Source: Candidatus Poribacteria bacterium
GTDB taxonomy: Bacteria > Poribacteria > WGA-4E > PCPOR2b
Direction: 5' to 3'
NCBI GenBank assembly: GCA_965208675.1
Contig: OZ242351.1
Coordinates: 1,504,001 to 1,568,000, forward strand
DNA length: 64,000 nucleotides
Position 1 is the stretch's first letter, and each line of letters begins with the position of its first letter. This document shows, one piece after another, positions 1 to 64,000 of this stretch. The position numbers and the translations under genes were made by a program. The notes below the pieces were generated by a model. That model saw only the letters and a program-made list of their open reading frames with translations. It did no database searches and had not been told where the DNA came from.

Positions 1-2148
1 ACTCCAAACTTTAAGATTATCGTAATAAATTTCGGCTGGGGAATACCCGTAGATTCCCGGACTTCCTTCACGATTTGGCAGCGGATCTTCTACCGTAATC
101 GTCCAAGATTCAGGTTCCAGTTCGCCGGTTCGCCATACCTTCCCTTTTACAAATGCTTTATTATCGACAATGTCCACTTTCAACTTCATAGTATACCAGA
201 TGTACGGTTCCCATTTGTAATCGATATGCTTCGCCATTCTAAGGTCTGAAGCCCATGAGCGGATTTGCAACCGCTGGTGGTTGCCCATGAGATCAAGGGT
301 GTACCGGTTGGCGATTAGCCCCATGTCCGGCAGGTTGCGTTTAGGCTTGGTTCCCATCGCGTCGATTTGAACGGTGTAGCCTGCCATGGTGGGAAGGCCA
401 ATATAGACATTGGACCGGTTCAACCCGCGCTTGACAGGAGACTTTACTAGGACTTTGTTCCCATCTTTGGAGCGGACAACATATTTAGAGCCTGCCCCAA
501 CCCAATGCGGCGGGTTTTTCCCATCCTTAATCGACTCAAAATTTTCCGCCCAGGGTAATTCGGGAACGACTCGGACACGTGCAGCATCTTGTAAATTTCC
601 GACTCGCGCCGACACGGTTCCGGCCTGGCCGCCCCCGTTATCATTGAGGGTTAGGACACCGTTGGAACCAATTGTGCCTATCAATCCGTTGAGTGACCAT
701 TCCGCCGCCTCTGCGGCATAATATTTTCCGCTATCGTCGAAGGCGCGAACCGTGAACTGAACTGTTTTTCCCGGTTGGCTCAATACGTCTGCAGGGACGA
801 TTTTGATTGAATTGACCGCTTTCGCACCGAGACAGTAAAGCCCTTCCTCCGTTGTGAAATAGATGCGGCCGTTGGCAATCGCTGGCGATCCATAGATTTC
901 TGCGTAATGCCCCGGCTCTCTTTCAATCTGCTTTGTGTCGAGGGATTGGCAGGCATCTCCGCTTGGACGCAGAATATGAAAGTGTCCGTTCACCTCGGTA
1001 ACATATATCTTCCCGTCCGCCCAAACGGGCGAACCTTTGCCAACGGTGCCAAGGCTGTGTTGCCAGTGTACGGCACCAGTTTCGGCGTCAAGGCTATGCA
1101 AATTCGCCGAATTGTCCACGACATAAAGCCTCCCATCGTGTATTGCCGGAGAGGTATAACCGACCTGACACTCGTCAAAACGCCAGATTTCATGCGTTGC
1201 TGTAACATCCCCGGTGCCAGTGGCGTCAATGCAAACGACGCGCCCCATTGCCGTGCTGTCGACATTCTCTTCGCCCTGACATGCGTAGACTTTTGTGCCG
1301 TCTACCACGACTGAACTCTGGATGCCGCGTCTGCTCAATTTAAAGCCCCACACAGTCTCGCCAGTGCGGACGTCCATTGCATAGACAGATCCATCCGCGT
1401 TGCCCGCTATCAAGTGGAGTTGTCCTTTAATCGCCGCAACAACAGGTGTGGAGTAGGTAGTATCCAGCGGCCGGCCGCCTGGCGCCACCGCCCACACAAC
1501 ATCGCCTGTGTTCTTGTCAAAAGCGAAATAGCGGTGTCTCGGCACAACATGACTGCCCCAGCTTGTGTTGAGGAAGCTGATGATAACGAGATTGCCGGTC
1601 ACAACCGGAGTATGAATACGCCCGCCATAACCGGAAATCCGTCCGAATTCTTCGGTCAATGAACGTGACCAGACAATCTCACCGTTTCCAGTAAAACAGA
1701 GGAATATACCACTTATGGTATGGGCATAAATATTACCGGTATTCGTGTCGCCAGCCAAACTCGCCCAACCGAGGCGGTTAAACGGGATAGTGCTGTGAAA
1801 AACGTTGATTCGATGTTCCCAAAGCAGTTTCCCGGTTTCGGCGTCAAAGCAGGCGACTTGCTCTTGTTCGGTGATGTCCTGTCCGACTCGCCCGATAACA
1901 TACACTCTACCATTGAGGACAATCGGTGTGGAACGACCGATAAAATCGGCTTTCCACATCAGGTTTTCTCCGTCCTGAGACCAATTTGAGATGAGTCCCG
2001 TTTCGTGAGACACACCGTTTTGGTTTGGGCCGCGCCAACCTGGCCAGTTCCATTCAGCAGCCCAGGCATCAGTAGGAAATTGAGCTAAAATGCCCCCATG
2101 CAAAATGAGCAGCAGATACAGAAGAAAATATACGGTTCTACGAATCAT
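1..2148 (-). CDS. PQQ-binding-like beta-propeller protein (BamB-like repeats) with signal peptide and C-terminal beta-sandwich domain; 3' end runs off window
   Basis: Not in the ORF track because the stop is outside the window. My translation from ATG 2148 gives MIRRTVYFLLYLLLILHGG...WPGWRGP...GRSTPIV...FDAETGKLLWE...YSTPVV, and the same frame reads IYYDNLKVWS at position 1. Confidence 0.85.
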   Translation of the reverse strand, partial: MIRRTVYFLLYLLLILHGGILAQFPTDAWAAEWNWPGWRGPNQNGVSHETGLISNWSQDGENLMWKADFIGRSTPIVLNGRVYVIGRVGQDITEQEQVACFDAETGKLLWEHRINVFHSTIPFNRLGWASLAGDTNTGNIYAHTISGIFLCFTGNGEIVWSRSLTEEFGRISGYGGRIHTPVVTGNLVIISFLNTSWGSHVVPRHRYFAFDKNTGDVVWAVAPGGRPLDTTYSTPVVAAIKGQLHLIAGNADGSVYAMDVRTGETVWGFKLSRRGIQSSVVVDGTKVYACQGEENVDSTAMGRVVCIDATGTGDVTATHEIWRFDECQVGYTSPAIHDGRLYVVDNSANLHSLDAETGAVHWQHSLGTVGKGSPVWADGKIYVTEVNGHFHILRPSGDACQSLDTKQIEREPGHYAEIYGSPAIANGRIYFTTEEGLYCLGAKAVNSIKIVPADVLSQPGKTVQFTVRAFDDSGKYYAAEAAEWSLNGLIGTIGSNGVLTLNDNGGGQAGTVSARVGNLQDAARVRVVPELPWAENFESIKDGKNPPHWVGAGSKYVVRSKDGNKVLVKSPVKRGLNRSNVYIGLPTMAGYTVQIDAMGTKPKRNLPDMGLIANRYTLDLMGNHQRLQIRSWASDLRMAKHIDYKWEPYIWYTMKLKVDIVDNKAFVKGKVWRTGELEPESWTITVEDPLPNREGSPGIYGYSPAEIYYDNLKVWS

Positions 2149-2171
2149 CTTATAACACATTTACAACCCCG

Positions 2172-3248
2172 TTACGGTTTATCAATCGTCACGATTTCTC
2201 CGGTCTTGATAGATTCTGTTTCTTTATGGCAGAGTAGGAGGGCGTCTCTAGCACTAACCCCTGAAAGAATTGCGGATTCACAGCCTTCGACGATTGCGTC
2301 AACTGCAGACTGTATCTCTTGGGTAAAAGCATCAACGGGATCTGTTTCGCCGAGATCGACGCTGTGAACGTTTCCATCGTCACTCAACAGGGTCAACGGC
2401 GTCGAGGTGACCGGCTCCCCGCCAAGCGTGGCAAACTCATACAGCAGCGTCGCATTTTCCAGATAAAGCTCAAAGCCGTGTGAGAAGGCACGCCCCTCCT
2501 GAGATACTGCGCCCGATGAGCAACTGATCGCAAGCGCTCTGTCGTCGTATATGTATTGGGTTGTGAGGTATTGGGCAAAGCCGCCCCCGGCAAGCGTGCC
2601 TTGTGAGAACACTGCGTCGGGCGTCCCGCAAAGCAGTTGAATATAATGGGTGTCGTGAATGTGAAGGTCTATACCGGGACCGCCGCTCTTTTCTAAATCT
2701 ACAAAATCATCAGACCAGTTCGGCTCGGAAATGACGCGTTTGAAATGTCCGCCAATCAGATTCCCGTGTTCGCCGCTTTCAACGATGTCTTTTGCGTATG
2801 CGAACTCCGCGAAGAATGGCAGGATATGCGCTACCATGAAGCACCGCCCACTGCGTTCTGCAATCTGAACCATTTCGTTAGCATCGTCAAGCCTAACGGA
2901 GATAGGTTTTTCGACAAGCACGTGCTTTCCGGCTTCCAACGCGGCGATACTTACGGCTTTATGCAGATGGGTTGGCAGGCAGACGTCAATTAAATCAACG
3001 TCCGGATCAGCCAAGAGATTGTCAATCGCATCATACTTGCGTATGGGCGAGAGGTCCTCAAAACCGCCGCGGGGTCCAAAGTTCCCCTGTATACCGGTCC
3101 AATCCCCTTCGCGTTTTTTCTGGTCTCGTGTGCAGATTGCGACGACTTCACCGCCCGAGACTTTTTTGGATGCGTAATAGTGAATGGATCCCATAAAGCC
3201 GATGCCAACAATCCCGATTTTTACCACTGCATTTCCCTCACGCTTCAA
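2172..3248 (-). CDS. Gfo/Idh/MocA family oxidoreductase
   Basis: GIVGIGFMG Rossmann motif, HVLVEKP, DLHIHD. Confidence 0.92.
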   Translation of the reverse strand: MKREGNAVVKIGIVGIGFMGSIHYYASKKVSGGEVVAICTRDQKKREGDWTGIQGNFGPRGGFEDLSPIRKYDAIDNLLADPDVDLIDVCLPTHLHKAVSIAALEAGKHVLVEKPISVRLDDANEMVQIAERSGRCFMVAHILPFFAEFAYAKDIVESGEHGNLIGGHFKRVISEPNWSDDFVDLEKSGGPGIDLHIHDTHYIQLLCGTPDAVFSQGTLAGGGFAQYLTTQYIYDDRALAISCSSGAVSQEGRAFSHGFELYLENATLLYEFATLGGEPVTSTPLTLLSDDGNVHSVDLGETDPVDAFTQEIQSAVDAIVEGCESAILSGVSARDALLLCHKETESIKTGEIVTIDKP

Positions 3249-3267
3249 ATCATGCGGCTCGTTTATT

Positions 3268-4050
3268 TTACCGCAAAACCTTCACGCACTCCTCATGAAT
3301 TTTTCCATTTGTGGCAAGGAACGGCATTGGTTCGCCGCGATAGGCGGACGCATCGGGTGCCAATGGGAAACACAATTCACCGGATGGGTGCGTCATAACA
3401 CCGCCCGCCTCTTCCAAAATGACCGTTGGCGCTGCGATATCCCAGAGTTTGGTGTTGGTATCGAAACTGCCATCAAAGTCGCCTGCCGCAACGGCACAGA
3501 TATGAAGCGCCGCCGATCCAAGGCTTCTGCCCTTAAAGGGCTTTTGCACAAAGCCGTTAGGCGAAGCGATGACATCTGACGAATAACCAAACAGACCGAT
3601 CGCGTCTAATTTTTCGCGGTTATTGACATGAATTGGGACTCCATTCAGGGTTGCGCCGTTGTTTTTTGCCGCGCTATACATGCGATCCGCAGTCGGGTCA
3701 AATACAACACCAAGCATCGGAACCCCTTTCTGCAAGAGCGCAATAACGACCGCGAAGATTGGGAAACTTGCGGCGTAATTGGTGGTGCCGTCCAGCGGAT
3801 CTGTCACCCAACAGTTGTCGGATTTCGCCGACGACATGCCAAATTCCTCACCGTATACGGCGTGATTCGGGAATTCAGATTGGAGCCGTTCAGCAATCAA
3901 TATCTCCGATGCTTTATCGGCTTCGGTAACGATATCGCCGATGCCTTTGTAAGTAATCCGGCGAATCTTACCGAAGTATTCCATCAGGACGCTGCCCGCT
4001 TCACGGGCAATGTCTTCGACAGTTGGTAAAACCACCGCCGGCTCATTCAT
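3268..4050 (-). CDS. suhB: Inositol monophosphatase family protein
   Basis: DIVTEAD, GEE, WVTDPLDGTTNY, GSAAL, WDIAA motifs. Confidence 0.9.
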   Translation of the reverse strand: MNEPAVVLPTVEDIAREAGSVLMEYFGKIRRITYKGIGDIVTEADKASEILIAERLQSEFPNHAVYGEEFGMSSAKSDNCWVTDPLDGTTNYAASFPIFAVVIALLQKGVPMLGVVFDPTADRMYSAAKNNGATLNGVPIHVNNREKLDAIGLFGYSSDVIASPNGFVQKPFKGRSLGSAALHICAVAAGDFDGSFDTNTKLWDIAAPTVILEEAGGVMTHPSGELCFPLAPDASAYRGEPMPFLATNGKIHEECVKVLR

Positions 4051-4173
4051 TTCGTCTGTTGTTCCTTCCAGTTGCGGTTCGCAGTCTTCATTGCATCGCC
4101 CACCTCATCGCTACCCAAAGTGTAAAAAATTGCACTTCGGACGGTAGGATTTCAAATTTCTCAAGCAATTCAT

Positions 4174-4233
4174 AAAAAACGGGTTAAGGAGGAGATAGGC
4201 TAATCCCACCAACCATTCTGCTCCTCAACCCGT
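4174..4233 (-). terminator. Possible intrinsic terminator downstream of the TPR gene
   Basis: Inverted repeat ACGGGTTAAGGAG...CTCCTCAACCCGT with a large loop, followed by a T-run on the minus strand. Confidence 0.4.
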
Positions 4234-4283
4234 AACCATAAACTTTCGAAGTTAGTGAATGAGAACCGTGCCAAGTCAAAACC

Positions 4284-6233
4284 TCATTCCGACTTTTGAT
4301 TTGTGGTTTCTGTTTCATTAATCTTCATTTTCAATTCGTTCAGCCTGCGTCGGACTTCCTGATTGTACCGGTTGATTTCCAGAAACTCTTCCCATAGCGC
4401 AAGAGCCTCATCCGCATAACCTTGAGAGATGTAATACTCGCCTAAAGCAATATGGGCTACATCGGCATGGGGATCTTTTTCGATTGATTCCTTAAAAGCT
4501 GCCACTGCAGCGTCAGCCTCTCCTTCGAGCAGAGCAAGCTGCCCCCGCCCGTAGGCAATTAATGCGTGTTCGGGATATTCGGCTGCAAGTGTATCAATTG
4601 ATTCCTTAGCCCTATCAGCCATGCCATCCTTGTGAGCCGCCATTGCTGCATGAATTTTGGCATCAATTATTTGAACGTCAAGCTGGTGTAGTTCCGTATT
4701 ACTCTCTGTATTTTGCTTCTGCCGTGCGGCGATCCGCGCGGCGGCTTCGTATTTGGTTTTCGCCCGTGTGTAGTTTCCATATTTATAGCAGACATCTCCA
4801 AGCTCCTTCTCGCCGAGGTAAGTGTTGCCTTTTGCATCAACAAGATCCTGGAAAATTCCCGCCCGCTTACTCTGATTTAACTGATAGTAAAGCACCTCGG
4901 CAAGGCTCTGCAGTGCATCGGTGGAATCCGTTTTCGCTGCGACAGCGCGTTCAAAAGACTCCATGGCTTTATGAGGGTCGCCCATTTTTTTGAATGCGAG
5001 TCCCATCCTCCAGTAAATCTCTGAATCCCTGAACTGATTGAAGCCGACGACGGTTTGGTATGTCTCGATGGCTTTTTCGTATTCATCATTGGCATACTGA
5101 TTCTCACCGGTTTTTATTATGGCTTCAATAACTTCTCGATTGCTCCTTACCGCCTTGTTTAATACTTCTTGAGCGCGCTGATGCATTCCAAGTTTGCGGT
5201 AGCAGATTGATAAGCTGAGATAACTATATGGACTAATTTTCGCTTCGGCTGCATTTGCGAGTTGGATTGCACGGAAGTACAGTGCCCCGGCGTCCCGATA
5301 ACCTTCGTCCTGAAAAAGCATGTTGGCAACCATTAGCATTGCATCATAATAAGTACCTTGTCCGTCCATTGAAAATTGAAAACTTCTCATAATTTTTTCA
5401 CCGCTGACGCCAAATCCGGAGTTTGCCTCTGGTGCGGCGCCCATCGCCCGGCTGCGTTCAGCACCCGGCGGACGGTCGCGTTCCAGGCGTTTCTCCCGCC
5501 TAGCGAGACTCCGTCCGGCTTGCGATGCTAATGGATCTTCAGGTTTTGGGATAGTCGCACCCATCAATTTTAATTCTCGTTTGGCTTCGCTAATGGACGC
5601 ATCAGTGCCTTCGACCTTGCCATACTTTTTCACAAGGGATTGATATGTTCGTTTGGCTTCCGAGCTATCCTTGAGCTGGTCTTTCTGGATCTGACCTTTC
5701 CTCACGAGTGCTTGCGCCGCACGGTCACTCTTAGGGTATCGGTTGGCGAAGTTGCCATAGATTTCCGCGGCTTGCTCATAGTTTTTGGCTTCCTCATAAC
5801 TCTTTGCCAACAGCAGTTGAGCGTTACTACTCAACTCATGTTCCGAAAAATTGTTTATGATTGTGTCGAAGAATCCCCTCGCGGATTCATATTCCTTAGA
5901 TTTCAAATAGTGGACTCCAAGCCGATAGTTCGCTGACGCAGCCTCATCGCTGTCGGGCGCCGCAGCGATTATTGCCTGGTACGTTTCCACACCTCTCTCA
6001 GGCTGGTTCATCGTTTCAATATAAAGCTTGCCTACGGCCAATTGCGCCTGCCGAGCGATTGGCGTGCCCGGATTAGACGCGACCAGCGCTTCGGCTACTT
6101 CAATGGCGCCGTGATAATCTTTCTCATCAATCAGCTTCTCAACTTCCCCGGTGCCCTTGCCGGAAATACAGCTATATTGGGCAAGAACCATCACAGTTGC
6201 TAATACGAATGCGCAAAATCTGCTATATTTCAT
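4284..6233 (-). CDS. Tetratricopeptide-repeat lipoprotein (BamD/CpoB-like N-terminal repeats)
   Basis: Signal peptide ending QYSC (lipobox-like), many TPR repeats. Confidence 0.88.
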   Translation of the reverse strand: MKYSRFCAFVLATVMVLAQYSCISGKGTGEVEKLIDEKDYHGAIEVAEALVASNPGTPIARQAQLAVGKLYIETMNQPERGVETYQAIIAAAPDSDEAASANYRLGVHYLKSKEYESARGFFDTIINNFSEHELSSNAQLLLAKSYEEAKNYEQAAEIYGNFANRYPKSDRAAQALVRKGQIQKDQLKDSSEAKRTYQSLVKKYGKVEGTDASISEAKRELKLMGATIPKPEDPLASQAGRSLARREKRLERDRPPGAERSRAMGAAPEANSGFGVSGEKIMRSFQFSMDGQGTYYDAMLMVANMLFQDEGYRDAGALYFRAIQLANAAEAKISPYSYLSLSICYRKLGMHQRAQEVLNKAVRSNREVIEAIIKTGENQYANDEYEKAIETYQTVVGFNQFRDSEIYWRMGLAFKKMGDPHKAMESFERAVAAKTDSTDALQSLAEVLYYQLNQSKRAGIFQDLVDAKGNTYLGEKELGDVCYKYGNYTRAKTKYEAAARIAARQKQNTESNTELHQLDVQIIDAKIHAAMAAHKDGMADRAKESIDTLAAEYPEHALIAYGRGQLALLEGEADAAVAAFKESIEKDPHADVAHIALGEYYISQGYADEALALWEEFLEINRYNQEVRRRLNELKMKINETETTNQKSE

Positions 6234-6341
6234 TGTTCGTCCTCCTCATCTTGTAATCCTTCGATAAAGTTTTTGGGCAGACCTGTCGGTTTTCAGATTT
6301 TCAACTGAATAGCAGTTATGAATTCAATGGTGTCCATGTGT

Positions 6342-7475
6342 TTAATACATATTGCTTAGTGCGCTCGCTTCAATGAGGTCATGCAGAAATTTACGGCTGT
6401 AGCCTTCATTTTCAATCAGGGCATCGCAATCCACGGTATTCCATTCGTAGGGACCCATGCCTGTCTCCAGAATCGAATTGGTGAGCCAACTTGTGCGAAT
6501 CCCGTTAATACCCGAGGTGTAGTTTGTATCGTATTGACCTTTAGCCAAGCCAACAATCTGATCAACCTTGCAATGGGGATATCCCTCTGGACGCTGATAT
6601 GTTAGTGGCTGCGGCTCGCCGCCCTTTGGGATAAAGCGGATGCCGTCTTTAATCTCAAGAACTCCCTCGCTGCCTTCAAGGATTATCCATTCCTTGAAGC
6701 CAATTTGGGTATTGCCAACGATTGTAATTTTTCCGCTCGACCCATCCTCCATTGTGACGTCTGAGTATGAATTTACTTCGACAGCTTTCATTGAGACATT
6801 CCCATCTTTGTCTTCACTCTTTTTGTCCGTTGTACCGTGCACTTGCATTGGCAATAAGCCTGTCATCCAGAGGAAAATATCCTGCATATGGCTTCCGGAG
6901 TCATTCGGCTGCCCTCCGCCGGAGAAACGCGCATCCCCCCGCCATCCGCTGCCGGGCCAATGTTGCGCTAAGTAGACATCAAATTTTTCCAGTTTGCCGA
7001 TTATGCCGTCCGAACACGCCTTTCTGCCAGTCACATAGATATCTTCATAATGCCGTTGATATCCGACGACGAGATGCAAACCCCGCCCCATGGCAATCTT
7101 GGTCATTGTAATTGCATCTCCAACAATGTTCGCCATCGGTTTTTCCACGATTACGTGACACCCGGCGCGTAAAGCAAATTTGGAATGGATATCGTGCAAC
7201 GAGTGGGGCGAGAAAACGCCGACAATATCGAGATCCTCTTTGTCCAGCATCTCAATGAATTCATATTCGCCGACGTAACGTTTGAAACTATTTTCTTTGT
7301 AGTTTTCAACGTGTTCGCGGAGGGCATTTTCCAGAGTGTCAATACTTCGTTCACTGTTGTCAGCTACCGCGGCAATCTCAACATCCTCCCGCGCAGCAAA
7401 CGCTAACGTGTTTCCGCGCCCAGCTCCACCGGGACCTATCACACCGACTCTAACGATGCTGTTCTTACTCGCCAT
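6342..7475 (-). CDS. Gfo/Idh/MocA family oxidoreductase
   Basis: GVIGPGGAG, HVIVEKPMA, GYQRHY, DSGSH. Confidence 0.92.
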   Translation of the reverse strand: MASKNSIVRVGVIGPGGAGRGNTLAFAAREDVEIAAVADNSERSIDTLENALREHVENYKENSFKRYVGEYEFIEMLDKEDLDIVGVFSPHSLHDIHSKFALRAGCHVIVEKPMANIVGDAITMTKIAMGRGLHLVVGYQRHYEDIYVTGRKACSDGIIGKLEKFDVYLAQHWPGSGWRGDARFSGGGQPNDSGSHMQDIFLWMTGLLPMQVHGTTDKKSEDKDGNVSMKAVEVNSYSDVTMEDGSSGKITIVGNTQIGFKEWIILEGSEGVLEIKDGIRFIPKGGEPQPLTYQRPEGYPHCKVDQIVGLAKGQYDTNYTSGINGIRTSWLTNSILETGMGPYEWNTVDCDALIENEGYSRKFLHDLIEASALSNMY

Positions 7476-7592
7476 AACAAGAATGGCTCCTATCCTTATG
7501 AAGAATGGTTAACTTAGACTTCGATATTCCCGCCGTGAATGCGGCAGCGTTGACGGTTTGGGATTCTATTGTTGCGAAAGGTTAGTTTTCGC

Positions 7593-8468
7593 TTAGACGC
7601 CTAATTGTCTGAGAACATCCTTCGTCGAAACCATATGTTTGGCGACCCCTAGTTCCTTTGGCGCCAAACCGAGCGCGAGGCCAATCATCTGCGGAAGGTG
7701 GAAAACTGGCACATCGAGCTTGCGTCCGACCACCTTGCTGACGGAAGGCTGTTGGAGGTCGAGATTCATGTGGCAGAGCGGACAAGGCGTCACCATGCAG
7801 TCGGCGCCTTTGTCCTTCGCCTCGCCAATGTGCTTTCCCGCCATTTTGAACGCGGCTTCCTCGTTCTCCAAGTTTATGGGGAACCCGCAGCATCGCGTTT
7901 TCCCGTAGTAATCCACAGGCGTTGCACCCACCGCTTCAATCACGCGTTCCAATGAGGTTGGATTGTCCGGGTTGTCAATTCCCATAACATCCGCAGGCCG
8001 AAGGATGTAACAGCCGTAGAACGGTGCGACGCGCAAACCTGTTAACGGCTGTTTAACCATGCTGCGTAAATTTTCTGTACCGACCTCCTTGATTAGGACG
8101 TACAGAAGGTGCGTTACATCCACACTCCCGTGATATTCGTGCCCACCATTTTTGAGAACTTCGTTGACTTCTGCACGATAGCCTTCATCCTCGGACAGCT
8201 TTTTATTGCTTTTGCGCAGACAGCCGATACATGTCGAACAGACCGTCATTAGCGGCAAGTCTAACTCCTCGGCGAGCGCAAGGGTCTTGGCATTGTACGT
8301 ATCGGCTAGCACCGGATTCTGTGCTTGCAGGACTCCCGCGCCACTGCAAGGCGCACCGGTAAGTTCAATCAACTCTATGCCAAGCAGAGGCGCAATCTTA
8401 TGGGTGGACTGGTTCAGTTCAGGACAGTTTCCCTTGGCAACACATCCGGGAAAGTAGGCAACTCTCAT
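7593..8468 (-). CDS. CCG-domain protein (HdrB/SdhE-like Fe-S membrane anchor)
   Basis: YFPGC, CSG, CSTC, CCG, TPCPLC motifs (two CCG domains); located in the sdh cluster. Confidence 0.9.
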   Translation of the reverse strand: MRVAYFPGCVAKGNCPELNQSTHKIAPLLGIELIELTGAPCSGAGVLQAQNPVLADTYNAKTLALAEELDLPLMTVCSTCIGCLRKSNKKLSEDEGYRAEVNEVLKNGGHEYHGSVDVTHLLYVLIKEVGTENLRSMVKQPLTGLRVAPFYGCYILRPADVMGIDNPDNPTSLERVIEAVGATPVDYYGKTRCCGFPINLENEEAAFKMAGKHIGEAKDKGADCMVTPCPLCHMNLDLQQPSVSKVVGRKLDVPVFHLPQMIGLALGLAPKELGVAKHMVSTKDVLRQLGV

Positions 8469-8597
8469 TCACTCCTCCTGTATCAATTCTGAAGGGTCAT
8501 AATTTGGTGCATGTTCCATTCTCGCTAGCAGACAAGCGTTTAATCTCGGCGCCGCACCGGCATTTATTGGCTGCGTACGTTTAAATTGGTTGAAACA

Positions 8598-9347
8598 TTA
8601 ACTGACTATGGCTTTGAGGTATTCCCGCCTCATCGCGGCAATGTTTGAGATTGAAATCTCTTTAGGGCAGACGGCTTCGCATTCCGCATGGTTGGAACAA
8701 TCTCCGAATCCTTCATTGTCCATCTGTTCAACCATATTGAGCGCGCGCCGTTTTCTCTCCGGTTTTCCCTGCGATAACAGCGCGAATTGTGTAATTCTCG
8801 CCCCTACAAACAGCGACGCAGATGCGTTCGGACACGCTGCGACGCACGCCCCGCAACCGATACACACAGCGGCGTCCATTGCTTGGTCCGCATCATCTTT
8901 AGGTATCGGCAATGCATTTGCATCGGGCGCCTCACCGACGTTTACGGAGATATACCCCCCGGCACCCATGATTCTATCGAAAGCGCTGCGATCCACAACC
9001 AAATCTTTAATGACTGGAAACGCCGTCGCACGCCAAGGTTCGATGGTAATGGTATCGCCGTCGCTGTATTCACGCATGTGAACTTGGCAGGCGGCGGTTG
9101 CACGCCTCGGCCCGTGAGCCACGCCATTTATCACAAACCCGCACATACCGCAGATACCTTCGCGGCAGTCGTTGTCAAATTCAATCGCCTCTTCGCCTTT
9201 TTTGATGAGATCTTCATTCAGCAAATCAAGCATTTCAAGAAACGACATATCGGGGGAGGCATTACTGATAGTGTAAGGTACCATCTTACCCGCATTGCCA
9301 GCGTCTTTTTGCCGCCAAATGAGCAAATTTAACGTCATGTTTCTCAT
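8598..9347 (-). CDS. sdhB: Succinate dehydrogenase/fumarate reductase Fe-S subunit (second copy, cytochrome-b-anchored type)
   Basis: [33 protein letters not shown]. Confidence 0.93.
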
Positions 9348-9401
9348 TATAGTTATAATAGTTATATTTGATTATTCAGAAATTGGCGTTCACGCCATCA
9401 C

Positions 9402-10118
9402 TCAAGACGCAACGCCCCTAAAGTAAATTATTATCGGGAGCAATAAAAACCCAACCGCCATGGCGGCGGCAAAGACAATACCCACTGCGTAGATAAAAGG
9501 TGCATAGCGCGGGTAACCGATGCCGATAGATTGAAAAGCGCTCCAGAAACCGTGTCTAAGGTGCAAGCCAAGCAGCAGCATTACCGCAACGTATCCGATG
9601 ACAGTCCAAATGTTACTAAACTCCTCTTCCACTAATCTGTATATATCCCTAACCTCTTCGCCATGAATTTCTGTGAGGTGTGCGTCAACGTATTCTGCTT
9701 CGACGCCCGGACCGAACTTGAACATTTTGAGATGGATGATTACAAAGGCTAACAAAACTATCCCTGTAACGAGCATACTCACAGAACTCAAAGATTTTCG
9801 GCTCGGATGCCCTGCCCCGGCGGTTTTGAAATACCGCATGGCACGCGGGCGTGCCTCCGTTTTGCGTACTGCAACCGATATTCCCATGATGATATGGACC
9901 GCGAACACAGCGACGAGTCCAAGCTCAATAACGATGAGGACTTCACCGAGGCTGTGTAACCAATGCGCATATTGATTAAAAGGTCCGGCATTTTTGTGGA
10001 GAAGTAGGAGGTTGCCCGACAAGTGTTCAAGAATGAATACACATAATACTAAACCTGTAATACCTGTTAAGAACTTTTTGCCGACCGAAGACCAGACAAT
10101 TGAAGAAAATCGAGACAT
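9402..10118 (-). CDS. sdhC: Succinate dehydrogenase cytochrome b558 subunit
   Basis: SSVGKK..GITG, five TM helices with heme-ligand His (EHL, VHI, IHL, LHLRHG). Confidence 0.92.
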   Translation of the reverse strand: MSRFSSIVWSSVGKKFLTGITGLVLCVFILEHLSGNLLLLHKNAGPFNQYAHWLHSLGEVLIVIELGLVAVFAVHIIMGISVAVRKTEARPRAMRYFKTAGAGHPSRKSLSSVSMLVTGIVLLAFVIIHLKMFKFGPGVEAEYVDAHLTEIHGEEVRDIYRLVEEEFSNIWTVIGYVAVMLLLGLHLRHGFWSAFQSIGIGYPRYAPFIYAVGIVFAAAMAVGFLLLPIIIYFRGVAS

Positions 10119-10250
10119 AACTTTAAATCAATTCACAGTTCGAAATCGAAATTGTTTCATCATCTCGCACGTTGGGCTAATGCCGGGCGAAGTTCTGCAG
10201 TTATGGCGACACCGCTCTTCTCCCGAATAGGCTGATGCTCTGTGGTATCC

Positions 10251-11216
10251 CTACTCTGTCCCCTTCTTTTCTTCCAACTCTTCATGGATGCGCCGGACAT
10301 CTTGGACGTCCGTCACCGATGGGTGGGTGCCGGGTAAAAGGGGTTTGATTTTCCCTTTCAGGGTGGCTTTAATCGCGATGCCTGCGTTCCGAAAAGCCCA
10401 ACCGATACCCGCCGCTTTTATGGGCAGGGTGCGTTCATCAAGCACGCCGGTGTGCGCTACACTTTCGGTAAAGTGCAGGACGTGTTTCGCGCCGACGTTG
10501 TCCGTCAAGCCGGCGTCAATCGCCAATTCACGAAGCTTAATAATCTGATCCATCGGTGCAACACTCTTCGGGCAGACCTGCACACACTCCACACACCGCG
10601 TACAATCCCAGATACCGCCTTCCTCGCTCAATTCGGTTAGCCACTCATGGGATTTTGCGTGGCGGGGATCGCCAACGACACGGTACGCCTTAGCTAATGC
10701 CGCGGGCGCCAAGAATTTTGAGGTTTCCTCCAGCACGGTACAATCGCTCACACATGCACCGCACATAACACAGTTCATCGGTTGCTGCAGTTCGACCATC
10801 TTGCTGTGCGGCACCTGATACTCACGTTCGGGCGGTTCGCCCTCCGTCTCGATCCACGGCTTGACCTGCCGTATCTTGTCCCAAAACATCTCCATATCGG
10901 TTACAAGATCTTTGACCACCTTCATGTTACCCATCGGCTCCACACAGACCTCTTCACCGTTGGGAGCAAGCTTCGAGAGGGCAGTTTTGCAACCCAACTT
11001 TGCGTGTCCGTTCACCCTAAAGGCACACGAACCGCAGACTGCGCTGCGGCACGAACATCGCATCGTCAGTGTGCCATCAATATCTTCCCGCACCTTGATG
11101 AGTGCGTCTAATACGGTCGAGAAGTCTGGTAAACCGTCCACTTGATACGTGTCATAGTGCGGTTCTTGGTCTTTTTGCGGATCGTATCGGTACACTTTTA
11201 AGTTGGCTTGTATCAT
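10251..11216 (-). CDS. sdhB: Succinate dehydrogenase Fe-S subunit (type E-like, C-terminal extension)
   Basis: SCRSAVCGSC, CVMCGACVSDC, CTRCVECVQVCP. Confidence 0.93.
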   Translation of the reverse strand: MIQANLKVYRYDPQKDQEPHYDTYQVDGLPDFSTVLDALIKVREDIDGTLTMRCSCRSAVCGSCAFRVNGHAKLGCKTALSKLAPNGEEVCVEPMGNMKVVKDLVTDMEMFWDKIRQVKPWIETEGEPPEREYQVPHSKMVELQQPMNCVMCGACVSDCTVLEETSKFLAPAALAKAYRVVGDPRHAKSHEWLTELSEEGGIWDCTRCVECVQVCPKSVAPMDQIIKLRELAIDAGLTDNVGAKHVLHFTESVAHTGVLDERTLPIKAAGIGWAFRNAGIAIKATLKGKIKPLLPGTHPSVTDVQDVRRIHEELEEKKGTE

Positions 11217-11321
11217 TCATTAGTCTCCTTAGGGACTCCAGCGGTTAGCGGCGTGCAGCTCGATAAAACAAACGAATTTAACTATTCAAATACCGCTCAG
11301 CGCTGTCGTCGTGCATCAGTG

Positions 11322-13025
11322 CTAATATTTCCGTGCCTCAGGCTGCCATTGGGTAATCGTCACCGGCAAATAATCAATTGCAGGACCGTCGGGTGTTTGG
11401 TAGACAACCACATGTTTAATCCAGTTTTCATCGTCGCGTTCAGGGTAATCGGTCCGTGTATGCGCCCCCCGGCTCTCCTTCCGTGCGAGCGCACTTACGA
11501 TTATCGTTTCCGCGCAGTCTAGCATGTAATCTAACTCTAAGACAGCTAATAAATCAGTATTGAACACACGCCCTTTATCGTGAACGGAGATTTCGTTATA
11601 ACGATTACGAACTTCACTGATTTGGCGTTGGGCTTTGAGCAAACCCGCTTCGTCTCGAAATACACCGGTGTATTGATGCATAATCTCGCCCATTTCAAGC
11701 CTTAAGGCTGGTGCGCGCAGGTCGGTTGAGCGCGCAAAGATGTCGATTATTTTCTGCTCTTCTATCTCCACAGCTTGATCCGAGACGTTCGCAGACTTAA
11801 TACTCTTGGCGTACTCCGCGGCATGCGCTCCGGCTCGCCGACCGAACGCGACGCAGTCGAGCAGGCTGTTTCCGCCCAAACGGTTTGCGCCGTGCGCCGA
11901 AACACACGCTACCTCACCGGCAGCATACAAACCGGGGAGCGCCTCTACACCATCACCGTTTTGCCGGTAACACCGCCCATCCACGTCGGTCTTGATTCCA
12001 CCCATAATATAGTGCATTCCCGGTCGAATTGGCAGCGGTTCCTGCGTGATGTCTACGTTAGCGTAATCCTGTGCGAGTTCGTATATCTGGTGGAACGCTT
12101 CCAAGATACGGTCTTTGATATGCCGGCAATCCAGCAGCACACACCCGTCCACGCCCCGTCCTTCTTGGATTTCAATGGTTTCGGCACGCGACACAACATC
12201 GCGTGAAGCTTTCTCCAGCAGTGTCGTGGCGCCGTAGCGCTCATTCTGCATAAAACGATCGCCGTCGGCGTTCAGTAAATAGGCGCCCTCGCCGCGCGCG
12301 CCTTCGGTGATGAGGAAGCCGTTGGCAGGCAGGGTTGTCGGGTGGTATTGAACCATCTCCATGTCCATGATTAGCGCGCCGACCCGATAGGCTAATGCTA
12401 ACCCGTCGCCCGTCACGATTAACCCGTTGGTACTCGGTTCATAAACACGGCCGCAGCCGCCCGTACACAAGATGACCGATTTTGCCTTAAAGACCTCTAG
12501 TTTGCCGCTCACGATTTCCATCGCCACTGCACCGCAGCAGACGCCATCGTCCATCAACAGTGTTGTCACGAACCACTCGTCATAGGATTTGACATCCATC
12601 CGGAGCAGTTGTTCATACATGACGTGAAGAATTGTTTGCCCGGTCATGTCCCCTACGTGGCAAGTGCGGCTCTTGTCCGTGCCGCCGAAACCGCGCATGT
12701 GGATACGCCCTTCATCGTCGCGATCGAAGATAACACCGTGATGTTCAAGTGTGAATATATCCTGTATACCTTCGCTGCACAGAATCTCAATGGCGTCCTG
12801 ATCGCCTAAGAAGTCGCTGCCCTTGACGGTTTCGTAAGCGTGAACCTCCCAGGAGTCGGCAATACCGAGTGCCGCGTTGATGCCGCCCTGCGCCGCAGCC
12901 GAGTGCGAGCGTGTCGGGTATACTTTCGACATCATGGCTACGTCCGCGCCTGCCTGCCTCGCATGCAACGCAGCGCTCATTCCCGCCAAACCACCGCCAA
13001 TAACGAGCACGTCGTGTTCAATCAT
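11322..13025 (-). CDS. sdhA: Succinate dehydrogenase flavoprotein subunit
   Basis: GGGLAG, RSHSAAAQGG (FAD-His), QYHPT, EGARGEG, HYIMGG, HGANRLGGNSL, ESRGAH. Confidence 0.96.
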   Translation of the reverse strand: MIEHDVLVIGGGLAGMSAALHARQAGADVAMMSKVYPTRSHSAAAQGGINAALGIADSWEVHAYETVKGSDFLGDQDAIEILCSEGIQDIFTLEHHGVIFDRDDEGRIHMRGFGGTDKSRTCHVGDMTGQTILHVMYEQLLRMDVKSYDEWFVTTLLMDDGVCCGAVAMEIVSGKLEVFKAKSVILCTGGCGRVYEPSTNGLIVTGDGLALAYRVGALIMDMEMVQYHPTTLPANGFLITEGARGEGAYLLNADGDRFMQNERYGATTLLEKASRDVVSRAETIEIQEGRGVDGCVLLDCRHIKDRILEAFHQIYELAQDYANVDITQEPLPIRPGMHYIMGGIKTDVDGRCYRQNGDGVEALPGLYAAGEVACVSAHGANRLGGNSLLDCVAFGRRAGAHAAEYAKSIKSANVSDQAVEIEEQKIIDIFARSTDLRAPALRLEMGEIMHQYTGVFRDEAGLLKAQRQISEVRNRYNEISVHDKGRVFNTDLLAVLELDYMLDCAETIIVSALARKESRGAHTRTDYPERDDENWIKHVVVYQTPDGPAIDYLPVTITQWQPEARKY

Positions 13026-13228
13026 AAAACTCCCTCTGCATTCTTCCTAATGCTATCGCAAATGATCCTAATCTTACCAAGATTCGCATGATGTTGTCAA
13101 TGAAATTATTTCCGCCGGTTGGCTGATCCCAACTTTTAAACATAACACATTCATCAACGTAAATGCAAGCGCTATATCGCGAGCCGTACGCTTCCCGAAA
13201 CATATGAACTGGAATCAACTCAACGTGC

Positions 13229-13257
13229 TTGATTTTTCAGTAAATTCGTGCTAGAAT
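13229..13257 (+). promoter_or_regulatory. Sigma70-like promoter of the NHL gene
   Basis: TTGATT-N17-TAGAAT. Confidence 0.5.
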
Positions 13258-13319
13258 GGGGAGCATTCATGGGGAGAGGTGCGCCATAGCCAAGTTAGAA
13301 TTGAGGAGATATTGAAATT

Positions 13320-15326
13320 ATGAAAAAAACGTTTGCCCATTTGATTATTGCTTGCATGTATTACATATATGGAACTGGGCTGGCATTTGGGGTTAGTTTT
13401 CTAAAATTTGAGCGCGAGTTCAGCGGAAAAGGCAGCACGAACGGAGCATTCAGCAAAAACGTCCGCGTTGCATTCGACGCTGAAGGAAACATTTATGTGA
13501 GCGATGCTGATAACAGGCTGCTGCAGAAACTGTCGTCGACAGGCGAATTCTTGATGCAAACCCCTATGGATCCTAAATCGACGGAAAATATTCTGAAAAA
13601 GCCGGGCGACATCGCGGTAGATGGGGAGGGCAACATATACGTAGCTGATAACACCGTGCACCACATCAAAGAAACGGCAAATCCGAAAATCTACATGTTT
13701 GCACCGTGTGTCTACAAGCTCAATCCTAGCGGTGAGTTGATGCACACCTATTTCGTTGACCCCGTTGATGTACGCCCAAAGCAGGTATTGCCCGCGCACC
13801 TGATGATTGACGAAGACGGCAAATCCGCCTTTGGGATTCAGCCGAAACTGCATGACCGTAAATTGCTAGTCGATGTCAACCGCCAAAACCAGCTCTACGT
13901 ACTTGACAAGAAAAAGTCCACAGTCAGCATGTTTGGCGAGGATGGTAAAAAATTAACGGAGTTTGGACGGTACGGCGCAGGTAACGGAGAGTTTGACAGT
14001 GATGCCTCCGACATTGAAATTGACAGCTCGGGGAATGTGCTAATCGCGGACACCGGGAATCACCGCGTGGTCAAGTTTAATCCGGAGGGGCAATTCGTGC
14101 TGAGTTTTGGCGTTAAAGGACGCGGCAGCGGCGAATTCACCAAACCGCTGGCAATCGCCGCGCTGGCGACCGGCGAGATTCTTGTCAAGGACGCCAGCCA
14201 ATTCAAGCGTCATCTGGGCGGATTGCCAGCCGGTGGCTTGATGACGTTAATCTCGCCGTCCGGCGTCGGGATTGCCGATACCGTTACGTCGAACGCGCGG
14301 AATAGAAATACGATACTTGGCCAAAACGTTCCGGGACAAACCGATTTGGACGTATTGCAGCGGCGGATTCGACTTCTGGAGGAGGCAGAATACAGGCGGT
14401 ATTTCAGCGAATATTTCGATGAAGAGGACGATAAAGACAAAAATAAGAAAGAGGAAGACGAAGATCTGAAAGCAGCGGCAGTCCGAGCGACTATCTACCA
14501 CAATGTCATCGCTAGAGTTCAGAAATTTGACAGCAACGGAAGATACAAAAACCGCGTGATTTATGAGGTCGATAAACAGAGCGATACAGACCGCGACATC
14601 GCATTTCTGGCGTTGGATTCCTTGGGCCGCATCTACCTGCGTGACGCGAGCGATTTGACTATCCACCAATATTCAATCGCCGGGTTCACGATAAAGCCGT
14701 CGCACATGAACGCGCTCTACAACTCCCGAGCAAGCAATGTTGACACCGAGTTCCTTGAAGACTACGAGGATATTGACGCGCACGCGGACGTGGTGGATCA
14801 GTTCAATCAGTTGCGTATGGATAACACCTTTTTCTGGACCTATGCGCTCTCGGAACGGTGGAATCTGATGTTGGTCGACACCCTCAGCTACGGCGAAATT
14901 GATGAACGCTACACCACGCCTCCCAAACGCGAGGACAGCTACGACCTAGATACGAATGCGCTAACGAACACTTTCGCTGCAAACCTAAAATTCATCACAA
15001 ATCCAAATCCTTACCAGTATCAGGAACTGAATTTATATGCTGAACGGGTTGACGGCAGGACGGAACTTGGCAGAAACGCAATCTACCAAGACCTGAATCG
15101 ACAGCGCCAGGAAGATGAAGGCGATGCCGAATCATTAGCTGTCGGACTGAATTGGGATATCTTATCAAAGATGAATCTGTGGCTTGAATACTCTGATCTT
15201 AATCCCGCCGATACAAGCCGCAATTATACCCGCCGCTATTTCGATGTCTCAGGCGATCTCTACGAAGTTTTCGCTATCCGGAATCAGAGAAAACAGTTTT
15301 TGGGTGAATTGTCGATAAAATTTTAA
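13320..15326 (+). CDS. NHL-repeat protein with signal peptide and probable C-terminal beta-barrel
   Basis: NHL repeats (DGEGNIYVAD, IADTGNHRVVKF, GRGSGEFTKP); C-terminus FLGELSIKF. Confidence 0.85.
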   Translation: MKKTFAHLIIACMYYIYGTGLAFGVSFLKFEREFSGKGSTNGAFSKNVRVAFDAEGNIYVSDADNRLLQKLSSTGEFLMQTPMDPKSTENILKKPGDIAVDGEGNIYVADNTVHHIKETANPKIYMFAPCVYKLNPSGELMHTYFVDPVDVRPKQVLPAHLMIDEDGKSAFGIQPKLHDRKLLVDVNRQNQLYVLDKKKSTVSMFGEDGKKLTEFGRYGAGNGEFDSDASDIEIDSSGNVLIADTGNHRVVKFNPEGQFVLSFGVKGRGSGEFTKPLAIAALATGEILVKDASQFKRHLGGLPAGGLMTLISPSGVGIADTVTSNARNRNTILGQNVPGQTDLDVLQRRIRLLEEAEYRRYFSEYFDEEDDKDKNKKEEDEDLKAAAVRATIYHNVIARVQKFDSNGRYKNRVIYEVDKQSDTDRDIAFLALDSLGRIYLRDASDLTIHQYSIAGFTIKPSHMNALYNSRASNVDTEFLEDYEDIDAHADVVDQFNQLRMDNTFFWTYALSERWNLMLVDTLSYGEIDERYTTPPKREDSYDLDTNALTNTFAANLKFITNPNPYQYQELNLYAERVDGRTELGRNAIYQDLNRQRQEDEGDAESLAVGLNWDILSKMNLWLEYSDLNPADTSRNYTRRYFDVSGDLYEVFAIRNQRKQFLGELSIKF

Positions 15327-15423
15327 ACATGAGAATATCGACACGACATTCTATATCCAAAATATTTCACGACTTGCTGGGCATTCAAAAACCGTCAGGA
15401 GCGTCAGCTTCCCGTGATTATGA

Positions 15424-16266
15424 ATGCAAGTATTAGTAGGATGTCAGAAAGGAACCTATTTCATTGTGAGACATTTGAAGGATACCGATGTCATTGATGA
15501 GTTCGTAGCGTATCTAGAGAAGAATGGTCACCCAGGATTAAAGGTCGAGCGACGCCCGGAAGTCGAGAATCGAGAATCTGCCGACATTGATGCAATTGCT
15601 GGTCCATTTGCTATTGAGCACACAAGTATTGACACTCTCCCGAATCAACGTGGCAATAATGCTCGGTTCATGAAAGTCCTCGGCGATCTTGAACAAGAAC
15701 TGAACCCGCTTCCGTTTAAGTTTAACTTGTTCATCTCTATTGAGTATGATGCCATCACCAAAGGACAGGACTGGTCAGCAATAAAGAAAGCGCTGAAAGG
15801 GTGGATAACCCAAGATGCTCCTCGCATTAAAGACGGTTTCCATTTTATTGACAGCATTCCTGGAATTCCCTTCAAACTAAATGTCTACAAGGAACCGTGT
15901 TCTCCGGGTCGGCTTTACTCGAAGCGAAATATACCGGGCGATTGCACACTTCCCTCTCGTATCAAGGAACTGTTTGAAAAAAAAGCGGAGAAACTCTCAT
16001 ATTATCAAGGTTGTGGAAAGACGACTATACTTCTCATTGAGAGTTACGATGCGGCCCTTATGAACGAACCAAAAATGGTCACAGCGATTCGTGATGCCTA
16101 TCCAAATGGGCTTCCCTCTGGGGCAGATAAATTCTGGTACGCCCCAAATACATCCATTGATGCGCCTATTAGATTCAAAGATATCACCGCCGATCTATTG
16201 GCAGAGGACTATCCTGCGAAAAATAGCTTGTGGGAGGAGATTGAGGACGAATTCACAATGAAATAA
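15424..16266 (+). CDS. Hypothetical protein (possible PD-(D/E)xK-like fold)
   Basis: 280-aa ORF; ADIDAIAGPFAIEHT motif; start uncertain (GTG near 15466 possible). Confidence 0.7.
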   Translation: MQVLVGCQKGTYFIVRHLKDTDVIDEFVAYLEKNGHPGLKVERRPEVENRESADIDAIAGPFAIEHTSIDTLPNQRGNNARFMKVLGDLEQELNPLPFKFNLFISIEYDAITKGQDWSAIKKALKGWITQDAPRIKDGFHFIDSIPGIPFKLNVYKEPCSPGRLYSKRNIPGDCTLPSRIKELFEKKAEKLSYYQGCGKTTILLIESYDAALMNEPKMVTAIRDAYPNGLPSGADKFWYAPNTSIDAPIRFKDITADLLAEDYPAKNSLWEEIEDEFTMK

Positions 16267-16426
16267 CCCGAACTACATTTACTATCTAAATGGGTTTGGT
16301 AACGCAATGCGTTTAGGAACAATTATACAAGGGCGTTGCCAAGATAAAGCGCTTGGAAGGCCAGCTTAACCTTTGCTACCTGACTAGCGGACTCAAGGTC
16401 CATTTATTCACTTTGAAACGGATTCG

Positions 16427-17053
16427 ATGGTTCCCGAAACTCACTTTTGGGGAGGCGCCACAATTAAAGGTTTAAAAATAGGGTTTAGAGTTTTACTCAA
16501 AATAGCGGTCAGCACAACGGGCGGGGTGGCACTTGTGGTACTCTTTATTGCATTGTATGACCCCGAAATCAATCAAGACGTTGCGGACGTTGCCTTTGTA
16601 TGTGGGTCAATATTTGGGGCTTATGTCGGCATCCTTTGGAGTGTTGGGAACTGGGTAGTAAGACATTGGCTAATATGGGCACCATTGGTAGGCTTTGCGG
16701 CGGGGGTGTTTTACGGTAGCATGAGGCACCCTAGGACAGACAATTACGCGTTGCCCAATTCCCAACAGCCACTGAAACTGATAGATACTCTAACTGAAGT
16801 GGAGAAACAGAAGTTAAATGAGTTTTGGGACATGGGTGCATTAAATAACGAGAACATTGACAAATTTGCGGAAGTGTTAGCTCGTCACGATCCTAACGAC
16901 CCGGAAAGAATTCAGAAAACGCTGAAAACATTGGGGGGCGCTCGTCGCGAAGCAATCATTAGCATGGGGGTAGTCCTAGGGCTAATTGGTCTGTTCGTCG
17001 GCGTGGTCGGTGCATTGAATACCGTCGGCGCATTTGGCAGGAAAGGGAGGTAA
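16427..17053 (+). CDS. Hypothetical membrane protein
   Basis: 208-aa ORF with about four hydrophobic segments. Confidence 0.65.
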   Translation: MVPETHFWGGATIKGLKIGFRVLLKIAVSTTGGVALVVLFIALYDPEINQDVADVAFVCGSIFGAYVGILWSVGNWVVRHWLIWAPLVGFAAGVFYGSMRHPRTDNYALPNSQQPLKLIDTLTEVEKQKLNEFWDMGALNNENIDKFAEVLARHDPNDPERIQKTLKTLGGARREAIISMGVVLGLIGLFVGVVGALNTVGAFGRKGR

Positions 17054-17134
17054 TATCAGTTTTAATCGTCATGGGCGTATAGACTGGCGTCTTGTGCGCG
17101 ATTTTTCCAAACCCAAAACTTAGCCCTCGTTCCT

Positions 17135-19333
17135 TCACTCCGCTACCCCCACGACCCACCCGACTGTTTTGGCGGGTTTGTATTCTCCGTCGCGCAGGTA
17201 TTTAGATGTGTGCCACAAACACAACCGCTCTCCGTCGGGCAACCATGTCACTTTCACCAAGTCAATTGTTGTGCGTGCGATCGGCAATGCGCGGTTCGTT
17301 TCCATATCCAGCACCCACACCTTCCACATTATCCCCATACAATCCTCACGTTCCAAATAAGCGAGCCGAACGCCTTGGGGCGACCATGCCGGCGATGTGT
17401 GTTTGAAAACTCTTGACGCATTTGGCAAATCCGTAGAAACAACGTGGAGTTGCTTATTTAGCAGCGCACCCGACACCGCATCTCCGGAAAGCACGTAAGC
17501 AAGGTTAGTTCCGTCAGCCGACCAATTTACCTGTTTAACCCGTTGGGAAGACGTTTTGATCTCTTTCAGTTTTGTGCCGTTAGTATCCTGGATGCGAATC
17601 CTGGCGTGTCCGGAGGCGTAGTGTTGGTAATCCAACCCAATTGCAACTCGATTTCCATCTGGAGACCACGACGGCGGGTCTAGGTAACTGAAGGCGCCAA
17701 TCCGCCCTTTGATTGGTATCCGCGCCATCTGGGCAAGCTGGGATTTATCGCTATTGATTCGATAAAGGTTATGAACTCCATCTTCCCAACGCCGGAACGC
17801 AATCTGATTGGCGGTAGGCGACCATGCCGGCGCATCCCCGGCAACCAGCTTGATTATGTGGGGATTATGCCGATTAATTATAAATACATAGCTGTCCCTT
17901 CCCTCATATCCTTCAAACGCAATAAGATTGCTGTCAAGCGACCATGACAGATGCGGATTATAGAAATTTCCTCCGCACAGCCTTTTGAACCGCCTCGCAT
18001 GACTATCCGTAAGCCAGAGTTCGCTCGCTTTCCAGTATTGCCCGGAGAGGTTGGTTCGCTTCAAAAACGCAATCACCTTACCGTTGGGCGACCAGTGAGG
18101 CGATTCTCCGCCTTCAATCAGTTCCAATGTCCGAACGTTTGAACAGACGGCTTTATTGAACTGAACCCTTTCAACTTCTTCAAACTCGCCGATTCCAAAC
18201 CCGTCCATCCAACCGTTTTCCCCGTTTGGAAGCTCAACCTGATACCAATTCTCCGACGCATCAACGATTGGCAGTTCGACGCCATCGTTAAGCGGCAATA
18301 GCACTTCTGAGGATTTTTCAGCACTCCGCTCCCCAGTAATTCCGCTGTCTCTGTTGGCATAAACCGGTGCTTCATCGTGAACGACGATTCCGATTGGACG
18401 TTTATCCGGTTCATCTTGCGGCGCATCGGCGTCCTGATTCTCAAAGGCATACACATATCCGTCGTGCGAGGTGATGTAAAGCATTCCGTCAGCGATTGCC
18501 GGCGCCGCGTCAATGTAGCCTTTTGCTTCGTACGACCAAATCTCCGCTTGTGATTCAGCGTCAAAAGCGTGAACCTTTTTATCGCGCCCGCCGATGTAAA
18601 CGACCTCATTCGCGGTGACCGGATAGCTACTCGTACCGGGCGCGAGACCGCGCCATAAATCTGCACGATGACGCGGCATCGTTGGCCGCAACTTTCCGCG
18701 GGTGCAAACAAATTCGTTGCCGCTAATCCTGACTCGGCTCCTGACTTGGTTCAGTAATGCACCGGTAGCCGCATCCATGATAAGAATCTTGTTCGGAAAT
18801 ACGCCAACGTAAATGTTTCCGCCTGAAGCAATCGGCGGGGAATCCATCCAGTTCTCGGCTTGGTACTGCCAAATCTTTACGCCCGAATCCGATTCAAGCG
18901 CATACACCCGGTTGTCTCGCGCACTGACGTAGACGCGGTTGTTCCAAACTGTCGGTGCGTACCGAATGGCGCCGCTAGTTTGAAATGTCCACCGTACTCC
19001 CCAATTTTTTGCGTCAAGCGCGTACAACTTTTGGTCCTCTGAACCAACGTATACGGTTCCGTAAGCCACGGCAACGCTACCGATTATGGGTCCTCCGGTC
19101 TTGAATTTCCAGCGCAACTTGAGCGGCGGCTTAAGGTGCTGATCGGAACATTTACCGGAGAAATTCAGGTCGTGCATGAACATCGGCCAATCTTGGGGCC
19201 GAGTCGGCGATACAGCCTCAGCCCGTTGACTCACCCCGTCGGGTTTTGCGGAAGGAGTCGCATCTTGCGTGTCCTGAGATTGACACGACCATATGGCAAA
19301 AACAAGTAAAACCGAAAAAATGATTCGCCTCAT
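17135..19333 (-). CDS. Lipoprotein with PQQ-like propeller, SH3-like domain and TolB/PD40 propeller
   Basis: IWSC lipobox; LYALDA..W repeats; ENWYQVELPNGENGWM (SH3b-like); PAWSP/PSWSPDG repeats. Confidence 0.88.
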   Translation of the reverse strand: MRRIIFSVLLVFAIWSCQSQDTQDATPSAKPDGVSQRAEAVSPTRPQDWPMFMHDLNFSGKCSDQHLKPPLKLRWKFKTGGPIIGSVAVAYGTVYVGSEDQKLYALDAKNWGVRWTFQTSGAIRYAPTVWNNRVYVSARDNRVYALESDSGVKIWQYQAENWMDSPPIASGGNIYVGVFPNKILIMDAATGALLNQVRSRVRISGNEFVCTRGKLRPTMPRHRADLWRGLAPGTSSYPVTANEVVYIGGRDKKVHAFDAESQAEIWSYEAKGYIDAAPAIADGMLYITSHDGYVYAFENQDADAPQDEPDKRPIGIVVHDEAPVYANRDSGITGERSAEKSSEVLLPLNDGVELPIVDASENWYQVELPNGENGWMDGFGIGEFEEVERVQFNKAVCSNVRTLELIEGGESPHWSPNGKVIAFLKRTNLSGQYWKASELWLTDSHARRFKRLCGGNFYNPHLSWSLDSNLIAFEGYEGRDSYVFIINRHNPHIIKLVAGDAPAWSPTANQIAFRRWEDGVHNLYRINSDKSQLAQMARIPIKGRIGAFSYLDPPSWSPDGNRVAIGLDYQHYASGHARIRIQDTNGTKLKEIKTSSQRVKQVNWSADGTNLAYVLSGDAVSGALLNKQLHVVSTDLPNASRVFKHTSPAWSPQGVRLAYLEREDCMGIMWKVWVLDMETNRALPIARTTIDLVKVTWLPDGERLCLWHTSKYLRDGEYKPAKTVGWVVGVAE

Positions 19334-19354
19334 TGTCGTCCTTTTCAGCGAGAT

Positions 19355-19807
19355 TCACTCCTCTGAGCCAGTTTTATCTACTAGCGCCCTCAACCTCTGG
19401 TAAAACACCGGGTTGTCCTTTCCCGCCTCCATTAACAAATCGGTTAGTTCCGATTTAGATAGGCGCTCCAGCTCTTGGCGAATTTGCGACTGGACGACGC
19501 CTTCATCAACCCGCTCGTAAACCCATTCAAATAGGACCGCGGCAACATGCTGACAGACATCAAACCCTTGCGAATATGGACAGGTGCAGATTCCGTCAAT
19601 TCCATCATCATCGTACCAGACTTTGACAGTGTAATTTGGGGATGATCTGCCGGCCATTTCGGCATCAATAGCAGTTTCGCTAACCCTCAGATTCTTCACC
19701 AATCCCGATTCGTAATCGTCGTATCCACGCCCCGCCAAGGTATGGCCGACCAGAGTGTAGATGTCATCCTCAGTAACGTCCTTTAGCTTCATTCGCAACA
19801 CCCGCAA
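19355..19807 (-). CDS. SWIM zinc-finger protein
   Basis: CTCP-x6-CQH motif; RGYDDY N-terminal motif. Confidence 0.85.
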   Translation of the reverse strand: MRVLRMKLKDVTEDDIYTLVGHTLAGRGYDDYESGLVKNLRVSETAIDAEMAGRSSPNYTVKVWYDDDGIDGICTCPYSQGFDVCQHVAAVLFEWVYERVDEGVVQSQIRQELERLSKSELTDLLMEAGKDNPVFYQRLRALVDKTGSEE

Positions 19808-19851
19808 CTTGTTTTAACGTGCACATCAAAATCCGCCATCTTTCAAGGTAA

Positions 19852-19880
19852 ATTATAGGCGATTATTCGTGCTTCGTCAA
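19852..19880 (-). promoter_or_regulatory. Sigma70 promoter (SWIM/propeller genes)
   Basis: TTGACG-N17-TATAAT on the minus strand. Confidence 0.65.
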
Positions 19881-19924
19881 CGCGCAATTGTGCTGCCCGT
19901 CACGCATGTGGGGGATTTATTCTA

Positions 19925-19953
19925 TTGACACTAACCGTTTGTTCAGTTACACT
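19925..19953 (+). promoter_or_regulatory. Sigma70 promoter (hflX)
   Basis: TTGACA-N17-TACACT. Confidence 0.65.
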
Positions 19954-20005
19954 TTCGTCACAGATGAATCTGTAGGTATTGACTCCACCGCTGAAAGGAG
20001 AGTTT

Positions 20006-21334
20006 ATGTCCGATACTCATCACCTGACGATACCCTCACCCCAACGCGTTGTCCTCGTTGGAGTAAAATTTAAAACGCAACTGAATAGTGATGTAGAGGA
20101 TTCGCTAGAGGAGTTGGGACAACTCGCGGAGACCGCCGGTTTTGAGGTGCTTCACAAAATTGTTCAGCCCAGAGATACACCGGATCCCGCTCATTTTATC
20201 GGGGCGGGGAAGCTAAAGGAATTGGGCGCATTGATGAGCGAAACGGGTGCGGATGCGGTCGTTTTCGATAATGAACTCACACCCGCGCAAACACGCAATA
20301 TTGAAAAGGCTTTGGACACAGTTGCCATCGACCGGACGAGCCTAATTCTGGATATCTTTGCGCAACGGGCACAGACGAAGGAAGCAAAACTACAAGTGGA
20401 GTTAGCCCAGTTACAATATGCCTTGCCGCGTCTGACTCGGATGTGGACCCATCTGTCCCGCTTGGCGACGGGCGGCGGCGGAAGTACGGCTGTCGGTGCA
20501 GGGCGTACCGGCGGCGCCGTCCGCGGTCCGGGCGAAACGCAGCTACAAATTGACCGAAACTTGATTCGTGCGCAGATACTACGCCTCCAGAAATCCTTGA
20601 AGGCGGTTGAAAAACAGCGCCGCGTTCAGCGAAGCAGCCGAAGCGAGATGATTAAAGTGTCGCTCGTAGGTTACACAAATGCCGGCAAGTCAACGCTCTT
20701 CAACGCGCTGACCGGTGAAAATCGGCTTGCTGAAAATCGGTTGTTCGCGACCCTCGATCCAACCACACGCGTCGTTGACTTACCCGACAATCGGCAAATC
20801 TTGTTGACAGATACTGTAGGATTCATCAAAAAACTTCCGCATCATCTTGTCGCTGCATTCAAAGCCACATTAGAGGAGGTTGCTGAAGCGGATTTGCTTC
20901 TTCACGTGGTTGATGGAATCCACCCCCAGGCGGAAGCTCAAGTCGCATCCGTGAACGACGTGCTCAAATCGTTGAACGCTAACGACATCCCCACAATTAT
21001 CCTACTGAATAAAAGCGACCTATCCGAAAATGAGGAACAACCGCAACTTCTCCGTTTCAAATATCCCGATAGCCTCCAAATTTCTGCACAGACAGGGGCT
21101 GGGCTTGAAAAACTGAAGACCGAGCTTGCCGACCGTTTCGCTTCCACGGACATTGACATGTCACTTCACCTCTCTTATCGTGACGGCAAGGCGCTAGACT
21201 ACTTGTATAAACACGGCGAGGTTTTTGAGGCGGATTATGGCGGCAACGCCATCCGAGTCCAGGCAAGGCTTCCGCACCGCTATCTGAAGGCGTTGAATCA
21301 GCTCGCGGCGCATTCAACGTTTGAGCTGCGATAA
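20006..21334 (+). CDS. hflX: GTPase HflX
   Basis: ILDIFAQRA, QVELAQL, RGPGE, GYTNAGKS, LFATLD, DTVGFI, NKSD; start placed at the ATG after AGGAG. Confidence 0.97.
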   Translation: MSDTHHLTIPSPQRVVLVGVKFKTQLNSDVEDSLEELGQLAETAGFEVLHKIVQPRDTPDPAHFIGAGKLKELGALMSETGADAVVFDNELTPAQTRNIEKALDTVAIDRTSLILDIFAQRAQTKEAKLQVELAQLQYALPRLTRMWTHLSRLATGGGGSTAVGAGRTGGAVRGPGETQLQIDRNLIRAQILRLQKSLKAVEKQRRVQRSSRSEMIKVSLVGYTNAGKSTLFNALTGENRLAENRLFATLDPTTRVVDLPDNRQILLTDTVGFIKKLPHHLVAAFKATLEEVAEADLLLHVVDGIHPQAEAQVASVNDVLKSLNANDIPTIILLNKSDLSENEEQPQLLRFKYPDSLQISAQTGAGLEKLKTELADRFASTDIDMSLHLSYRDGKALDYLYKHGEVFEADYGGNAIRVQARLPHRYLKALNQLAAHSTFELR

Positions 21335-21352
21335 ACAAAACAGGGACTTGAA

Positions 21353-23164
21353 TTGAATGGTGAAGTATTACTCAAATGGAATCCTTCCGCCAAAGGAAGG
21401 GACAATAACGCCCATCGGAAAGCGTTTAAACGATTGCTTCACGAAGGGAAACGCACATGGATTTTGTTCGATGCGCTGGCGAACCGGACTCGTTTCCACG
21501 TTAACTTTGTCGATCATACCTTTTCTCAAGCGGACGGTTCTGAGGCTATCCAGGCTTTACTCCGGCAGCTTCTCAGCGCTTCTCAAGGCTTTAACCGAAC
21601 CTACCTGCTCGCACAGGGCGGTGCCGAAGTTCCGTGCTACGATATAACGGAACATATCGGCAGTTGCCTGGCCGGCGATCTCACAGTCGCCGATAGGCTG
21701 AGAGGCCGCACCATTTTCCTCCTCCGTCAAACCGAAGTGCAGACGGAGGATCTTCTGTCCGTAGACGGCGTTTGCGCGCACGCGCACCGGATATTGCAGC
21801 CGTTCGTCCGCGAATTCGCCGAATACTTGGACAGAGCCGTTATCGGTTTTTGCTGTAACCTTCCGACCTTTCTGTCCCCGTTCCGAAGCGAACCGCAATC
21901 AATTCCTTGGAGCGTGGAACTTGTCAACCAACTCGAGACCGATGCCTCGGTAGAATTCCTCCGATTACTTCCGTTGATATTCCATGAAACGTACGACTCA
22001 GCGGCAATTCGTTGCCGTTATTGGGAGCATTTGACCCGACAGTTCGCAGAGGTTTGTATCGGCGGACTGAAAAAGTATTGCCGCGAGTTGAATCTACAAT
22101 TCGCAATAAATATTCCTGCGTCGGCGCGAGCGTTGGAAGCGGATGTTGGGGAATTACTCAACCACGCCGATCGCCCCATTTTCAGCCCTAAAAAGACGGA
22201 TCAGCCGTACCGATTCTTAATCTCCAAGTGGGCCGCCAGCGTGCCGAATATTGAACGCTCTGGGCAAATCAGCATCTGCGCACCGGACACAACCTCAAGT
22301 TTCGGTTCGGACCGACTCTCCTATGGCAGCGCGTTGGGATTCAATTCATGGATTTTGCCGGAAAACTCTTCAACCGCGCCAGAAGACACGTTAGTAAATC
22401 TGAACCGTTTCCTGTCAGTTGGTGTTCCGACAAGACCGATGCTCATGATTTCGCCGATTCACAGCCTCTGGACAAAACCCGATGGAAAAGTCTGGGATTG
22501 GATAAAAAAAGAGTGGAGTTGGCTGTGTCAAACCGTTTGGACTCTCGGATATGACTTCGATGTAGTCTCGGAAACGGAATTGACCGCGGCGGCGGTGCGT
22601 AAAGGTGCAATCCATTTTGATAAAACCGCTTACCCGCTCATCTTGCTCCCAACTTGCCTGTCGCTCCAGGAACGCACGGTGAATCTGTTGACGCAATTTG
22701 AAAATGCGCGCGGCAAGCTGATTGCCCTGCCTCCAGTGCCGTATTTGCTCAACGGCAGAATCGGCGTCGACCCCTATCCGCTCGAACGTTTGCTTTATCG
22801 GTGGCGCACATCCATTGTAACCGGTGAAACGACGAACGAAAAAACGGAAAGTCTCAAACGGCTGCTGCGAAAGTGGGTCAATCCGGCGATACAGGTTTAC
22901 CGGCGGCCCGATAATAATCCGACTAACTGCCTAGCGATTCATCACCGCCATTCGGACGATGTTGAACTGTTCTATCTTTACAACCGAGAAGAAATGCCGG
23001 TTGAGGTCCTCGTCGAGATTAATTGGGAGGCAGCTTCACTGGAAGAATGGAACGCTGCGACGGGTGAGCAGCATCATTTAGACTGTTGGCACGCCGACGC
23101 AAAAACGTACGCGACCCTATCCTTTGCACCCCAACGGGGTAGGCTTATTGCGACCGAAGTGTAA
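21353..23164 (+). CDS. Hypothetical protein, degenerate glycoside-hydrolase-like (GH106-type architecture)
   Basis: IPWS, RYW..LT..F, GYDFDVVSE, C-terminal YLYN...WNAATG; TTG start. Confidence 0.6.
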   Translation: MNGEVLLKWNPSAKGRDNNAHRKAFKRLLHEGKRTWILFDALANRTRFHVNFVDHTFSQADGSEAIQALLRQLLSASQGFNRTYLLAQGGAEVPCYDITEHIGSCLAGDLTVADRLRGRTIFLLRQTEVQTEDLLSVDGVCAHAHRILQPFVREFAEYLDRAVIGFCCNLPTFLSPFRSEPQSIPWSVELVNQLETDASVEFLRLLPLIFHETYDSAAIRCRYWEHLTRQFAEVCIGGLKKYCRELNLQFAINIPASARALEADVGELLNHADRPIFSPKKTDQPYRFLISKWAASVPNIERSGQISICAPDTTSSFGSDRLSYGSALGFNSWILPENSSTAPEDTLVNLNRFLSVGVPTRPMLMISPIHSLWTKPDGKVWDWIKKEWSWLCQTVWTLGYDFDVVSETELTAAAVRKGAIHFDKTAYPLILLPTCLSLQERTVNLLTQFENARGKLIALPPVPYLLNGRIGVDPYPLERLLYRWRTSIVTGETTNEKTESLKRLLRKWVNPAIQVYRRPDNNPTNCLAIHHRHSDDVELFYLYNREEMPVEVLVEINWEAASLEEWNAATGEQHHLDCWHADAKTYATLSFAPQRGRLIATEV

Positions 23165-23245
23165 TGCGTGAAGCGTGATGCAGGATATTGTGACATAATC
23201 TACTGTCAATGTGGATACCGTTGATTTTAAGGATATATCGCACAA

Positions 23246-23998
23246 ATGCTCAAAGAACTGAAAAAAAGCGAATGGCTTTCGCTGTTAAACATCCCTGAAG
23301 ACAGGATACCGACGGTTTTAGTGCTGCGCGGCACCCGGAACCTGAGACGCAATTATTACAAGCATCGTGCTTATTTTACGGATTGCTTTGAGATTGGCTC
23401 ACCAAACGGAATTTTCGAGGACGTGCTGATTGGTAAATATCAGGATACCGATGTCGGTTATGCATCTGTATACGGGGATTCAATGGCATCCGAAATCACG
23501 CATCTGTTCGGGGTGTTGGGGACGTCGGTCGTCATCCAGACCGGTTGTTGCGGCGCGCTGGTGGATTGGATTCAGCCTGGTGATATCGTCTGTGCAACAT
23601 CAGCGCATTGCGGAGAGGGGGCGGCACAATATTATTTTCCCCGTACACAAGAGATTGATGCATCACCCAACCTCGTTGACTTGCTTAAGACCGTATGGTT
23701 TGAGCCTGTTGCTTTACACAAAGGTACAATTTAGACGACATCCGCGCTGCTAGGAGAGGGAACACAGGAAGTTCAGAAATGGTCTCGCCAGGGCTATATC
23801 GCGGTGGACATGGAAACTGCGAGCACTTTCGCAGTTGCGGAATATTTTCAGATGGGTCATCAGTCGCTGCTGTTCGTTTTTGATAATCCCTGCCAAGGTG
23901 AGCACATTCTCTTGAACGATGTTGAAAAACAGGAGCGGAGAGCAATTGGGGAGCAGGTCATGATTGATGCAGCCTTAGGCATTATAGAAAGCTGCTAA
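23246..23998 (+). pseudogene. Nucleoside phosphorylase (PNP/UDP family) interrupted by an in-frame TAG at 23732-23734
   Basis: TGCCGAL and GEG motifs before the stop; the same frame continues GTI*TTSALL...AVDMETAS to TAA 23998. Confidence 0.85.
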
Positions 23999-24036
23999 TT
24001 TTAACTGTAAGATTTTTTCAAAGCACGGAGGGTTGA

Positions 24037-25254
24037 ATGGAAAGCCACACAGACACGATAATTGAAAAAACGGAATCGCATTTCTTTCCGGTGTTTAACA
24101 GAAGCCCCTTGGTCGTTGATAGAGCAAGCGGCTGTCTGGTTTGGGATGTTAACGGGAAGGAATATATTGACCTGACTTCGGGCTGGGGTGTGACGACGCT
24201 TGGGCACAGTTACCCGGCTTTGATTCAGGCGATATCAGAGCAGTTAGGAATGTGCATGCAAGCTCCAAACTGTAATCTGTCTTACACGATTCCTCAAGCT
24301 GAAGCCTCGGAACTGCTTTGTGAGATTTCACCACCTGAGCTCACAAGGGTCTTCTTTACGAACTGCGGCTCTGAAGCCGTCGAGGGTGCAATCAAGCTTG
24401 CCCGCCGTGCCAAAAAGAAGCCGGGATTCGTCGCATGCCGGAACGGCTTTCACGGCAGAACGCTGGGCGCCTCATCAGTCACAGGCCAGGAACGGTACAG
24501 AGCGCCGTTTGAGCCGTTATTGTCCGGGATGAAGTTCGTTAAATTCGGGAGTTGCGCGGCTATGGAAGCTGCCATTGATGAGGAAACAGCCGCAATTGTC
24601 GTAGAGCCGATACAGGGAGAAGGCGGTGTAAATGTACCGCCAGCCGGTTATCTGAAAGGTTTAAGGGAAATAGCTGATAGGCATGATATCCTGCTCATCT
24701 TCGACGAAATTCAGACCGGAATCGGCCGGACGGGAAAGATGTTCGGCGCCAACCACGAAGGCGTGACACCGGATATTCTCCTTTTGGGCAAATGCTTGGG
24801 CGGCGGATTTCCAGTCGGCGCTGTTGTTATCACTGAGGATGTCGCCGCAACAATCGAAAAGGGCGATCATGGGGGCACCTTTGCGGGCAATCCAATCGCG
24901 TGTGCTGCGGTTGTTTCCGTCATCCGAGAGTTGCTCGCGCATCGAATCCTTGAACATTGCCAAAAGGCGGGAGACATTGTAATAAACTCCCTGAGAGAGA
25001 TTCAACACACTACTTCGGACCGGATTGTGGACATTCGCGGCTGCGGACTCCTGATAGGGTGCGAGTTGTCGTCTGATGGACTGGCATCAGCCATTTCCAA
25101 GCGGTGTCTGGAGCAAGGGGTCATCGTCAACGTTGTGCACGGCAAAGTCCTTCGAATATTTCCCGCGTTGAATGTAGATTTTTCACTCTTGGAAAAAGGG
25201 ATGCAGACGATTGCAAATATTATGGGGTCTTCAGGGTTTAACGGGGAAATGTAA
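24037..25254 (+). CDS. argD: Class III aminotransferase (acetylornithine aminotransferase-like)
   Basis: FHGRT, EPIQGEGG, DEIQTGIGRTG, GKCLGGG, HGGTFAGNP. Confidence 0.88.
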   Translation: MESHTDTIIEKTESHFFPVFNRSPLVVDRASGCLVWDVNGKEYIDLTSGWGVTTLGHSYPALIQAISEQLGMCMQAPNCNLSYTIPQAEASELLCEISPPELTRVFFTNCGSEAVEGAIKLARRAKKKPGFVACRNGFHGRTLGASSVTGQERYRAPFEPLLSGMKFVKFGSCAAMEAAIDEETAAIVVEPIQGEGGVNVPPAGYLKGLREIADRHDILLIFDEIQTGIGRTGKMFGANHEGVTPDILLLGKCLGGGFPVGAVVITEDVAATIEKGDHGGTFAGNPIACAAVVSVIRELLAHRILEHCQKAGDIVINSLREIQHTTSDRIVDIRGCGLLIGCELSSDGLASAISKRCLEQGVIVNVVHGKVLRIFPALNVDFSLLEKGMQTIANIMGSSGFNGEM

Positions 25255-25295
25255 AATGCCGCATGACATAAAGGTCACCGCACAATCCTTCGTAT

Positions 25296-25521
25296 TACCC
25301 ACACGTAACATACCGCTCCACCGGAGCGGAAGAGGGTTGTGAAAGCTGTTTCTATAGATATGCCGCTCCGCTGGAGCGAAACCCTTCTAACCGCATTAAT
25401 CCCACATTAGCGAAGACTATCGCACTCACTATTCGTTCGCTTGATCACTCCAGAGGAGTGCAATGTCTATAGCTAAGATGTGTCCGCCTCGCACCCGCTC
25501 CAGCGGAGCGGTATGTGGGTA
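25296..25521. repeat. Cluster of four REP-like palindromes in inverted arrangement
   Basis: CCGCTCCACCGGAGCGG (25313), CCGCTCCGCTGGAGCG (25363), CACTCCAGAGGAGTG (25446), CCGCTCCAGCGGAGCGG (25495), with CTATAG and ACATAC/GTATGT flanks. Confidence 0.8.
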
Positions 25522-25682
25522 TTTGCGATAAATTGCTGTTTCTAGATATGCATGATACGCCCTCATTGAGATGTGGGTAATAGTAAGTCCACATTTTCGC
25601 ATGAGTTACGTGAGGAATTGCCTCTAACTCCGACTGGAAAGAACTGAAATGCCGATAACGGTACTTTTGAGCCTGGTGAACC

Positions 25683-26093
25683 GTGAAAGCCTATATCTCC
25701 ATTAAATTCCGTGAAGACAACAGCAACAAAGATTGTATTCAAAAAATCTCGTCTGCGCTTGAGCGAAACGGTTTTGAAACAGTATGTGTCGCCCGTGACA
25801 TTGAGAATTGGGGAGAAGCCGAATTTAGTCCCGCAGATTTGATGCAAAGGTCATTTGCTGCAATCGAGTCGAGTGACGTATTCGTGGTCGACTTGTCAGA
25901 AAAAGGGGTAGGATTGGGCATCGAAGCGGGTTACGCATACGCGGTGAAAATCCCGATTGTAGTCATTGCTAAAGCGGGTTCAGACATTTCAACGACGCTA
26001 AAGGGTATTTCCCAGAAACAGTTTTTGTACGAGACTTTCGATGATCTTGTTCAATTTTTTGAAGAATTGGAGATTCCCCATGTTCAGCAATGA
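25683..26093 (+). CDS. Nucleoside 2-deoxyribosyltransferase family protein
   Basis: KAYIS N-terminus, SDVFVVDL, GLGIEAGYA..KIPIV. Confidence 0.85.
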   Translation: MKAYISIKFREDNSNKDCIQKISSALERNGFETVCVARDIENWGEAEFSPADLMQRSFAAIESSDVFVVDLSEKGVGLGIEAGYAYAVKIPIVVIAKAGSDISTTLKGISQKQFLYETFDDLVQFFEELEIPHVQQ

Positions 26094-26167
26094 GTTCAGA
26101 CTAGGTTTAGCTGGGTGGCCACGCCTGTATCAAAACCGTCTCGTTGTCGATAAGGAGAACTTTGTTT

Positions 26168-28008
26168 ATGCCGCGACCAATTGCAGTTGATGAAGTTGTA
26201 TCATTTCCGTATGCGGGAATTGAGATTCGTGCTCTCTCGCCCGACTGCGATCTCTCAGCGGATGGCTTACGAGTTGCGTACACGCATCGGAATCAGATTC
26301 ATATCACCGATCTGCAAACATCAAAGACGTACGAACCATTCAAAGGAAGATTCCCAAAATGGTCACCCGTCCAACCCAACATGCTTGCATTCCTAAAGCC
26401 AGAGAATCCAGGCGCGTGGCTTAGATACCCCGATGGTACCGAGGGGCAGTTGGCAGGGAACGCGCAGGAAGTCAGTTTCTTGCAATGGTCATTTGACGGT
26501 AAGTTTATCGCCCTCATTGCGAATCGGGATCTAGAAATACAAAATGAAGACTCCGATGACGATATTGTTATCGTGCTTCCACCGCCGCTCACCGCTGTGA
26601 GTTCAATCGTAATTCTTCATGTAGAGACGGACGAAACCACCCTTCTTGTGGAATCAAGTCCGGGAGAATCCTACGAAGCGGTAACTTGGCATCCTGATGG
26701 CAATTGGCTGACTGTTCACTCAATAATAGAAAGACGAAACCAAGACGATTGGGATGAACGCCTTTTTGATATCGATCGAAGAACTGGAAATAGGTATGAC
26801 CGCATTGGCCCCGGCAAGAATGAGATAATTTCACCCTCATGGTCTCCGTGCGGAAAGTATTTGGCAATGGGCTACTCCCCATATAGCTATATTCATCCTG
26901 TACGTAATATGTGTGCCATTATGGAGAGAGATTCAAAGGAGGTTCGGATATTGGACGATGAATACTTCGTTAATTTCGTCTGCTGGGGACATGACAGCCG
27001 AAAAATATACTGTAGCGGCTTAAAAGGAATCAACCGCCATGTCTTCTCTGTCGATATACATACCGGAAGAAAAGAGGTGATAGTAGATCGAACCGGATGG
27101 ACTAACCTTGCGGGGATAAGCCGGGACGGGCGGAAGCTCTTGTCGGTATTTCATGGGCTATTAACGCTTCCGGACGCTTACCTCATCTCCCTTGATACTG
27201 GAGAGGAAAGGGCTGTCACTCAATTTAGCTGCCAACTCGCCGATTACGAGCTAGCCGATGCTTCCGTTGTCGAATGGGCGTCGTACGACGGTTTGGTTAT
27301 TCAAGGCTGCGTTGTTCCGCCGTTAGGCAAGCCGATGAGTCCAGAGAATCCTACCATCGTCGATTTGCATGGCGGACCGACTGAAGGCGGCGCGGCAATC
27401 TTCCACTACCATGAGTGGCATTGGTTGGCAGCGAATGGGTTTCAGTATTCGCGCCCGACTTTCGCGGGAGTCAACAGTATCGGTGGTGCGACCCGCCAAC
27501 TGAAGAGATGGACTATAGAGATGCCATGTGCGGCATCAACTGGTTGGCGTCTCAACAGATGTGCGACAAGGCGAGAATGGGAGTGCACGGCTATAGCTAT
27601 GGTGCTATACTTGGGGCTTACGCCATCGGGAAGTCAACGCTTTTTCGCGCCGCTGTCCTGTTAAATGGACTCTACGACTACCGTCTTTCTTGTGGGCTTG
27701 GCGGCCAAACACGGTGGGGATCAACTTGCGCTAAAGAGTTGGGAGGAGCGCCATGGGAGGTTCCAGATGTATACCAAGAACAATCTCCCATCAGCTACGT
27801 TGGCAACGTCGAAACTCCGGTTCTAATCCTTGTCGGGGAGAATGACGCCCGGCACGAAGCTGAACTGTATACTGCATACTTAAGAGCGCAAGGTAAAGAG
27901 GTTACCTGCGTGCTTTACAAAGGCGCGGGACATAGTCTCGGCAAAAAACACCGGAAGGATTATTACGAACGGACGTTACAGTGGTTCCGCAAGTATCTCG
28001 ACCCATGA
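26168..28008 (+). pseudogene. S9 family (prolyl oligopeptidase/DPP-like) peptidase, frameshifted near 27445
   Basis: Propeller plus HGGP in ORF 26144..27664; GYSYG, END and GAGH in ORF 27415..28008; one G is missing relative to the paralog at 29877. Confidence 0.88.
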
Positions 28009-28250
28009 ATCCAGCCAATCCGAAGTCGGCATTCCCCAATCACACCGTTACCAAATACCCCTAATCCACCGCTTCACTTGTCAAATTTCTACCATGTGAC
28101 GGAGATACGCCTTCGGTGTTTTTCGCCAAATAAGGATTGGGTTTTGATTTGGACGCCCGCATCTACATAAGAACAATGCGCCATACGTAAAATAGAGTAA
28201 CGCATGACACATAACGTCCAATTCCGAGGTTTTTCTTACGCATTGCGAAC

Positions 28251-29717
28251 GTTTCAATGCTTGCCCCGATGAAAAGGGGACTGAAAAATCTTCGCGGTTG
28301 AACAATGAGCGAAGATAGTTTTTCCTCATTCGATGTTGTGCCGCAACGGGACTTGCAAGTAGGGATAGTCAGCTATCAGGTGTTTTCAACCATTGCTCCG
28401 AACAAAAGGGCACTGAAGGTCGAAAATGTTAGAGGGCCCTCGGTGGCGATCATTTACTGGGTAAACCGCCATCAACCCGGAGAGTAGACTTTGAATTTTT
28501 GGGAAAACCAAAGGAGGTCTCCAACATTGGATGTTAGGACGTCTCATTTACAGACCCGATCAATCGTGAGCGGGGGTCCGTTAACACGGATGCGCGTGGT
28601 GATGATTTCGTCCCTGGTGAGGTTTGGTGTTCTGTTGTCCCTGCCGACACTGTTGGCTGGCGGAGCTCGATGGTGGTGGCCGCTGGAGCTCATGACGCAT
28701 TTTCGAGTCCACTACGCCTTGACGTTGGCGCCGCTGACCATCGCACTCGTAGTTGGCAAACGCTACTTGATGTCGATTCTGACAAGCGGTTGTCTGCTCT
28801 GGAATCTCTGGCTGATCGCGCCAGCCTATATTGAACTGCCTATCAGTTACAGCGAACCGGTCGTTTTGCGTCTCATGTCGGCCAACGTCCACACGGGTAA
28901 CCGGAACTACGAGCGGTTTCTGCGAGCGGTCCGGTCGGCGGCCCCGGACGTGTTGCTGGTGATGGAAATCGACCATCGCTGGAATCAAGCGATCGAGGCG
29001 TTGGAAGCTGACTACCCTCATCATCACCGCCACCCGCGGAGGGACAACTTTGGCATCGGCCTGTTCGCTAAGCTGCCGGTCCAATCACTGGATGTGCAAT
29101 TCGTAGGCACTGCCGACGTGCCGTCGATTCATGCACGCGTCGAAGTGGGCGATCAGACGGTGACTATTTTCGGTACCCATCCCCTACCGCCCACAAGTTG
29201 GCAGAATTCGGCGCTGCGCAACGAACAACTTCAGGCGATCGCGGATCTGGCAACGGCGACAGATGGCCTGCTGATTGTGATGGGCGACTTGAATGTCACC
29301 CCCTGGTCCCCCTACTTTCGCGACCTGCTAAGCCGTTCCACGCTCCGCGACTCGCGCCGTGGCTTTGGCATCCAACCCACCTGGCCAAGCCGGTACGGAC
29401 CTGGCGGCATACCGATTGATCATGTATTGGTGTCGAAGGAACTCTCGGTCATCAACAGGTGGGTCGGACCGCACATGGGCTCCGATCACCGAGCTGTGAT
29501 TGTGGATATAGGCGTCGCCCGTGGCGCCCCGTCCGGGGCGAATGACCCGCCGCAGACGGGGCAAGTGGCAAGTGTCGAGAGGAGTGATCGTTGAACTCAA
29601 AACGTTGTCCGCCTGTTTCAACCACTACCCCGATGAAAAGGGGCCTGAAAGGATTCTCGCGCCTAGAACCTAAATTCTCAGTTTCAACTCTTGCCCCGAT
29701 GAAAGGGAGTCTGAAAG
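28251..29717 (+). CRISPR. Degenerate orphan CRISPR-like array: four 37-bp repeats at 28251, 28383, 29615 and 29681
   Basis: Consensus GTTTCAACCMTTGCCCCGATGAAAAGGGGACTGAAAG with a CCCC/GGGG hairpin and CTGAAAG 3' handle; inter-repeat gaps of 95, 1195 and 29 bp; no cas genes in the window. Confidence 0.7.
28527..29594 (+). CDS. Membrane-anchored endonuclease/exonuclease/phosphatase (EEP, YafD-like) family protein
   Basis: Three N-terminal TM segments, SANV, ME, THP, MGDLN, PIDH, GSDH; AAAGGAGG precedes TTG 28527 (ORF track start 28491). Confidence 0.9.
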   Translation: MDVRTSHLQTRSIVSGGPLTRMRVVMISSLVRFGVLLSLPTLLAGGARWWWPLELMTHFRVHYALTLAPLTIALVVGKRYLMSILTSGCLLWNLWLIAPAYIELPISYSEPVVLRLMSANVHTGNRNYERFLRAVRSAAPDVLLVMEIDHRWNQAIEALEADYPHHHRHPRRDNFGIGLFAKLPVQSLDVQFVGTADVPSIHARVEVGDQTVTIFGTHPLPPTSWQNSALRNEQLQAIADLATATDGLLIVMGDLNVTPWSPYFRDLLSRSTLRDSRRGFGIQPTWPSRYGPGGIPIDHVLVSKELSVINRWVGPHMGSDHRAVIVDIGVARGAPSGANDPPQTGQVASVERSDR

Positions 29718-29876
29718 TTGGTAAAGCAGTTCGGATCTACGAGTCATTTTAGCCTCGTTTGATTTGCTATCACGCTCTGGCTACCGCCTCATAGCTGATA
29801 TTGAAAACGGTGTGTAGTAAGCGAACTCATACCAGTGTTGGATTTTTTCTTTCACGGTTAGATAAGGAGTTTGTTT

Positions 29877-31718
29877 ATGCCACGACCGATTACAGTTGAT
29901 GAAGTTGCATCATTTCCGTATGCGGGAATTGAGATTCCTGCACTCTCGCCCGACTGCGATCTCTCTGCGGATGGCTTACGAGTTGCGTACACGCATCGGA
30001 ATCGTATTCAAATCAACGATTTGGAAACATCAAAAACGTACGAACCATTCAAAGGAAGATTCCCAAAATGGTCGCCCGTCCAACCCAACATGCTTGCATT
30101 CCTGAAGCCAGAGAGTCCAGGCGTGTGGCTCAGATACCCCGACGGTACCGAGGGGCAGTTGGCAGGGAACGCGCAGGAAGTCAGTTTCTTGCAATGGTCA
30201 TTTGACGGTAAGTTTATCGCCCTCATTGCGAATCGAGATTTAGAAATACAAGATGAAGACACCGATGACGATATTGTTATCGTCCTGCCACCCCCGCTCG
30301 CCGCTGTGAGTTCAATTGTAATACTTCATTTAGAGACGGGCGAAGCCACCCTTCTTGTGGATTCAAGTCCGGGAGAATCCTACGAAGCGGTAGCTTGGCA
30401 TCCTGATGGCAATTGGGTAACTGTTCACTCAATGATAGAAAGTCGAAACCGATGCGATTCCGACTATTGCCTTTTTGATATAGATCGAAGAACTGGCAAT
30501 AGAAATGACCGTATTGGTCCCGGCAAGAATGAGATGATTTCACCCTCATGGTCTCCGTGCGGAAATTATTTGGCATTAGGCTACTCCCCATATAGCTACA
30601 TTCATCCTGTACGTAATATGTGCGCCATTATGGAGAGAGATTCAAAGCAGGTGCGAATATTGGACGATGAATACTTCGTAAATTTCGTCTGCTGGGGACA
30701 TGACAGTCGGAAAATATACTGCAGCGGATTAAAGGGAATCAGCCGACATGTCTTCTCTGTTGATATACAAACTGGACGAAAAGAGGTTATCGTAGATCAA
30801 ACCGGATGGACCTATCTTGCAGGGATAAGCCGCGACGGGCGGAAACTCTTGACAGTTTTATGGGGATTATTGACGCTTCCGGATGCTCACCTCATCTCAC
30901 TTGATACTGGAGAGGAAAGGGCTGTCACACAATTCAGCGACCAACTCACCGATTACGAGCTGGCTGACGCTTCCGTTGTCGAGTGGGAATCCTACGACGG
31001 TTTGGTTATTCAAGGCTGCGTTGTTCCGCCGGTGGGCAAGTCGATGAGCCCTGAGAATCCTACCATCGTCGATTTGCACGGCGGACCGACTGGGGACGGC
31101 ACGGCAGTCTTCTACCGTTATTGGCATTGGTTGGCAGCCAATGGGTTTCAGGTATTCGCACCCGACTTTCGCGGGAGTCAACAGTATCAGTGGTGCGAAC
31201 CGCCAACCGATGAAATGGACTATAGAGATGCCATGTGCGGCATCAACTGGTTGGCGTCCCAACAGATGTGCGACAAGGCGCGAATGGGAGTGCACGGTTT
31301 TAGTTATGGCGCGGATCTTGGGGCTTACGCCATTGGGAAATCGACGCTCTTTCGGGCTGCTGTGCTGCATGGCGGGTGTTGCGACTACCGTCTCGCTTGC
31401 GGATTGGGTCTCCAAACACGGTGGGGCTCAATTTGTGCGGAAGAAATGGGGGGTGCACCGTGGGAGGTTCCACACGTCTACCAGGAACTATCTCCCATCA
31501 GTTACGTTGCGGATGTGGAAACACCCGTTCTAATTCTTCACGGAGAGAATGATACCCCGCACCAAGCCGAACCGTATACGGCATACCTAAGGGCGCTCGG
31601 AAAGGAGGTTTCCTATGTGCTGTACAAGGGTGAAGGGCACGGTCTCAACAAAGCATCGAATAAAAAAGATTGTTGGGAGCGGTCATTGCGGTGGTTCCGC
31701 AAGTATCTCAACCCCTGA
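29877..31718 (+). CDS. S9 family peptidase (intact paralog)
   Basis: Propeller, HGGP, DFRGS, GFSYG, HGEND, GEGH; AAGGAG RBS. Confidence 0.92.
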   Translation: MPRPITVDEVASFPYAGIEIPALSPDCDLSADGLRVAYTHRNRIQINDLETSKTYEPFKGRFPKWSPVQPNMLAFLKPESPGVWLRYPDGTEGQLAGNAQEVSFLQWSFDGKFIALIANRDLEIQDEDTDDDIVIVLPPPLAAVSSIVILHLETGEATLLVDSSPGESYEAVAWHPDGNWVTVHSMIESRNRCDSDYCLFDIDRRTGNRNDRIGPGKNEMISPSWSPCGNYLALGYSPYSYIHPVRNMCAIMERDSKQVRILDDEYFVNFVCWGHDSRKIYCSGLKGISRHVFSVDIQTGRKEVIVDQTGWTYLAGISRDGRKLLTVLWGLLTLPDAHLISLDTGEERAVTQFSDQLTDYELADASVVEWESYDGLVIQGCVVPPVGKSMSPENPTIVDLHGGPTGDGTAVFYRYWHWLAANGFQVFAPDFRGSQQYQWCEPPTDEMDYRDAMCGINWLASQQMCDKARMGVHGFSYGADLGAYAIGKSTLFRAAVLHGGCCDYRLACGLGLQTRWGSICAEEMGGAPWEVPHVYQELSPISYVADVETPVLILHGENDTPHQAEPYTAYLRALGKEVSYVLYKGEGHGLNKASNKKDCWERSLRWFRKYLNP

Positions 31719-31936
31719 ATCCAGCCAATCCGAAGTCGGTATTCCCCAATCCCCTATTCTCCAACGCTCGCTAATCCACGTTGGTATTTGGATTAAAGAG
31801 CGGGCTGAACTTACCTTCTACGGCAGGGAGGACGCTGACTTCCCTCGTGGCTGTTATTCAAGCATCAGCCAGAATTTTTCGGATAAGCTGATGGTGGTCG
31901 GCTCCGCTCTTAGTCAGGGTGGCGGGGCGCGTTATT

Positions 31937-32857
31937 TCACTCCTGTTTACGCCGAACATCCTCGACAATTTGCTGAATCGCCTCAATTACGGCTTCAGGC
32001 TGGTCCCTTGGAATGTCGTGACCGCTCTTTTTAGCGATCAGCCGTCTTCCGTTAGACGAGAGAAGAGTTAGCTCCGCCCACATCTCTTGAACAGTTTGCC
32101 ACGCTTGATTCAGTAATGCCTCTGGGATGCCGGGTAGAGTAGATGGTCTTTGATTGCCTGTCAGTACCACTAACGGCATTTCTCTCAGTTTTGGAGGTAA
32201 AACGCGATGGGCACGTACCTGCGCGTCCGTCTCAGGGCGGGCAACAAATTCATCATAATCTGCGGTTCCCGGTTCCGGCGTGGGGGTCGCGACGTTCCAT
32301 ATCTCCGCGGGTATGCGTAGACGTTGATCTTCGTGCGACGGGTCAATCAGCGCCATCCCGACCACTTCGTCCGGATACTGACTAGCGTAAAGACGAACAT
32401 GCAATCCACCAGACGAGTGCCCCACCAGAACATAGGGTGCTTCAATTCCTGCATTCACCAGCAATTTATGGAGTTCATTGACAATCTGCTGCCCGGTGCG
32501 AGGTGTGGGACCGGGATCGCTGAAGCCGTAACCGGCGCGATCGTAAGAACAGACCCGAGTGAATTTTGCGAGTTCGGGTTGTACATTCTGCCAGTCATCT
32601 GAGCCGCCGCCACGTCCGGAATCCAACACCACGGTCGGGCTGCCTTCGCCGGTACAGAGGATATATAACTGGTAGCCGCCCACGTCCACCAGTTTGCCCG
32701 GGGGCGCCGCCTTACGTTGGGAATTTTGGCGATTATTTTTGCTCTTCATACCGCTAACTTCCCCTATAGTTTTCGTTGCAGGAACGGCGAGGCAAAATAT
32801 ACCTAGCGCAACTGCTAACGCGCATTCAACAGCTAGTACGCTCCGTCGTTTAGACAT
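31937..32857 (-). CDS. Secreted alpha/beta hydrolase
   Basis: YDRAGYG, GHSSGG, SGH; N-terminal signal. Confidence 0.9.
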   Translation of the reverse strand: MSKRRSVLAVECALAVALGIFCLAVPATKTIGEVSGMKSKNNRQNSQRKAAPPGKLVDVGGYQLYILCTGEGSPTVVLDSGRGGGSDDWQNVQPELAKFTRVCSYDRAGYGFSDPGPTPRTGQQIVNELHKLLVNAGIEAPYVLVGHSSGGLHVRLYASQYPDEVVGMALIDPSHEDQRLRIPAEIWNVATPTPEPGTADYDEFVARPETDAQVRAHRVLPPKLREMPLVVLTGNQRPSTLPGIPEALLNQAWQTVQEMWAELTLLSSNGRRLIAKKSGHDIPRDQPEAVIEAIQQIVEDVRRKQE

Positions 32858-33226
32858 GATGCTTTTCCTTTTGGTTCAAAATTCACTGCGAGTGATGAAG
32901 ACGATTGGATTTAATCGAAAAATATACTCCTAAAATCGTGAACGCGCAAAGACGAGCAACCTATTACATGTGTACTTTTAGATTTTGAGCGGGCCAGTGT
33001 TGTCCATTTTGCTAGATTATGCAAGATGCGAAATGCACGTGTCAATGGGAAAAGCGGTGGTGAGCGTTTGTAGGTTGGATTGAGGTGTCGGGTTTCACTA
33101 TCTATGAGAGGTGCTGTTTAACCCTAGATCCTTTTTTCTGGTGGATAGAGATGAAGACCTGACATTTATTGCCTTCGCTATACGAAAAGTTTATTCTTCC
33201 CTGTCCGGGTGGAATCTATGAACTGG

Positions 33227-36200
33227 TCAATCTGCGAGCAGATATTGAACTTTAGCTTCCAGGTCATGCCCCCAGGCGTCTACGGAAATCTCTCCTGCTG
33301 AGTTAATTAGAACAAACCCAGTTCCCCATCCGATTGCAAATCGATCGAATGTTTCGCCCTTTGCGCCGACGACCTTTGTTGGGCGGTCTAAGCCGATCGA
33401 GTACGACAGCGACTGCTCCGTGATGTGCACTTTGACTTTGTCAACATCAGCCGTAGCGGGACAGATGGCGACGCAGACGAGTCCTTTTTCTCGATAGACC
33501 TCCTGCAAGATATTCAGGAGACGTATTTGTCGAATATGGTCGCGGTGATTCAAATTCCAAAAATGTAGGACAATCGTCTTTCCCTTGAACTCTCCGATGG
33601 ATGCGGGTGAACCGGACAACCACTTGGAAACCGCCAACTCCGGTGCCGGTTTGTTCACGAAAGATTTGAAGCGGTTTTCTGCGGACGCGGCGTATGACCG
33701 CTGCAACTGCTGCTGCGGAGTCGGCCCCAATCTCTCGTCATCCGTCGTCAGAGTAAAGACCAGATCACGTCGATCCACCGCGATATCCTTGAATGTTTTG
33801 CGGTACTTTTTATGATAGACACCCATTGACACGACCGGACCCTTTATGTTCGGTAGTTCAAAATCACCGTACACGTTAGTGTAAGCAACGGGGTATCGGT
33901 AGCTGGAGAAGGGCGTTTCTTCGCCGCCTACCATGACCCGCGCCTGTTCAATCGGTTTGCCTTCGGCGTCCACTACCTTCCCGGCGAGATATGCTATCGC
34001 CTTGACTAGTTCAAAGTCGTGCCGTCGGTTGGTTTTTAAAATCCTGACTTCAAGGTCTGGATACGCCGGATGGAAAATGAACAGCGCGGAAATAACCGCC
34101 ATAGAAAGTTCTTCCATTCGATAATTACCGTTTTCATCGGTGCGGCTTGACCAGTGTTGCCCCGCCTGACTGATGCTAAGTTGCACGCCGCTAACCGGCT
34201 CGCCAGAGTTATCAATGACACGCCCTTCAATAAAAAACTGCCCGCCGGCTGGGAACAGGACGAAATCCGCAATTTGTGTCATCTCCGCTGTGGCGGTGAA
34301 CTGATCGGTTTCAGCATTTCGATACCCGTCTCGTTGCACATAAATTTCGTACTTATCACCAACAATGAGCGAAATATTCTGGAACTGCCCATCGTCATCT
34401 GTCACATCCACAATGGTGTGAGCACCGATGCCTCGTTGATGGTCCCAGTGAATCAGATTGACGTTCGCCAACGGCATCGGTTTGCCTTCACCGTCTATTG
34501 CTCGTCCGGAGACTTCGATCCGCTGTTGCCGTTTCATCCGGATTTCAACCGGCATATCCGGCTGCACCTCAATCTCGACCGTTCCGCGCAATCCCAATTC
34601 GCTATGTACGGCTCTGAGGCCAAGATTACTTCCAACTCGTAGTCCGTCAACAGTGAACCTACCTAACTCATCTGATGTGCCATAGTTTTTAAGACGCATC
34701 TGATCGTTTGTAATTTTCGCGCCGGCCACCGGTTTACCGGTCTCGTCCACAAGCCGGCCGGTCAGATTAATCCCTTTCGAAAACTGAAAATCAACGGTCA
34801 CAGTTTCGCCTTCAACGACCTCCACACGTCTCTCAACCCGTCCGATGTCCAATCTCTCGGTCCAGCCTATATCTTGATAGCCTGCCGGTGTATTAGTGTG
34901 CACGACCGCCTCACCGGGCGCGGCATCAAATTTGTACGCACCAGTTTCATCTGTTATTATATGGTGAGACCCCAGTTGAGATCTGTGCGGACGGGCCGCA
35001 TCATTTAATCTGATAGTATGGCCGGCAAGCGGTTCATTTGTGTCCCGATCGGTCACCCGCCCGGTGATGAAGCCGCTCCGATTCAGGGCTAAATCCACAT
35101 TCGTAACGGTCTGTCCGCCAGTGACTGTAATGAACTCCTCGGGAAGGGCGGTCCACCCGTTTGGCCCCTGATCTAGATAAAGGCTGTATGTGCCGGGGGC
35201 GACATTGTTCAGGCGATATTTTCCCTTTCGAACAGGTGCCTGTCCCGCCTCAATGGTCGGATAGATGCCCTGAAGCAACACCATCGCGCTTTTGACCGGC
35301 CTCTCGGTGTCAGCATAAGTGATGCGCCCCTCAATCCTGCCCTCACGTGTCAGCCGGAAATTGAGCCTTTTTCCGCTGACCGGCACGCTGTGGCGAAACT
35401 CCTTTGCGTATCCTGATGCTTGGACATCAAGGCTTATTTTTGTACCTTGCTGCAATCCAGGGAGCACAAACTCCCCATTCGTGTCCGTCTTGACGGGTTT
35501 TGGCAAGGCATTTTGTGTCAATCTATCTCCGTGTTCCCCTTCGCCATGGAAAACGGATTGAATCAATACCTTAGCGTTCTTAATCGGCTCGCCCGCCTCA
35601 TTCATTACTTTGCCAGTGATGATTCTTGGGCCTTCAAGTTTAATCTCAACGTCTGCCGTACTTTGGATTGGAAATTCCTGCCACCAGATTGCATGATCGG
35701 GATGCGTAACAGCAAGCTGCAGGCGATTCAGTGTGTTCTTGGAGTTGAAATGCCTTGATTTGCGTTTTGAAGGTGAAACTTCAAAGCGAAAGACCCCATC
35801 CTTCCCGGTGCGGGTAAAATACTTACGGTCAGGGTATGTGAAATATACGGATTCGGCATCCCCTCCAACTGGATAGGACAGTATCACATATCGTAGTTCG
35901 GCATCCGCTACCGGCGCACCATCACTGTCAACAACCCGGCCGGAGAATATTAGTTTCTCTTTCTCACCCACCGCTGCTGCTGCACGGCGTTGCGGTTTGG
36001 CGTTCTTTGCACCGAGGTTCCCCGAATCTGACGCTAGTCCAATTGAATTGCGGCTTTGCGCCGTAGAACCGCGATTGGAAGCAGCCAACGGCTGCATTCC
36101 CATCGGGGTGGGTATGCCCGCAATTAACGGACGTGTTGAGTTGGGAGCGGGTGTAAGGAATGTGACTGGAATCGGGTGGCTCGTGTGAGATTGTAACAAC

Positions 36201-36967
36201 CCAATCTGGTTATTTGAGGACACATTCGGCGAATCGCTTCGTCCGCCAATCAGTCCAACAAAAACACACAATGCCGTAATCAGCGAAATTAGTGCTTTGC
36301 TCACCGTTGTGCTACCCCACGTGAACCCTAGGGTTGGAGATGGGATGTGGCGAATCTGCTCCATTAGCTGCATGAGGAATCCTCCTTTGAGTTTGCGGTT
36401 CTTTACGAATCTGCCGTAATGTTCAGACAACGTGCTGCCAAGCTGCAGACGCGCACGACGCAACTTGCTCTTGATAGTATTCACGGAGACACCGAGAAAT
36501 TCTGAAATCTCCTTCAGCGAATAATCACCTGCATAGAACATCGACACGACGAGTCGGCTTTCGTCAGAGAGCTCTGACATTGCCTGCTCAAGATCTACCT
36601 GCCAGTCCTGTGTGGGCACCGTGTGTTCAGGTTGAATCTGTAGTGAGTCGTCCACAGCATGCTCCAGCGCAATCTCGTGCCGACGTTTTTTCGTAATGCG
36701 CTCCAGCCAACGTTTGCATTCGTTGGACATGATTGTATACAGCCAGCTCCGGAAGAGATGCGGATGCCGCAGTTTTTGGAGATGGCGGAATGCCTTTAAA
36801 AAAACCTCTTGCGTAATGTCCTGCGAATCGGCTGCGTTCCGCACTTTCTGATAGGCGTAGGTGTAGACCATGTCCTGATACTTGTGTACGAGCGCACCGA
36901 AGGCGTCTCGATCTCCTGCGAGCGTTTGAGACACTAACTTTTCGTCGGCTGTATACATAATAAGCAT
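33227..36967 (-). CDS. ECF sigma-70 factor fused to TM helix, carboxypeptidase-regulatory-like repeats and degenerate TlpA/redoxin domain
   Basis: Region 2 (DSQDITQEVF, FRSWLYTI), region 4 (SLKEISEFLGVSVNTIKSKL), TM, repeated GRV.D..G.PV/T..G.F, C-terminal KPAPEL..W...KGKTIVLHFW. Confidence 0.9.
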   Translation of the reverse strand: MLIMYTADEKLVSQTLAGDRDAFGALVHKYQDMVYTYAYQKVRNAADSQDITQEVFLKAFRHLQKLRHPHLFRSWLYTIMSNECKRWLERITKKRRHEIALEHAVDDSLQIQPEHTVPTQDWQVDLEQAMSELSDESRLVVSMFYAGDYSLKEISEFLGVSVNTIKSKLRRARLQLGSTLSEHYGRFVKNRKLKGGFLMQLMEQIRHIPSPTLGFTWGSTTVSKALISLITALCVFVGLIGGRSDSPNVSSNNQIGLLQSHTSHPIPVTFLTPAPNSTRPLIAGIPTPMGMQPLAASNRGSTAQSRNSIGLASDSGNLGAKNAKPQRRAAAAVGEKEKLIFSGRVVDSDGAPVADAELRYVILSYPVGGDAESVYFTYPDRKYFTRTGKDGVFRFEVSPSKRKSRHFNSKNTLNRLQLAVTHPDHAIWWQEFPIQSTADVEIKLEGPRIITGKVMNEAGEPIKNAKVLIQSVFHGEGEHGDRLTQNALPKPVKTDTNGEFVLPGLQQGTKISLDVQASGYAKEFRHSVPVSGKRLNFRLTREGRIEGRITYADTERPVKSAMVLLQGIYPTIEAGQAPVRKGKYRLNNVAPGTYSLYLDQGPNGWTALPEEFITVTGGQTVTNVDLALNRSGFITGRVTDRDTNEPLAGHTIRLNDAARPHRSQLGSHHIITDETGAYKFDAAPGEAVVHTNTPAGYQDIGWTERLDIGRVERRVEVVEGETVTVDFQFSKGINLTGRLVDETGKPVAGAKITNDQMRLKNYGTSDELGRFTVDGLRVGSNLGLRAVHSELGLRGTVEIEVQPDMPVEIRMKRQQRIEVSGRAIDGEGKPMPLANVNLIHWDHQRGIGAHTIVDVTDDDGQFQNISLIVGDKYEIYVQRDGYRNAETDQFTATAEMTQIADFVLFPAGGQFFIEGRVIDNSGEPVSGVQLSISQAGQHWSSRTDENGNYRMEELSMAVISALFIFHPAYPDLEVRILKTNRRHDFELVKAIAYLAGKVVDAEGKPIEQARVMVGGEETPFSSYRYPVAYTNVYGDFELPNIKGPVVSMGVYHKKYRKTFKDIAVDRRDLVFTLTTDDERLGPTPQQQLQRSYAASAENRFKSFVNKPAPELAVSKWLSGSPASIGEFKGKTIVLHFWNLNHRDHIRQIRLLNILQEVYREKGLVCVAICPATADVDKVKVHITEQSLSYSIGLDRPTKVVGAKGETFDRFAIGWGTGFVLINSAGEISVDAWGHDLEAKVQYLLAD

Positions 36968-37008
36968 CTAATCCTAAAACGAAGCATGGAAGCCCTATTT
37001 GCATAACA

Positions 37009-37037
37009 TAGACACATCTAGTGTACCAGAGGTTGCA
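37009..37037 (-). promoter_or_regulatory. Putative ECF (autoregulatory) promoter
   Basis: TGCAAC-N18-GTCTA; the same motif precedes all three sigma paralogs. Confidence 0.7.
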
Positions 37038-37383
37038 CCGAGTGGAAAAAATAATGATTCACGCCCCATCCCAATCAAAAAAATGAATGGTTGCTGAATT
37101 CAAGGAATAGCATCAAAGAGATGTCTCAAACGATTAAATGCCGCCTGAATGAGAATTTGAAACCTGCAATCGCGAAAGGGCTTTGGAACGCAGCGTGAAT
37201 GGGACAACTACGTCAAAGGTGGGGTTTATAGCGGACGACGATGAAAAGACATCTTTCCTAATTAACTCAATGTGGTTGACAAAACTGAAGCGACATCGGG
37301 CTTTGAAATTATTTTGGAAAGTTGTCAAATGTGTTTTCTGAACACGCCTGAAAAAACTATCTTCGATTTGACGAACGAAAATT

Positions 37384-37505
37384 CGCTCTGGGGCTTTGGC
37401 TTATGACTGCTGGTGCGGCGTTAAGGGCAACCACAAGGGTTGCCCCTACAGCGTATTAGCCCAATGTGAGGGTAGTCGTTTTATACCTGTCGCCCCGCTG
37501 GGGCT
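37384..37505. repeat. REP-like palindromes
   Basis: GGGCAACCACAAGGGTTGCCCCTAC (37425-37449; GTAG-type on the minus strand), GCCCCGCTGGGGC (37492-37504), degenerate CGCTCTGGGGCT (37384). Confidence 0.65.
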
Positions 37506-37888
37506 ATCGGGCGGTGGAATTATTTTGGAAAGATGTCTAAAGACAAACCAAATTTGCGATAACTAGACAACCGGCCGGTATTGGGTATGGCGATAACTTT
37601 CTCCGTGCTAAGATGGACTTCACCGGGAACGTTTATTTTGGACCGGCAGGCCGTAATTGGAGGGGTTATCCTGCGGCTAATATTGACGCGAGAAGTTTTC
37701 GACTTGGACGAAATGGAAAAATAAGGTGGGATTTTGACCGTTGAGGCGTTTACGTAAATTCAGGCCGCAAACAAGCCATTTGCAGAACCGCGGAGGTCAT
37801 AGATAGAGATTCACATTCGACCCAAACTACACTGTGGCAATTATGATAGATTAGCGAAGCGTATCAAAATTTCGCCGAGATCGACGAT

Positions 37889-39130
37889 TTACTTTGTCCG
37901 TGTTGTCTTTCCGGTCGTGCTGTCCTTTTCGATGATAGCTATGTGCGGCAGGCGCCACTCTATGCTTGCAGGGCCAACGTCGAACCATTCACCCGAAAGT
38001 CCCATCGAAACGAAATCTTCCTCGCCCCGGTCTTTATCGTGCGGTTCATGGGGCGCCCAGTTTGTGAATGTCACCGGCTCACTGTTTGCCCAAACCCATT
38101 CCCCTTCGTTCGCATAATCGGTCAGTCCAATCCAGCACCGATGCGGGCCAAAAGTTCTTGAAATCCAATCCTGCTCTGCTGCATCGTTGATTGCAACGAG
38201 ATACCCATATTCGGCGGCGGCTTGAGAGTTGGCTTCATCCCAACTCTCGCTACTAATTCGCTTGTACGCGTGCCCATTTGCCGGATTCACCACCCACGCT
38301 GACCCGCCGCCCTGCGGTGACGTTGATACTTCTGCAGAAACGTCGACTCGACCAGTGGGACCTTCAGGCCAATTCGGAAGTCTGTCGAGCGTGAAAGCCA
38401 AATCTTCTCTGTCTTCTCCTTTTCTTAGCAGGAAGGGATCTGCTGACGCCGAAAACCTGTGATAGTTCACCGTCATTGTGTAGATTGCCGATTCATCTAC
38501 GTAGTATTTAAAGTAGCCGTCAGCGTCTGTTTCACTCGACGAACTTGAGCTGCCGCTACCCGTCCCGTCGGGCGTACGATGGTTTACGCTGACATTTATC
38601 CTCACGCTGGAAAGCGGGGTGCCATTGAGAAACACAATGCGTCCCCGAATGTAATTCCGCAATTTCACTCTGACTTCGACATTCTCAACGTGCACGTCCG
38701 GCTTAATAGCGAACGCGATTCCCTGCCAAGGCGAATATTCGTGCCGGTACACGGTCAGTGCCGCAACCTTTACGGAAATGATTTCGCCGCTGGTCCCGGA
38801 CGAATGATAAAACTTGGTAGCCGGTGTTAGTCGGACTTTTGCCGGCGGGATGTTGCTCATCGAAAAACGTCCAATTTCGTCAGAGTGCGATTCTGAAAGT
38901 GTGATGAAGGTTCCTTCGACTGATTCAAGTGAAAACGGTAAAAGGGATAGCCCAAATCCTGCAACCGGATTGCCTTCTGAATCAACAACACGGCCGGACA
39001 GTGTAGAAGTACCGTCCAAAGCCAAGCCCTGCAACGATGCGGCGAATGAAAATACCATTATCCCAATAAGTAGCAACAGGTTTTCTCGCCTAAACGAAAT
39101 GCACAAACACCTGACATGTGACCAGTCCAT
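37889..39130 (-). CDS. Secreted protein with carboxypeptidase-regulatory-like domains and C-terminal C-type lectin domain
   Basis: Signal peptide; GRVVDSEGNPVAG; NGHAY, LVAINDAAEQ, WIGLTD, EGEW.W, FTNWAPHEP, WFD. Confidence 0.88.
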   Translation of the reverse strand: MDWSHVRCLCISFRRENLLLLIGIMVFSFAASLQGLALDGTSTLSGRVVDSEGNPVAGFGLSLLPFSLESVEGTFITLSESHSDEIGRFSMSNIPPAKVRLTPATKFYHSSGTSGEIISVKVAALTVYRHEYSPWQGIAFAIKPDVHVENVEVRVKLRNYIRGRIVFLNGTPLSSVRINVSVNHRTPDGTGSGSSSSSSETDADGYFKYYVDESAIYTMTVNYHRFSASADPFLLRKGEDREDLAFTLDRLPNWPEGPTGRVDVSAEVSTSPQGGGSAWVVNPANGHAYKRISSESWDEANSQAAAEYGYLVAINDAAEQDWISRTFGPHRCWIGLTDYANEGEWVWANSEPVTFTNWAPHEPHDKDRGEEDFVSMGLSGEWFDVGPASIEWRLPHIAIIEKDSTTGKTTRTK

Positions 39131-39369
39131 GGTAGATGCCTCCTTCGGAATGTTTTATGCGACCGAGGACGAGTCCCTCGGTGAATGGCCCAAATCGGTC
39201 ATTTGACGAAGCCAATTAGGGTTTGATTTCCTGACAACCCGGTCATATTACCGGGGAATGGCTACGCGAAGGCCTTGTCACTCACGTACCAAACGAGCTG
39301 TAAACGCTGTTACTAGCTGGATATACTCTTAGAAATCGTTTTGCGTTCAATGAGTCTAATTATCGGGTG

Positions 39370-40839
39370 TCAACGCCGGTTCTTCCCGGGCGATTCACGT
39401 CTTTTCGTTTCGGAGTCATTACGCCCTTCATAGGATTCATGTCGATTTTCATTGGGTTCGCTCCGGTCTATTTTACGCTCGTCATCATCATGAAGTATTT
39501 CAGGTTCATCCGGCAGATTTAGAATAGAAGTCGGGTCATCTGTATCTTCCAACGACTTCAGTGACCTCTCCAACTCATTCACCTCTACCCCGCCGGTCGA
39601 TTTCCAATCCTCAGCTTGCTTCATCTGGTTTTCCAATTCGAGTGGGACGATTGGCGCGGGGATCGGCTGTTCCAAATCCGCCGGAAATTCCGGCATATCT
39701 AGCGTCGGTCCGGCATGGCGCGTTGCTGCCGCAGGCGCGGAGTCGTCCGCTGCCAAGTCGGATTCGGAGGTCCAATGTGATGAGCGGGATACAGGTTTCG
39801 GTTCGGCAACGTTCGCAGGTTGCGAATCTGTTCCTGACGGAAGCACTACGTCGGACTCGGAACGGGCGATCTCCCGTCTATCATCATCAAATTTGCCGGC
39901 AAAATTCCCCCATAGCTTCGCCATTCCTCGCCTCGGTGCACCAGCGGGTTTGCCGTCCGGACCAATAAAGCCAATCTTCACATGTTCGGGCAGTTGCTCC
40001 GCGAAAGGGAAAGGCTGCAAATGTTTCATTATAGCATCCGTATCTTGAGCAGAAAGTCCCATAGCGGGCATAACTATATCTCCCATGTCTACACCGCCGT
40101 TACCGTTCAACTTAAAATAGGTGGTGTCCGCTCTCATCGGAAAACGCGTCCCATCTTTGGCTCTGGCAATCGTCACAAATTTGCCTTCATTCCATTGTTG
40201 TGCGAAAGTTGGGTCTTTTAATGCTTCTTTCACATAATAGTGCGTCTCCAAAAAATGCTGGATCCTAGTTTCTTCAAACTGTGCCGACGACGTGTCCGCT
40301 GGCAGCCCCATACGTTCTAGCACACTGTTTTTGTAATCGGCATCATGTCCGTACAGGGCTTGCTCGAAAAACTGCTGCTTTGAATGTAGCAGATTGAACC
40401 TGTACATGAGGAATGAATTGTATTCCGCACCGTTCACGATTAGCAGGCCTTTATCCAGCAACATCTGCAGGAATTCTGCACGCGGATAGGCTTGGTCGAC
40501 ATTTGCTAAGTCGATGCCGCTGAAATTAATCGTCTGCGACTCAACCCATGTGTCAAAATTAGTGTCATGCGCTTCCATAAGGGCTTCGACGGATTGCGGG
40601 CTTTGAAATGAGGTTGAATCGGAAATGTGGCGCATTCGAGTCAACTCCTCGTCCGCACCTTTGACGACGGTTGTCCACCAATAGTCGCGCAAATAGTTGC
40701 TTGTTACAATCTCTTCCGGTGAACCAACGTTCTGGCTAAATACAACATGCTGTCGATGCAAAAGTGCGGCGAAAACAGCCGCCGCAACAACTCCCAGACC
40801 AATCACTACAATCTTCCACTTTGACAAGGAAACCAACAT
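39370..40839 (-). CDS. Hypothetical membrane-anchored protein with disordered acidic/Pro-rich C-terminus
   Basis: 489-aa ORF, N-terminal TM helix, AAAGGAG RBS. Confidence 0.8.
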   Translation of the reverse strand: MLVSLSKWKIVVIGLGVVAAAVFAALLHRQHVVFSQNVGSPEEIVTSNYLRDYWWTTVVKGADEELTRMRHISDSTSFQSPQSVEALMEAHDTNFDTWVESQTINFSGIDLANVDQAYPRAEFLQMLLDKGLLIVNGAEYNSFLMYRFNLLHSKQQFFEQALYGHDADYKNSVLERMGLPADTSSAQFEETRIQHFLETHYYVKEALKDPTFAQQWNEGKFVTIARAKDGTRFPMRADTTYFKLNGNGGVDMGDIVMPAMGLSAQDTDAIMKHLQPFPFAEQLPEHVKIGFIGPDGKPAGAPRRGMAKLWGNFAGKFDDDRREIARSESDVVLPSGTDSQPANVAEPKPVSRSSHWTSESDLAADDSAPAAATRHAGPTLDMPEFPADLEQPIPAPIVPLELENQMKQAEDWKSTGGVEVNELERSLKSLEDTDDPTSILNLPDEPEILHDDDERKIDRSEPNENRHESYEGRNDSETKRRESPGKNRR

Positions 40840-41064
40840 GATAGGTGCTCCTTTCTCCTAATACTTAATTGTTCGTGGAGATTCCAGTTGATTAAACCTA
40901 AACCCCCACGCTTCAGGCGTTTTTTTACTCATTCAAACTGGTTATTAGGATAGTTGTTCGTGAAAGTGTGTTTGGATTTACACATTGTAGCGCTGCGAAC
41001 ACTCAGTAATTCGATCGTTCATGTGTCAAAAGGCAATTTTTCACAGAATTGGGTAAATTTCGGG

Positions 41065-43248
41065 TTAGTTATCCTCAATGGGTGGTGAAGAAGCTAAGTT
41101 CTGCCTTTCGATGATAGCCATGCGGGTCATCCGCCACCGCGGGCTTTCGGGTCCAACATTAAACCAATTTCCATTCGGATTGATACCCATGAAGACGTAA
41201 TCTTCTTCACCGGGCGGCGACTCAGTCGGTTCATTGGGCGCCCAGTTCGTGTAAGTCGTCAGTTCGCCGCTGGACCATCGCCATTCCCCCTCCTTTTCGA
41301 AATCAGTTAGTCCAATCCAATAGGGCGTAGTTCCAAAAACTTTCACCAGCCAACTTTGCTCGGAGGCGTCGTTAATCGAAACCAAGTATGCATCCTCGGT
41401 AATGGCTTTCGCTTGAGCATCTTCCCAACTTTCACAATGAATGCTTCGATAGGCGTGTCCGTTTTCAGGATTCATCACCCAAGCTCCATCTCGGTCCGGG
41501 GGCGCGGCGCTATCCGGAGTTGGCTCAATGGGAATTGGCGGGCTGTCAAGCGTTATGACCAAATCATCATGCCGTTGACCGGTTTCGAGAGCAAACTGCT
41601 CCGACGTCGCCAATAGTCCTTGAAATTCAACCGCTACTGCGTAAAACCCAGGTTCATTCACATAGTGCACAAAGTAACCCGCTTCGTCTGTGCGTGGCAA
41701 TCCTCCGCTACTGCCCGTGCCTTCCTCATCAAGTGTACGCCATCGCACGCGAATCAGAACTTTCGCCTTGGCAAGCGGTGTGCCGTCAGCGAAAACAACC
41801 TGACCCCGAATGCGCATCCGCGGTTTAACTACAATTTCAAAATTTTCAAGGTGTGTCCCCGGCTCAATGGTAAATGTAATCCCACCGTGAGGGGGCGGTT
41901 GCTGGGAATCCGCATAAAAAATCATCGCGCCAGTATCAATGGACAAAACCTCCGCGTCTACAAAATTTTCTTGGTTGTAGCTATGCGGAGGCATGTCATC
42001 GCTTGTTACAGGATTGGGCTGTGCCATGAACTGGAGAGGCCCGGGTTTGATGCCAGAAATCGAAAACTGTCCCTCTTCGTCCGTGTCCGATTTGAACGTG
42101 TACGGCTGTGCGCCCCTCCTGAACCAATCATAACTGAACATTGGCATGATTTTGCCGTCAAATGACATCAGCGGTCCGACAGCTATGGGGAACCCCGCGA
42201 TTGGATTGCCGTCTGTGTCGACCACGCAGCCCGATAAGGCAATTTTATCGGACCCGCTCACCGATGCAGCAGTTGCGAATTGCGGACTTGGGGATTTGGC
42301 GCCCCCAGCCACGGCAGTGGTTTCTCGGTCAACTGGCTCGGAGTTCGGCTCCACTGAGGCGCGGTTGACGACCGCCAATGGATGCTTCCCCGACGAAGTA
42401 GGAATTCCCGTAATTGACGGGCGTGCGGAGAATGGCGGCGAAGCAAGCAACGCGACCGGGATCGGGCGGTAGGCGTCTGGCGGCGACAGTGCTAATTGAT
42501 TGCCTGTGGACGCTTTTGGTGAGATGTCTACTGCTCCAATAAGTCCGATCAAGATACACAGCGCCGTAATCAAAGAAAATAGGGTCTTGCTAACAGTTGC
42601 ACTGCTCCACGTGAACCCAACTGTTGGCGGTGGGATATGGCGTACCTGCTCCATAAGTTGCATGAGGAATCCTCCTTGGAGTTTGCGGCTTTTCATGAAT
42701 CGACCGTAGTGTTCAGACATCGAATCACCTAGTTGCTGCCGTGCTCGATGTAATTTGCCCCGTGCGGTGTTAACGGAGACGCCGAGGAATTCAGAGATTT
42801 CCTTCAGCGAACAGTCGCCCATATAGAACATCGACACCGCCACGCGATTGTCATCGGGAAGCGCGGAGATAGCCCGCTCTAAGTCCACCTGCCAACCTTC
42901 CGTTGCGGCCGTGTGCGCGGGTTCAATCTGTAACGCATCGTCCGTAACTTCGTCTAACGCAATTTCGCGCCGGCGTGTTTCCGTGACCCGCGCCAGCCAC
43001 CGGTTGCACTCGTTGGACATGATTGTATACAGCCAACTTCGGAACCGATGCGGGTGCCGCAGTTTGCAAAGATGCCGATACGCCCGGAGGAAAACCTCCT
43101 GCGTGATGTCCTGCGAGTCGGCTTCGTTCCTCACCTTTTGAAAGGCGTAGGTGTAGACCATGTCCTGATACTTATGCACGAGCACGCCGAAGGCGTCTCG
43201 ATCCCCCGCGAGCGTTTGAAACACTAAGTTTTCGTCGGGTGGATTCAT
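41065..43248 (-). CDS. ECF sigma-70 factor fused to TM helix, carboxypeptidase-regulatory-like domains and C-type lectin domain
   Basis: Same N-terminal sigma/TM block as the paralogs; C-terminal NGHAY..WIGLTD..YTNWAPNEP..WFN; start at ATG 43248 after GAGGT (track start 43281). Confidence 0.9.
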   Translation of the reverse strand: MNPPDENLVFQTLAGDRDAFGVLVHKYQDMVYTYAFQKVRNEADSQDITQEVFLRAYRHLCKLRHPHRFRSWLYTIMSNECNRWLARVTETRRREIALDEVTDDALQIEPAHTAATEGWQVDLERAISALPDDNRVAVSMFYMGDCSLKEISEFLGVSVNTARGKLHRARQQLGDSMSEHYGRFMKSRKLQGGFLMQLMEQVRHIPPPTVGFTWSSATVSKTLFSLITALCILIGLIGAVDISPKASTGNQLALSPPDAYRPIPVALLASPPFSARPSITGIPTSSGKHPLAVVNRASVEPNSEPVDRETTAVAGGAKSPSPQFATAASVSGSDKIALSGCVVDTDGNPIAGFPIAVGPLMSFDGKIMPMFSYDWFRRGAQPYTFKSDTDEEGQFSISGIKPGPLQFMAQPNPVTSDDMPPHSYNQENFVDAEVLSIDTGAMIFYADSQQPPPHGGITFTIEPGTHLENFEIVVKPRMRIRGQVVFADGTPLAKAKVLIRVRWRTLDEEGTGSSGGLPRTDEAGYFVHYVNEPGFYAVAVEFQGLLATSEQFALETGQRHDDLVITLDSPPIPIEPTPDSAAPPDRDGAWVMNPENGHAYRSIHCESWEDAQAKAITEDAYLVSINDASEQSWLVKVFGTTPYWIGLTDFEKEGEWRWSSGELTTYTNWAPNEPTESPPGEEDYVFMGINPNGNWFNVGPESPRWRMTRMAIIERQNLASSPPIEDN

Positions 43249-43311
43249 ACCACACACCTCAACCGAAATGATACACCACAACCCCGCAATAACCCAGACA
43301 AAACTACTTAT

Positions 43312-43340
43312 TAGACCCGCTGCGCGGATAAAAAGTTATG
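43312..43340 (-). promoter_or_regulatory. Putative ECF (autoregulatory) promoter
   Basis: CATAAC-N18-GTCTA with an upstream T-tract. Confidence 0.7.
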
Positions 43341-43646
43341 TCTTAGCGAAAAAAATTCGGGTGTGGCTGCATTCCTGATGAAGCAACGAATTACAATTCC
43401 TCATCGTGCAAAAGCGTAAGTATTAAAGAATAAGCAACAGTTTAAACACCTGGCTGTTGTATCTGGTTAGGGAGGGAATAAATGGTTAGCGAGAGTCCGT
43501 GTTATAGTCACTGCAACTAAAAATTACACATCACCTTGAATCCGATTGACAACGGGTGCCAACTCTCCTTATCAGGCTTAAAAATACCCACAATCTTAAT
43601 GAGGGTACTAGAAACAGCACTCGACGTAACCTACGACCTCCCCTAA

Positions 43647-43667
43647 CCCCTCCTTAGTAAGGAGGGG
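43647..43667. repeat. REP/MITE-like palindrome
   Basis: CCCCTCCTT-AGT-AAGGAGGGG preceded by ACCTCCCCTAA. Confidence 0.55.
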
Positions 43668-43920
43668 AATGATTATTGTAATGAACTGCCAAGGCGTTCT
43701 CACTGTAGGAGAGGCATCTAAAACTATCGCGCTCCCTATTCGGTCGGTTGATTCTCGACAATCGGGAGAAGGATTTCCCGCCCACAGCGTGGCTCCGTGC
43801 GACACTCTGGACTTATGGGTAATAGTGCGCTTATCAGGGGGGCTGAATGTGTGTAAATATGAATGGAATTGACTATAATCTTCGGCGTGACAGATGGGTT
43901 CATGCATTGGGTAAATTATA

Positions 43921-43960
43921 CTCAACCACAACAGGAAACTCGTTCCCTGTTGTGGTTGAG
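43921..43960 (-). terminator. Strong hairpin just downstream of the ECF gene 43977..47663
   Basis: Perfect 15-bp inverted repeat CTCAACCACAACAGG / CCTGTTGTGGTTGAG. Confidence 0.6.
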
Positions 43961-43976
43961 GTCATAGAAGTTCGGA

Positions 43977-46900
43977 TCAATCCGCAAGCAGCGTTTGAAT
44001 CTGAATTTCCAGATCGTCCGCCCAAGCGCGCCCGGCGATCTCTCCCGCCGAATTAATTAGAACGAATGGAGGCCCCCCTCCGATAGCGTATCGATCGAAG
44101 GTTTCGCCTTTCGCGCCAGCGACCGCTGTTGAGCGGTCTAAGCCGACTGAATACGACAGCGACTGTTCCGCGATGTGCCGTTTGATTTCCTCGACCTCTG
44201 TTGAGGCGGGGCAGATAGCGGCGCAGGTGAGCCCTTTTTCACCAAACACCTCCTGCAAAAGATTCAATAGCCGTACCCATTGGACACGGTCGTCGACGTA
44301 GCTCAAATCCCAGAAACACAGGACAATCGTCTTTCCTTCCAAATCCGCGATAGAGACCGGTGGACCAGACAACCACTCCGCAACCGCCAACTCGGGCGCA
44401 GGTTGGTTCATCAAGGATTTTAACCGTTCTTCGGCAGATTCGACGTATGACCGGCGAGCTTTCCGCTGTGCTTGTTGCTCCGCGGTCGGCTGCGGTCTCG
44501 GCTCGGGTGGTGTCAAGGTCAAAACAAGATCGCGCTGATTCACCGCGATATCTTCAAAAATCTTGTAGTCACGATCTTTGCCGACATAAATCGAAACAGT
44601 TGAATCTTTGATGTGTTTGAGTTCAAATTCGCCCTGCCAGTCGGTATCGACGGCAGGGAGTATATGGCCGGATGAGAGGTCTTCTTGCGGATCTACGAAC
44701 ACTGTTGCGCCTTCAATCGGTTTGCCGTCAGCGTTTACAACTTTACCAGCTAGGTATCCGTTCGCTTTGACTAACACCAAGTCGTGACGCTGATTGGTCT
44801 TTAACATCCTAAATGTATGGAATGCGTACTCAGGATGCTCAACATTCAAATCGATAATGAAGTTCATGAGAAGGTTTTTCAACTCATAATAACCATTCTC
44901 ATTGGTGCGCGCATCCCAGTGTTGTGATTGATGGTGTGTGTTTACGTGGGCGCCGTTGACCGGTTGACCGGAGGTATCCGTGACGCGGCCCTGAATGTAA
45001 AACTGACCTGCAACTGGCGCCAGTGTAAAATCTGCAATCTGGTCCATCTCTAGCGTAGCGGTGAACATCTCGGTTTCGGCGTTCCAATATCCTTCAGCGC
45101 TTGCAGACATAACGTACTGGTCGCCGACAATGAGCGCAATCTCCTGGAAACGTCCATCACCGTCTGTCAGAGCGACTGTTGTACTCCGTCCTATGTTTCG
45201 TTGGCTATCCCAGCGCATCAAAGTTATGTTCACCGATGGAATAGGTTCACCCTTACCGTTGATCACTCTTCCGGCGACCTTAACCTGATGGTACTCTCTC
45301 ACTTGAATCTCAACTGACGCGCCCTGCAGAACTTCAACCTCCGCCGTTCCACGCAATCCCAATCCGTTATGCTCCGCTCTGAGGACGAGATTTTGTCCGA
45401 TTCGCAATCCCCGTACAGTAAATTCTCCCTGTGCGTCCGACGTTCCGTATTCCTTAAACAATTTTCGCACATCGGAAATGTCGAGAATCTTCGCACCACT
45501 GATCGGTTCGCCCGTTGCCGTCAACACTCGACCAATTAAGTCCAACCCTTTCGAGAACTGAAAACCAACAGTGACAGTTTCGGCTTCAATAACATCCACA
45601 TATTTCTTGATCTGTCCGATATCCAGATAGCCCTCCGGTGCGCTGGTGTAGACCATTGCCCGGCCGGGAGCGGCGCGGAAGCGATAGGCACCCGTTTCAT
45701 CTGTGTTCGTCCCGTGAACCGATGCTTGGGATTGCGGCCGAGCGGCGTCGTGAAAGCTGATATGGTGGTTTGCGATGGGATCGCCTGTGTCTCGGTCGGT
45801 TACCCGCCCGGTGATATACCCACCCTGTACCAATGTTAGGTCTGTCCAGACGGTTAGCCCCTCAACGACCTTAAGGAGTTCTTTGGCTACTGCTGTCCAC
45901 CCGTCAGGTCCCTCATGAAGAAAGAGGTTGTACGTACCGGGAGGAATATTTTTCAGGAGGTAATGCCCGTTTAGATCAGTAATTGTTCGCGCCCAACCTT
46001 CGGTAGGATGGATACCCTCAACCATGACGGTAGCGTTTTTGACCGGCTCACCGGTACCTGAGAAGCTGAGGTTTCCCTCCACCCTGCCTTCGCGCTTGAG
46101 TCGAAACTCCAGCCGCTCTGTGCTGACCAACACACGTCCAAGTCGTTCCTTTGCGTATCCAGGGCCTTTAGCATAGAATACAATTGCACCGCCTTGCGGC
46201 AGTCCGCGGAGAACGAATTGTCCATTTGCATCAGTCTTGGCGGGCTGGATGGGGATAACGTCAATCGTCAATATTTTCCCGATATCGCTTGAAATTGGGT
46301 CACCATCGAACAACATCCCAATTTGCGCCTCCGCGTTTTCAATCGGTTCGCCCGCTTCGTTCATAATGGTGCCCGTTATACTCCCCGGAATTCCCAGTTG
46401 AATCTCAACATCAGAGGTGCCCTCGGGTAGGAGATTTTGCCAGCCGATAGCGTGTTTGGGGTGCATGGCGATGATGTCTACGCGATCCCATTTCTCGAGT
46501 TTTGGACGAAGACACTCAAAATGGAACGTCCCATCCGCGCCCGTGCGGGTGACAGACTTGGACAGATCGCGCTTTATTGAGTAAAAGACTTCGGCATCCG
46601 CTACCGCCGCGCCGCCGCTGTCAACGACCCGACCGGAGTAGACAAGTTTTTCGCCCGCGTTTCCCGCTGCAGTTGCCGCGAGTCGCGGTACGGAATTCTT
46701 CCCACCGCGGTTCGACGAAACTGACTCTTTGTCAATTGATTGGCTGCTTTGCCGTGTGGGTGCGCGGTTGGCGGCAGCCAGCGGGTGCTTTCCCGATGGG
46801 GTTGGAATTCCTGAAACCGAGGAATTCGCTGCGTATTGACCCGGTGTGTAAAACGACACCTCAATTGGCCATCGGCTCGTATCTGACTGCGGCCGCCAAA

Positions 46901-47663
46901 TCTGGTTTCTTGACAACTCTGTTGATGTGTGGATTCGTCCACCAATCAATCCAATTAAGACGCACAATGCTGTTATCAGCGAAAACAGAGTTTTGCTAAT
47001 CGTTGTGCTGCTCCAAGTGAAAGTCATGGCTGGAGTTGGGATGCGGCGAATTTGCTCCGTTAACTGCATGAGAAACCCTCCTTTGAGTGTGTGGCTCTTC
47101 AAGTATCTGCCGTATCGTTCAGACATAGCGCTGCCCAGTTGCTGGCGCGCCCGGTACAACTTCCCCTTTACGGTGTTCGCGGAGACACCGAGAAATTCCG
47201 AGATTTCTTTCAGCGAGCATTCGCCCATATAAAACATCGACACCGCCACCCGATTATCATCGGAGAGCACGGAGATTGCCTGTTCAAGGTCTACCTCCCA
47301 ACCCGCTGTGGGGACGGTGTGCGCGGGTTCATCTTGTAGAGCATCGTCTGCAGCGTCCTCCAGCGCAATTTCACGATGGCGTTTTTTCGACACCTGCGTC
47401 AGCCAGCGGTTACACTCGTTCGCCATGATTGTATAAAGCCAACTTCGAAACCGGTGCGGATGCCGCAGTTGATAGAGATGACGGTATGCCCGCAGAAAAA
47501 CCTCTTGGGAGATGTCCTGCGAATCGGATTCGTTTCTCACCTTTTGGAAAGCGTAGGTATAGACCATGCCCTGATACTTTCGCACGAGCATGCCGAAGGC
47601 GTCTCGATCGCCCGCCAGAGTTTGAGACACCAATATTTCGTCGGATGAATACATAACACCCAC
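43977..47663 (-). CDS. ECF sigma-70 factor fused to TM helix, carboxypeptidase-regulatory-like repeats and degenerate TlpA/redoxin domain
   Basis: Full-length paralog of 33227..36967 with the same motifs; start may be ATG 47654. Confidence 0.9.
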   Translation of the reverse strand: MGVMYSSDEILVSQTLAGDRDAFGMLVRKYQGMVYTYAFQKVRNESDSQDISQEVFLRAYRHLYQLRHPHRFRSWLYTIMANECNRWLTQVSKKRHREIALEDAADDALQDEPAHTVPTAGWEVDLEQAISVLSDDNRVAVSMFYMGECSLKEISEFLGVSANTVKGKLYRARQQLGSAMSERYGRYLKSHTLKGGFLMQLTEQIRRIPTPAMTFTWSSTTISKTLFSLITALCVLIGLIGGRIHTSTELSRNQIWRPQSDTSRWPIEVSFYTPGQYAANSSVSGIPTPSGKHPLAAANRAPTRQSSQSIDKESVSSNRGGKNSVPRLAATAAGNAGEKLVYSGRVVDSGGAAVADAEVFYSIKRDLSKSVTRTGADGTFHFECLRPKLEKWDRVDIIAMHPKHAIGWQNLLPEGTSDVEIQLGIPGSITGTIMNEAGEPIENAEAQIGMLFDGDPISSDIGKILTIDVIPIQPAKTDANGQFVLRGLPQGGAIVFYAKGPGYAKERLGRVLVSTERLEFRLKREGRVEGNLSFSGTGEPVKNATVMVEGIHPTEGWARTITDLNGHYLLKNIPPGTYNLFLHEGPDGWTAVAKELLKVVEGLTVWTDLTLVQGGYITGRVTDRDTGDPIANHHISFHDAARPQSQASVHGTNTDETGAYRFRAAPGRAMVYTSAPEGYLDIGQIKKYVDVIEAETVTVGFQFSKGLDLIGRVLTATGEPISGAKILDISDVRKLFKEYGTSDAQGEFTVRGLRIGQNLVLRAEHNGLGLRGTAEVEVLQGASVEIQVREYHQVKVAGRVINGKGEPIPSVNITLMRWDSQRNIGRSTTVALTDGDGRFQEIALIVGDQYVMSASAEGYWNAETEMFTATLEMDQIADFTLAPVAGQFYIQGRVTDTSGQPVNGAHVNTHHQSQHWDARTNENGYYELKNLLMNFIIDLNVEHPEYAFHTFRMLKTNQRHDLVLVKANGYLAGKVVNADGKPIEGATVFVDPQEDLSSGHILPAVDTDWQGEFELKHIKDSTVSIYVGKDRDYKIFEDIAVNQRDLVLTLTPPEPRPQPTAEQQAQRKARRSYVESAEERLKSLMNQPAPELAVAEWLSGPPVSIADLEGKTIVLCFWDLSYVDDRVQWVRLLNLLQEVFGEKGLTCAAICPASTEVEEIKRHIAEQSLSYSVGLDRSTAVAGAKGETFDRYAIGGGPPFVLINSAGEIAGRAWADDLEIQIQTLLAD

Positions 47664-47719
47664 CTAACCAAAATTGAGAAAAAACCAACGCCGCAACGAT
47701 AATGGGCGCGACTATTATC

Positions 47720-47748
47720 TAGACACACTTTGTGGATTGGAGGTTATG
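47720..47748 (-). promoter_or_regulatory. Putative ECF (autoregulatory) promoter
   Basis: CATAAC-N18-GTCTA with an upstream T-tract. Confidence 0.7.
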
Positions 47749-48080
47749 CTGGGTAGAAAAAAATTTGGCGGGCAATCTCCGCGCAGGCGGATAAATTGTC
47801 TTTGGTCGTTATAATCTGCTTGAATTTATGAGGGCAAATCCCGGTTCTAGGCTATGGTTCTTGAAAGCGAGAGCAGAGTTAACGTGCATTTTTGCCGGGT
47901 GTGAGGAAAATGCTGCGGCTACATTTTTCACCCCCGATATGACCAAAGCCAATCTTTGCGAAGTCGAACGTAGCCAAGGTGTGCGGCAGCATTTCATGCT
48001 AGGAGCGTTTTATTCAACGGTTGGAGAGTTTTAATTCTCTCCAACCGAAATTTGAAGGAATAGGACAATGCGAAGCAACT

Positions 48081-48917
48081 TTACGCTGGAAGCTGAACCC
48101 AAGCGGTGACATGCGGGGGCAGGATGAGAGGACGTTTCGACGCAACAACTTCCGCCCTAAGCCGCTCGGCAAGCGTGTCCAGATCGACCTCTTCAGCGGT
48201 CGCAATCCCGTATGCTTCCAGGAGCGGGATTAGGCTGCGAAAACTGTTCGCTATGAATTGGTAACCCGCCCACGAGGCTGGACCGCCCATCGGTGCCCAA
48301 TACTGCAAAGTGGGTTCAGGCAAACCGGCATCAACGAAAGTGCCGAATAGGTCAAGACCCATTCCAATATTCGCCCCTGAACGCCGAAACACCTCTATCC
48401 CCCACTCGGCTAACTGGTTCAGCACGGGCGTATTCGAGCGGGCAGTTGCCTTGTAAATCGAGAGCTCAGCCTCCTGAAAAGCGACGATGCCTCCCGGGCG
48501 CACACGTGCCGCGAGTTGCTTCAAAGTGTCTACAGGGTCAGCCAGGTACATCAGGACCAAGCGTCCAATAAGGGCGTCGAAATCGCTCGGCAAGTCCAGA
48601 GTTTGGGCATCCCCCGCCACGAATTCGATGTTGGTGTAGCCCGCCTCCTGTGCGCGTGACCTGGCAGTTTCAAGAATCTCCGCGTTCATGTCCACGCCGA
48701 CGACTTTTCCTTCACTGCCAACCAACTCGGCGGCGGCGAACGCTACATCTCCGGCACCGCTCCCGATATCAAGCACTTTCATGCCTGTAAAAATGCCCGC
48801 ATCCCTGAGAAGACGCCGCGTTATGTCTTCAGACATTCCTGACTGCTGAATCAAGCGTTCCGTCTCCTCTTTGCTGCGCCCCATGGTATACGTCATCTCT
48901 CTATTTGTGTTGCTCAT
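48081..48917 (-). CDS. Class I SAM-dependent methyltransferase
   Basis: VLDIGSGAGD, VVGVD, FDALIGR, RPGG. Confidence 0.92.
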   Translation of the reverse strand: MSNTNREMTYTMGRSKEETERLIQQSGMSEDITRRLLRDAGIFTGMKVLDIGSGAGDVAFAAAELVGSEGKVVGVDMNAEILETARSRAQEAGYTNIEFVAGDAQTLDLPSDFDALIGRLVLMYLADPVDTLKQLAARVRPGGIVAFQEAELSIYKATARSNTPVLNQLAEWGIEVFRRSGANIGMGLDLFGTFVDAGLPEPTLQYWAPMGGPASWAGYQFIANSFRSLIPLLEAYGIATAEEVDLDTLAERLRAEVVASKRPLILPPHVTAWVQLPA

Positions 48918-48975
48918 ATCAATTTATCCTCCTTTTGTAAATGAAATAGTGAACAAGACAGCTAACACTCCGTGC

Positions 48976-50190
48976 TTACGGTTCAATCAACTTATAGAAC
49001 AGTACTTCGCCATCGACGATGCGTTTTATGACGATGCTTTTCGATGTGTGCCGGTTCTCATCATAGCCAGAAATGAATGTGGCCCCGCTATAATTCTCCG
49101 TGGCTGCAATCTGGTCGCGGATCATCGACGGTGTCAGGTCATCTGCGCGGCGCATCGCCAGCACGACGAGTCTAAGAGCATCATATCCGCCTGCCGCGCC
49201 TCCATCGGGCGTTTCATCAAACATCGCAGTGTACGCAGCCACGAATTGATAGGCATCTTCACCCAAATCACTCGGTTCCGCCTCGGCGGAAAAGCCGCTG
49301 CTATAAAAACTCCCGTCAGCAGCCGCTCCGGCTGTGGCAATCAACGCGGTGTTGTCCCAGCTATCGCCGCCCAAGAAAGTTGCCGTTATACCGAACTCCT
49401 CTTTTGCTTGCCGAACTGCGAGCGGGACTTCAGGGATGAAGCCGGTACTAAAAACCACGTCCGGTGACGCTTCGGCAATTACGGTTAGTTGCGCGGTGAA
49501 ATCGGAAGTTCCCGCCGAATAAAATTCATCAGCCGCAATCACGCCGCCCTGAGCGGTAAAGTTGTCAATGAAGGTTTGCGACAATCCCTCCGAATAAACA
49601 TCTTCCCTGTGCGTCAGGATGGCGGCGGTGTTCGCCGCTAAATCTTGCAGGGCAAACTGAGCCATCACCTTTCCTTGGAAGTCGTCCGTGAAAGCCGCCA
49701 TGAACACAAAATCGCCCGCAGCAGTAACCGCCGGATTGGTCGCGGACGTAGCCATCATCGGTATCGAGTTGCGCTGCGCAATTTCCCCGACGATCACGGC
49801 GTAGGTCGATCGGTTTGGGCCGACAATTGCAGAAACGCCCTCTTCGAAAATCAGTTCTTCCGCAAGTGCTGCAACATATTCGGCGTCGTTTATGTCCTCG
49901 CTAATCAGGCGCTGTGTCGGTATGCCGCGAGGGACGAGTTGAATTGGTGTGCCCCGCACGCCGCCCGACTCGTTAAGTTGCAACGTTGCTAATTCTGCAC
50001 CGTATCGGCTGTTATTTCGGTTAGGCGAGGTGTACAAGAAGCCAATTTTAATCGCAGATTCGCCGTCCTCTGGGGGCAAAGGCGTAAGCAATTCTTTGAA
50101 CTGCTCGCACCCTGCAAACAGGGTGCTCATTAAGATTAACGGAATCAAAAGCCGACTAATGACTCTGGATCCAGTAGGTCGATCGGTCAT
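48976..50190 (-). CDS. ABC transporter substrate-binding lipoprotein (LivK-like)
   Basis: LFAGC lipobox, AIVGP, SATNP, DDFQG, GGDSWD, GYDA. Confidence 0.9.
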   Translation of the reverse strand: MTDRPTGSRVISRLLIPLILMSTLFAGCEQFKELLTPLPPEDGESAIKIGFLYTSPNRNNSRYGAELATLQLNESGGVRGTPIQLVPRGIPTQRLISEDINDAEYVAALAEELIFEEGVSAIVGPNRSTYAVIVGEIAQRNSIPMMATSATNPAVTAAGDFVFMAAFTDDFQGKVMAQFALQDLAANTAAILTHREDVYSEGLSQTFIDNFTAQGGVIAADEFYSAGTSDFTAQLTVIAEASPDVVFSTGFIPEVPLAVRQAKEEFGITATFLGGDSWDNTALIATAGAAADGSFYSSGFSAEAEPSDLGEDAYQFVAAYTAMFDETPDGGAAGGYDALRLVVLAMRRADDLTPSMIRDQIAATENYSGATFISGYDENRHTSKSIVIKRIVDGEVLFYKLIEP

Positions 50191-50207
50191 TGAAGTCCTC
50201 CTTGCCG

Positions 50208-51428
50208 TTACGGCTTAATCAGTTTATGGAACTGCGCCTCGCCGTTGACGATTCGGTTAATCACGGCGCTCTTAGCTGCATGGCGATTTTCATCATAGGC
50301 TGAGAGCAAAGTTGCCCCGCTGTAGTTCTCGGTTGCGGCGATCTGGTCGCGAATCGCCGTTGGTGTCAGTTCGTCTGCACGCCGCATGGCTTGAACGACG
50401 ATTCTGAGCGCATCGTATCCGAGCGCCGCACCCCCGTCCGGCGCCTTGCCGAAGATCGCTGCGTAGGCGGTAAAGAATTGATGCCCTTCTTCACTCAAAT
50501 CGCCGGATGGAACATTGGCGGAAAAGAAGGTTGAGAAAAAACTCCCTTCAAGCAGTTCTGCATTTTCGGCGATTAACGGCGCATTATCCCAACTATCACC
50601 GCCGAGCAATATCCCCGTAATGCCGAGCGTTTTCGCTTGTTCAACCACCAATGGGATTTCGGCGGAGAACCCCGGCAGGAAAAACACGTCAGGGGCGGAT
50701 TCAGCGATTTCGGTCAATTGCGCCGTAAATTCGGTATCGCCCCTCATATAAAATTGCGCGTGCAGCACATCGCCCCCAAATGCTGTAAAGTTGTCGACGA
50801 AGGTTTGCGATAAACCTTCCGAATAGAGAGAGCCGCTGCGCGTAAAGACTGCGGCGGTTTTTGCCTCCAAATCTTGGATGGCAAATTGAGCCATCACTTT
50901 TCCCTGAAAATCGTCGGTGAACGCCGCCATAAACACAAAATCGCTCGCAGCGGTAACGGTTGGATTGGTCGCGGTAGTCGTCACCATCGGTATCCCGTGC
51001 TGTTGCGCAATCTCCCCAATGGGTACAGCGTAGGAAGAGAGGTTGGGACCGACTATTGCTGACACCCTCTCTTGGGTAATCAACTCCTCCGCTATCGCCG
51101 CGGCATGTTCGGCGTCGCTTATGTTCCCGCGGGCAACGATTGCAATCTCCTGTCCGTGCACGCCGCCCGCACCGTTCACTTGCAGCGCCGCCAATTCTGC
51201 GCCGTTCAATGTGTGGCTGCGCGTTGGGCTGCTGTAAATAACGCCGATTTTGATTGGAGCGTCGTCATCAGACTCTGGCAACGGCGTGAGCACCTGTCGG
51301 AATTGCTCGCACCCGGTAAGCGGCATAAAGATGCCGATCGCTAAGATGAAGAACGCCGCCGCATAAGTAAAACACGCCAAATCCTTGTGCCATCTAATCA
51401 CAGTTTTATTTGTTCCTTGAAATGTCAA
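50208..51428 (-). CDS. ABC transporter substrate-binding lipoprotein (LivK-like), tandem paralog
   Basis: LTGC lipobox and the same motifs as its neighbour. Confidence 0.9.
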   Translation of the reverse strand: MTFQGTNKTVIRWHKDLACFTYAAAFFILAIGIFMPLTGCEQFRQVLTPLPESDDDAPIKIGVIYSSPTRSHTLNGAELAALQVNGAGGVHGQEIAIVARGNISDAEHAAAIAEELITQERVSAIVGPNLSSYAVPIGEIAQQHGIPMVTTTATNPTVTAASDFVFMAAFTDDFQGKVMAQFAIQDLEAKTAAVFTRSGSLYSEGLSQTFVDNFTAFGGDVLHAQFYMRGDTEFTAQLTEIAESAPDVFFLPGFSAEIPLVVEQAKTLGITGILLGGDSWDNAPLIAENAELLEGSFFSTFFSANVPSGDLSEEGHQFFTAYAAIFGKAPDGGAALGYDALRIVVQAMRRADELTPTAIRDQIAATENYSGATLLSAYDENRHAAKSAVINRIVNGEAQFHKLIKP

Positions 51429-51510
51429 TGAATCTCCCCTTTTTCAGTTTGTATGTTTCTTCAGATTCTACGAAATGCAATATTATTGAGTATAGACCAG
51501 TTTCATTGGG

Positions 51511-52344
51511 TTATCTCAAAACAACGTTAATCCGCAAATCAGCGGATTGGCTTACGAAATCCGACGTAACTTCCACGCCCAAATCGGGAAAAGGTGTAAT
51601 CCATTTTCCTTTCGTGAAGCTAGTGTAGCGCCCTTCAACTTCAAGCCAACAGTCGTCCCACATTTTCTTCTCCACACCGACGCCACTCGTCCATGCTGTG
51701 GAATAAAAATCCTTGGCAGCTCTACCGGATTCATAGCCGCCAATGCCGCAAGGCTCCGGATTGAAACACCCGTTGTAGTAGGCATCAAGCCGCGACTTGG
51801 CGAGGCGGACGCCTGCAATTACGTAAACGCCAGCTTTCCACGACCGCAGTGTTCCGGGACTAGCACCTAGCTTTAACGCCAGCCCGTAGCTATTGATCCT
51901 TTGAAACGTCCATTGCTCGGACCAACTCTCCCCAAGTTGGTTTGGGGCTTCAGATGTTCCCTCTTCCTCGATAGTTCCGTAAACGCTGCCGCCGTGGTAC
52001 AGGTAGTCAAACTCGCCGCTGAAGAAAAAAACGTCCTTACCGAATGGCATACGGTAGCCGATCTGGTAACCAAGTCCGTTAATGCCACCATCCGTGTTTG
52101 ATTCTGCACGATTTACCTTACCCTTTTGAGTCGACACATTCCGCGGATGTGTATTGTCGACAGTCTTGTTGTAATGGGCATCAATAAATTCCCCTGCTGA
52201 TATAAAACCGCCATATGGACCTGCGTGCGGATGTGTAAACCCTAAGCACGAAATTAACATGAAGCAGCAGCAAGTTCCAGTCAAAATGTTATGGCTCGAA
52301 AGGACGCAATTTCGCAAATCTGTTTTGTTGAACCCTTTAATCAT
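51511..52344 (-). CDS. Outer-membrane beta-barrel protein (OmpA/Omp25-like 8-strand family)
   Basis: GPYGG start of mature part, amphipathic strands GYQIGY, AWTSGVGVE, EVEGRYT. Confidence 0.7.
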   Translation of the reverse strand: MIKGFNKTDLRNCVLSSHNILTGTCCCFMLISCLGFTHPHAGPYGGFISAGEFIDAHYNKTVDNTHPRNVSTQKGKVNRAESNTDGGINGLGYQIGYRMPFGKDVFFFSGEFDYLYHGGSVYGTIEEEGTSEAPNQLGESWSEQWTFQRINSYGLALKLGASPGTLRSWKAGVYVIAGVRLAKSRLDAYYNGCFNPEPCGIGGYESGRAAKDFYSTAWTSGVGVEKKMWDDCWLEVEGRYTSFTKGKWITPFPDLGVEVTSDFVSQSADLRINVVLR

Positions 52345-52421
52345 ATCAATCCCGTTCCAATAAAGATTAAAAACCTAATCTTCACTCCTTCAAATCATTA
52401 AAGCGGTTACAACTTTGCGAT

Positions 52422-52450
52422 ATTATATATACATCCTAAAATAAATGCAA
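52422..52450 (-). promoter_or_regulatory. Sigma70 promoter of the outer-membrane protein gene
   Basis: TTGCAT-N17-TATAAT. Confidence 0.65.
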
Positions 52451-52722
52451 GTGCATAGGGTGACGCACTGCGCATGCGGAGTATGGCTGTATGCTAATGC
52501 CTTGGCCCTCCGATCCAGCGGTTACGGTGAGGTTTTTCGCCACTCAAATGCGGCGAAGCAGGGACGAAAAGACAGGATTCAATGAGCCAATCGGTGTATG
52601 GGCAACTCATCCCTCTCAACCCACCGCTACCCATGTTGAATTATTGATTGTATTCTTAAAACTATGATAAAATAGAAGCGATTGACCATCCCAATCAAAT
52701 TTAGGATAGGAAGGAGATATCC

Positions 52723-53358
52723 ATGACGACTTCCAATGCGCCGCAGATAAAGCAGATTGAAGCGAAAGCATCCGTCTGCACCGATTGCGGGCTGTCCGAG
52801 ACCCGCACACAAGTTGTGTTTGGCGAAGGAAACGCCGACGCGGCGTTAACATTGGTTGGTGAGGGGCCTGGTGATCAAGAAGATAGGCGTGGACGGCCAT
52901 TCGTCGGCAAGGCGGGAAAGCTACTCGATGAAGTCATGGCAGACGCTCAAATCAGAAGGGAGGACATCTGGCTCACCAATGTCATCAAATGCCGCGCCTG
53001 CGTCACGGAAGACGGTTTCACGCGGAACCGCCCGCCAAAGATGGAGGAGATAAAAGCCTGCCATCAATGGCTGGATGCAGAACTTAACTTAATTCAACCG
53101 GCTGTAATTGTTTGTATCGGTGCGCCAGCCGCGAACCGGCTGATTCATAGGAATTTCAAGATGACTCAAGAACACGGGCGTTGGTTCACAGATACCCAAT
53201 ACGCGCCGTTCGCCATTGCCGCACTGCATCCAGCGTATGTCTTACGCCTTCACGGCGACGATTTCACCGCCGCGCGCCAATACCTGGTGGAAGATCTCAT
53301 TAAAGCGCGAGAGAAGGCGGAGGACGCGCCGCAACGCCAACAGTTAACGCTGTTTTGA
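52723..53358 (+). CDS. udg: Family 4 uracil-DNA glycosylase ([4Fe-4S])
   Basis: CTDC, VGEGPG, PFVGKAG, TNVIKCR, HPAY. Confidence 0.93.
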   Translation: MTTSNAPQIKQIEAKASVCTDCGLSETRTQVVFGEGNADAALTLVGEGPGDQEDRRGRPFVGKAGKLLDEVMADAQIRREDIWLTNVIKCRACVTEDGFTRNRPPKMEEIKACHQWLDAELNLIQPAVIVCIGAPAANRLIHRNFKMTQEHGRWFTDTQYAPFAIAALHPAYVLRLHGDDFTAARQYLVEDLIKAREKAEDAPQRQQLTLF

Positions 53359-53528
53359 GAATCGCGCGCTCGTCGGCGGTTTAACGTAGACTTCACAATC
53401 CTAACCGTTTACAGCAAAGTGCGGATTGAGGAATACGTCCTATCCAATCGCCATGTCGAGATTTACAGAACACAAGCGAATTGCAAGCGCGTTCCTGCTA
53501 TACCTCGTCGTTGTATTATCATAAATTT

Positions 53529-55570
<2,042 letters not shown>

Positions 55571-55592
55571 CAGGTTCTGGGAGCATGAAAAA

Positions 55593-56633
55593 TTGCCAGA
55601 AAACACGCCGTTGTACCCGTTAAAATTCGAGCCCATCTACAAGGAAAAGGTCTGGGGCGGAAGAGGTTTAGAAAAGCTTGGGCGAAAACTTCCGGGAAGT
55701 GCGAGCACACGTATCGGCGAATCGTGGGAGGTGGCTGATCTCGGTGTAAGCTCACCTTCTGTGGGCGGCGGCTCTACTCGCTCAATCGTAAACAACGGTC
55801 AATTTCTCGGCACTTCGTTGCACGAACTCATCGCGCGATACGGCGTGAAACTTCTGGGGCGGTTGTCGCCCGGCGTCTCGGGCAATTTCCCTTATTTGTT
55901 CAAATACATCGACATTCGCGAGAACGTGTCTGTGCAGGTACATCCCACTTCTGCGTATGTCCGCAGCCACCCTAAAGCATACGTAAAACATGAAGCGTGG
56001 TACATCGTGGATGCAAAACCGGGAGCGGTCGTCTATAAAGGTATCGGCGAAGGTGTGACACCCCGGCAGTTTCGCGGCGCCATCGCATCCGGAACGGCTC
56101 ACGAGGTTGAAGCAACGCTGATTAAAGTGCCGGCGAAGCGCGGCGACTGCCACTACCTGCCGAGCGGCACCTGCCATGCGGCTGGTGCGGGCGTGCTATT
56201 AGCCGAAATTCAGAACGCCAGCGACACGACGTTCCGCATGTACGATTGGGGCCGAACAGACCGCGAGCTGCATATTGAGCAGGCGATGCAGTGTATCGAG
56301 TTCGGCCCGCCGGATGTTAGCCAATATGAAAGGCACCTAAATAAGCCGAGCCGGTTTTCCGAAGCCGTACAACTGCTTGCGTGCGAACACTTTCGTATTC
56401 ATAAGGTTCACGCAACCCGAAACGCGGCGCGGGAATTGTCATTCAATCAAACCACCGTCTGGATGGTGCTTGAAGGCAGCGGACGAATCGACCCTAACAA
56501 CGGCGCCGCGCCTGTCGAGTTCTCTCGCGGCGAAACACTCTTTATTCCGGCAAGTCTTTTTGATGTTCAAATCGAGATATTTCAAGATGCGGTCTGGCTT
56601 GAAATTACCTTTCCACCAACTTCAGCGGCATGA
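55593..56633 (+). CDS. manA: Class I mannose-6-phosphate isomerase
   Basis: KVWGG, IGESWE, SVQVHP, KHEAW, GTCHA, EIQ..SDTTFRMYDWGR. Confidence 0.92.
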   Translation: MPENTPLYPLKFEPIYKEKVWGGRGLEKLGRKLPGSASTRIGESWEVADLGVSSPSVGGGSTRSIVNNGQFLGTSLHELIARYGVKLLGRLSPGVSGNFPYLFKYIDIRENVSVQVHPTSAYVRSHPKAYVKHEAWYIVDAKPGAVVYKGIGEGVTPRQFRGAIASGTAHEVEATLIKVPAKRGDCHYLPSGTCHAAGAGVLLAEIQNASDTTFRMYDWGRTDRELHIEQAMQCIEFGPPDVSQYERHLNKPSRFSEAVQLLACEHFRIHKVHATRNAARELSFNQTTVWMVLEGSGRIDPNNGAAPVEFSRGETLFIPASLFDVQIEIFQDAVWLEITFPPTSAA

Positions 56634-56744
56634 TATTGACATAAAAAATAATTTAATCTTCTGTTCAACAGACGAATCTGGATAATTCTTGGCGGTTTCG
56701 ACTTTGATTGTTGATGGACGAACGTTTGCAGTCTATTCCTGAGG

Positions 56745-57527
56745 TTGCCTTCAGCATTAAATTCAGATGAAGGAGGGCTAACATTGACAGAACAGCAAAA
56801 ATATCTCTTTGACTTGCAGGGGTACATTGTATTGAAAGATGTGGTACCGTTAGACATCGTTGAGGCGTGCAACCGCGTGCTGGACCGATTTGAAAATATG
56901 CCGCCGGAGGAGTTTCCGGTTCCTCTCGTTCTCGGAACACCAAAAACAGAGAAAGAACTTTACATCTCAAATATCCTTGAGAGCGACCCGGCTTTTATTC
57001 CGCTGATTGACATCCCCGAAGTACTGTCCATCATCGAAGGCGTCACCGGCGGCGAGTACCGCCTGAATCATACTTATACCATCTACCGGTGGAAAGATGG
57101 ATATACACCGATGCATATGCACGCCACTCCAATTATCTCCAAATGCCAATACCACTGCCGCAACGGTCAGATGGTTTCCACCTTAACCAAAGCAGTGTTT
57201 CCAATGATTGATTGCCATGTCGAGGACGGTAGCTTTGCAGCTATACCGGGCGCGCACAAGAGCAATTTTCCGAGGCCGTGGGGCGAGCATCCGGACGAAA
57301 ATCCGGTCTTGACGCCGATACCCGCAAATGCGGGCGATGCAATAATTTTTACCGAAGCTTTAACGCACGGCTCAGTGATGAACACTTCAGGCCGCCGAAG
57401 ACGAACTGTTTACTACTGTTACAGCATCGGCTATATGCCCGACTGGGGCGGCCAGGGACTCGTCTTCAGCGACCAGGTCATGGAGTCCCTTAACGCGGCG
57501 CAGCAGGAGATTCTTCGGTTGAAGTAG
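56745..57527 (+). CDS. Phytanoyl-CoA dioxygenase (PhyH) family protein
   Basis: YLFDLQGY, PMHMH, IPGAHK, AGDAIIFTEALTHGS, RR. Confidence 0.88.
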   Translation: MPSALNSDEGGLTLTEQQKYLFDLQGYIVLKDVVPLDIVEACNRVLDRFENMPPEEFPVPLVLGTPKTEKELYISNILESDPAFIPLIDIPEVLSIIEGVTGGEYRLNHTYTIYRWKDGYTPMHMHATPIISKCQYHCRNGQMVSTLTKAVFPMIDCHVEDGSFAAIPGAHKSNFPRPWGEHPDENPVLTPIPANAGDAIIFTEALTHGSVMNTSGRRRRTVYYCYSIGYMPDWGGQGLVFSDQVMESLNAAQQEILRLK

Positions 57528-57626
57528 GTATGTTTAATCCGACTTTCAGTCGGCGAAGGCAATGCCTGATTCCACAGTCCACATCGGACATGAGGCACAA
57601 CTAGAACGAAACTAGAGGCTACGAAC

Positions 57627-59663
57627 ATGGCAGAAATTTCATCGGTCAAGGCGCGTGTGTGGATGAGCTACGTGAACGTAGTCAACGGCGTGGACGAAGA
57701 CTTCCGTGACATGAAAGCCCACGGTATCGAAGGCGTGGAGATTAACATGTATCCTGCGATATGGGTGGGCGACGAGATCGACCTGAATCAGGCGTTAGCA
57801 TGCGCCCGAAAATACGGTATGCAGCTTGCATTTACGATCGAGAACATCACGCTTCGTGCCGACCGTGTCACTGCACACGGCATTACGCCAACGCCGTGCG
57901 TTATGATTGGCGGCGCATATAATGGAAAAGCAATAGATTGGAATCGGTTCTCTTTCGCGCCTGAACGGCAGGAAATAACGATTGAGAAGCCGGTTTTCGG
58001 CAGCGACTGGACGCTCGGAAACGGCAGTTACTACGCCGAACTATTGCCGCCGCATCATGCGGAGGTCGTCGTCAAGGAGAAGGATTACGACGGCCGGCAA
58101 CACTTGGCAATAATTCCTGCGTCGATTCAGGTCGATGGCGAACACACTTATCGTATGCAGTTTGATCTGTCCGGCGCACGGGGTGATCTTGACAATGTCA
58201 TGCTGGCAGTCTATTGGCGGATGCGCGGCCCCATTTTCGAGCAGCCGCAGCCTGCAAACTATTTCGGCAACACAGCAAGTCCCCACGCGGCTGGTACCGC
58301 CGAGGGGCTTCGTGCACAGCTTAGATACGAGATTGGGAGGTGGGCGGAGGCAAACGGCGGCGAATTTCCCGCCGATATTGTCATGGGAGTGCGTATCGGC
58401 GACGAGGATTTTTTGCAGACGGTGCCGAACGGTCCTGCGAATCCAGCTCAGTCGATGCCGCTATGGGACTATTCAGACGATGCCATTACTGCCTTCAAAC
58501 GATTGAATCCCGACGACACCTATCCGCGGCATTGGACGTTTCGTGAGGCGTTCGGCGAGCGTGCTTACGCCGATTGGATGTGGTCTTGCCACCGCGCCTG
58601 TGCAAATCTTCTACGAACTGCAAAGGATACGCTGCACCAAGAAGGTCTCGAGTCGCTAAGAATTTATCGGAATCTTACACGCTGCAACACCTTCTACGTA
58701 GGAAACGATCACGGCGGCATTGGGCTTGATATGTGCGCGCGCGAGATGGACATTGTTTCCGCAGACCCCTACCCGGCCTCGGACCGCGGCTACAACGACA
58801 GTTCAATTCCGAGGGATGTGAGTTACGTCGCCGGTCTTGCCCGCCGGCATCGGAAAGAACTAATGCCGTGGATGCAGGGCCATGAAATTCAACACCCGTC
58901 CGTCGCGCATCTCAATCGGCTCTATGAGCAGCACGTTGCCCAAACGCCGACGCGGATAATGTATTTGGGCTATGGAAATCGTGAGCGGCCTCCAAAAGGC
59001 ACGGCTGCCACCTTTCCGGGCGGGAATCCGGACTCATGGGAGGAATCACGGCGGCTGAATAACCAGTTCCGCCAACGCGCCAGTAGACATGTAAACGCAC
59101 GCGTTGCCGCCGTACGCGACTATCATGTGTGGAGCCTAAACTCTTTCGGTGAAGTGGACTGCCTTGACCGGCTATTCACGGACATTCTCGGTGAAATATC
59201 CGATCCGCACGGAACACCGTTCGACCCGATAGAGGTTCGTTCGCTTGACGCACTCGATTGGGGAGAGCTTGCGCATTACAGTATCGTGGTTGCCGCTCTG
59301 CCGCACAAGGTGCCCCAGCATTGCTGGCGCCGGTTTGCAGAATTACCCGGCAAGTGTGTATTGCTTGCTTCCGACTGTGGAACGCTCGCGAACGATGAAG
59401 GAACGACCGGCGTCCGTTTTTCAGGTGAGATTGCGCACGGCGGCGAGGTCTCAATGATTAACGGGATTGCCCTGCCGAGCTTGTACGTCCGTCCTGTTGA
59501 GGTTCGCCCCGACGTTCACAGCCTCGGAGTATACGGCGGGAAGACTTGCATTTGGCGGGTAGGCTCCATCCTCTTTTCCAGCGCACGGATACGGCACGAG
59601 GCGGTACCGCAATTCGTCGAATGGCTGGACGGGTGTGAGTGCCCCGAGTTAATAGACGGTTAA
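57627..59663 (+). CDS. Hypothetical protein, possible glycoside-hydrolase-like TIM barrel
   Basis: 678-aa ORF; IGDED, WDYSDDAI..F, DIVSADPYP, PWMQ motifs reminiscent of GH42-like proteins. Confidence 0.65.
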   Translation: MAEISSVKARVWMSYVNVVNGVDEDFRDMKAHGIEGVEINMYPAIWVGDEIDLNQALACARKYGMQLAFTIENITLRADRVTAHGITPTPCVMIGGAYNGKAIDWNRFSFAPERQEITIEKPVFGSDWTLGNGSYYAELLPPHHAEVVVKEKDYDGRQHLAIIPASIQVDGEHTYRMQFDLSGARGDLDNVMLAVYWRMRGPIFEQPQPANYFGNTASPHAAGTAEGLRAQLRYEIGRWAEANGGEFPADIVMGVRIGDEDFLQTVPNGPANPAQSMPLWDYSDDAITAFKRLNPDDTYPRHWTFREAFGERAYADWMWSCHRACANLLRTAKDTLHQEGLESLRIYRNLTRCNTFYVGNDHGGIGLDMCAREMDIVSADPYPASDRGYNDSSIPRDVSYVAGLARRHRKELMPWMQGHEIQHPSVAHLNRLYEQHVAQTPTRIMYLGYGNRERPPKGTAATFPGGNPDSWEESRRLNNQFRQRASRHVNARVAAVRDYHVWSLNSFGEVDCLDRLFTDILGEISDPHGTPFDPIEVRSLDALDWGELAHYSIVVAALPHKVPQHCWRRFAELPGKCVLLASDCGTLANDEGTTGVRFSGEIAHGGEVSMINGIALPSLYVRPVEVRPDVHSLGVYGGKTCIWRVGSILFSSARIRHEAVPQFVEWLDGCECPELIDG

Positions 59664-59685
59664 AACCGAAGCAATATCAGTGCTG

Positions 59686-61161
59686 TCAGGCGCCCTTAAT
59701 AGCATATTCCTCCATCTTGGAATGCAGCGTGTTTCGATTGATTCCGAGGAGTTCTGCTGCCTTGCTGCGATTCCAACCTGTCCGCTCAAGAACAATTCTA
59801 AATAACGCCTTCTCAAAACCAGCGCGAATCTCCGTGTAGAGCAAGCCATCAGTTCTTTCAGATTCTATGTACTCGTCAACGCGTTCCGTAATCATGGCTT
59901 TTAACTGTGTGCCGTAGCTTGTATCCGCCTCGCCAGCGGAAGAAACCGTGCCCGTGGCAAGCTGTGGAAAATGTTCCGGCAGAAGTACGTGACCCGAGCA
60001 CATCACCAATGCGCGTTTGAGCGTATTTTCCAATTCTCGCACGTTTCCGGGCCAATCGTAATTCACTAGCATTTCAAATGCTTCAGGAGAGATTGACGCT
60101 TCTGGAAGATTATAATCTCCGGCAAAGCGGCGAATAAACGAATCGATAAGATCCCGAATATCCTGTTTCCGTTCGCGCAGCGGGGGCAGATAGATTGGGA
60201 CAACATTGAGCCGATAGAACAAATCTTCACGAAATGCGCCTTTTTGGATAGCTACATCGAGCTGCCGGTTCGTCGCAGCGATAACGCGCACGTCAACGTG
60301 ACTCGACACATTTGACCCAACTGGCTCAACCTCGCGTTCCTGTAGCACACGCAATAATTTCATCTGCACTTCTGTAGGCAGCTCACCCACCTCGTCCAGA
60401 AAGATTGTCCCGCCATGAGCTTGTTTAAATTTACCTTGCCGGTCAGCATCCGCCCCAGTGAATGCGCCCCTGACATGCCCGAACAGGGTGCTTTCGATTA
60501 AGCCCGGCGGAACCGCGCTACAATCAACCACAACAAAGGATGCTTCTGCTCTCCTGCTGTTCTGGTGGATTGCGCGGGCAACCAACTCCTTCCCGGTACC
60601 GCTCTCACCCATGATAAGCATGGTTTCATCAAGCATCGCCGCCCGTCCAATGATTTGAAAAACCACATGCATCGCCGGACTTTCACCCACAATTTGAAAT
60701 CTTGCGTCTTCTTCAGAAGACGATGCGGCGGCGGTATCGGTATTCAGAGTGCGTTCCTGATTGGATTCTAAACCTGCAAGTGTCTGCTTTGCTTGATTAG
60801 CGGCATATGCAGCTCGAGCCACGAGATCGGTTACGGCTATAATGTCAAAAGGCTTGGTAATATAGTCGTAGGTGCGCCGTTTGGCGGCTTCGATGGCGAT
60901 TTGCGTCGTGCCATGCGCCGTAACGATTATAATCGAGACTGTTGAGTTTATTCCTTGGATCGTCTCAATCAGATCCAGCCCATTAGCATCAGGCATGAAG
61001 ATATCAAGCAGTATCACGTCAATCGGTTTTGACCGCAGCAGGTCAACTGTCTCGCTGCCGTTGCGCGCACAGAATATGCGGTAACCCTCTTTCTGAAGGG
61101 CTTTCGTCAGTACAAAACGAATGCTTTCGTCATCGTCAGCGATGAGAATTGAGTGGTTCAT
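59686..61161 (-). CDS. Sigma54-dependent response regulator (NtrC/AtoC-like)
   Basis: REC domain (DDD, D.FMP, KPF), GESGTGKE, GAFTGA, FLDEVGE, WPGNVRELEN, Fis-type HTH. Confidence 0.95.
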   Translation of the reverse strand: MNHSILIADDDESIRFVLTKALQKEGYRIFCARNGSETVDLLRSKPIDVILLDIFMPDANGLDLIETIQGINSTVSIIIVTAHGTTQIAIEAAKRRTYDYITKPFDIIAVTDLVARAAYAANQAKQTLAGLESNQERTLNTDTAAASSSEEDARFQIVGESPAMHVVFQIIGRAAMLDETMLIMGESGTGKELVARAIHQNSRRAEASFVVVDCSAVPPGLIESTLFGHVRGAFTGADADRQGKFKQAHGGTIFLDEVGELPTEVQMKLLRVLQEREVEPVGSNVSSHVDVRVIAATNRQLDVAIQKGAFREDLFYRLNVVPIYLPPLRERKQDIRDLIDSFIRRFAGDYNLPEASISPEAFEMLVNYDWPGNVRELENTLKRALVMCSGHVLLPEHFPQLATGTVSSAGEADTSYGTQLKAMITERVDEYIESERTDGLLYTEIRAGFEKALFRIVLERTGWNRSKAAELLGINRNTLHSKMEEYAIKGA

Positions 61162-61232
61162 GAGTATTCACTTTAGCGCGCGGATTTGCGTTAGGCAATC
61201 CGTGCCAATCTTGAGATTCGAGCGTTCCGGTA

Positions 61233-62801
61233 TTAGATTGGCAGTGTAATTATGAAAGCCGTGCCATGGGTTAGCGCGGCATCAACTTCAATAGTACCGC
61301 CGTGTTCTTCTATAACCTCTCGACTGATTGCTAGTCCAAGACCTGTTCCTTTCTGCTTGGTAGTAAAAAACGGATCGAACAGATGCGGCACGATATCCGG
61401 AGAGATACCGGCGCCCGAGTCCTGTACACGAATCTGAACATTCCTTTTTTCTGACGCTTCCGTTCCGATAGGAGGCTGCTTCGAGTGGGCCTCAGCGCTA
61501 ACGCCATCACATTGGGTTTGGATCGTCAACACCCCGCCTTTTTCCATGGATTCGATTGCGTTCCGGAACAGATTCAGTAGCACTTGCGTCAACCTATCCG
61601 CATCGACGACGACGGGCGGACAGTCGTCCCATCGCCTGTATTGGACATGAATCCGGTTTTGATCGAAATCGGGTTGACAGATGGATAGGCCATTTTCGAT
61701 AATCTCGTGAAGGTTGTGCAGCTTAAAATTCGTGGGATGCCCCTTGCCAAAGGTGAGCAACTGTTCGATAACGCCATTTAGGCGGTCCACCTCTTTAATG
61801 ATGACGTCGATACACGCTTTAGTTTCAGGATACGATTCACTTTCGAGTTCGAGGAGTTGCGCCGCCCCGCGAATGCCGCCAAGCGGATTCCTAACCTCGT
61901 GGGCTACAGTAGTGGCGAGCTTGCCGAGCGTTGCAAGCCGTTCGGATTGGACGAGCGAATCAATCATCTCCTGTATCTTAACGCGTTGACCCAAAATTGA
62001 AGCGATAATAGTCAAAATGCGAAGGTCGTCTTGCGCGGAGAATTCATCTGACGCCTTATCGACTGTTAATGTCGCCGCCACCTGTTCATCAACGATGACG
62101 GGGATACACCAGAATGCAATTGAATCTTTGGATTGAACCGAAGTTGCATCGGGGAGATCGAGTTGCTGAAGCGGTTTGCGTGTATGCGGGACGCCAATCG
62201 CCTTACCGGAATCCAAAACTTTCTGCTGAATCTCGTGGATTTGACTGTCTGTGCCGCGCCGCAGTTCTGCTTTCGTCAATCCAAATACGGCGCCCATAGT
62301 CCTTGTTCGTTTACCATCGTGCCAGATTCTCAGTGTGCCTCGATACACTCGCATTCGGTTCGCGAGGATTTTCATAATTTCTTGGAAAAGTTCGTCCAGT
62401 TCTAAAGCGGCATTTGCGGCTTTGCCAACTTCAAAAAGCGTTGCGAGGTCGCGCACCCGACTGCCAAGGTTTTGGAGTTCCTCTTCATTTGTATCTCGAT
62501 TTAATTCGGACAATCGTAGTGTACGAGTGATTACCAGCGCGATGAAGGGATACACAGTGGCAACAACCGTCGTCACTCCGGCAACGTACATCTGATCATA
62601 AAAGAGGACGATATACAGCCAATTTGCAAAGGTTGTTAAAGCAACTAACACCGCTTGCCCGATCCGTCCGCTATATTTTCCCGCAAGGATCATGATTCCG
62701 TAGTAGATGTGCATCACAATTTCGTAGCCTTGCGGATAATTTGAACTGTATATGAAGAGATTGATGAATACAACAAGGGTTGCGAGGAAAGTTGTTTTCA
62801 T
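61233..62801 (-). CDS. Membrane sensor histidine kinase with GAF domain
   Basis: TM helices, GAF, AHEVRNPL, NLFRNA, DSGAG, FDPFFTTK, GTGLGL. Confidence 0.93.
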   Translation of the reverse strand: MKTTFLATLVVFINLFIYSSNYPQGYEIVMHIYYGIMILAGKYSGRIGQAVLVALTTFANWLYIVLFYDQMYVAGVTTVVATVYPFIALVITRTLRLSELNRDTNEEELQNLGSRVRDLATLFEVGKAANAALELDELFQEIMKILANRMRVYRGTLRIWHDGKRTRTMGAVFGLTKAELRRGTDSQIHEIQQKVLDSGKAIGVPHTRKPLQQLDLPDATSVQSKDSIAFWCIPVIVDEQVAATLTVDKASDEFSAQDDLRILTIIASILGQRVKIQEMIDSLVQSERLATLGKLATTVAHEVRNPLGGIRGAAQLLELESESYPETKACIDVIIKEVDRLNGVIEQLLTFGKGHPTNFKLHNLHEIIENGLSICQPDFDQNRIHVQYRRWDDCPPVVVDADRLTQVLLNLFRNAIESMEKGGVLTIQTQCDGVSAEAHSKQPPIGTEASEKRNVQIRVQDSGAGISPDIVPHLFDPFFTTKQKGTGLGLAISREVIEEHGGTIEVDAALTHGTAFIITLPI

Positions 62802-62812
62802 TGCCGGCGAAG

Positions 62813-63424
62813 CTAATTGCGCAAAAAATTATGGAGCATCTTGAGTCCGATGCGGCCGCTTTTTTCCAGATGGAATTGTGTCGCAATGAGGTTCTCGTGC
62901 GCGACGACACTGCAAAATTCAACGCCGTACCTCGTTCTGCCAATGATGTGCGACGGAATCTGGGGAATCGGATAGTAGGAATTTACAAAATAGAAGTGCG
63001 CGGGATTGGGAACATCGTGAAAAAAAGGGTGCGATTGGGTCTGATTCACTTCATTCCAGCCAATCTGCGGCACTTTTGAAGTGCGGTCCGCCTCAAATTT
63101 TTTTACAATACCGGGTAAAATGCCGAGACATTCGGTATTTTCTTCTTCGCTGTGATCGAACAGAATTTGGATGCCGATACAAATCCCCAGCATCGGTTTA
63201 CCGGCACTATATACCTGCTTCAAAGTCTCAGAGAGCCCTGCCGCCTCCAGGTTGTCCATGGTTGCCCGTGCTGCGCCGACACCGGGGAAAATCACCTTGT
63301 CGGCAGACAGAATGGTATCGGAATCCGCCGTAATCACTCCATCGTAGCCTAAGTACGTAACAGCGCGTTCAACGCTTGTCAAGTTCCCCGCGCCGTAGTC
63401 GATAATTGCAATCATGGGCACCAC
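62813..63424 (-). CDS. hisH: Imidazole glycerol phosphate synthase glutaminase subunit
   Basis: IIDYGAGNL, PGVG, GICIGIQ, PQIGWN, QFHLEKSG. Confidence 0.95.
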   Translation of the reverse strand: MVPMIAIIDYGAGNLTSVERAVTYLGYDGVITADSDTILSADKVIFPGVGAARATMDNLEAAGLSETLKQVYSAGKPMLGICIGIQILFDHSEEENTECLGILPGIVKKFEADRTSKVPQIGWNEVNQTQSHPFFHDVPNPAHFYFVNSYYPIPQIPSHIIGRTRYGVEFCSVVAHENLIATQFHLEKSGRIGLKMLHNFLRN

Positions 63425-63428
63425 ACGT

Positions 63429-64000
63429 TTAAAGTAGTTTTGTTTGAAAGTTTAAGAATGGGCCATTGAAGTGATGTTGAAGGGTGAAAATTTTAACCCG
63501 CGAAAATAACTCCATAACGTCCATTTGTCCAAACGCCGTCGTCATTCTATAAATGTACAATTCCTTCTCCTCATTACCGTGATAGGGAACGGCAAAGTTC
63601 AGCGTATTGTCTTTAACATCGGGGTACTGATTTGGGTTCAGGATGTTTCCACCCGCTTTTACTTCGGTCATCACTCGGAATCGTAGTTTAACCGATGCGT
63701 TTTCCACATTTCTTGTCTTACTGAAGGTCTCTTGCTCGCTGAACAGATTCAGCAGTTTTTGTTTCATCGAAGCTGAGAACGATACCCCAAGTTCATCAAG
63801 CCGTTCTTCCAATGCTTGACCGAATGACTCAGATATTAGGGTTGAAACAGGTACCGTCTCAAAGAATTTTCCGTGGCCTAAGCAAACCTTCACGTTTGGT
63901 CCGCTTCTGCCACGAATCAAGTAAAATACTTGCCGAATGGGTAAGGAAAGAATGTCATCGCCCGCTTGCAGCATCTGTGTCCGGATGATGTTTTCTGCCC
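63429..64000 (-). CDS. Hypothetical protein, probably 5'-truncated by the window edge
   Basis: The reading frame stays open upstream of ATG 63974 to the window end (AENIIRTQM...). Confidence 0.7.
   Translation of the reverse strand, partial: AENIIRTQMLQAGDDILSLPIRQVFYLIRGRSGPNVKVCLGHGKFFETVPVSTLISESFGQALEERLDELGVSFSASMKQKLLNLFSEQETFSKTRNVENASVKLRFRVMTEVKAGGNILNPNQYPDVKDNTLNFAVPYHGNEEKELYIYRMTTAFGQMDVMELFSRVKIFTLQHHFNGPFLNFQTKLL

What the first reader, a model, noticed from the sequence alone, without database searches (positions are those of the whole stretch)
28251..29717. A complete gene sits as a 1,195-bp 'spacer' between CRISPR-like repeats
Seen: four 37-bp repeats, GTTTCAATGCTTGCCCCGATGAAAAGGGGACTGAAAA (28251), TTTTCAACCATTGCTCCGAACAAAAGGGCACTGAAGG (28383), GTTTCAACCACTACCCCGATGAAAAGGGGCCTGAAAG (29615) and GTTTCAACTCTTGCCCCGATGAAAGGGAGTCTGAAAG (29681). 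Start-to-start spacings are 132 (2x66) on the left and 66 on the right. Between repeats 2 and 3 lies an intact, visibly GC-richer EEP gene with its own AAAGGAGG RBS, co-oriented with the repeats and ending 20 bp before repeat 3. I see no transposase, integrase or cas gene. Known: 37-nt hairpin repeats ending ACTGAAA(C/G) are typical Cas6 substrates of type I-D/III systems. Inference: the repeats may act as gene-cassette boundaries (capture or recombination sites), or as Cas6 sites that cut out and regulate an mRNA. Either would be a non-immune use of CRISPR repeats.
Basis: partly seen in the sequence, partly recalled or inferred. Interest (0 to 1): 0.85.

Follow-up and report, generated by a model that had tools for sequence, protein, structure and literature searches.

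The report
Foreign gene inside a relic CRISPR array
A horizontally acquired membrane phosphoesterase gene sits between leftover CRISPR repeats in a sponge-associated bacterium, and related bacteria repeatedly carry whole genes in the same position at the old end of their CRISPR arrays, which hints at, but does not prove, a non-immune use of the repeats.

Summary
Four 37-nt repeats (28251, 28383, 29615, 29681) flank an intact, GC-rich EEP (YafD-like) gene. Independent contigs from the likely source sample and from other sponge metagenomes carry the same structure. The repeats belong to a genuine class-1 CRISPR family: 26 of 41 relatives hold it, in arrays of up to 122 copies with a 72-75 bp period, next to divergent type I-D (G006) or I-B-like (G002) cas operons. 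In this genome the matching effector genes were not found. What remains is a shortened cas1, 12 orphan repeats at five loci, and an intact stand-alone Cas6 under purifying selection. The window's unit has no leader and no cas genes. It lies in a ~5-kb lineage-specific insert between tandem S9-peptidase paralogs, and the EEP gene was not found in the three same-genus genomes. The arrangement is not a one-off. Long, gene-bearing "spacers" cluster at the trailer end in 11 of the 13 main arrays surveyed in relatives. Their main ORF is co-oriented with the repeats in 13 of 15 independent cases, often with its own ribosome-binding site, and one of the two exceptions is an IS. Best reading: a relic array-trailer fragment with an embedded foreign gene. 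Whether the repeats still act as Cas6 processing sites or as cassette borders is untested.

The parts
28251..28287 (+). Repeat 1 (GTTTCAATGCTTGCCCCGATGAAAAGGGGACTGAAAA); canonical 4-bp stem and 8-nt loop intact
   Evidence: Rfam CRISPR-DR32 at 28.6 bits, below the gathering score of 48
28288..28323 (+). Perfect 8-bp hairpin (ATCTTCGC...GCGAAGAT) plus T-run; a fragment related to a dispersed REP/MITE-like family; it fills part of the 95-nt gap between repeats 1 and 2
   Evidence: its 14-mer occurs at 12 genome sites, this one included
28383..28419 (+). Repeat 2, degenerate (31/37 to the relatives' variants); shifted, imperfect hairpin
28510..28517 (+). Shine-Dalgarno AAAGGAGG, 9 nt before the in-frame TTG at 28527
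   Evidence: read from the sequence
28491..29594 (+). EEP (YafD-like endonuclease/exonuclease/phosphatase) gene. The longest ORF is 367 aa; the likely start is TTG 28527 (355 aa). GC-rich and foreign.
29615..29651 (+). Repeat 3; canonical stem-loop intact; starts 20 nt after the EEP stop
   Evidence: also present behind the 94%-identical metagenomic homolog P0001
29652..29680 (+). 29-nt spacer between repeats 3 and 4; no target found
29681..29717 (+). Repeat 4, degenerate; canonical hairpin lost
26144..28008 (+). S9 peptidase paralog 1, split into two ORFs by a net -1 frameshift near 27445 relative to paralog 2 (probable pseudogene, or an uncovered sequencing error)
29878..31718 (+). S9 peptidase paralog 2, intact; homology to paralog 1 runs from 17 nt before the ATG to 33 nt after the stop by BLAST (26149-28041 / 29861-31751, 86.9%), or about 60 nt by the ungapped repeat family D4; the ATG lies 160 nt after repeat 4 and is co-oriented with the repeats
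28015..33207 (.). Lineage-specific segment absent from the syntenic site of same-genus genomes G001 and G003: repeats + EEP, S9 paralog 2, and an alpha/beta hydrolase (31937-32857, - strand)

Best explanation
The locus is a leaderless, cas-less relic of the trailer (old) end of a class-1 CRISPR array, with a horizontally acquired EEP gene embedded between its repeats. Shown: the repeat family forms real arrays next to type I-D-like or I-B-like cas operons in relatives. In those arrays, long gene-bearing units accumulate only among the last few, variant repeats. Their genes are mostly co-oriented with the array and carry their own ribosome-binding sites. Inferred: such genes enter by recombination in the old, immunologically spent part of the array. 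They persist there because diverged repeats recombine poorly and because insertion there costs no useful spacers. Co-oriented ones are kept because they ride on, and do not collide with, array transcription. In this genome the block arrived as a unit, together with a duplication of the neighbouring S9 peptidase gene, at a variable site. Its parent system has since been lost, so the repeats no longer serve immunity. Whether they still matter for the EEP transcript is open (see the novel case).
For: Real CRISPR family: 26 of 41 genomes hold the repeat core (control pattern: 2 hits in all), in arrays with 72-76 bp spacing. The G006 operon has Cas6, a WYL regulator, Cas10d (weak), Csc2, Csc1, I-D type Cas3', Cas1 and Cas4. 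G002 has Cas6, Cas8b1, Cas7/Cst2, Cas3, Cas1 and Cas4. Relic state in G000: only 12 copies at 5 loci. Csc2 and G006's Cas10d were not found, and G002's Cas3 and Cas8b match only 27-34% paralogs at the separate 0.1 Mb locus. Cas1 at 3.47 Mb is 295 aa, against 362-366 aa in relatives, and sits beside G002's leader at 86% identity. The window unit matches no leader. Foreign gene: GC 0.55-0.62. A match was found in only 2 of 40 relatives (37-38% identity), in none of 3 same-genus and none of 21 other same-family genomes. The nearest database relatives are one 94% metagenomic protein and then <=60%, where named from Planctomycetota. Block insertion: G001 and G003 have one S9 gene followed about 113 bp later by the large downstream gene, with no repeat remnant there. 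Recurrence: gaps of 98-3786 nt lie among the last units in 11 of the 13 main arrays analysed (G032 and G005b have none), e.g. G006 units 113-115 of 118, G038 54-55 of 55, G019 55-56 of 59, G015 22-24 of 24. The main ORF is co-oriented in 13 of 15 independent gaps that hold an ORF of >=50 aa. Contents are diverse: LRR/GHL15/dockerin, DUF6259/dockerin, HTH, WCX, DUF5662. Syntenic arrays in one genus have a 340-nt trailer in G010 and 2.9-3.6 kb gene-bearing trailers in four sister species. Control: G000's other array has 46 of 46 spacings of 64-68 bp.
Against: The route by which genes enter the trailer is not shown: no IS, integrase, target duplication or donor locus was found for the EEP gene. 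The orientation bias (13 of 15; two-sided binomial p about 0.007 by hand calculation against 0.5) weakens if arrays and genes both prefer the leading strand. Several of the counted ORFs are only 57-81 aa and may not be genes. The survey covered 13 main arrays plus G029's two orphan clusters, in 12 of the 25 relatives that hold the repeat, and these relatives are not independent of each other. A purely passive reading does not explain why an intact Cas6 of the matching family is kept under purifying selection (dN/dS 0.08) in a genome left with only orphan repeats, nor why ribosome-binding sites so often follow the repeats closely.
Confidence: 0.55

Rival explanations
1. Functional repeat-gene module: the flanking repeats are still used. 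A transcript running through repeat 2, the EEP gene and repeat 3 is cut by the stand-alone Cas6 8 nt before each repeat end. This would release an mRNA with a defined 5' end just upstream of its ribosome-binding site and a 3' hairpin. Array trailers in this family would then act as a cassette-like platform for accessory genes.
For: An intact stand-alone Cas6 (G000:805661-806614, - strand) is 67% identical over its full length to the Cas6 heading G006's operon and 96% identical to a syntenic stand-alone copy in G002, with dN/dS 0.08. Repeats 1 and 3 keep the canonical stem-loop. Genes follow repeats closely and have their own SD in G006 (ATG 40 and 16 nt after the repeat), in G023 (39 nt) and at G000's 3.03 Mb orphan, where the repeat end runs into the SD. 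A repeat-derived hairpin lies 25-30 nt before the operon cas6 start in two genera. Most of G000's orphan repeats lie just upstream of co-oriented ORFs. The unit is conserved at 96-97% identity in other sponge metagenomes.
Against: There are no RNA data. No promoter-like site was found on the + strand, and a hairpin plus T-run sits between repeats 1 and 2. Repeats 2 and 4 are degenerate. The orphan repeat shared by three genus members is no better conserved than its flanks. Cas6 of this family tracks arrays across relatives, so its presence in G000 could reflect recent loss of the rest of the system. G000's own Cas6 gene has no upstream hairpin.
Confidence: 0.3
2. Regulatory mini-array (CreA/crlRNA-like): the short repeat-spacer-repeat unit (repeats 3-4) yields a crRNA-like RNA that guides an effector complex, by partial complementarity, to repress a neighbouring cargo gene. 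This has been proposed for type I-D loci with variable cargo genes.
For: Shmakov et al. 2023 (bioRxiv 10.1101/2023.03.03.530964; abstract and passages read) describe I-D mini-arrays next to variable cargo genes that they call hotspots of gene shuffling. The window has a two-repeat unit directly upstream of S9 paralog 2.
Against: The 29-nt spacer has no match within 26000-34000 at <=8 mismatches, and only chance-level 12-13-mers genome-wide. The cognate effector genes were not found in G000.
Confidence: 0.05
3. One-off accident: a random insertion of a foreign gene into a dead orphan array, with no wider pattern and no relation between gene and repeats.
For: The array is dead in this genome and the region is variable between sister genomes.
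Against: The same architecture recurs in live arrays of several genera, with different genes. The unit did not form in situ at a resident repeat.
Confidence: 0.08
4. Artefact or non-CRISPR repeat: a repeat-mediated misassembly, or a dispersed REP-type element.
For: None was found. The window does hold an unrelated dispersed element nearby.
Against: Independent contigs bridge the structure. There are only 12 copies at 5 loci in the genome, while relatives have regular arrays.
Confidence: 0.02

Closest known systems
Orphan / fragmented CRISPR arrays processed by a remote Cas6 (Anabaena PCC 7120; Reimann et al. 2020, bioRxiv 10.1101/2020.04.14.041012; abstract and passages read)
   Same: Cas-less repeat units scattered in a genome that still encodes a Cas6 elsewhere; 37-nt hairpin repeats of type I-D/III style.
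   Different: There the orphan arrays keep normal spacers and remain immune memory. Here the units are degenerate, have no leader, and enclose a whole protein-coding gene, and no cognate effector was found.
Long 'spacers' in arrays caused by transposons/IS (Kupczok et al. 2015, PMC4524480; passages read)
   Same: Units of >=100 nt between bona fide repeats. One such IS case occurs here too (G023: DDE transposases, anti-oriented).
   Different: The window's insert and most relatives' inserts carry no transposase. They are ordinary cargo genes, co-oriented with the repeats, and confined to the trailer end.
Type I-D mini-arrays with variable cargo genes / CreTA-type crRNA-like regulators (Shmakov et al. 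2023, bioRxiv 10.1101/2023.03.03.530964; passages read)
   Same: Repeat-like units next to shuffled non-cas cargo genes in type I loci. A repeat-derived hairpin upstream of cas6 in G006 and G002 fits that class.
   Different: Those elements lie inside cas operons and act through spacer-promoter complementarity. Here the genes lie between repeats at array trailers, no target match exists, and the effector was not found.
Integron gene-cassette arrays
   Same: They work alike on paper: promoter-less, co-oriented, gene-sized units, each bounded by a recurring structured repeat, variable between close relatives.
   Different: The repeats are CRISPR repeats and not attC sites. No integron integrase is nearby, and no excision or insertion chemistry is known for them. 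This is an analogy only (integron features recalled from general knowledge).
Solitary repeat units on mobile elements and their proposed recombination into host arrays (review PMC8616872, passage read; RNA anti-CRISPRs PMC10651486, abstract seen in listings)
   Same: This offers a route for foreign DNA to become flanked by repeats in a fixed orientation: homologous recombination between an element-borne repeat and an array repeat.
   Different: No mobile-element genes accompany the EEP gene. The orphan-bearing 3.03 Mb gene cluster gave no PHROG match (0 of 10 proteins).

Membership tests
CRISPR repeat family (class 1, hairpin repeat with 8-nt handle) | The same repeat forms regular repeat-spacer arrays somewhere | tested here: met
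   26 of 41 relatives hold it; arrays of up to 122 copies with 72-76 bp spacing
CRISPR repeat family (class 1, hairpin repeat with 8-nt handle) | Stem-loop followed by an 8-nt 5' handle; compensatory stem variants | tested here: met
   CCCC/GGGG and CCGC/GCGG variants; folds of repeats 1 and 3; same structure as Rfam CRISPR-DR32, but below its gathering score
Functional CRISPR array (at this locus) | Regular spacing with spacers of about 35 nt | tested here: not met
   Spacers of 95, 1195 and 29 nt
Functional CRISPR array (at this locus) | Leader upstream of the first repeat | tested here: not met
   No similarity to any of 13 relatives' leaders, which are conserved among themselves
Functional CRISPR array (at this locus) | Cognate effector and adaptation genes in the genome | tested here: not met
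   Csc2, G006's Cas10d and orthologs of G002's Cas3/Cas8b were not found. Only a shortened cas1 and a stand-alone Cas6 remain.
Type I-D subtype assignment of the repeat | Arrays adjacent to Cas10d/Csc1/Csc2/Cas3' operons | tested here: inconclusive
   Met in G006, and a divergent Csc2 lies next to arrays in 7 genomes. G002's module is I-B-like, and 4 other array-bearing genomes gave no Csc2 hit.
IS / transposon insertion | Transposase gene, terminal inverted repeats, target-site duplication | tested here: not met
   No transposase domain in the tested ORFs; no flanking inverted or direct repeats other than the CRISPR repeats
Integron cassette array | attC recombination sites and an IntI integrase | tested here: not met
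   The bounding repeats are CRISPR repeats. No integrase was found among the neighbouring ORFs; IntI was not searched genome-wide.
crRNA-like regulatory mini-array (CreA/crlRNA) | Spacer partially complementary to a nearby promoter, with a cognate effector present | tested here: not met
   No match for the 29-nt spacer; effector not found
Dispersed REP-type repeat | Many copies scattered in intergenic regions | tested here: not met
   12 copies at 5 loci
EEP superfamily (YafD-like) | Full-length match to the Exo_endo_phos domain | tested here: met
   PF03372, residues 129-333 against profile positions 1-225 of 225, E 2.5e-32; homologs are named YafD-like by a source. Catalytic residues were not checked.

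The most novel reading that the evidence does not exclude
In this family of sponge-associated bacteria, the old ends of class-1 CRISPR arrays serve as a cassette-like platform for accessory genes. Whole genes are held between repeats, transcribed with the array, and cut out of the precursor by Cas6, so that each mRNA gets a fixed 5' end next to its ribosome-binding site and a 3' hairpin. In this genome the immune system has gone, but the Cas6 and the repeat-flanked genes have been kept for that purpose.
Probability: 0.3. Interest if true: 0.85.

Novelty: new variant of a known kind. Interest (0 to 1): 0.55.

Why it matters
Orphan arrays and IS-interrupted arrays are familiar. Ordinary protein-coding genes sitting as oversized 'spacers', co-oriented and with their own ribosome-binding sites, recurring at array trailers across several genera, were not described in any paper my seven full-text searches returned. 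If the repeats are only debris, the finding still shows that array trailers are tolerated landing sites for foreign genes, and that pieces of them can move as blocks. If Cas6 really processes these transcripts, this would be a natural case of a CRISPR nuclease and its repeats reused for mRNA maturation after loss of immunity. It would also be a second cassette-like gene-capture architecture alongside integrons. The locus offers a direct test: one Cas6, four repeats, one gene.

Tried and rejected
- **Hidden middle repeat.** A hidden repeat explaining 132 = 2 x 66 was rejected: the best score is 19/37, at noise level.
- **Conserved trailer spacers.** BLAST matches between trailer units of different genera, including the window's repeats 3-4 against G019, are carried by the repeats alone.
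- **Second arrays with their own leader.** No leader-like sequence occurs in any trailer.
- **EEP-specific association.** None of 58 EEP-homolog loci from species-representative genomes, nor the two in G032 and G035, has this repeat family beside the gene. There were 3 borderline single hits at 24-25/37. One Planctomycetaceae contig (L077) has an unrelated array about 2.6 kb away.
- **Prophage origin of the 3.03 Mb orphan-bearing cluster.** 0 of 10 proteins matched PHROGs.
- **Promoter and terminator scan.** One promoter-like site on the - strand and one terminator-like site, neither above the shuffle expectation. The scan covers sigma-70-type sites only.
- **Selection on the orphan repeat at 3.76 Mb.** It is no more conserved than its flanks and is replaced by unrelated sequence in G001.
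- **Cas6 retention without arrays.** Cas6 of this family was found in 22 of 41 genomes and mostly tracks arrays, so this gives no independent support for a non-immune role.
- **RNA evidence.** No RNA holder was listed among the 24 runs, so expression could not be examined.
- **Repeat census threshold.** A threshold of 23/37 is useless (283 hits in the reversed genome). I used >=27 instead.
- **Taxon.** I did not name the organism. Only the habitat label of the runs (sponge metagenomes) and the taxa of the EEP relatives are given.
- **Supplements.** Supplementary files of the papers were not consulted. Supplementary table S4 of PMC4524480 and the supplements of the Shmakov preprint could list further long-spacer or cargo cases.
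Full report
**What is there.**
The window is G000:C1:1504001-1568000 of a single-contig 4.89 Mb genome with 49% GC. Four 37-nt direct repeats lie at 28251, 28383, 29615 and 29681 on the + strand, well beyond chance (0 of 100 shuffles). Between repeats 2 and 3 lies an intact ORF (28491-29594) with a full-length Exo_endo_phos domain (E 2.5e-32). AAAGGAGG at 28510-28517 sits 9 nt before an in-frame TTG at 28527, and the stop is 20 nt before repeat 3. The gene has 0.55-0.62 GC against 0.44-0.50 around it. Repeats 1 and 3 fold into a 4-bp CCCC/GGGG stem with an 8-nt loop followed by an 8-nt tail. Repeat 2 keeps only a shifted hairpin, and repeat 4 loses it. Rfam's nearest family is CRISPR-DR32, with the same structure but below threshold (28.6 and 26.8 bits against 48).

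**The assembly holds.**
A Logan contig of the likely source sample covers 27522-29996 without a difference. Contigs from two other studies of sponge metagenomes cover 27981-29932 and 28070-29887 at about 96-97% identity. A 94%-identical metagenomic homolog (P0001) has a C-terminal tail that is the shifted-frame translation of repeat 3 and the following spacer, so that strain also has repeat 3 behind the gene.

**The repeats are real CRISPR repeats.**
The repeat core occurs in 26 of 41 related genomes, and the control pattern gave 2 hits in all. There it forms regular arrays of up to 122 copies with 72-76 bp spacing.
- In G006 the array follows an operon with Cas6 (PF10040), a WYL-WCX regulator, Cas10d (weak match), Csc2, Csc1, I-D type Cas3', Cas1 and Cas4.
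- G002, the closest relative, uses the same repeat family with an I-B-like module: Cas8b1, Cas7/Cst2 and Cas3.
- A divergent Csc2 lies beside the arrays in seven genomes. Four other array-bearing genomes gave no Csc2 hit.

So the repeat, its Cas6 and the adaptation genes travel with different effector modules, and I do not assign a single subtype. According to the type I-D review (PMC10212523, passages read), Cas6d cuts after the stem-loop and leaves an 8-nt 5' handle on a ~72-nt crRNA. This fits the 37 + 35-36 nt units seen here.

**In this genome the system is a ruin.**
Scored against the relatives' repeat variants only, G000 has 12 copies at >=27/37, against 0 in the reversed genome:
- four in the window;
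- four at 3.47 Mb;
- two at 3.03-3.04 Mb, plus a half copy;
- one at 0.846 Mb, plus a weak neighbour;
- one at 3.76 Mb.

The 3.47 Mb site is the orthologous remnant of G002's locus. It has the same neighbours (rsmE, rimP, nusA), G002's leader at 86% identity, and a cas1 of 295 aa against 362-366 aa in relatives. Csc2 and G006's Cas10d were not found. G002's Cas3 and Cas8b match only 27-34% paralogs in G000's separate III-A/I-B locus at 0.1 Mb. That locus has its own Cas6 and a regular 47-repeat array of a different 30-nt repeat.

One gene of the lost system is intact: a stand-alone Cas6 at 805661-806614 (- strand), among metabolic genes.
- It is 67% identical over its full length to G006's operon Cas6.
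- It is 96% identical to a stand-alone copy at the corresponding place in G002, which also has an operon-linked copy.
- Its dN/dS against that G002 copy is 0.08 at dS 0.24.

**How the window's unit got there.**
Same-genus genomes G001 and G003 have, at the syntenic site, one S9 peptidase gene followed about 113 bp later by the large downstream gene. G002 lacks the S9 gene as well. G000 instead has two S9 paralogs, 86.9% identical to each other and each 85-87% identical to the G001/G003 ortholog. The repeat-EEP-repeat block lies between them, and an alpha/beta hydrolase follows the second. Paralog 1 has a net -1 frameshift near 27445.

The empty sites hold no repeat remnant (best 18-20/37), and the window's unit has no leader. 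So the block was not built in place by spacer acquisition or by recombination with a resident repeat. It arrived as a piece, together with the duplication. The window's repeats are of the GTTTCAAC...CCCC...GGGG variant, as in G006, whereas G000's own remnant and G002 use GTAACAAC...CCGC...GCGG.

The EEP gene gave a match in only 2 of 40 relatives, at 37-38% identity, and in none of the same genus or of the rest of the family. Its database relatives, where named, are Planctomycetota.

**The arrangement is recurrent.**
I fetched 13 main arrays and G029's two orphan clusters from 12 relatives, and located repeats by identity (>=25/37) to 18 variants. Normal spacers are 33-42 nt. Long gaps (98-3786 nt) occur in 11 of the 13 main arrays and always among the last units:

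| Genome | Position of long units | Gap lengths (nt) |
|---|---|---|
| G006 | 113-115 of 118 | 213, 1909, 233 |
| G038 | 54-55 of 55 | 142, 3055 |
| G019 | 55-56 of 59 | 513, 1672 |
| G010 | 60 of 60 | 206 |
| G015 | 22-24 of 24 | 1007, 718, 307 |
| G020 | last | 1007 (ortholog of G015's) |
| G023 | 52 and 54 of 56 | 2121, 367 |
| G005 | 8 of 10 | 432 |
| G035 | 14 and 16 of 17 | 178, 98 |

G029's short degenerate array has gaps of 172, 975 and 184 nt at units 5, 7 and 11 of 14, and G029's two orphan clusters add gaps of 716, 3786, 626 and 179 nt. G002's 41 regular units are followed by a 91-nt gap at the trailer, and G032 (50 repeats) and G005's second array have none.

In G006 the sequence reads as follows:
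- repeat, then 24 nt, then GAAAGGAGG and the ATG of a 619-aa LRR/GHL15/dockerin protein;
- its stop, then a 9-nt gap by the repeat finder (10 nt as I read the sequence), then a repeat;
- 5 nt, then AAGGAGG and the ATG of a 61-aa membrane protein;
- its stop, then 31 nt, then a repeat, then normal units.

Of 16 gaps of >=200 nt that hold an ORF of >=50 aa, the main ORF is co-oriented with the repeats in 14, or 13 of 15 if the G015/G020 orthologs count once. The two exceptions are a pair of IS transposases and a doubtful 75-aa ORF. Counting only ORFs of >=100 aa or with a Pfam match gives 9 of 10. The contents are unrelated to each other: dockerin proteins, HTH proteins, a WCX fragment, DUF5662 and unknowns.

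In one genus the arrays are syntenic. The conserved flank starts 340 nt after the array in G010 but 2.9-3.6 kb after it in four sister species, so these units are gained and lost quickly. Trailers contain no leader copy. G000's own 3.47 Mb remnant also has a co-oriented 206-aa ORF between two repeats.

**How it most likely works.**
*Shown:* this is a relic fragment of an array trailer with an embedded foreign gene, one instance of a family-wide pattern.

*Inferred:* genes enter the spent end of arrays by recombination. They are tolerated there, and they stay because diverged repeats recombine poorly. Co-oriented genes are favoured because they are compatible with array transcription. The entry route is unknown. 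Homologous recombination with repeat-bearing foreign DNA has been proposed for viruses (PMC8616872, passage read). Integration of oversized fragments by Cas1-Cas2 is an alternative that I could not test.

*Open:* whether the repeats still do something for the gene. In favour:
- the conserved stand-alone Cas6;
- the intact hairpins of repeats 1 and 3;
- ribosome-binding sites close behind repeats here and at the other orphan loci;
- a repeat-derived hairpin in front of the operon cas6 in two genera.

Against:
- no RNA data;
- degenerate repeats 2 and 4;
- a hairpin plus T-run between repeats 1 and 2 that belongs to a dispersed element;
- no excess conservation of a shared orphan repeat;
- Cas6 presence that otherwise tracks arrays.

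The promoter-targeting mini-array model of Shmakov et al. finds no target here.

**Comparison with what is known, and verdict.**
Orphan and fragmented arrays served by a remote Cas6 are known in Anabaena. So are long transposon-derived 'spacers', and mini-arrays beside shuffled cargo genes in I-D loci. A Cas6 that cuts a non-CRISPR RNA carrying a repeat-like motif has been shown in Sulfolobus (PMC4041471, passages read). None of the papers returned by seven searches describes ordinary genes held as co-oriented units between repeats at array trailers. I did not see supplements, and subscription journals are not in the library.

I file the finding as a new variant of a known kind. My confidence is 0.55 for the passive-relic reading and 0.3 for a living Cas6-processed gene module.

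Noticed in passing
window 25264-25598: A segment absent from the syntenic site in G001-G003. It contains short units (about 35 nt, e.g. 25413-25447) that occur at dozens of sites in the same-genus genomes. Read depth there is 10-20 times that of the flanks in all four runs. It looks like a REP/MITE-like dispersed element.
   Followed up: partly
window 28288-28323 and 37352 (- strand); 10 further sites in G000: A dispersed element of about 100 nt with GCCCC-loop-GGGG hairpins and an ATCTTCGAT...ATCGAAGAT hairpin followed by AGTTTTTTCAG. A fragment of it fills the gap between repeats 1 and 2. No Rfam family matched within window 24000-39000.
   Followed up: partly
window 26144-28008: S9 peptidase paralog 1 is split into two overlapping ORFs by a net -1 frameshift near 27445 relative to the intact paralog 2. 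The listed source-sample contigs do not cover that position.
   Followed up: partly
L043:6778-6830 (G006) and L042:14012-14064 (G002): A degenerate repeat hairpin (CGCGAT[C/G]AAAAGCG) lies 25-30 nt upstream of the start of the operon-linked cas6 in two genera. This may be a Cas6 autoregulatory or crRNA-like element. It is absent upstream of G000's stand-alone cas6.
   Followed up: partly
G000:C1:3759957-3759993 (L135:4957-4993): An orphan CRISPR repeat (30/37) forms the last codons of a gene whose C-terminus looks like NuoA (my recollection, not tested). It ends 12 nt before the next ORF's ATG. It is present in G000, G002 and G003, where a 1-nt indel changes the reading frame, and is replaced by other sequence in G001.
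   Followed up: partly
G000:C1:3033563, 3036858, 3042431 (- strand; L134): Two orphan repeats and a half repeat lie among a run of small co-oriented ORFs of unknown function. At 3033563 the repeat end runs straight into a Shine-Dalgarno sequence and an ATG. 0 of 10 proteins matched PHROGs.
   Followed up: partly
G002 (L042), G006 (L043): The same repeat family and Cas6 are coupled to an I-B-like effector module in G002 and to a divergent I-D module in G006. An IS200-like Y1 transposase ORF sits inside both loci. Several relatives also have a second, canonical Csc2 elsewhere.
   Followed up: partly
L061:12425-12817 (G019): A 130-aa ORF between trailer repeats carries only the WCX domain, which is the C-terminal part of the WYL-WCX regulator encoded in these cas operons. 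It looks like a fragment of a cas-locus gene trapped between repeats.
   Followed up: no
window 28015-28069 and 31725-31779: The two S9 paralogs share about 55 nt downstream of their stop codons that is not found behind the single ortholog in G001/G003. The duplicated unit runs from 17 nt before the ATG to just past the gene, so it is gene-sized.
   Followed up: partly
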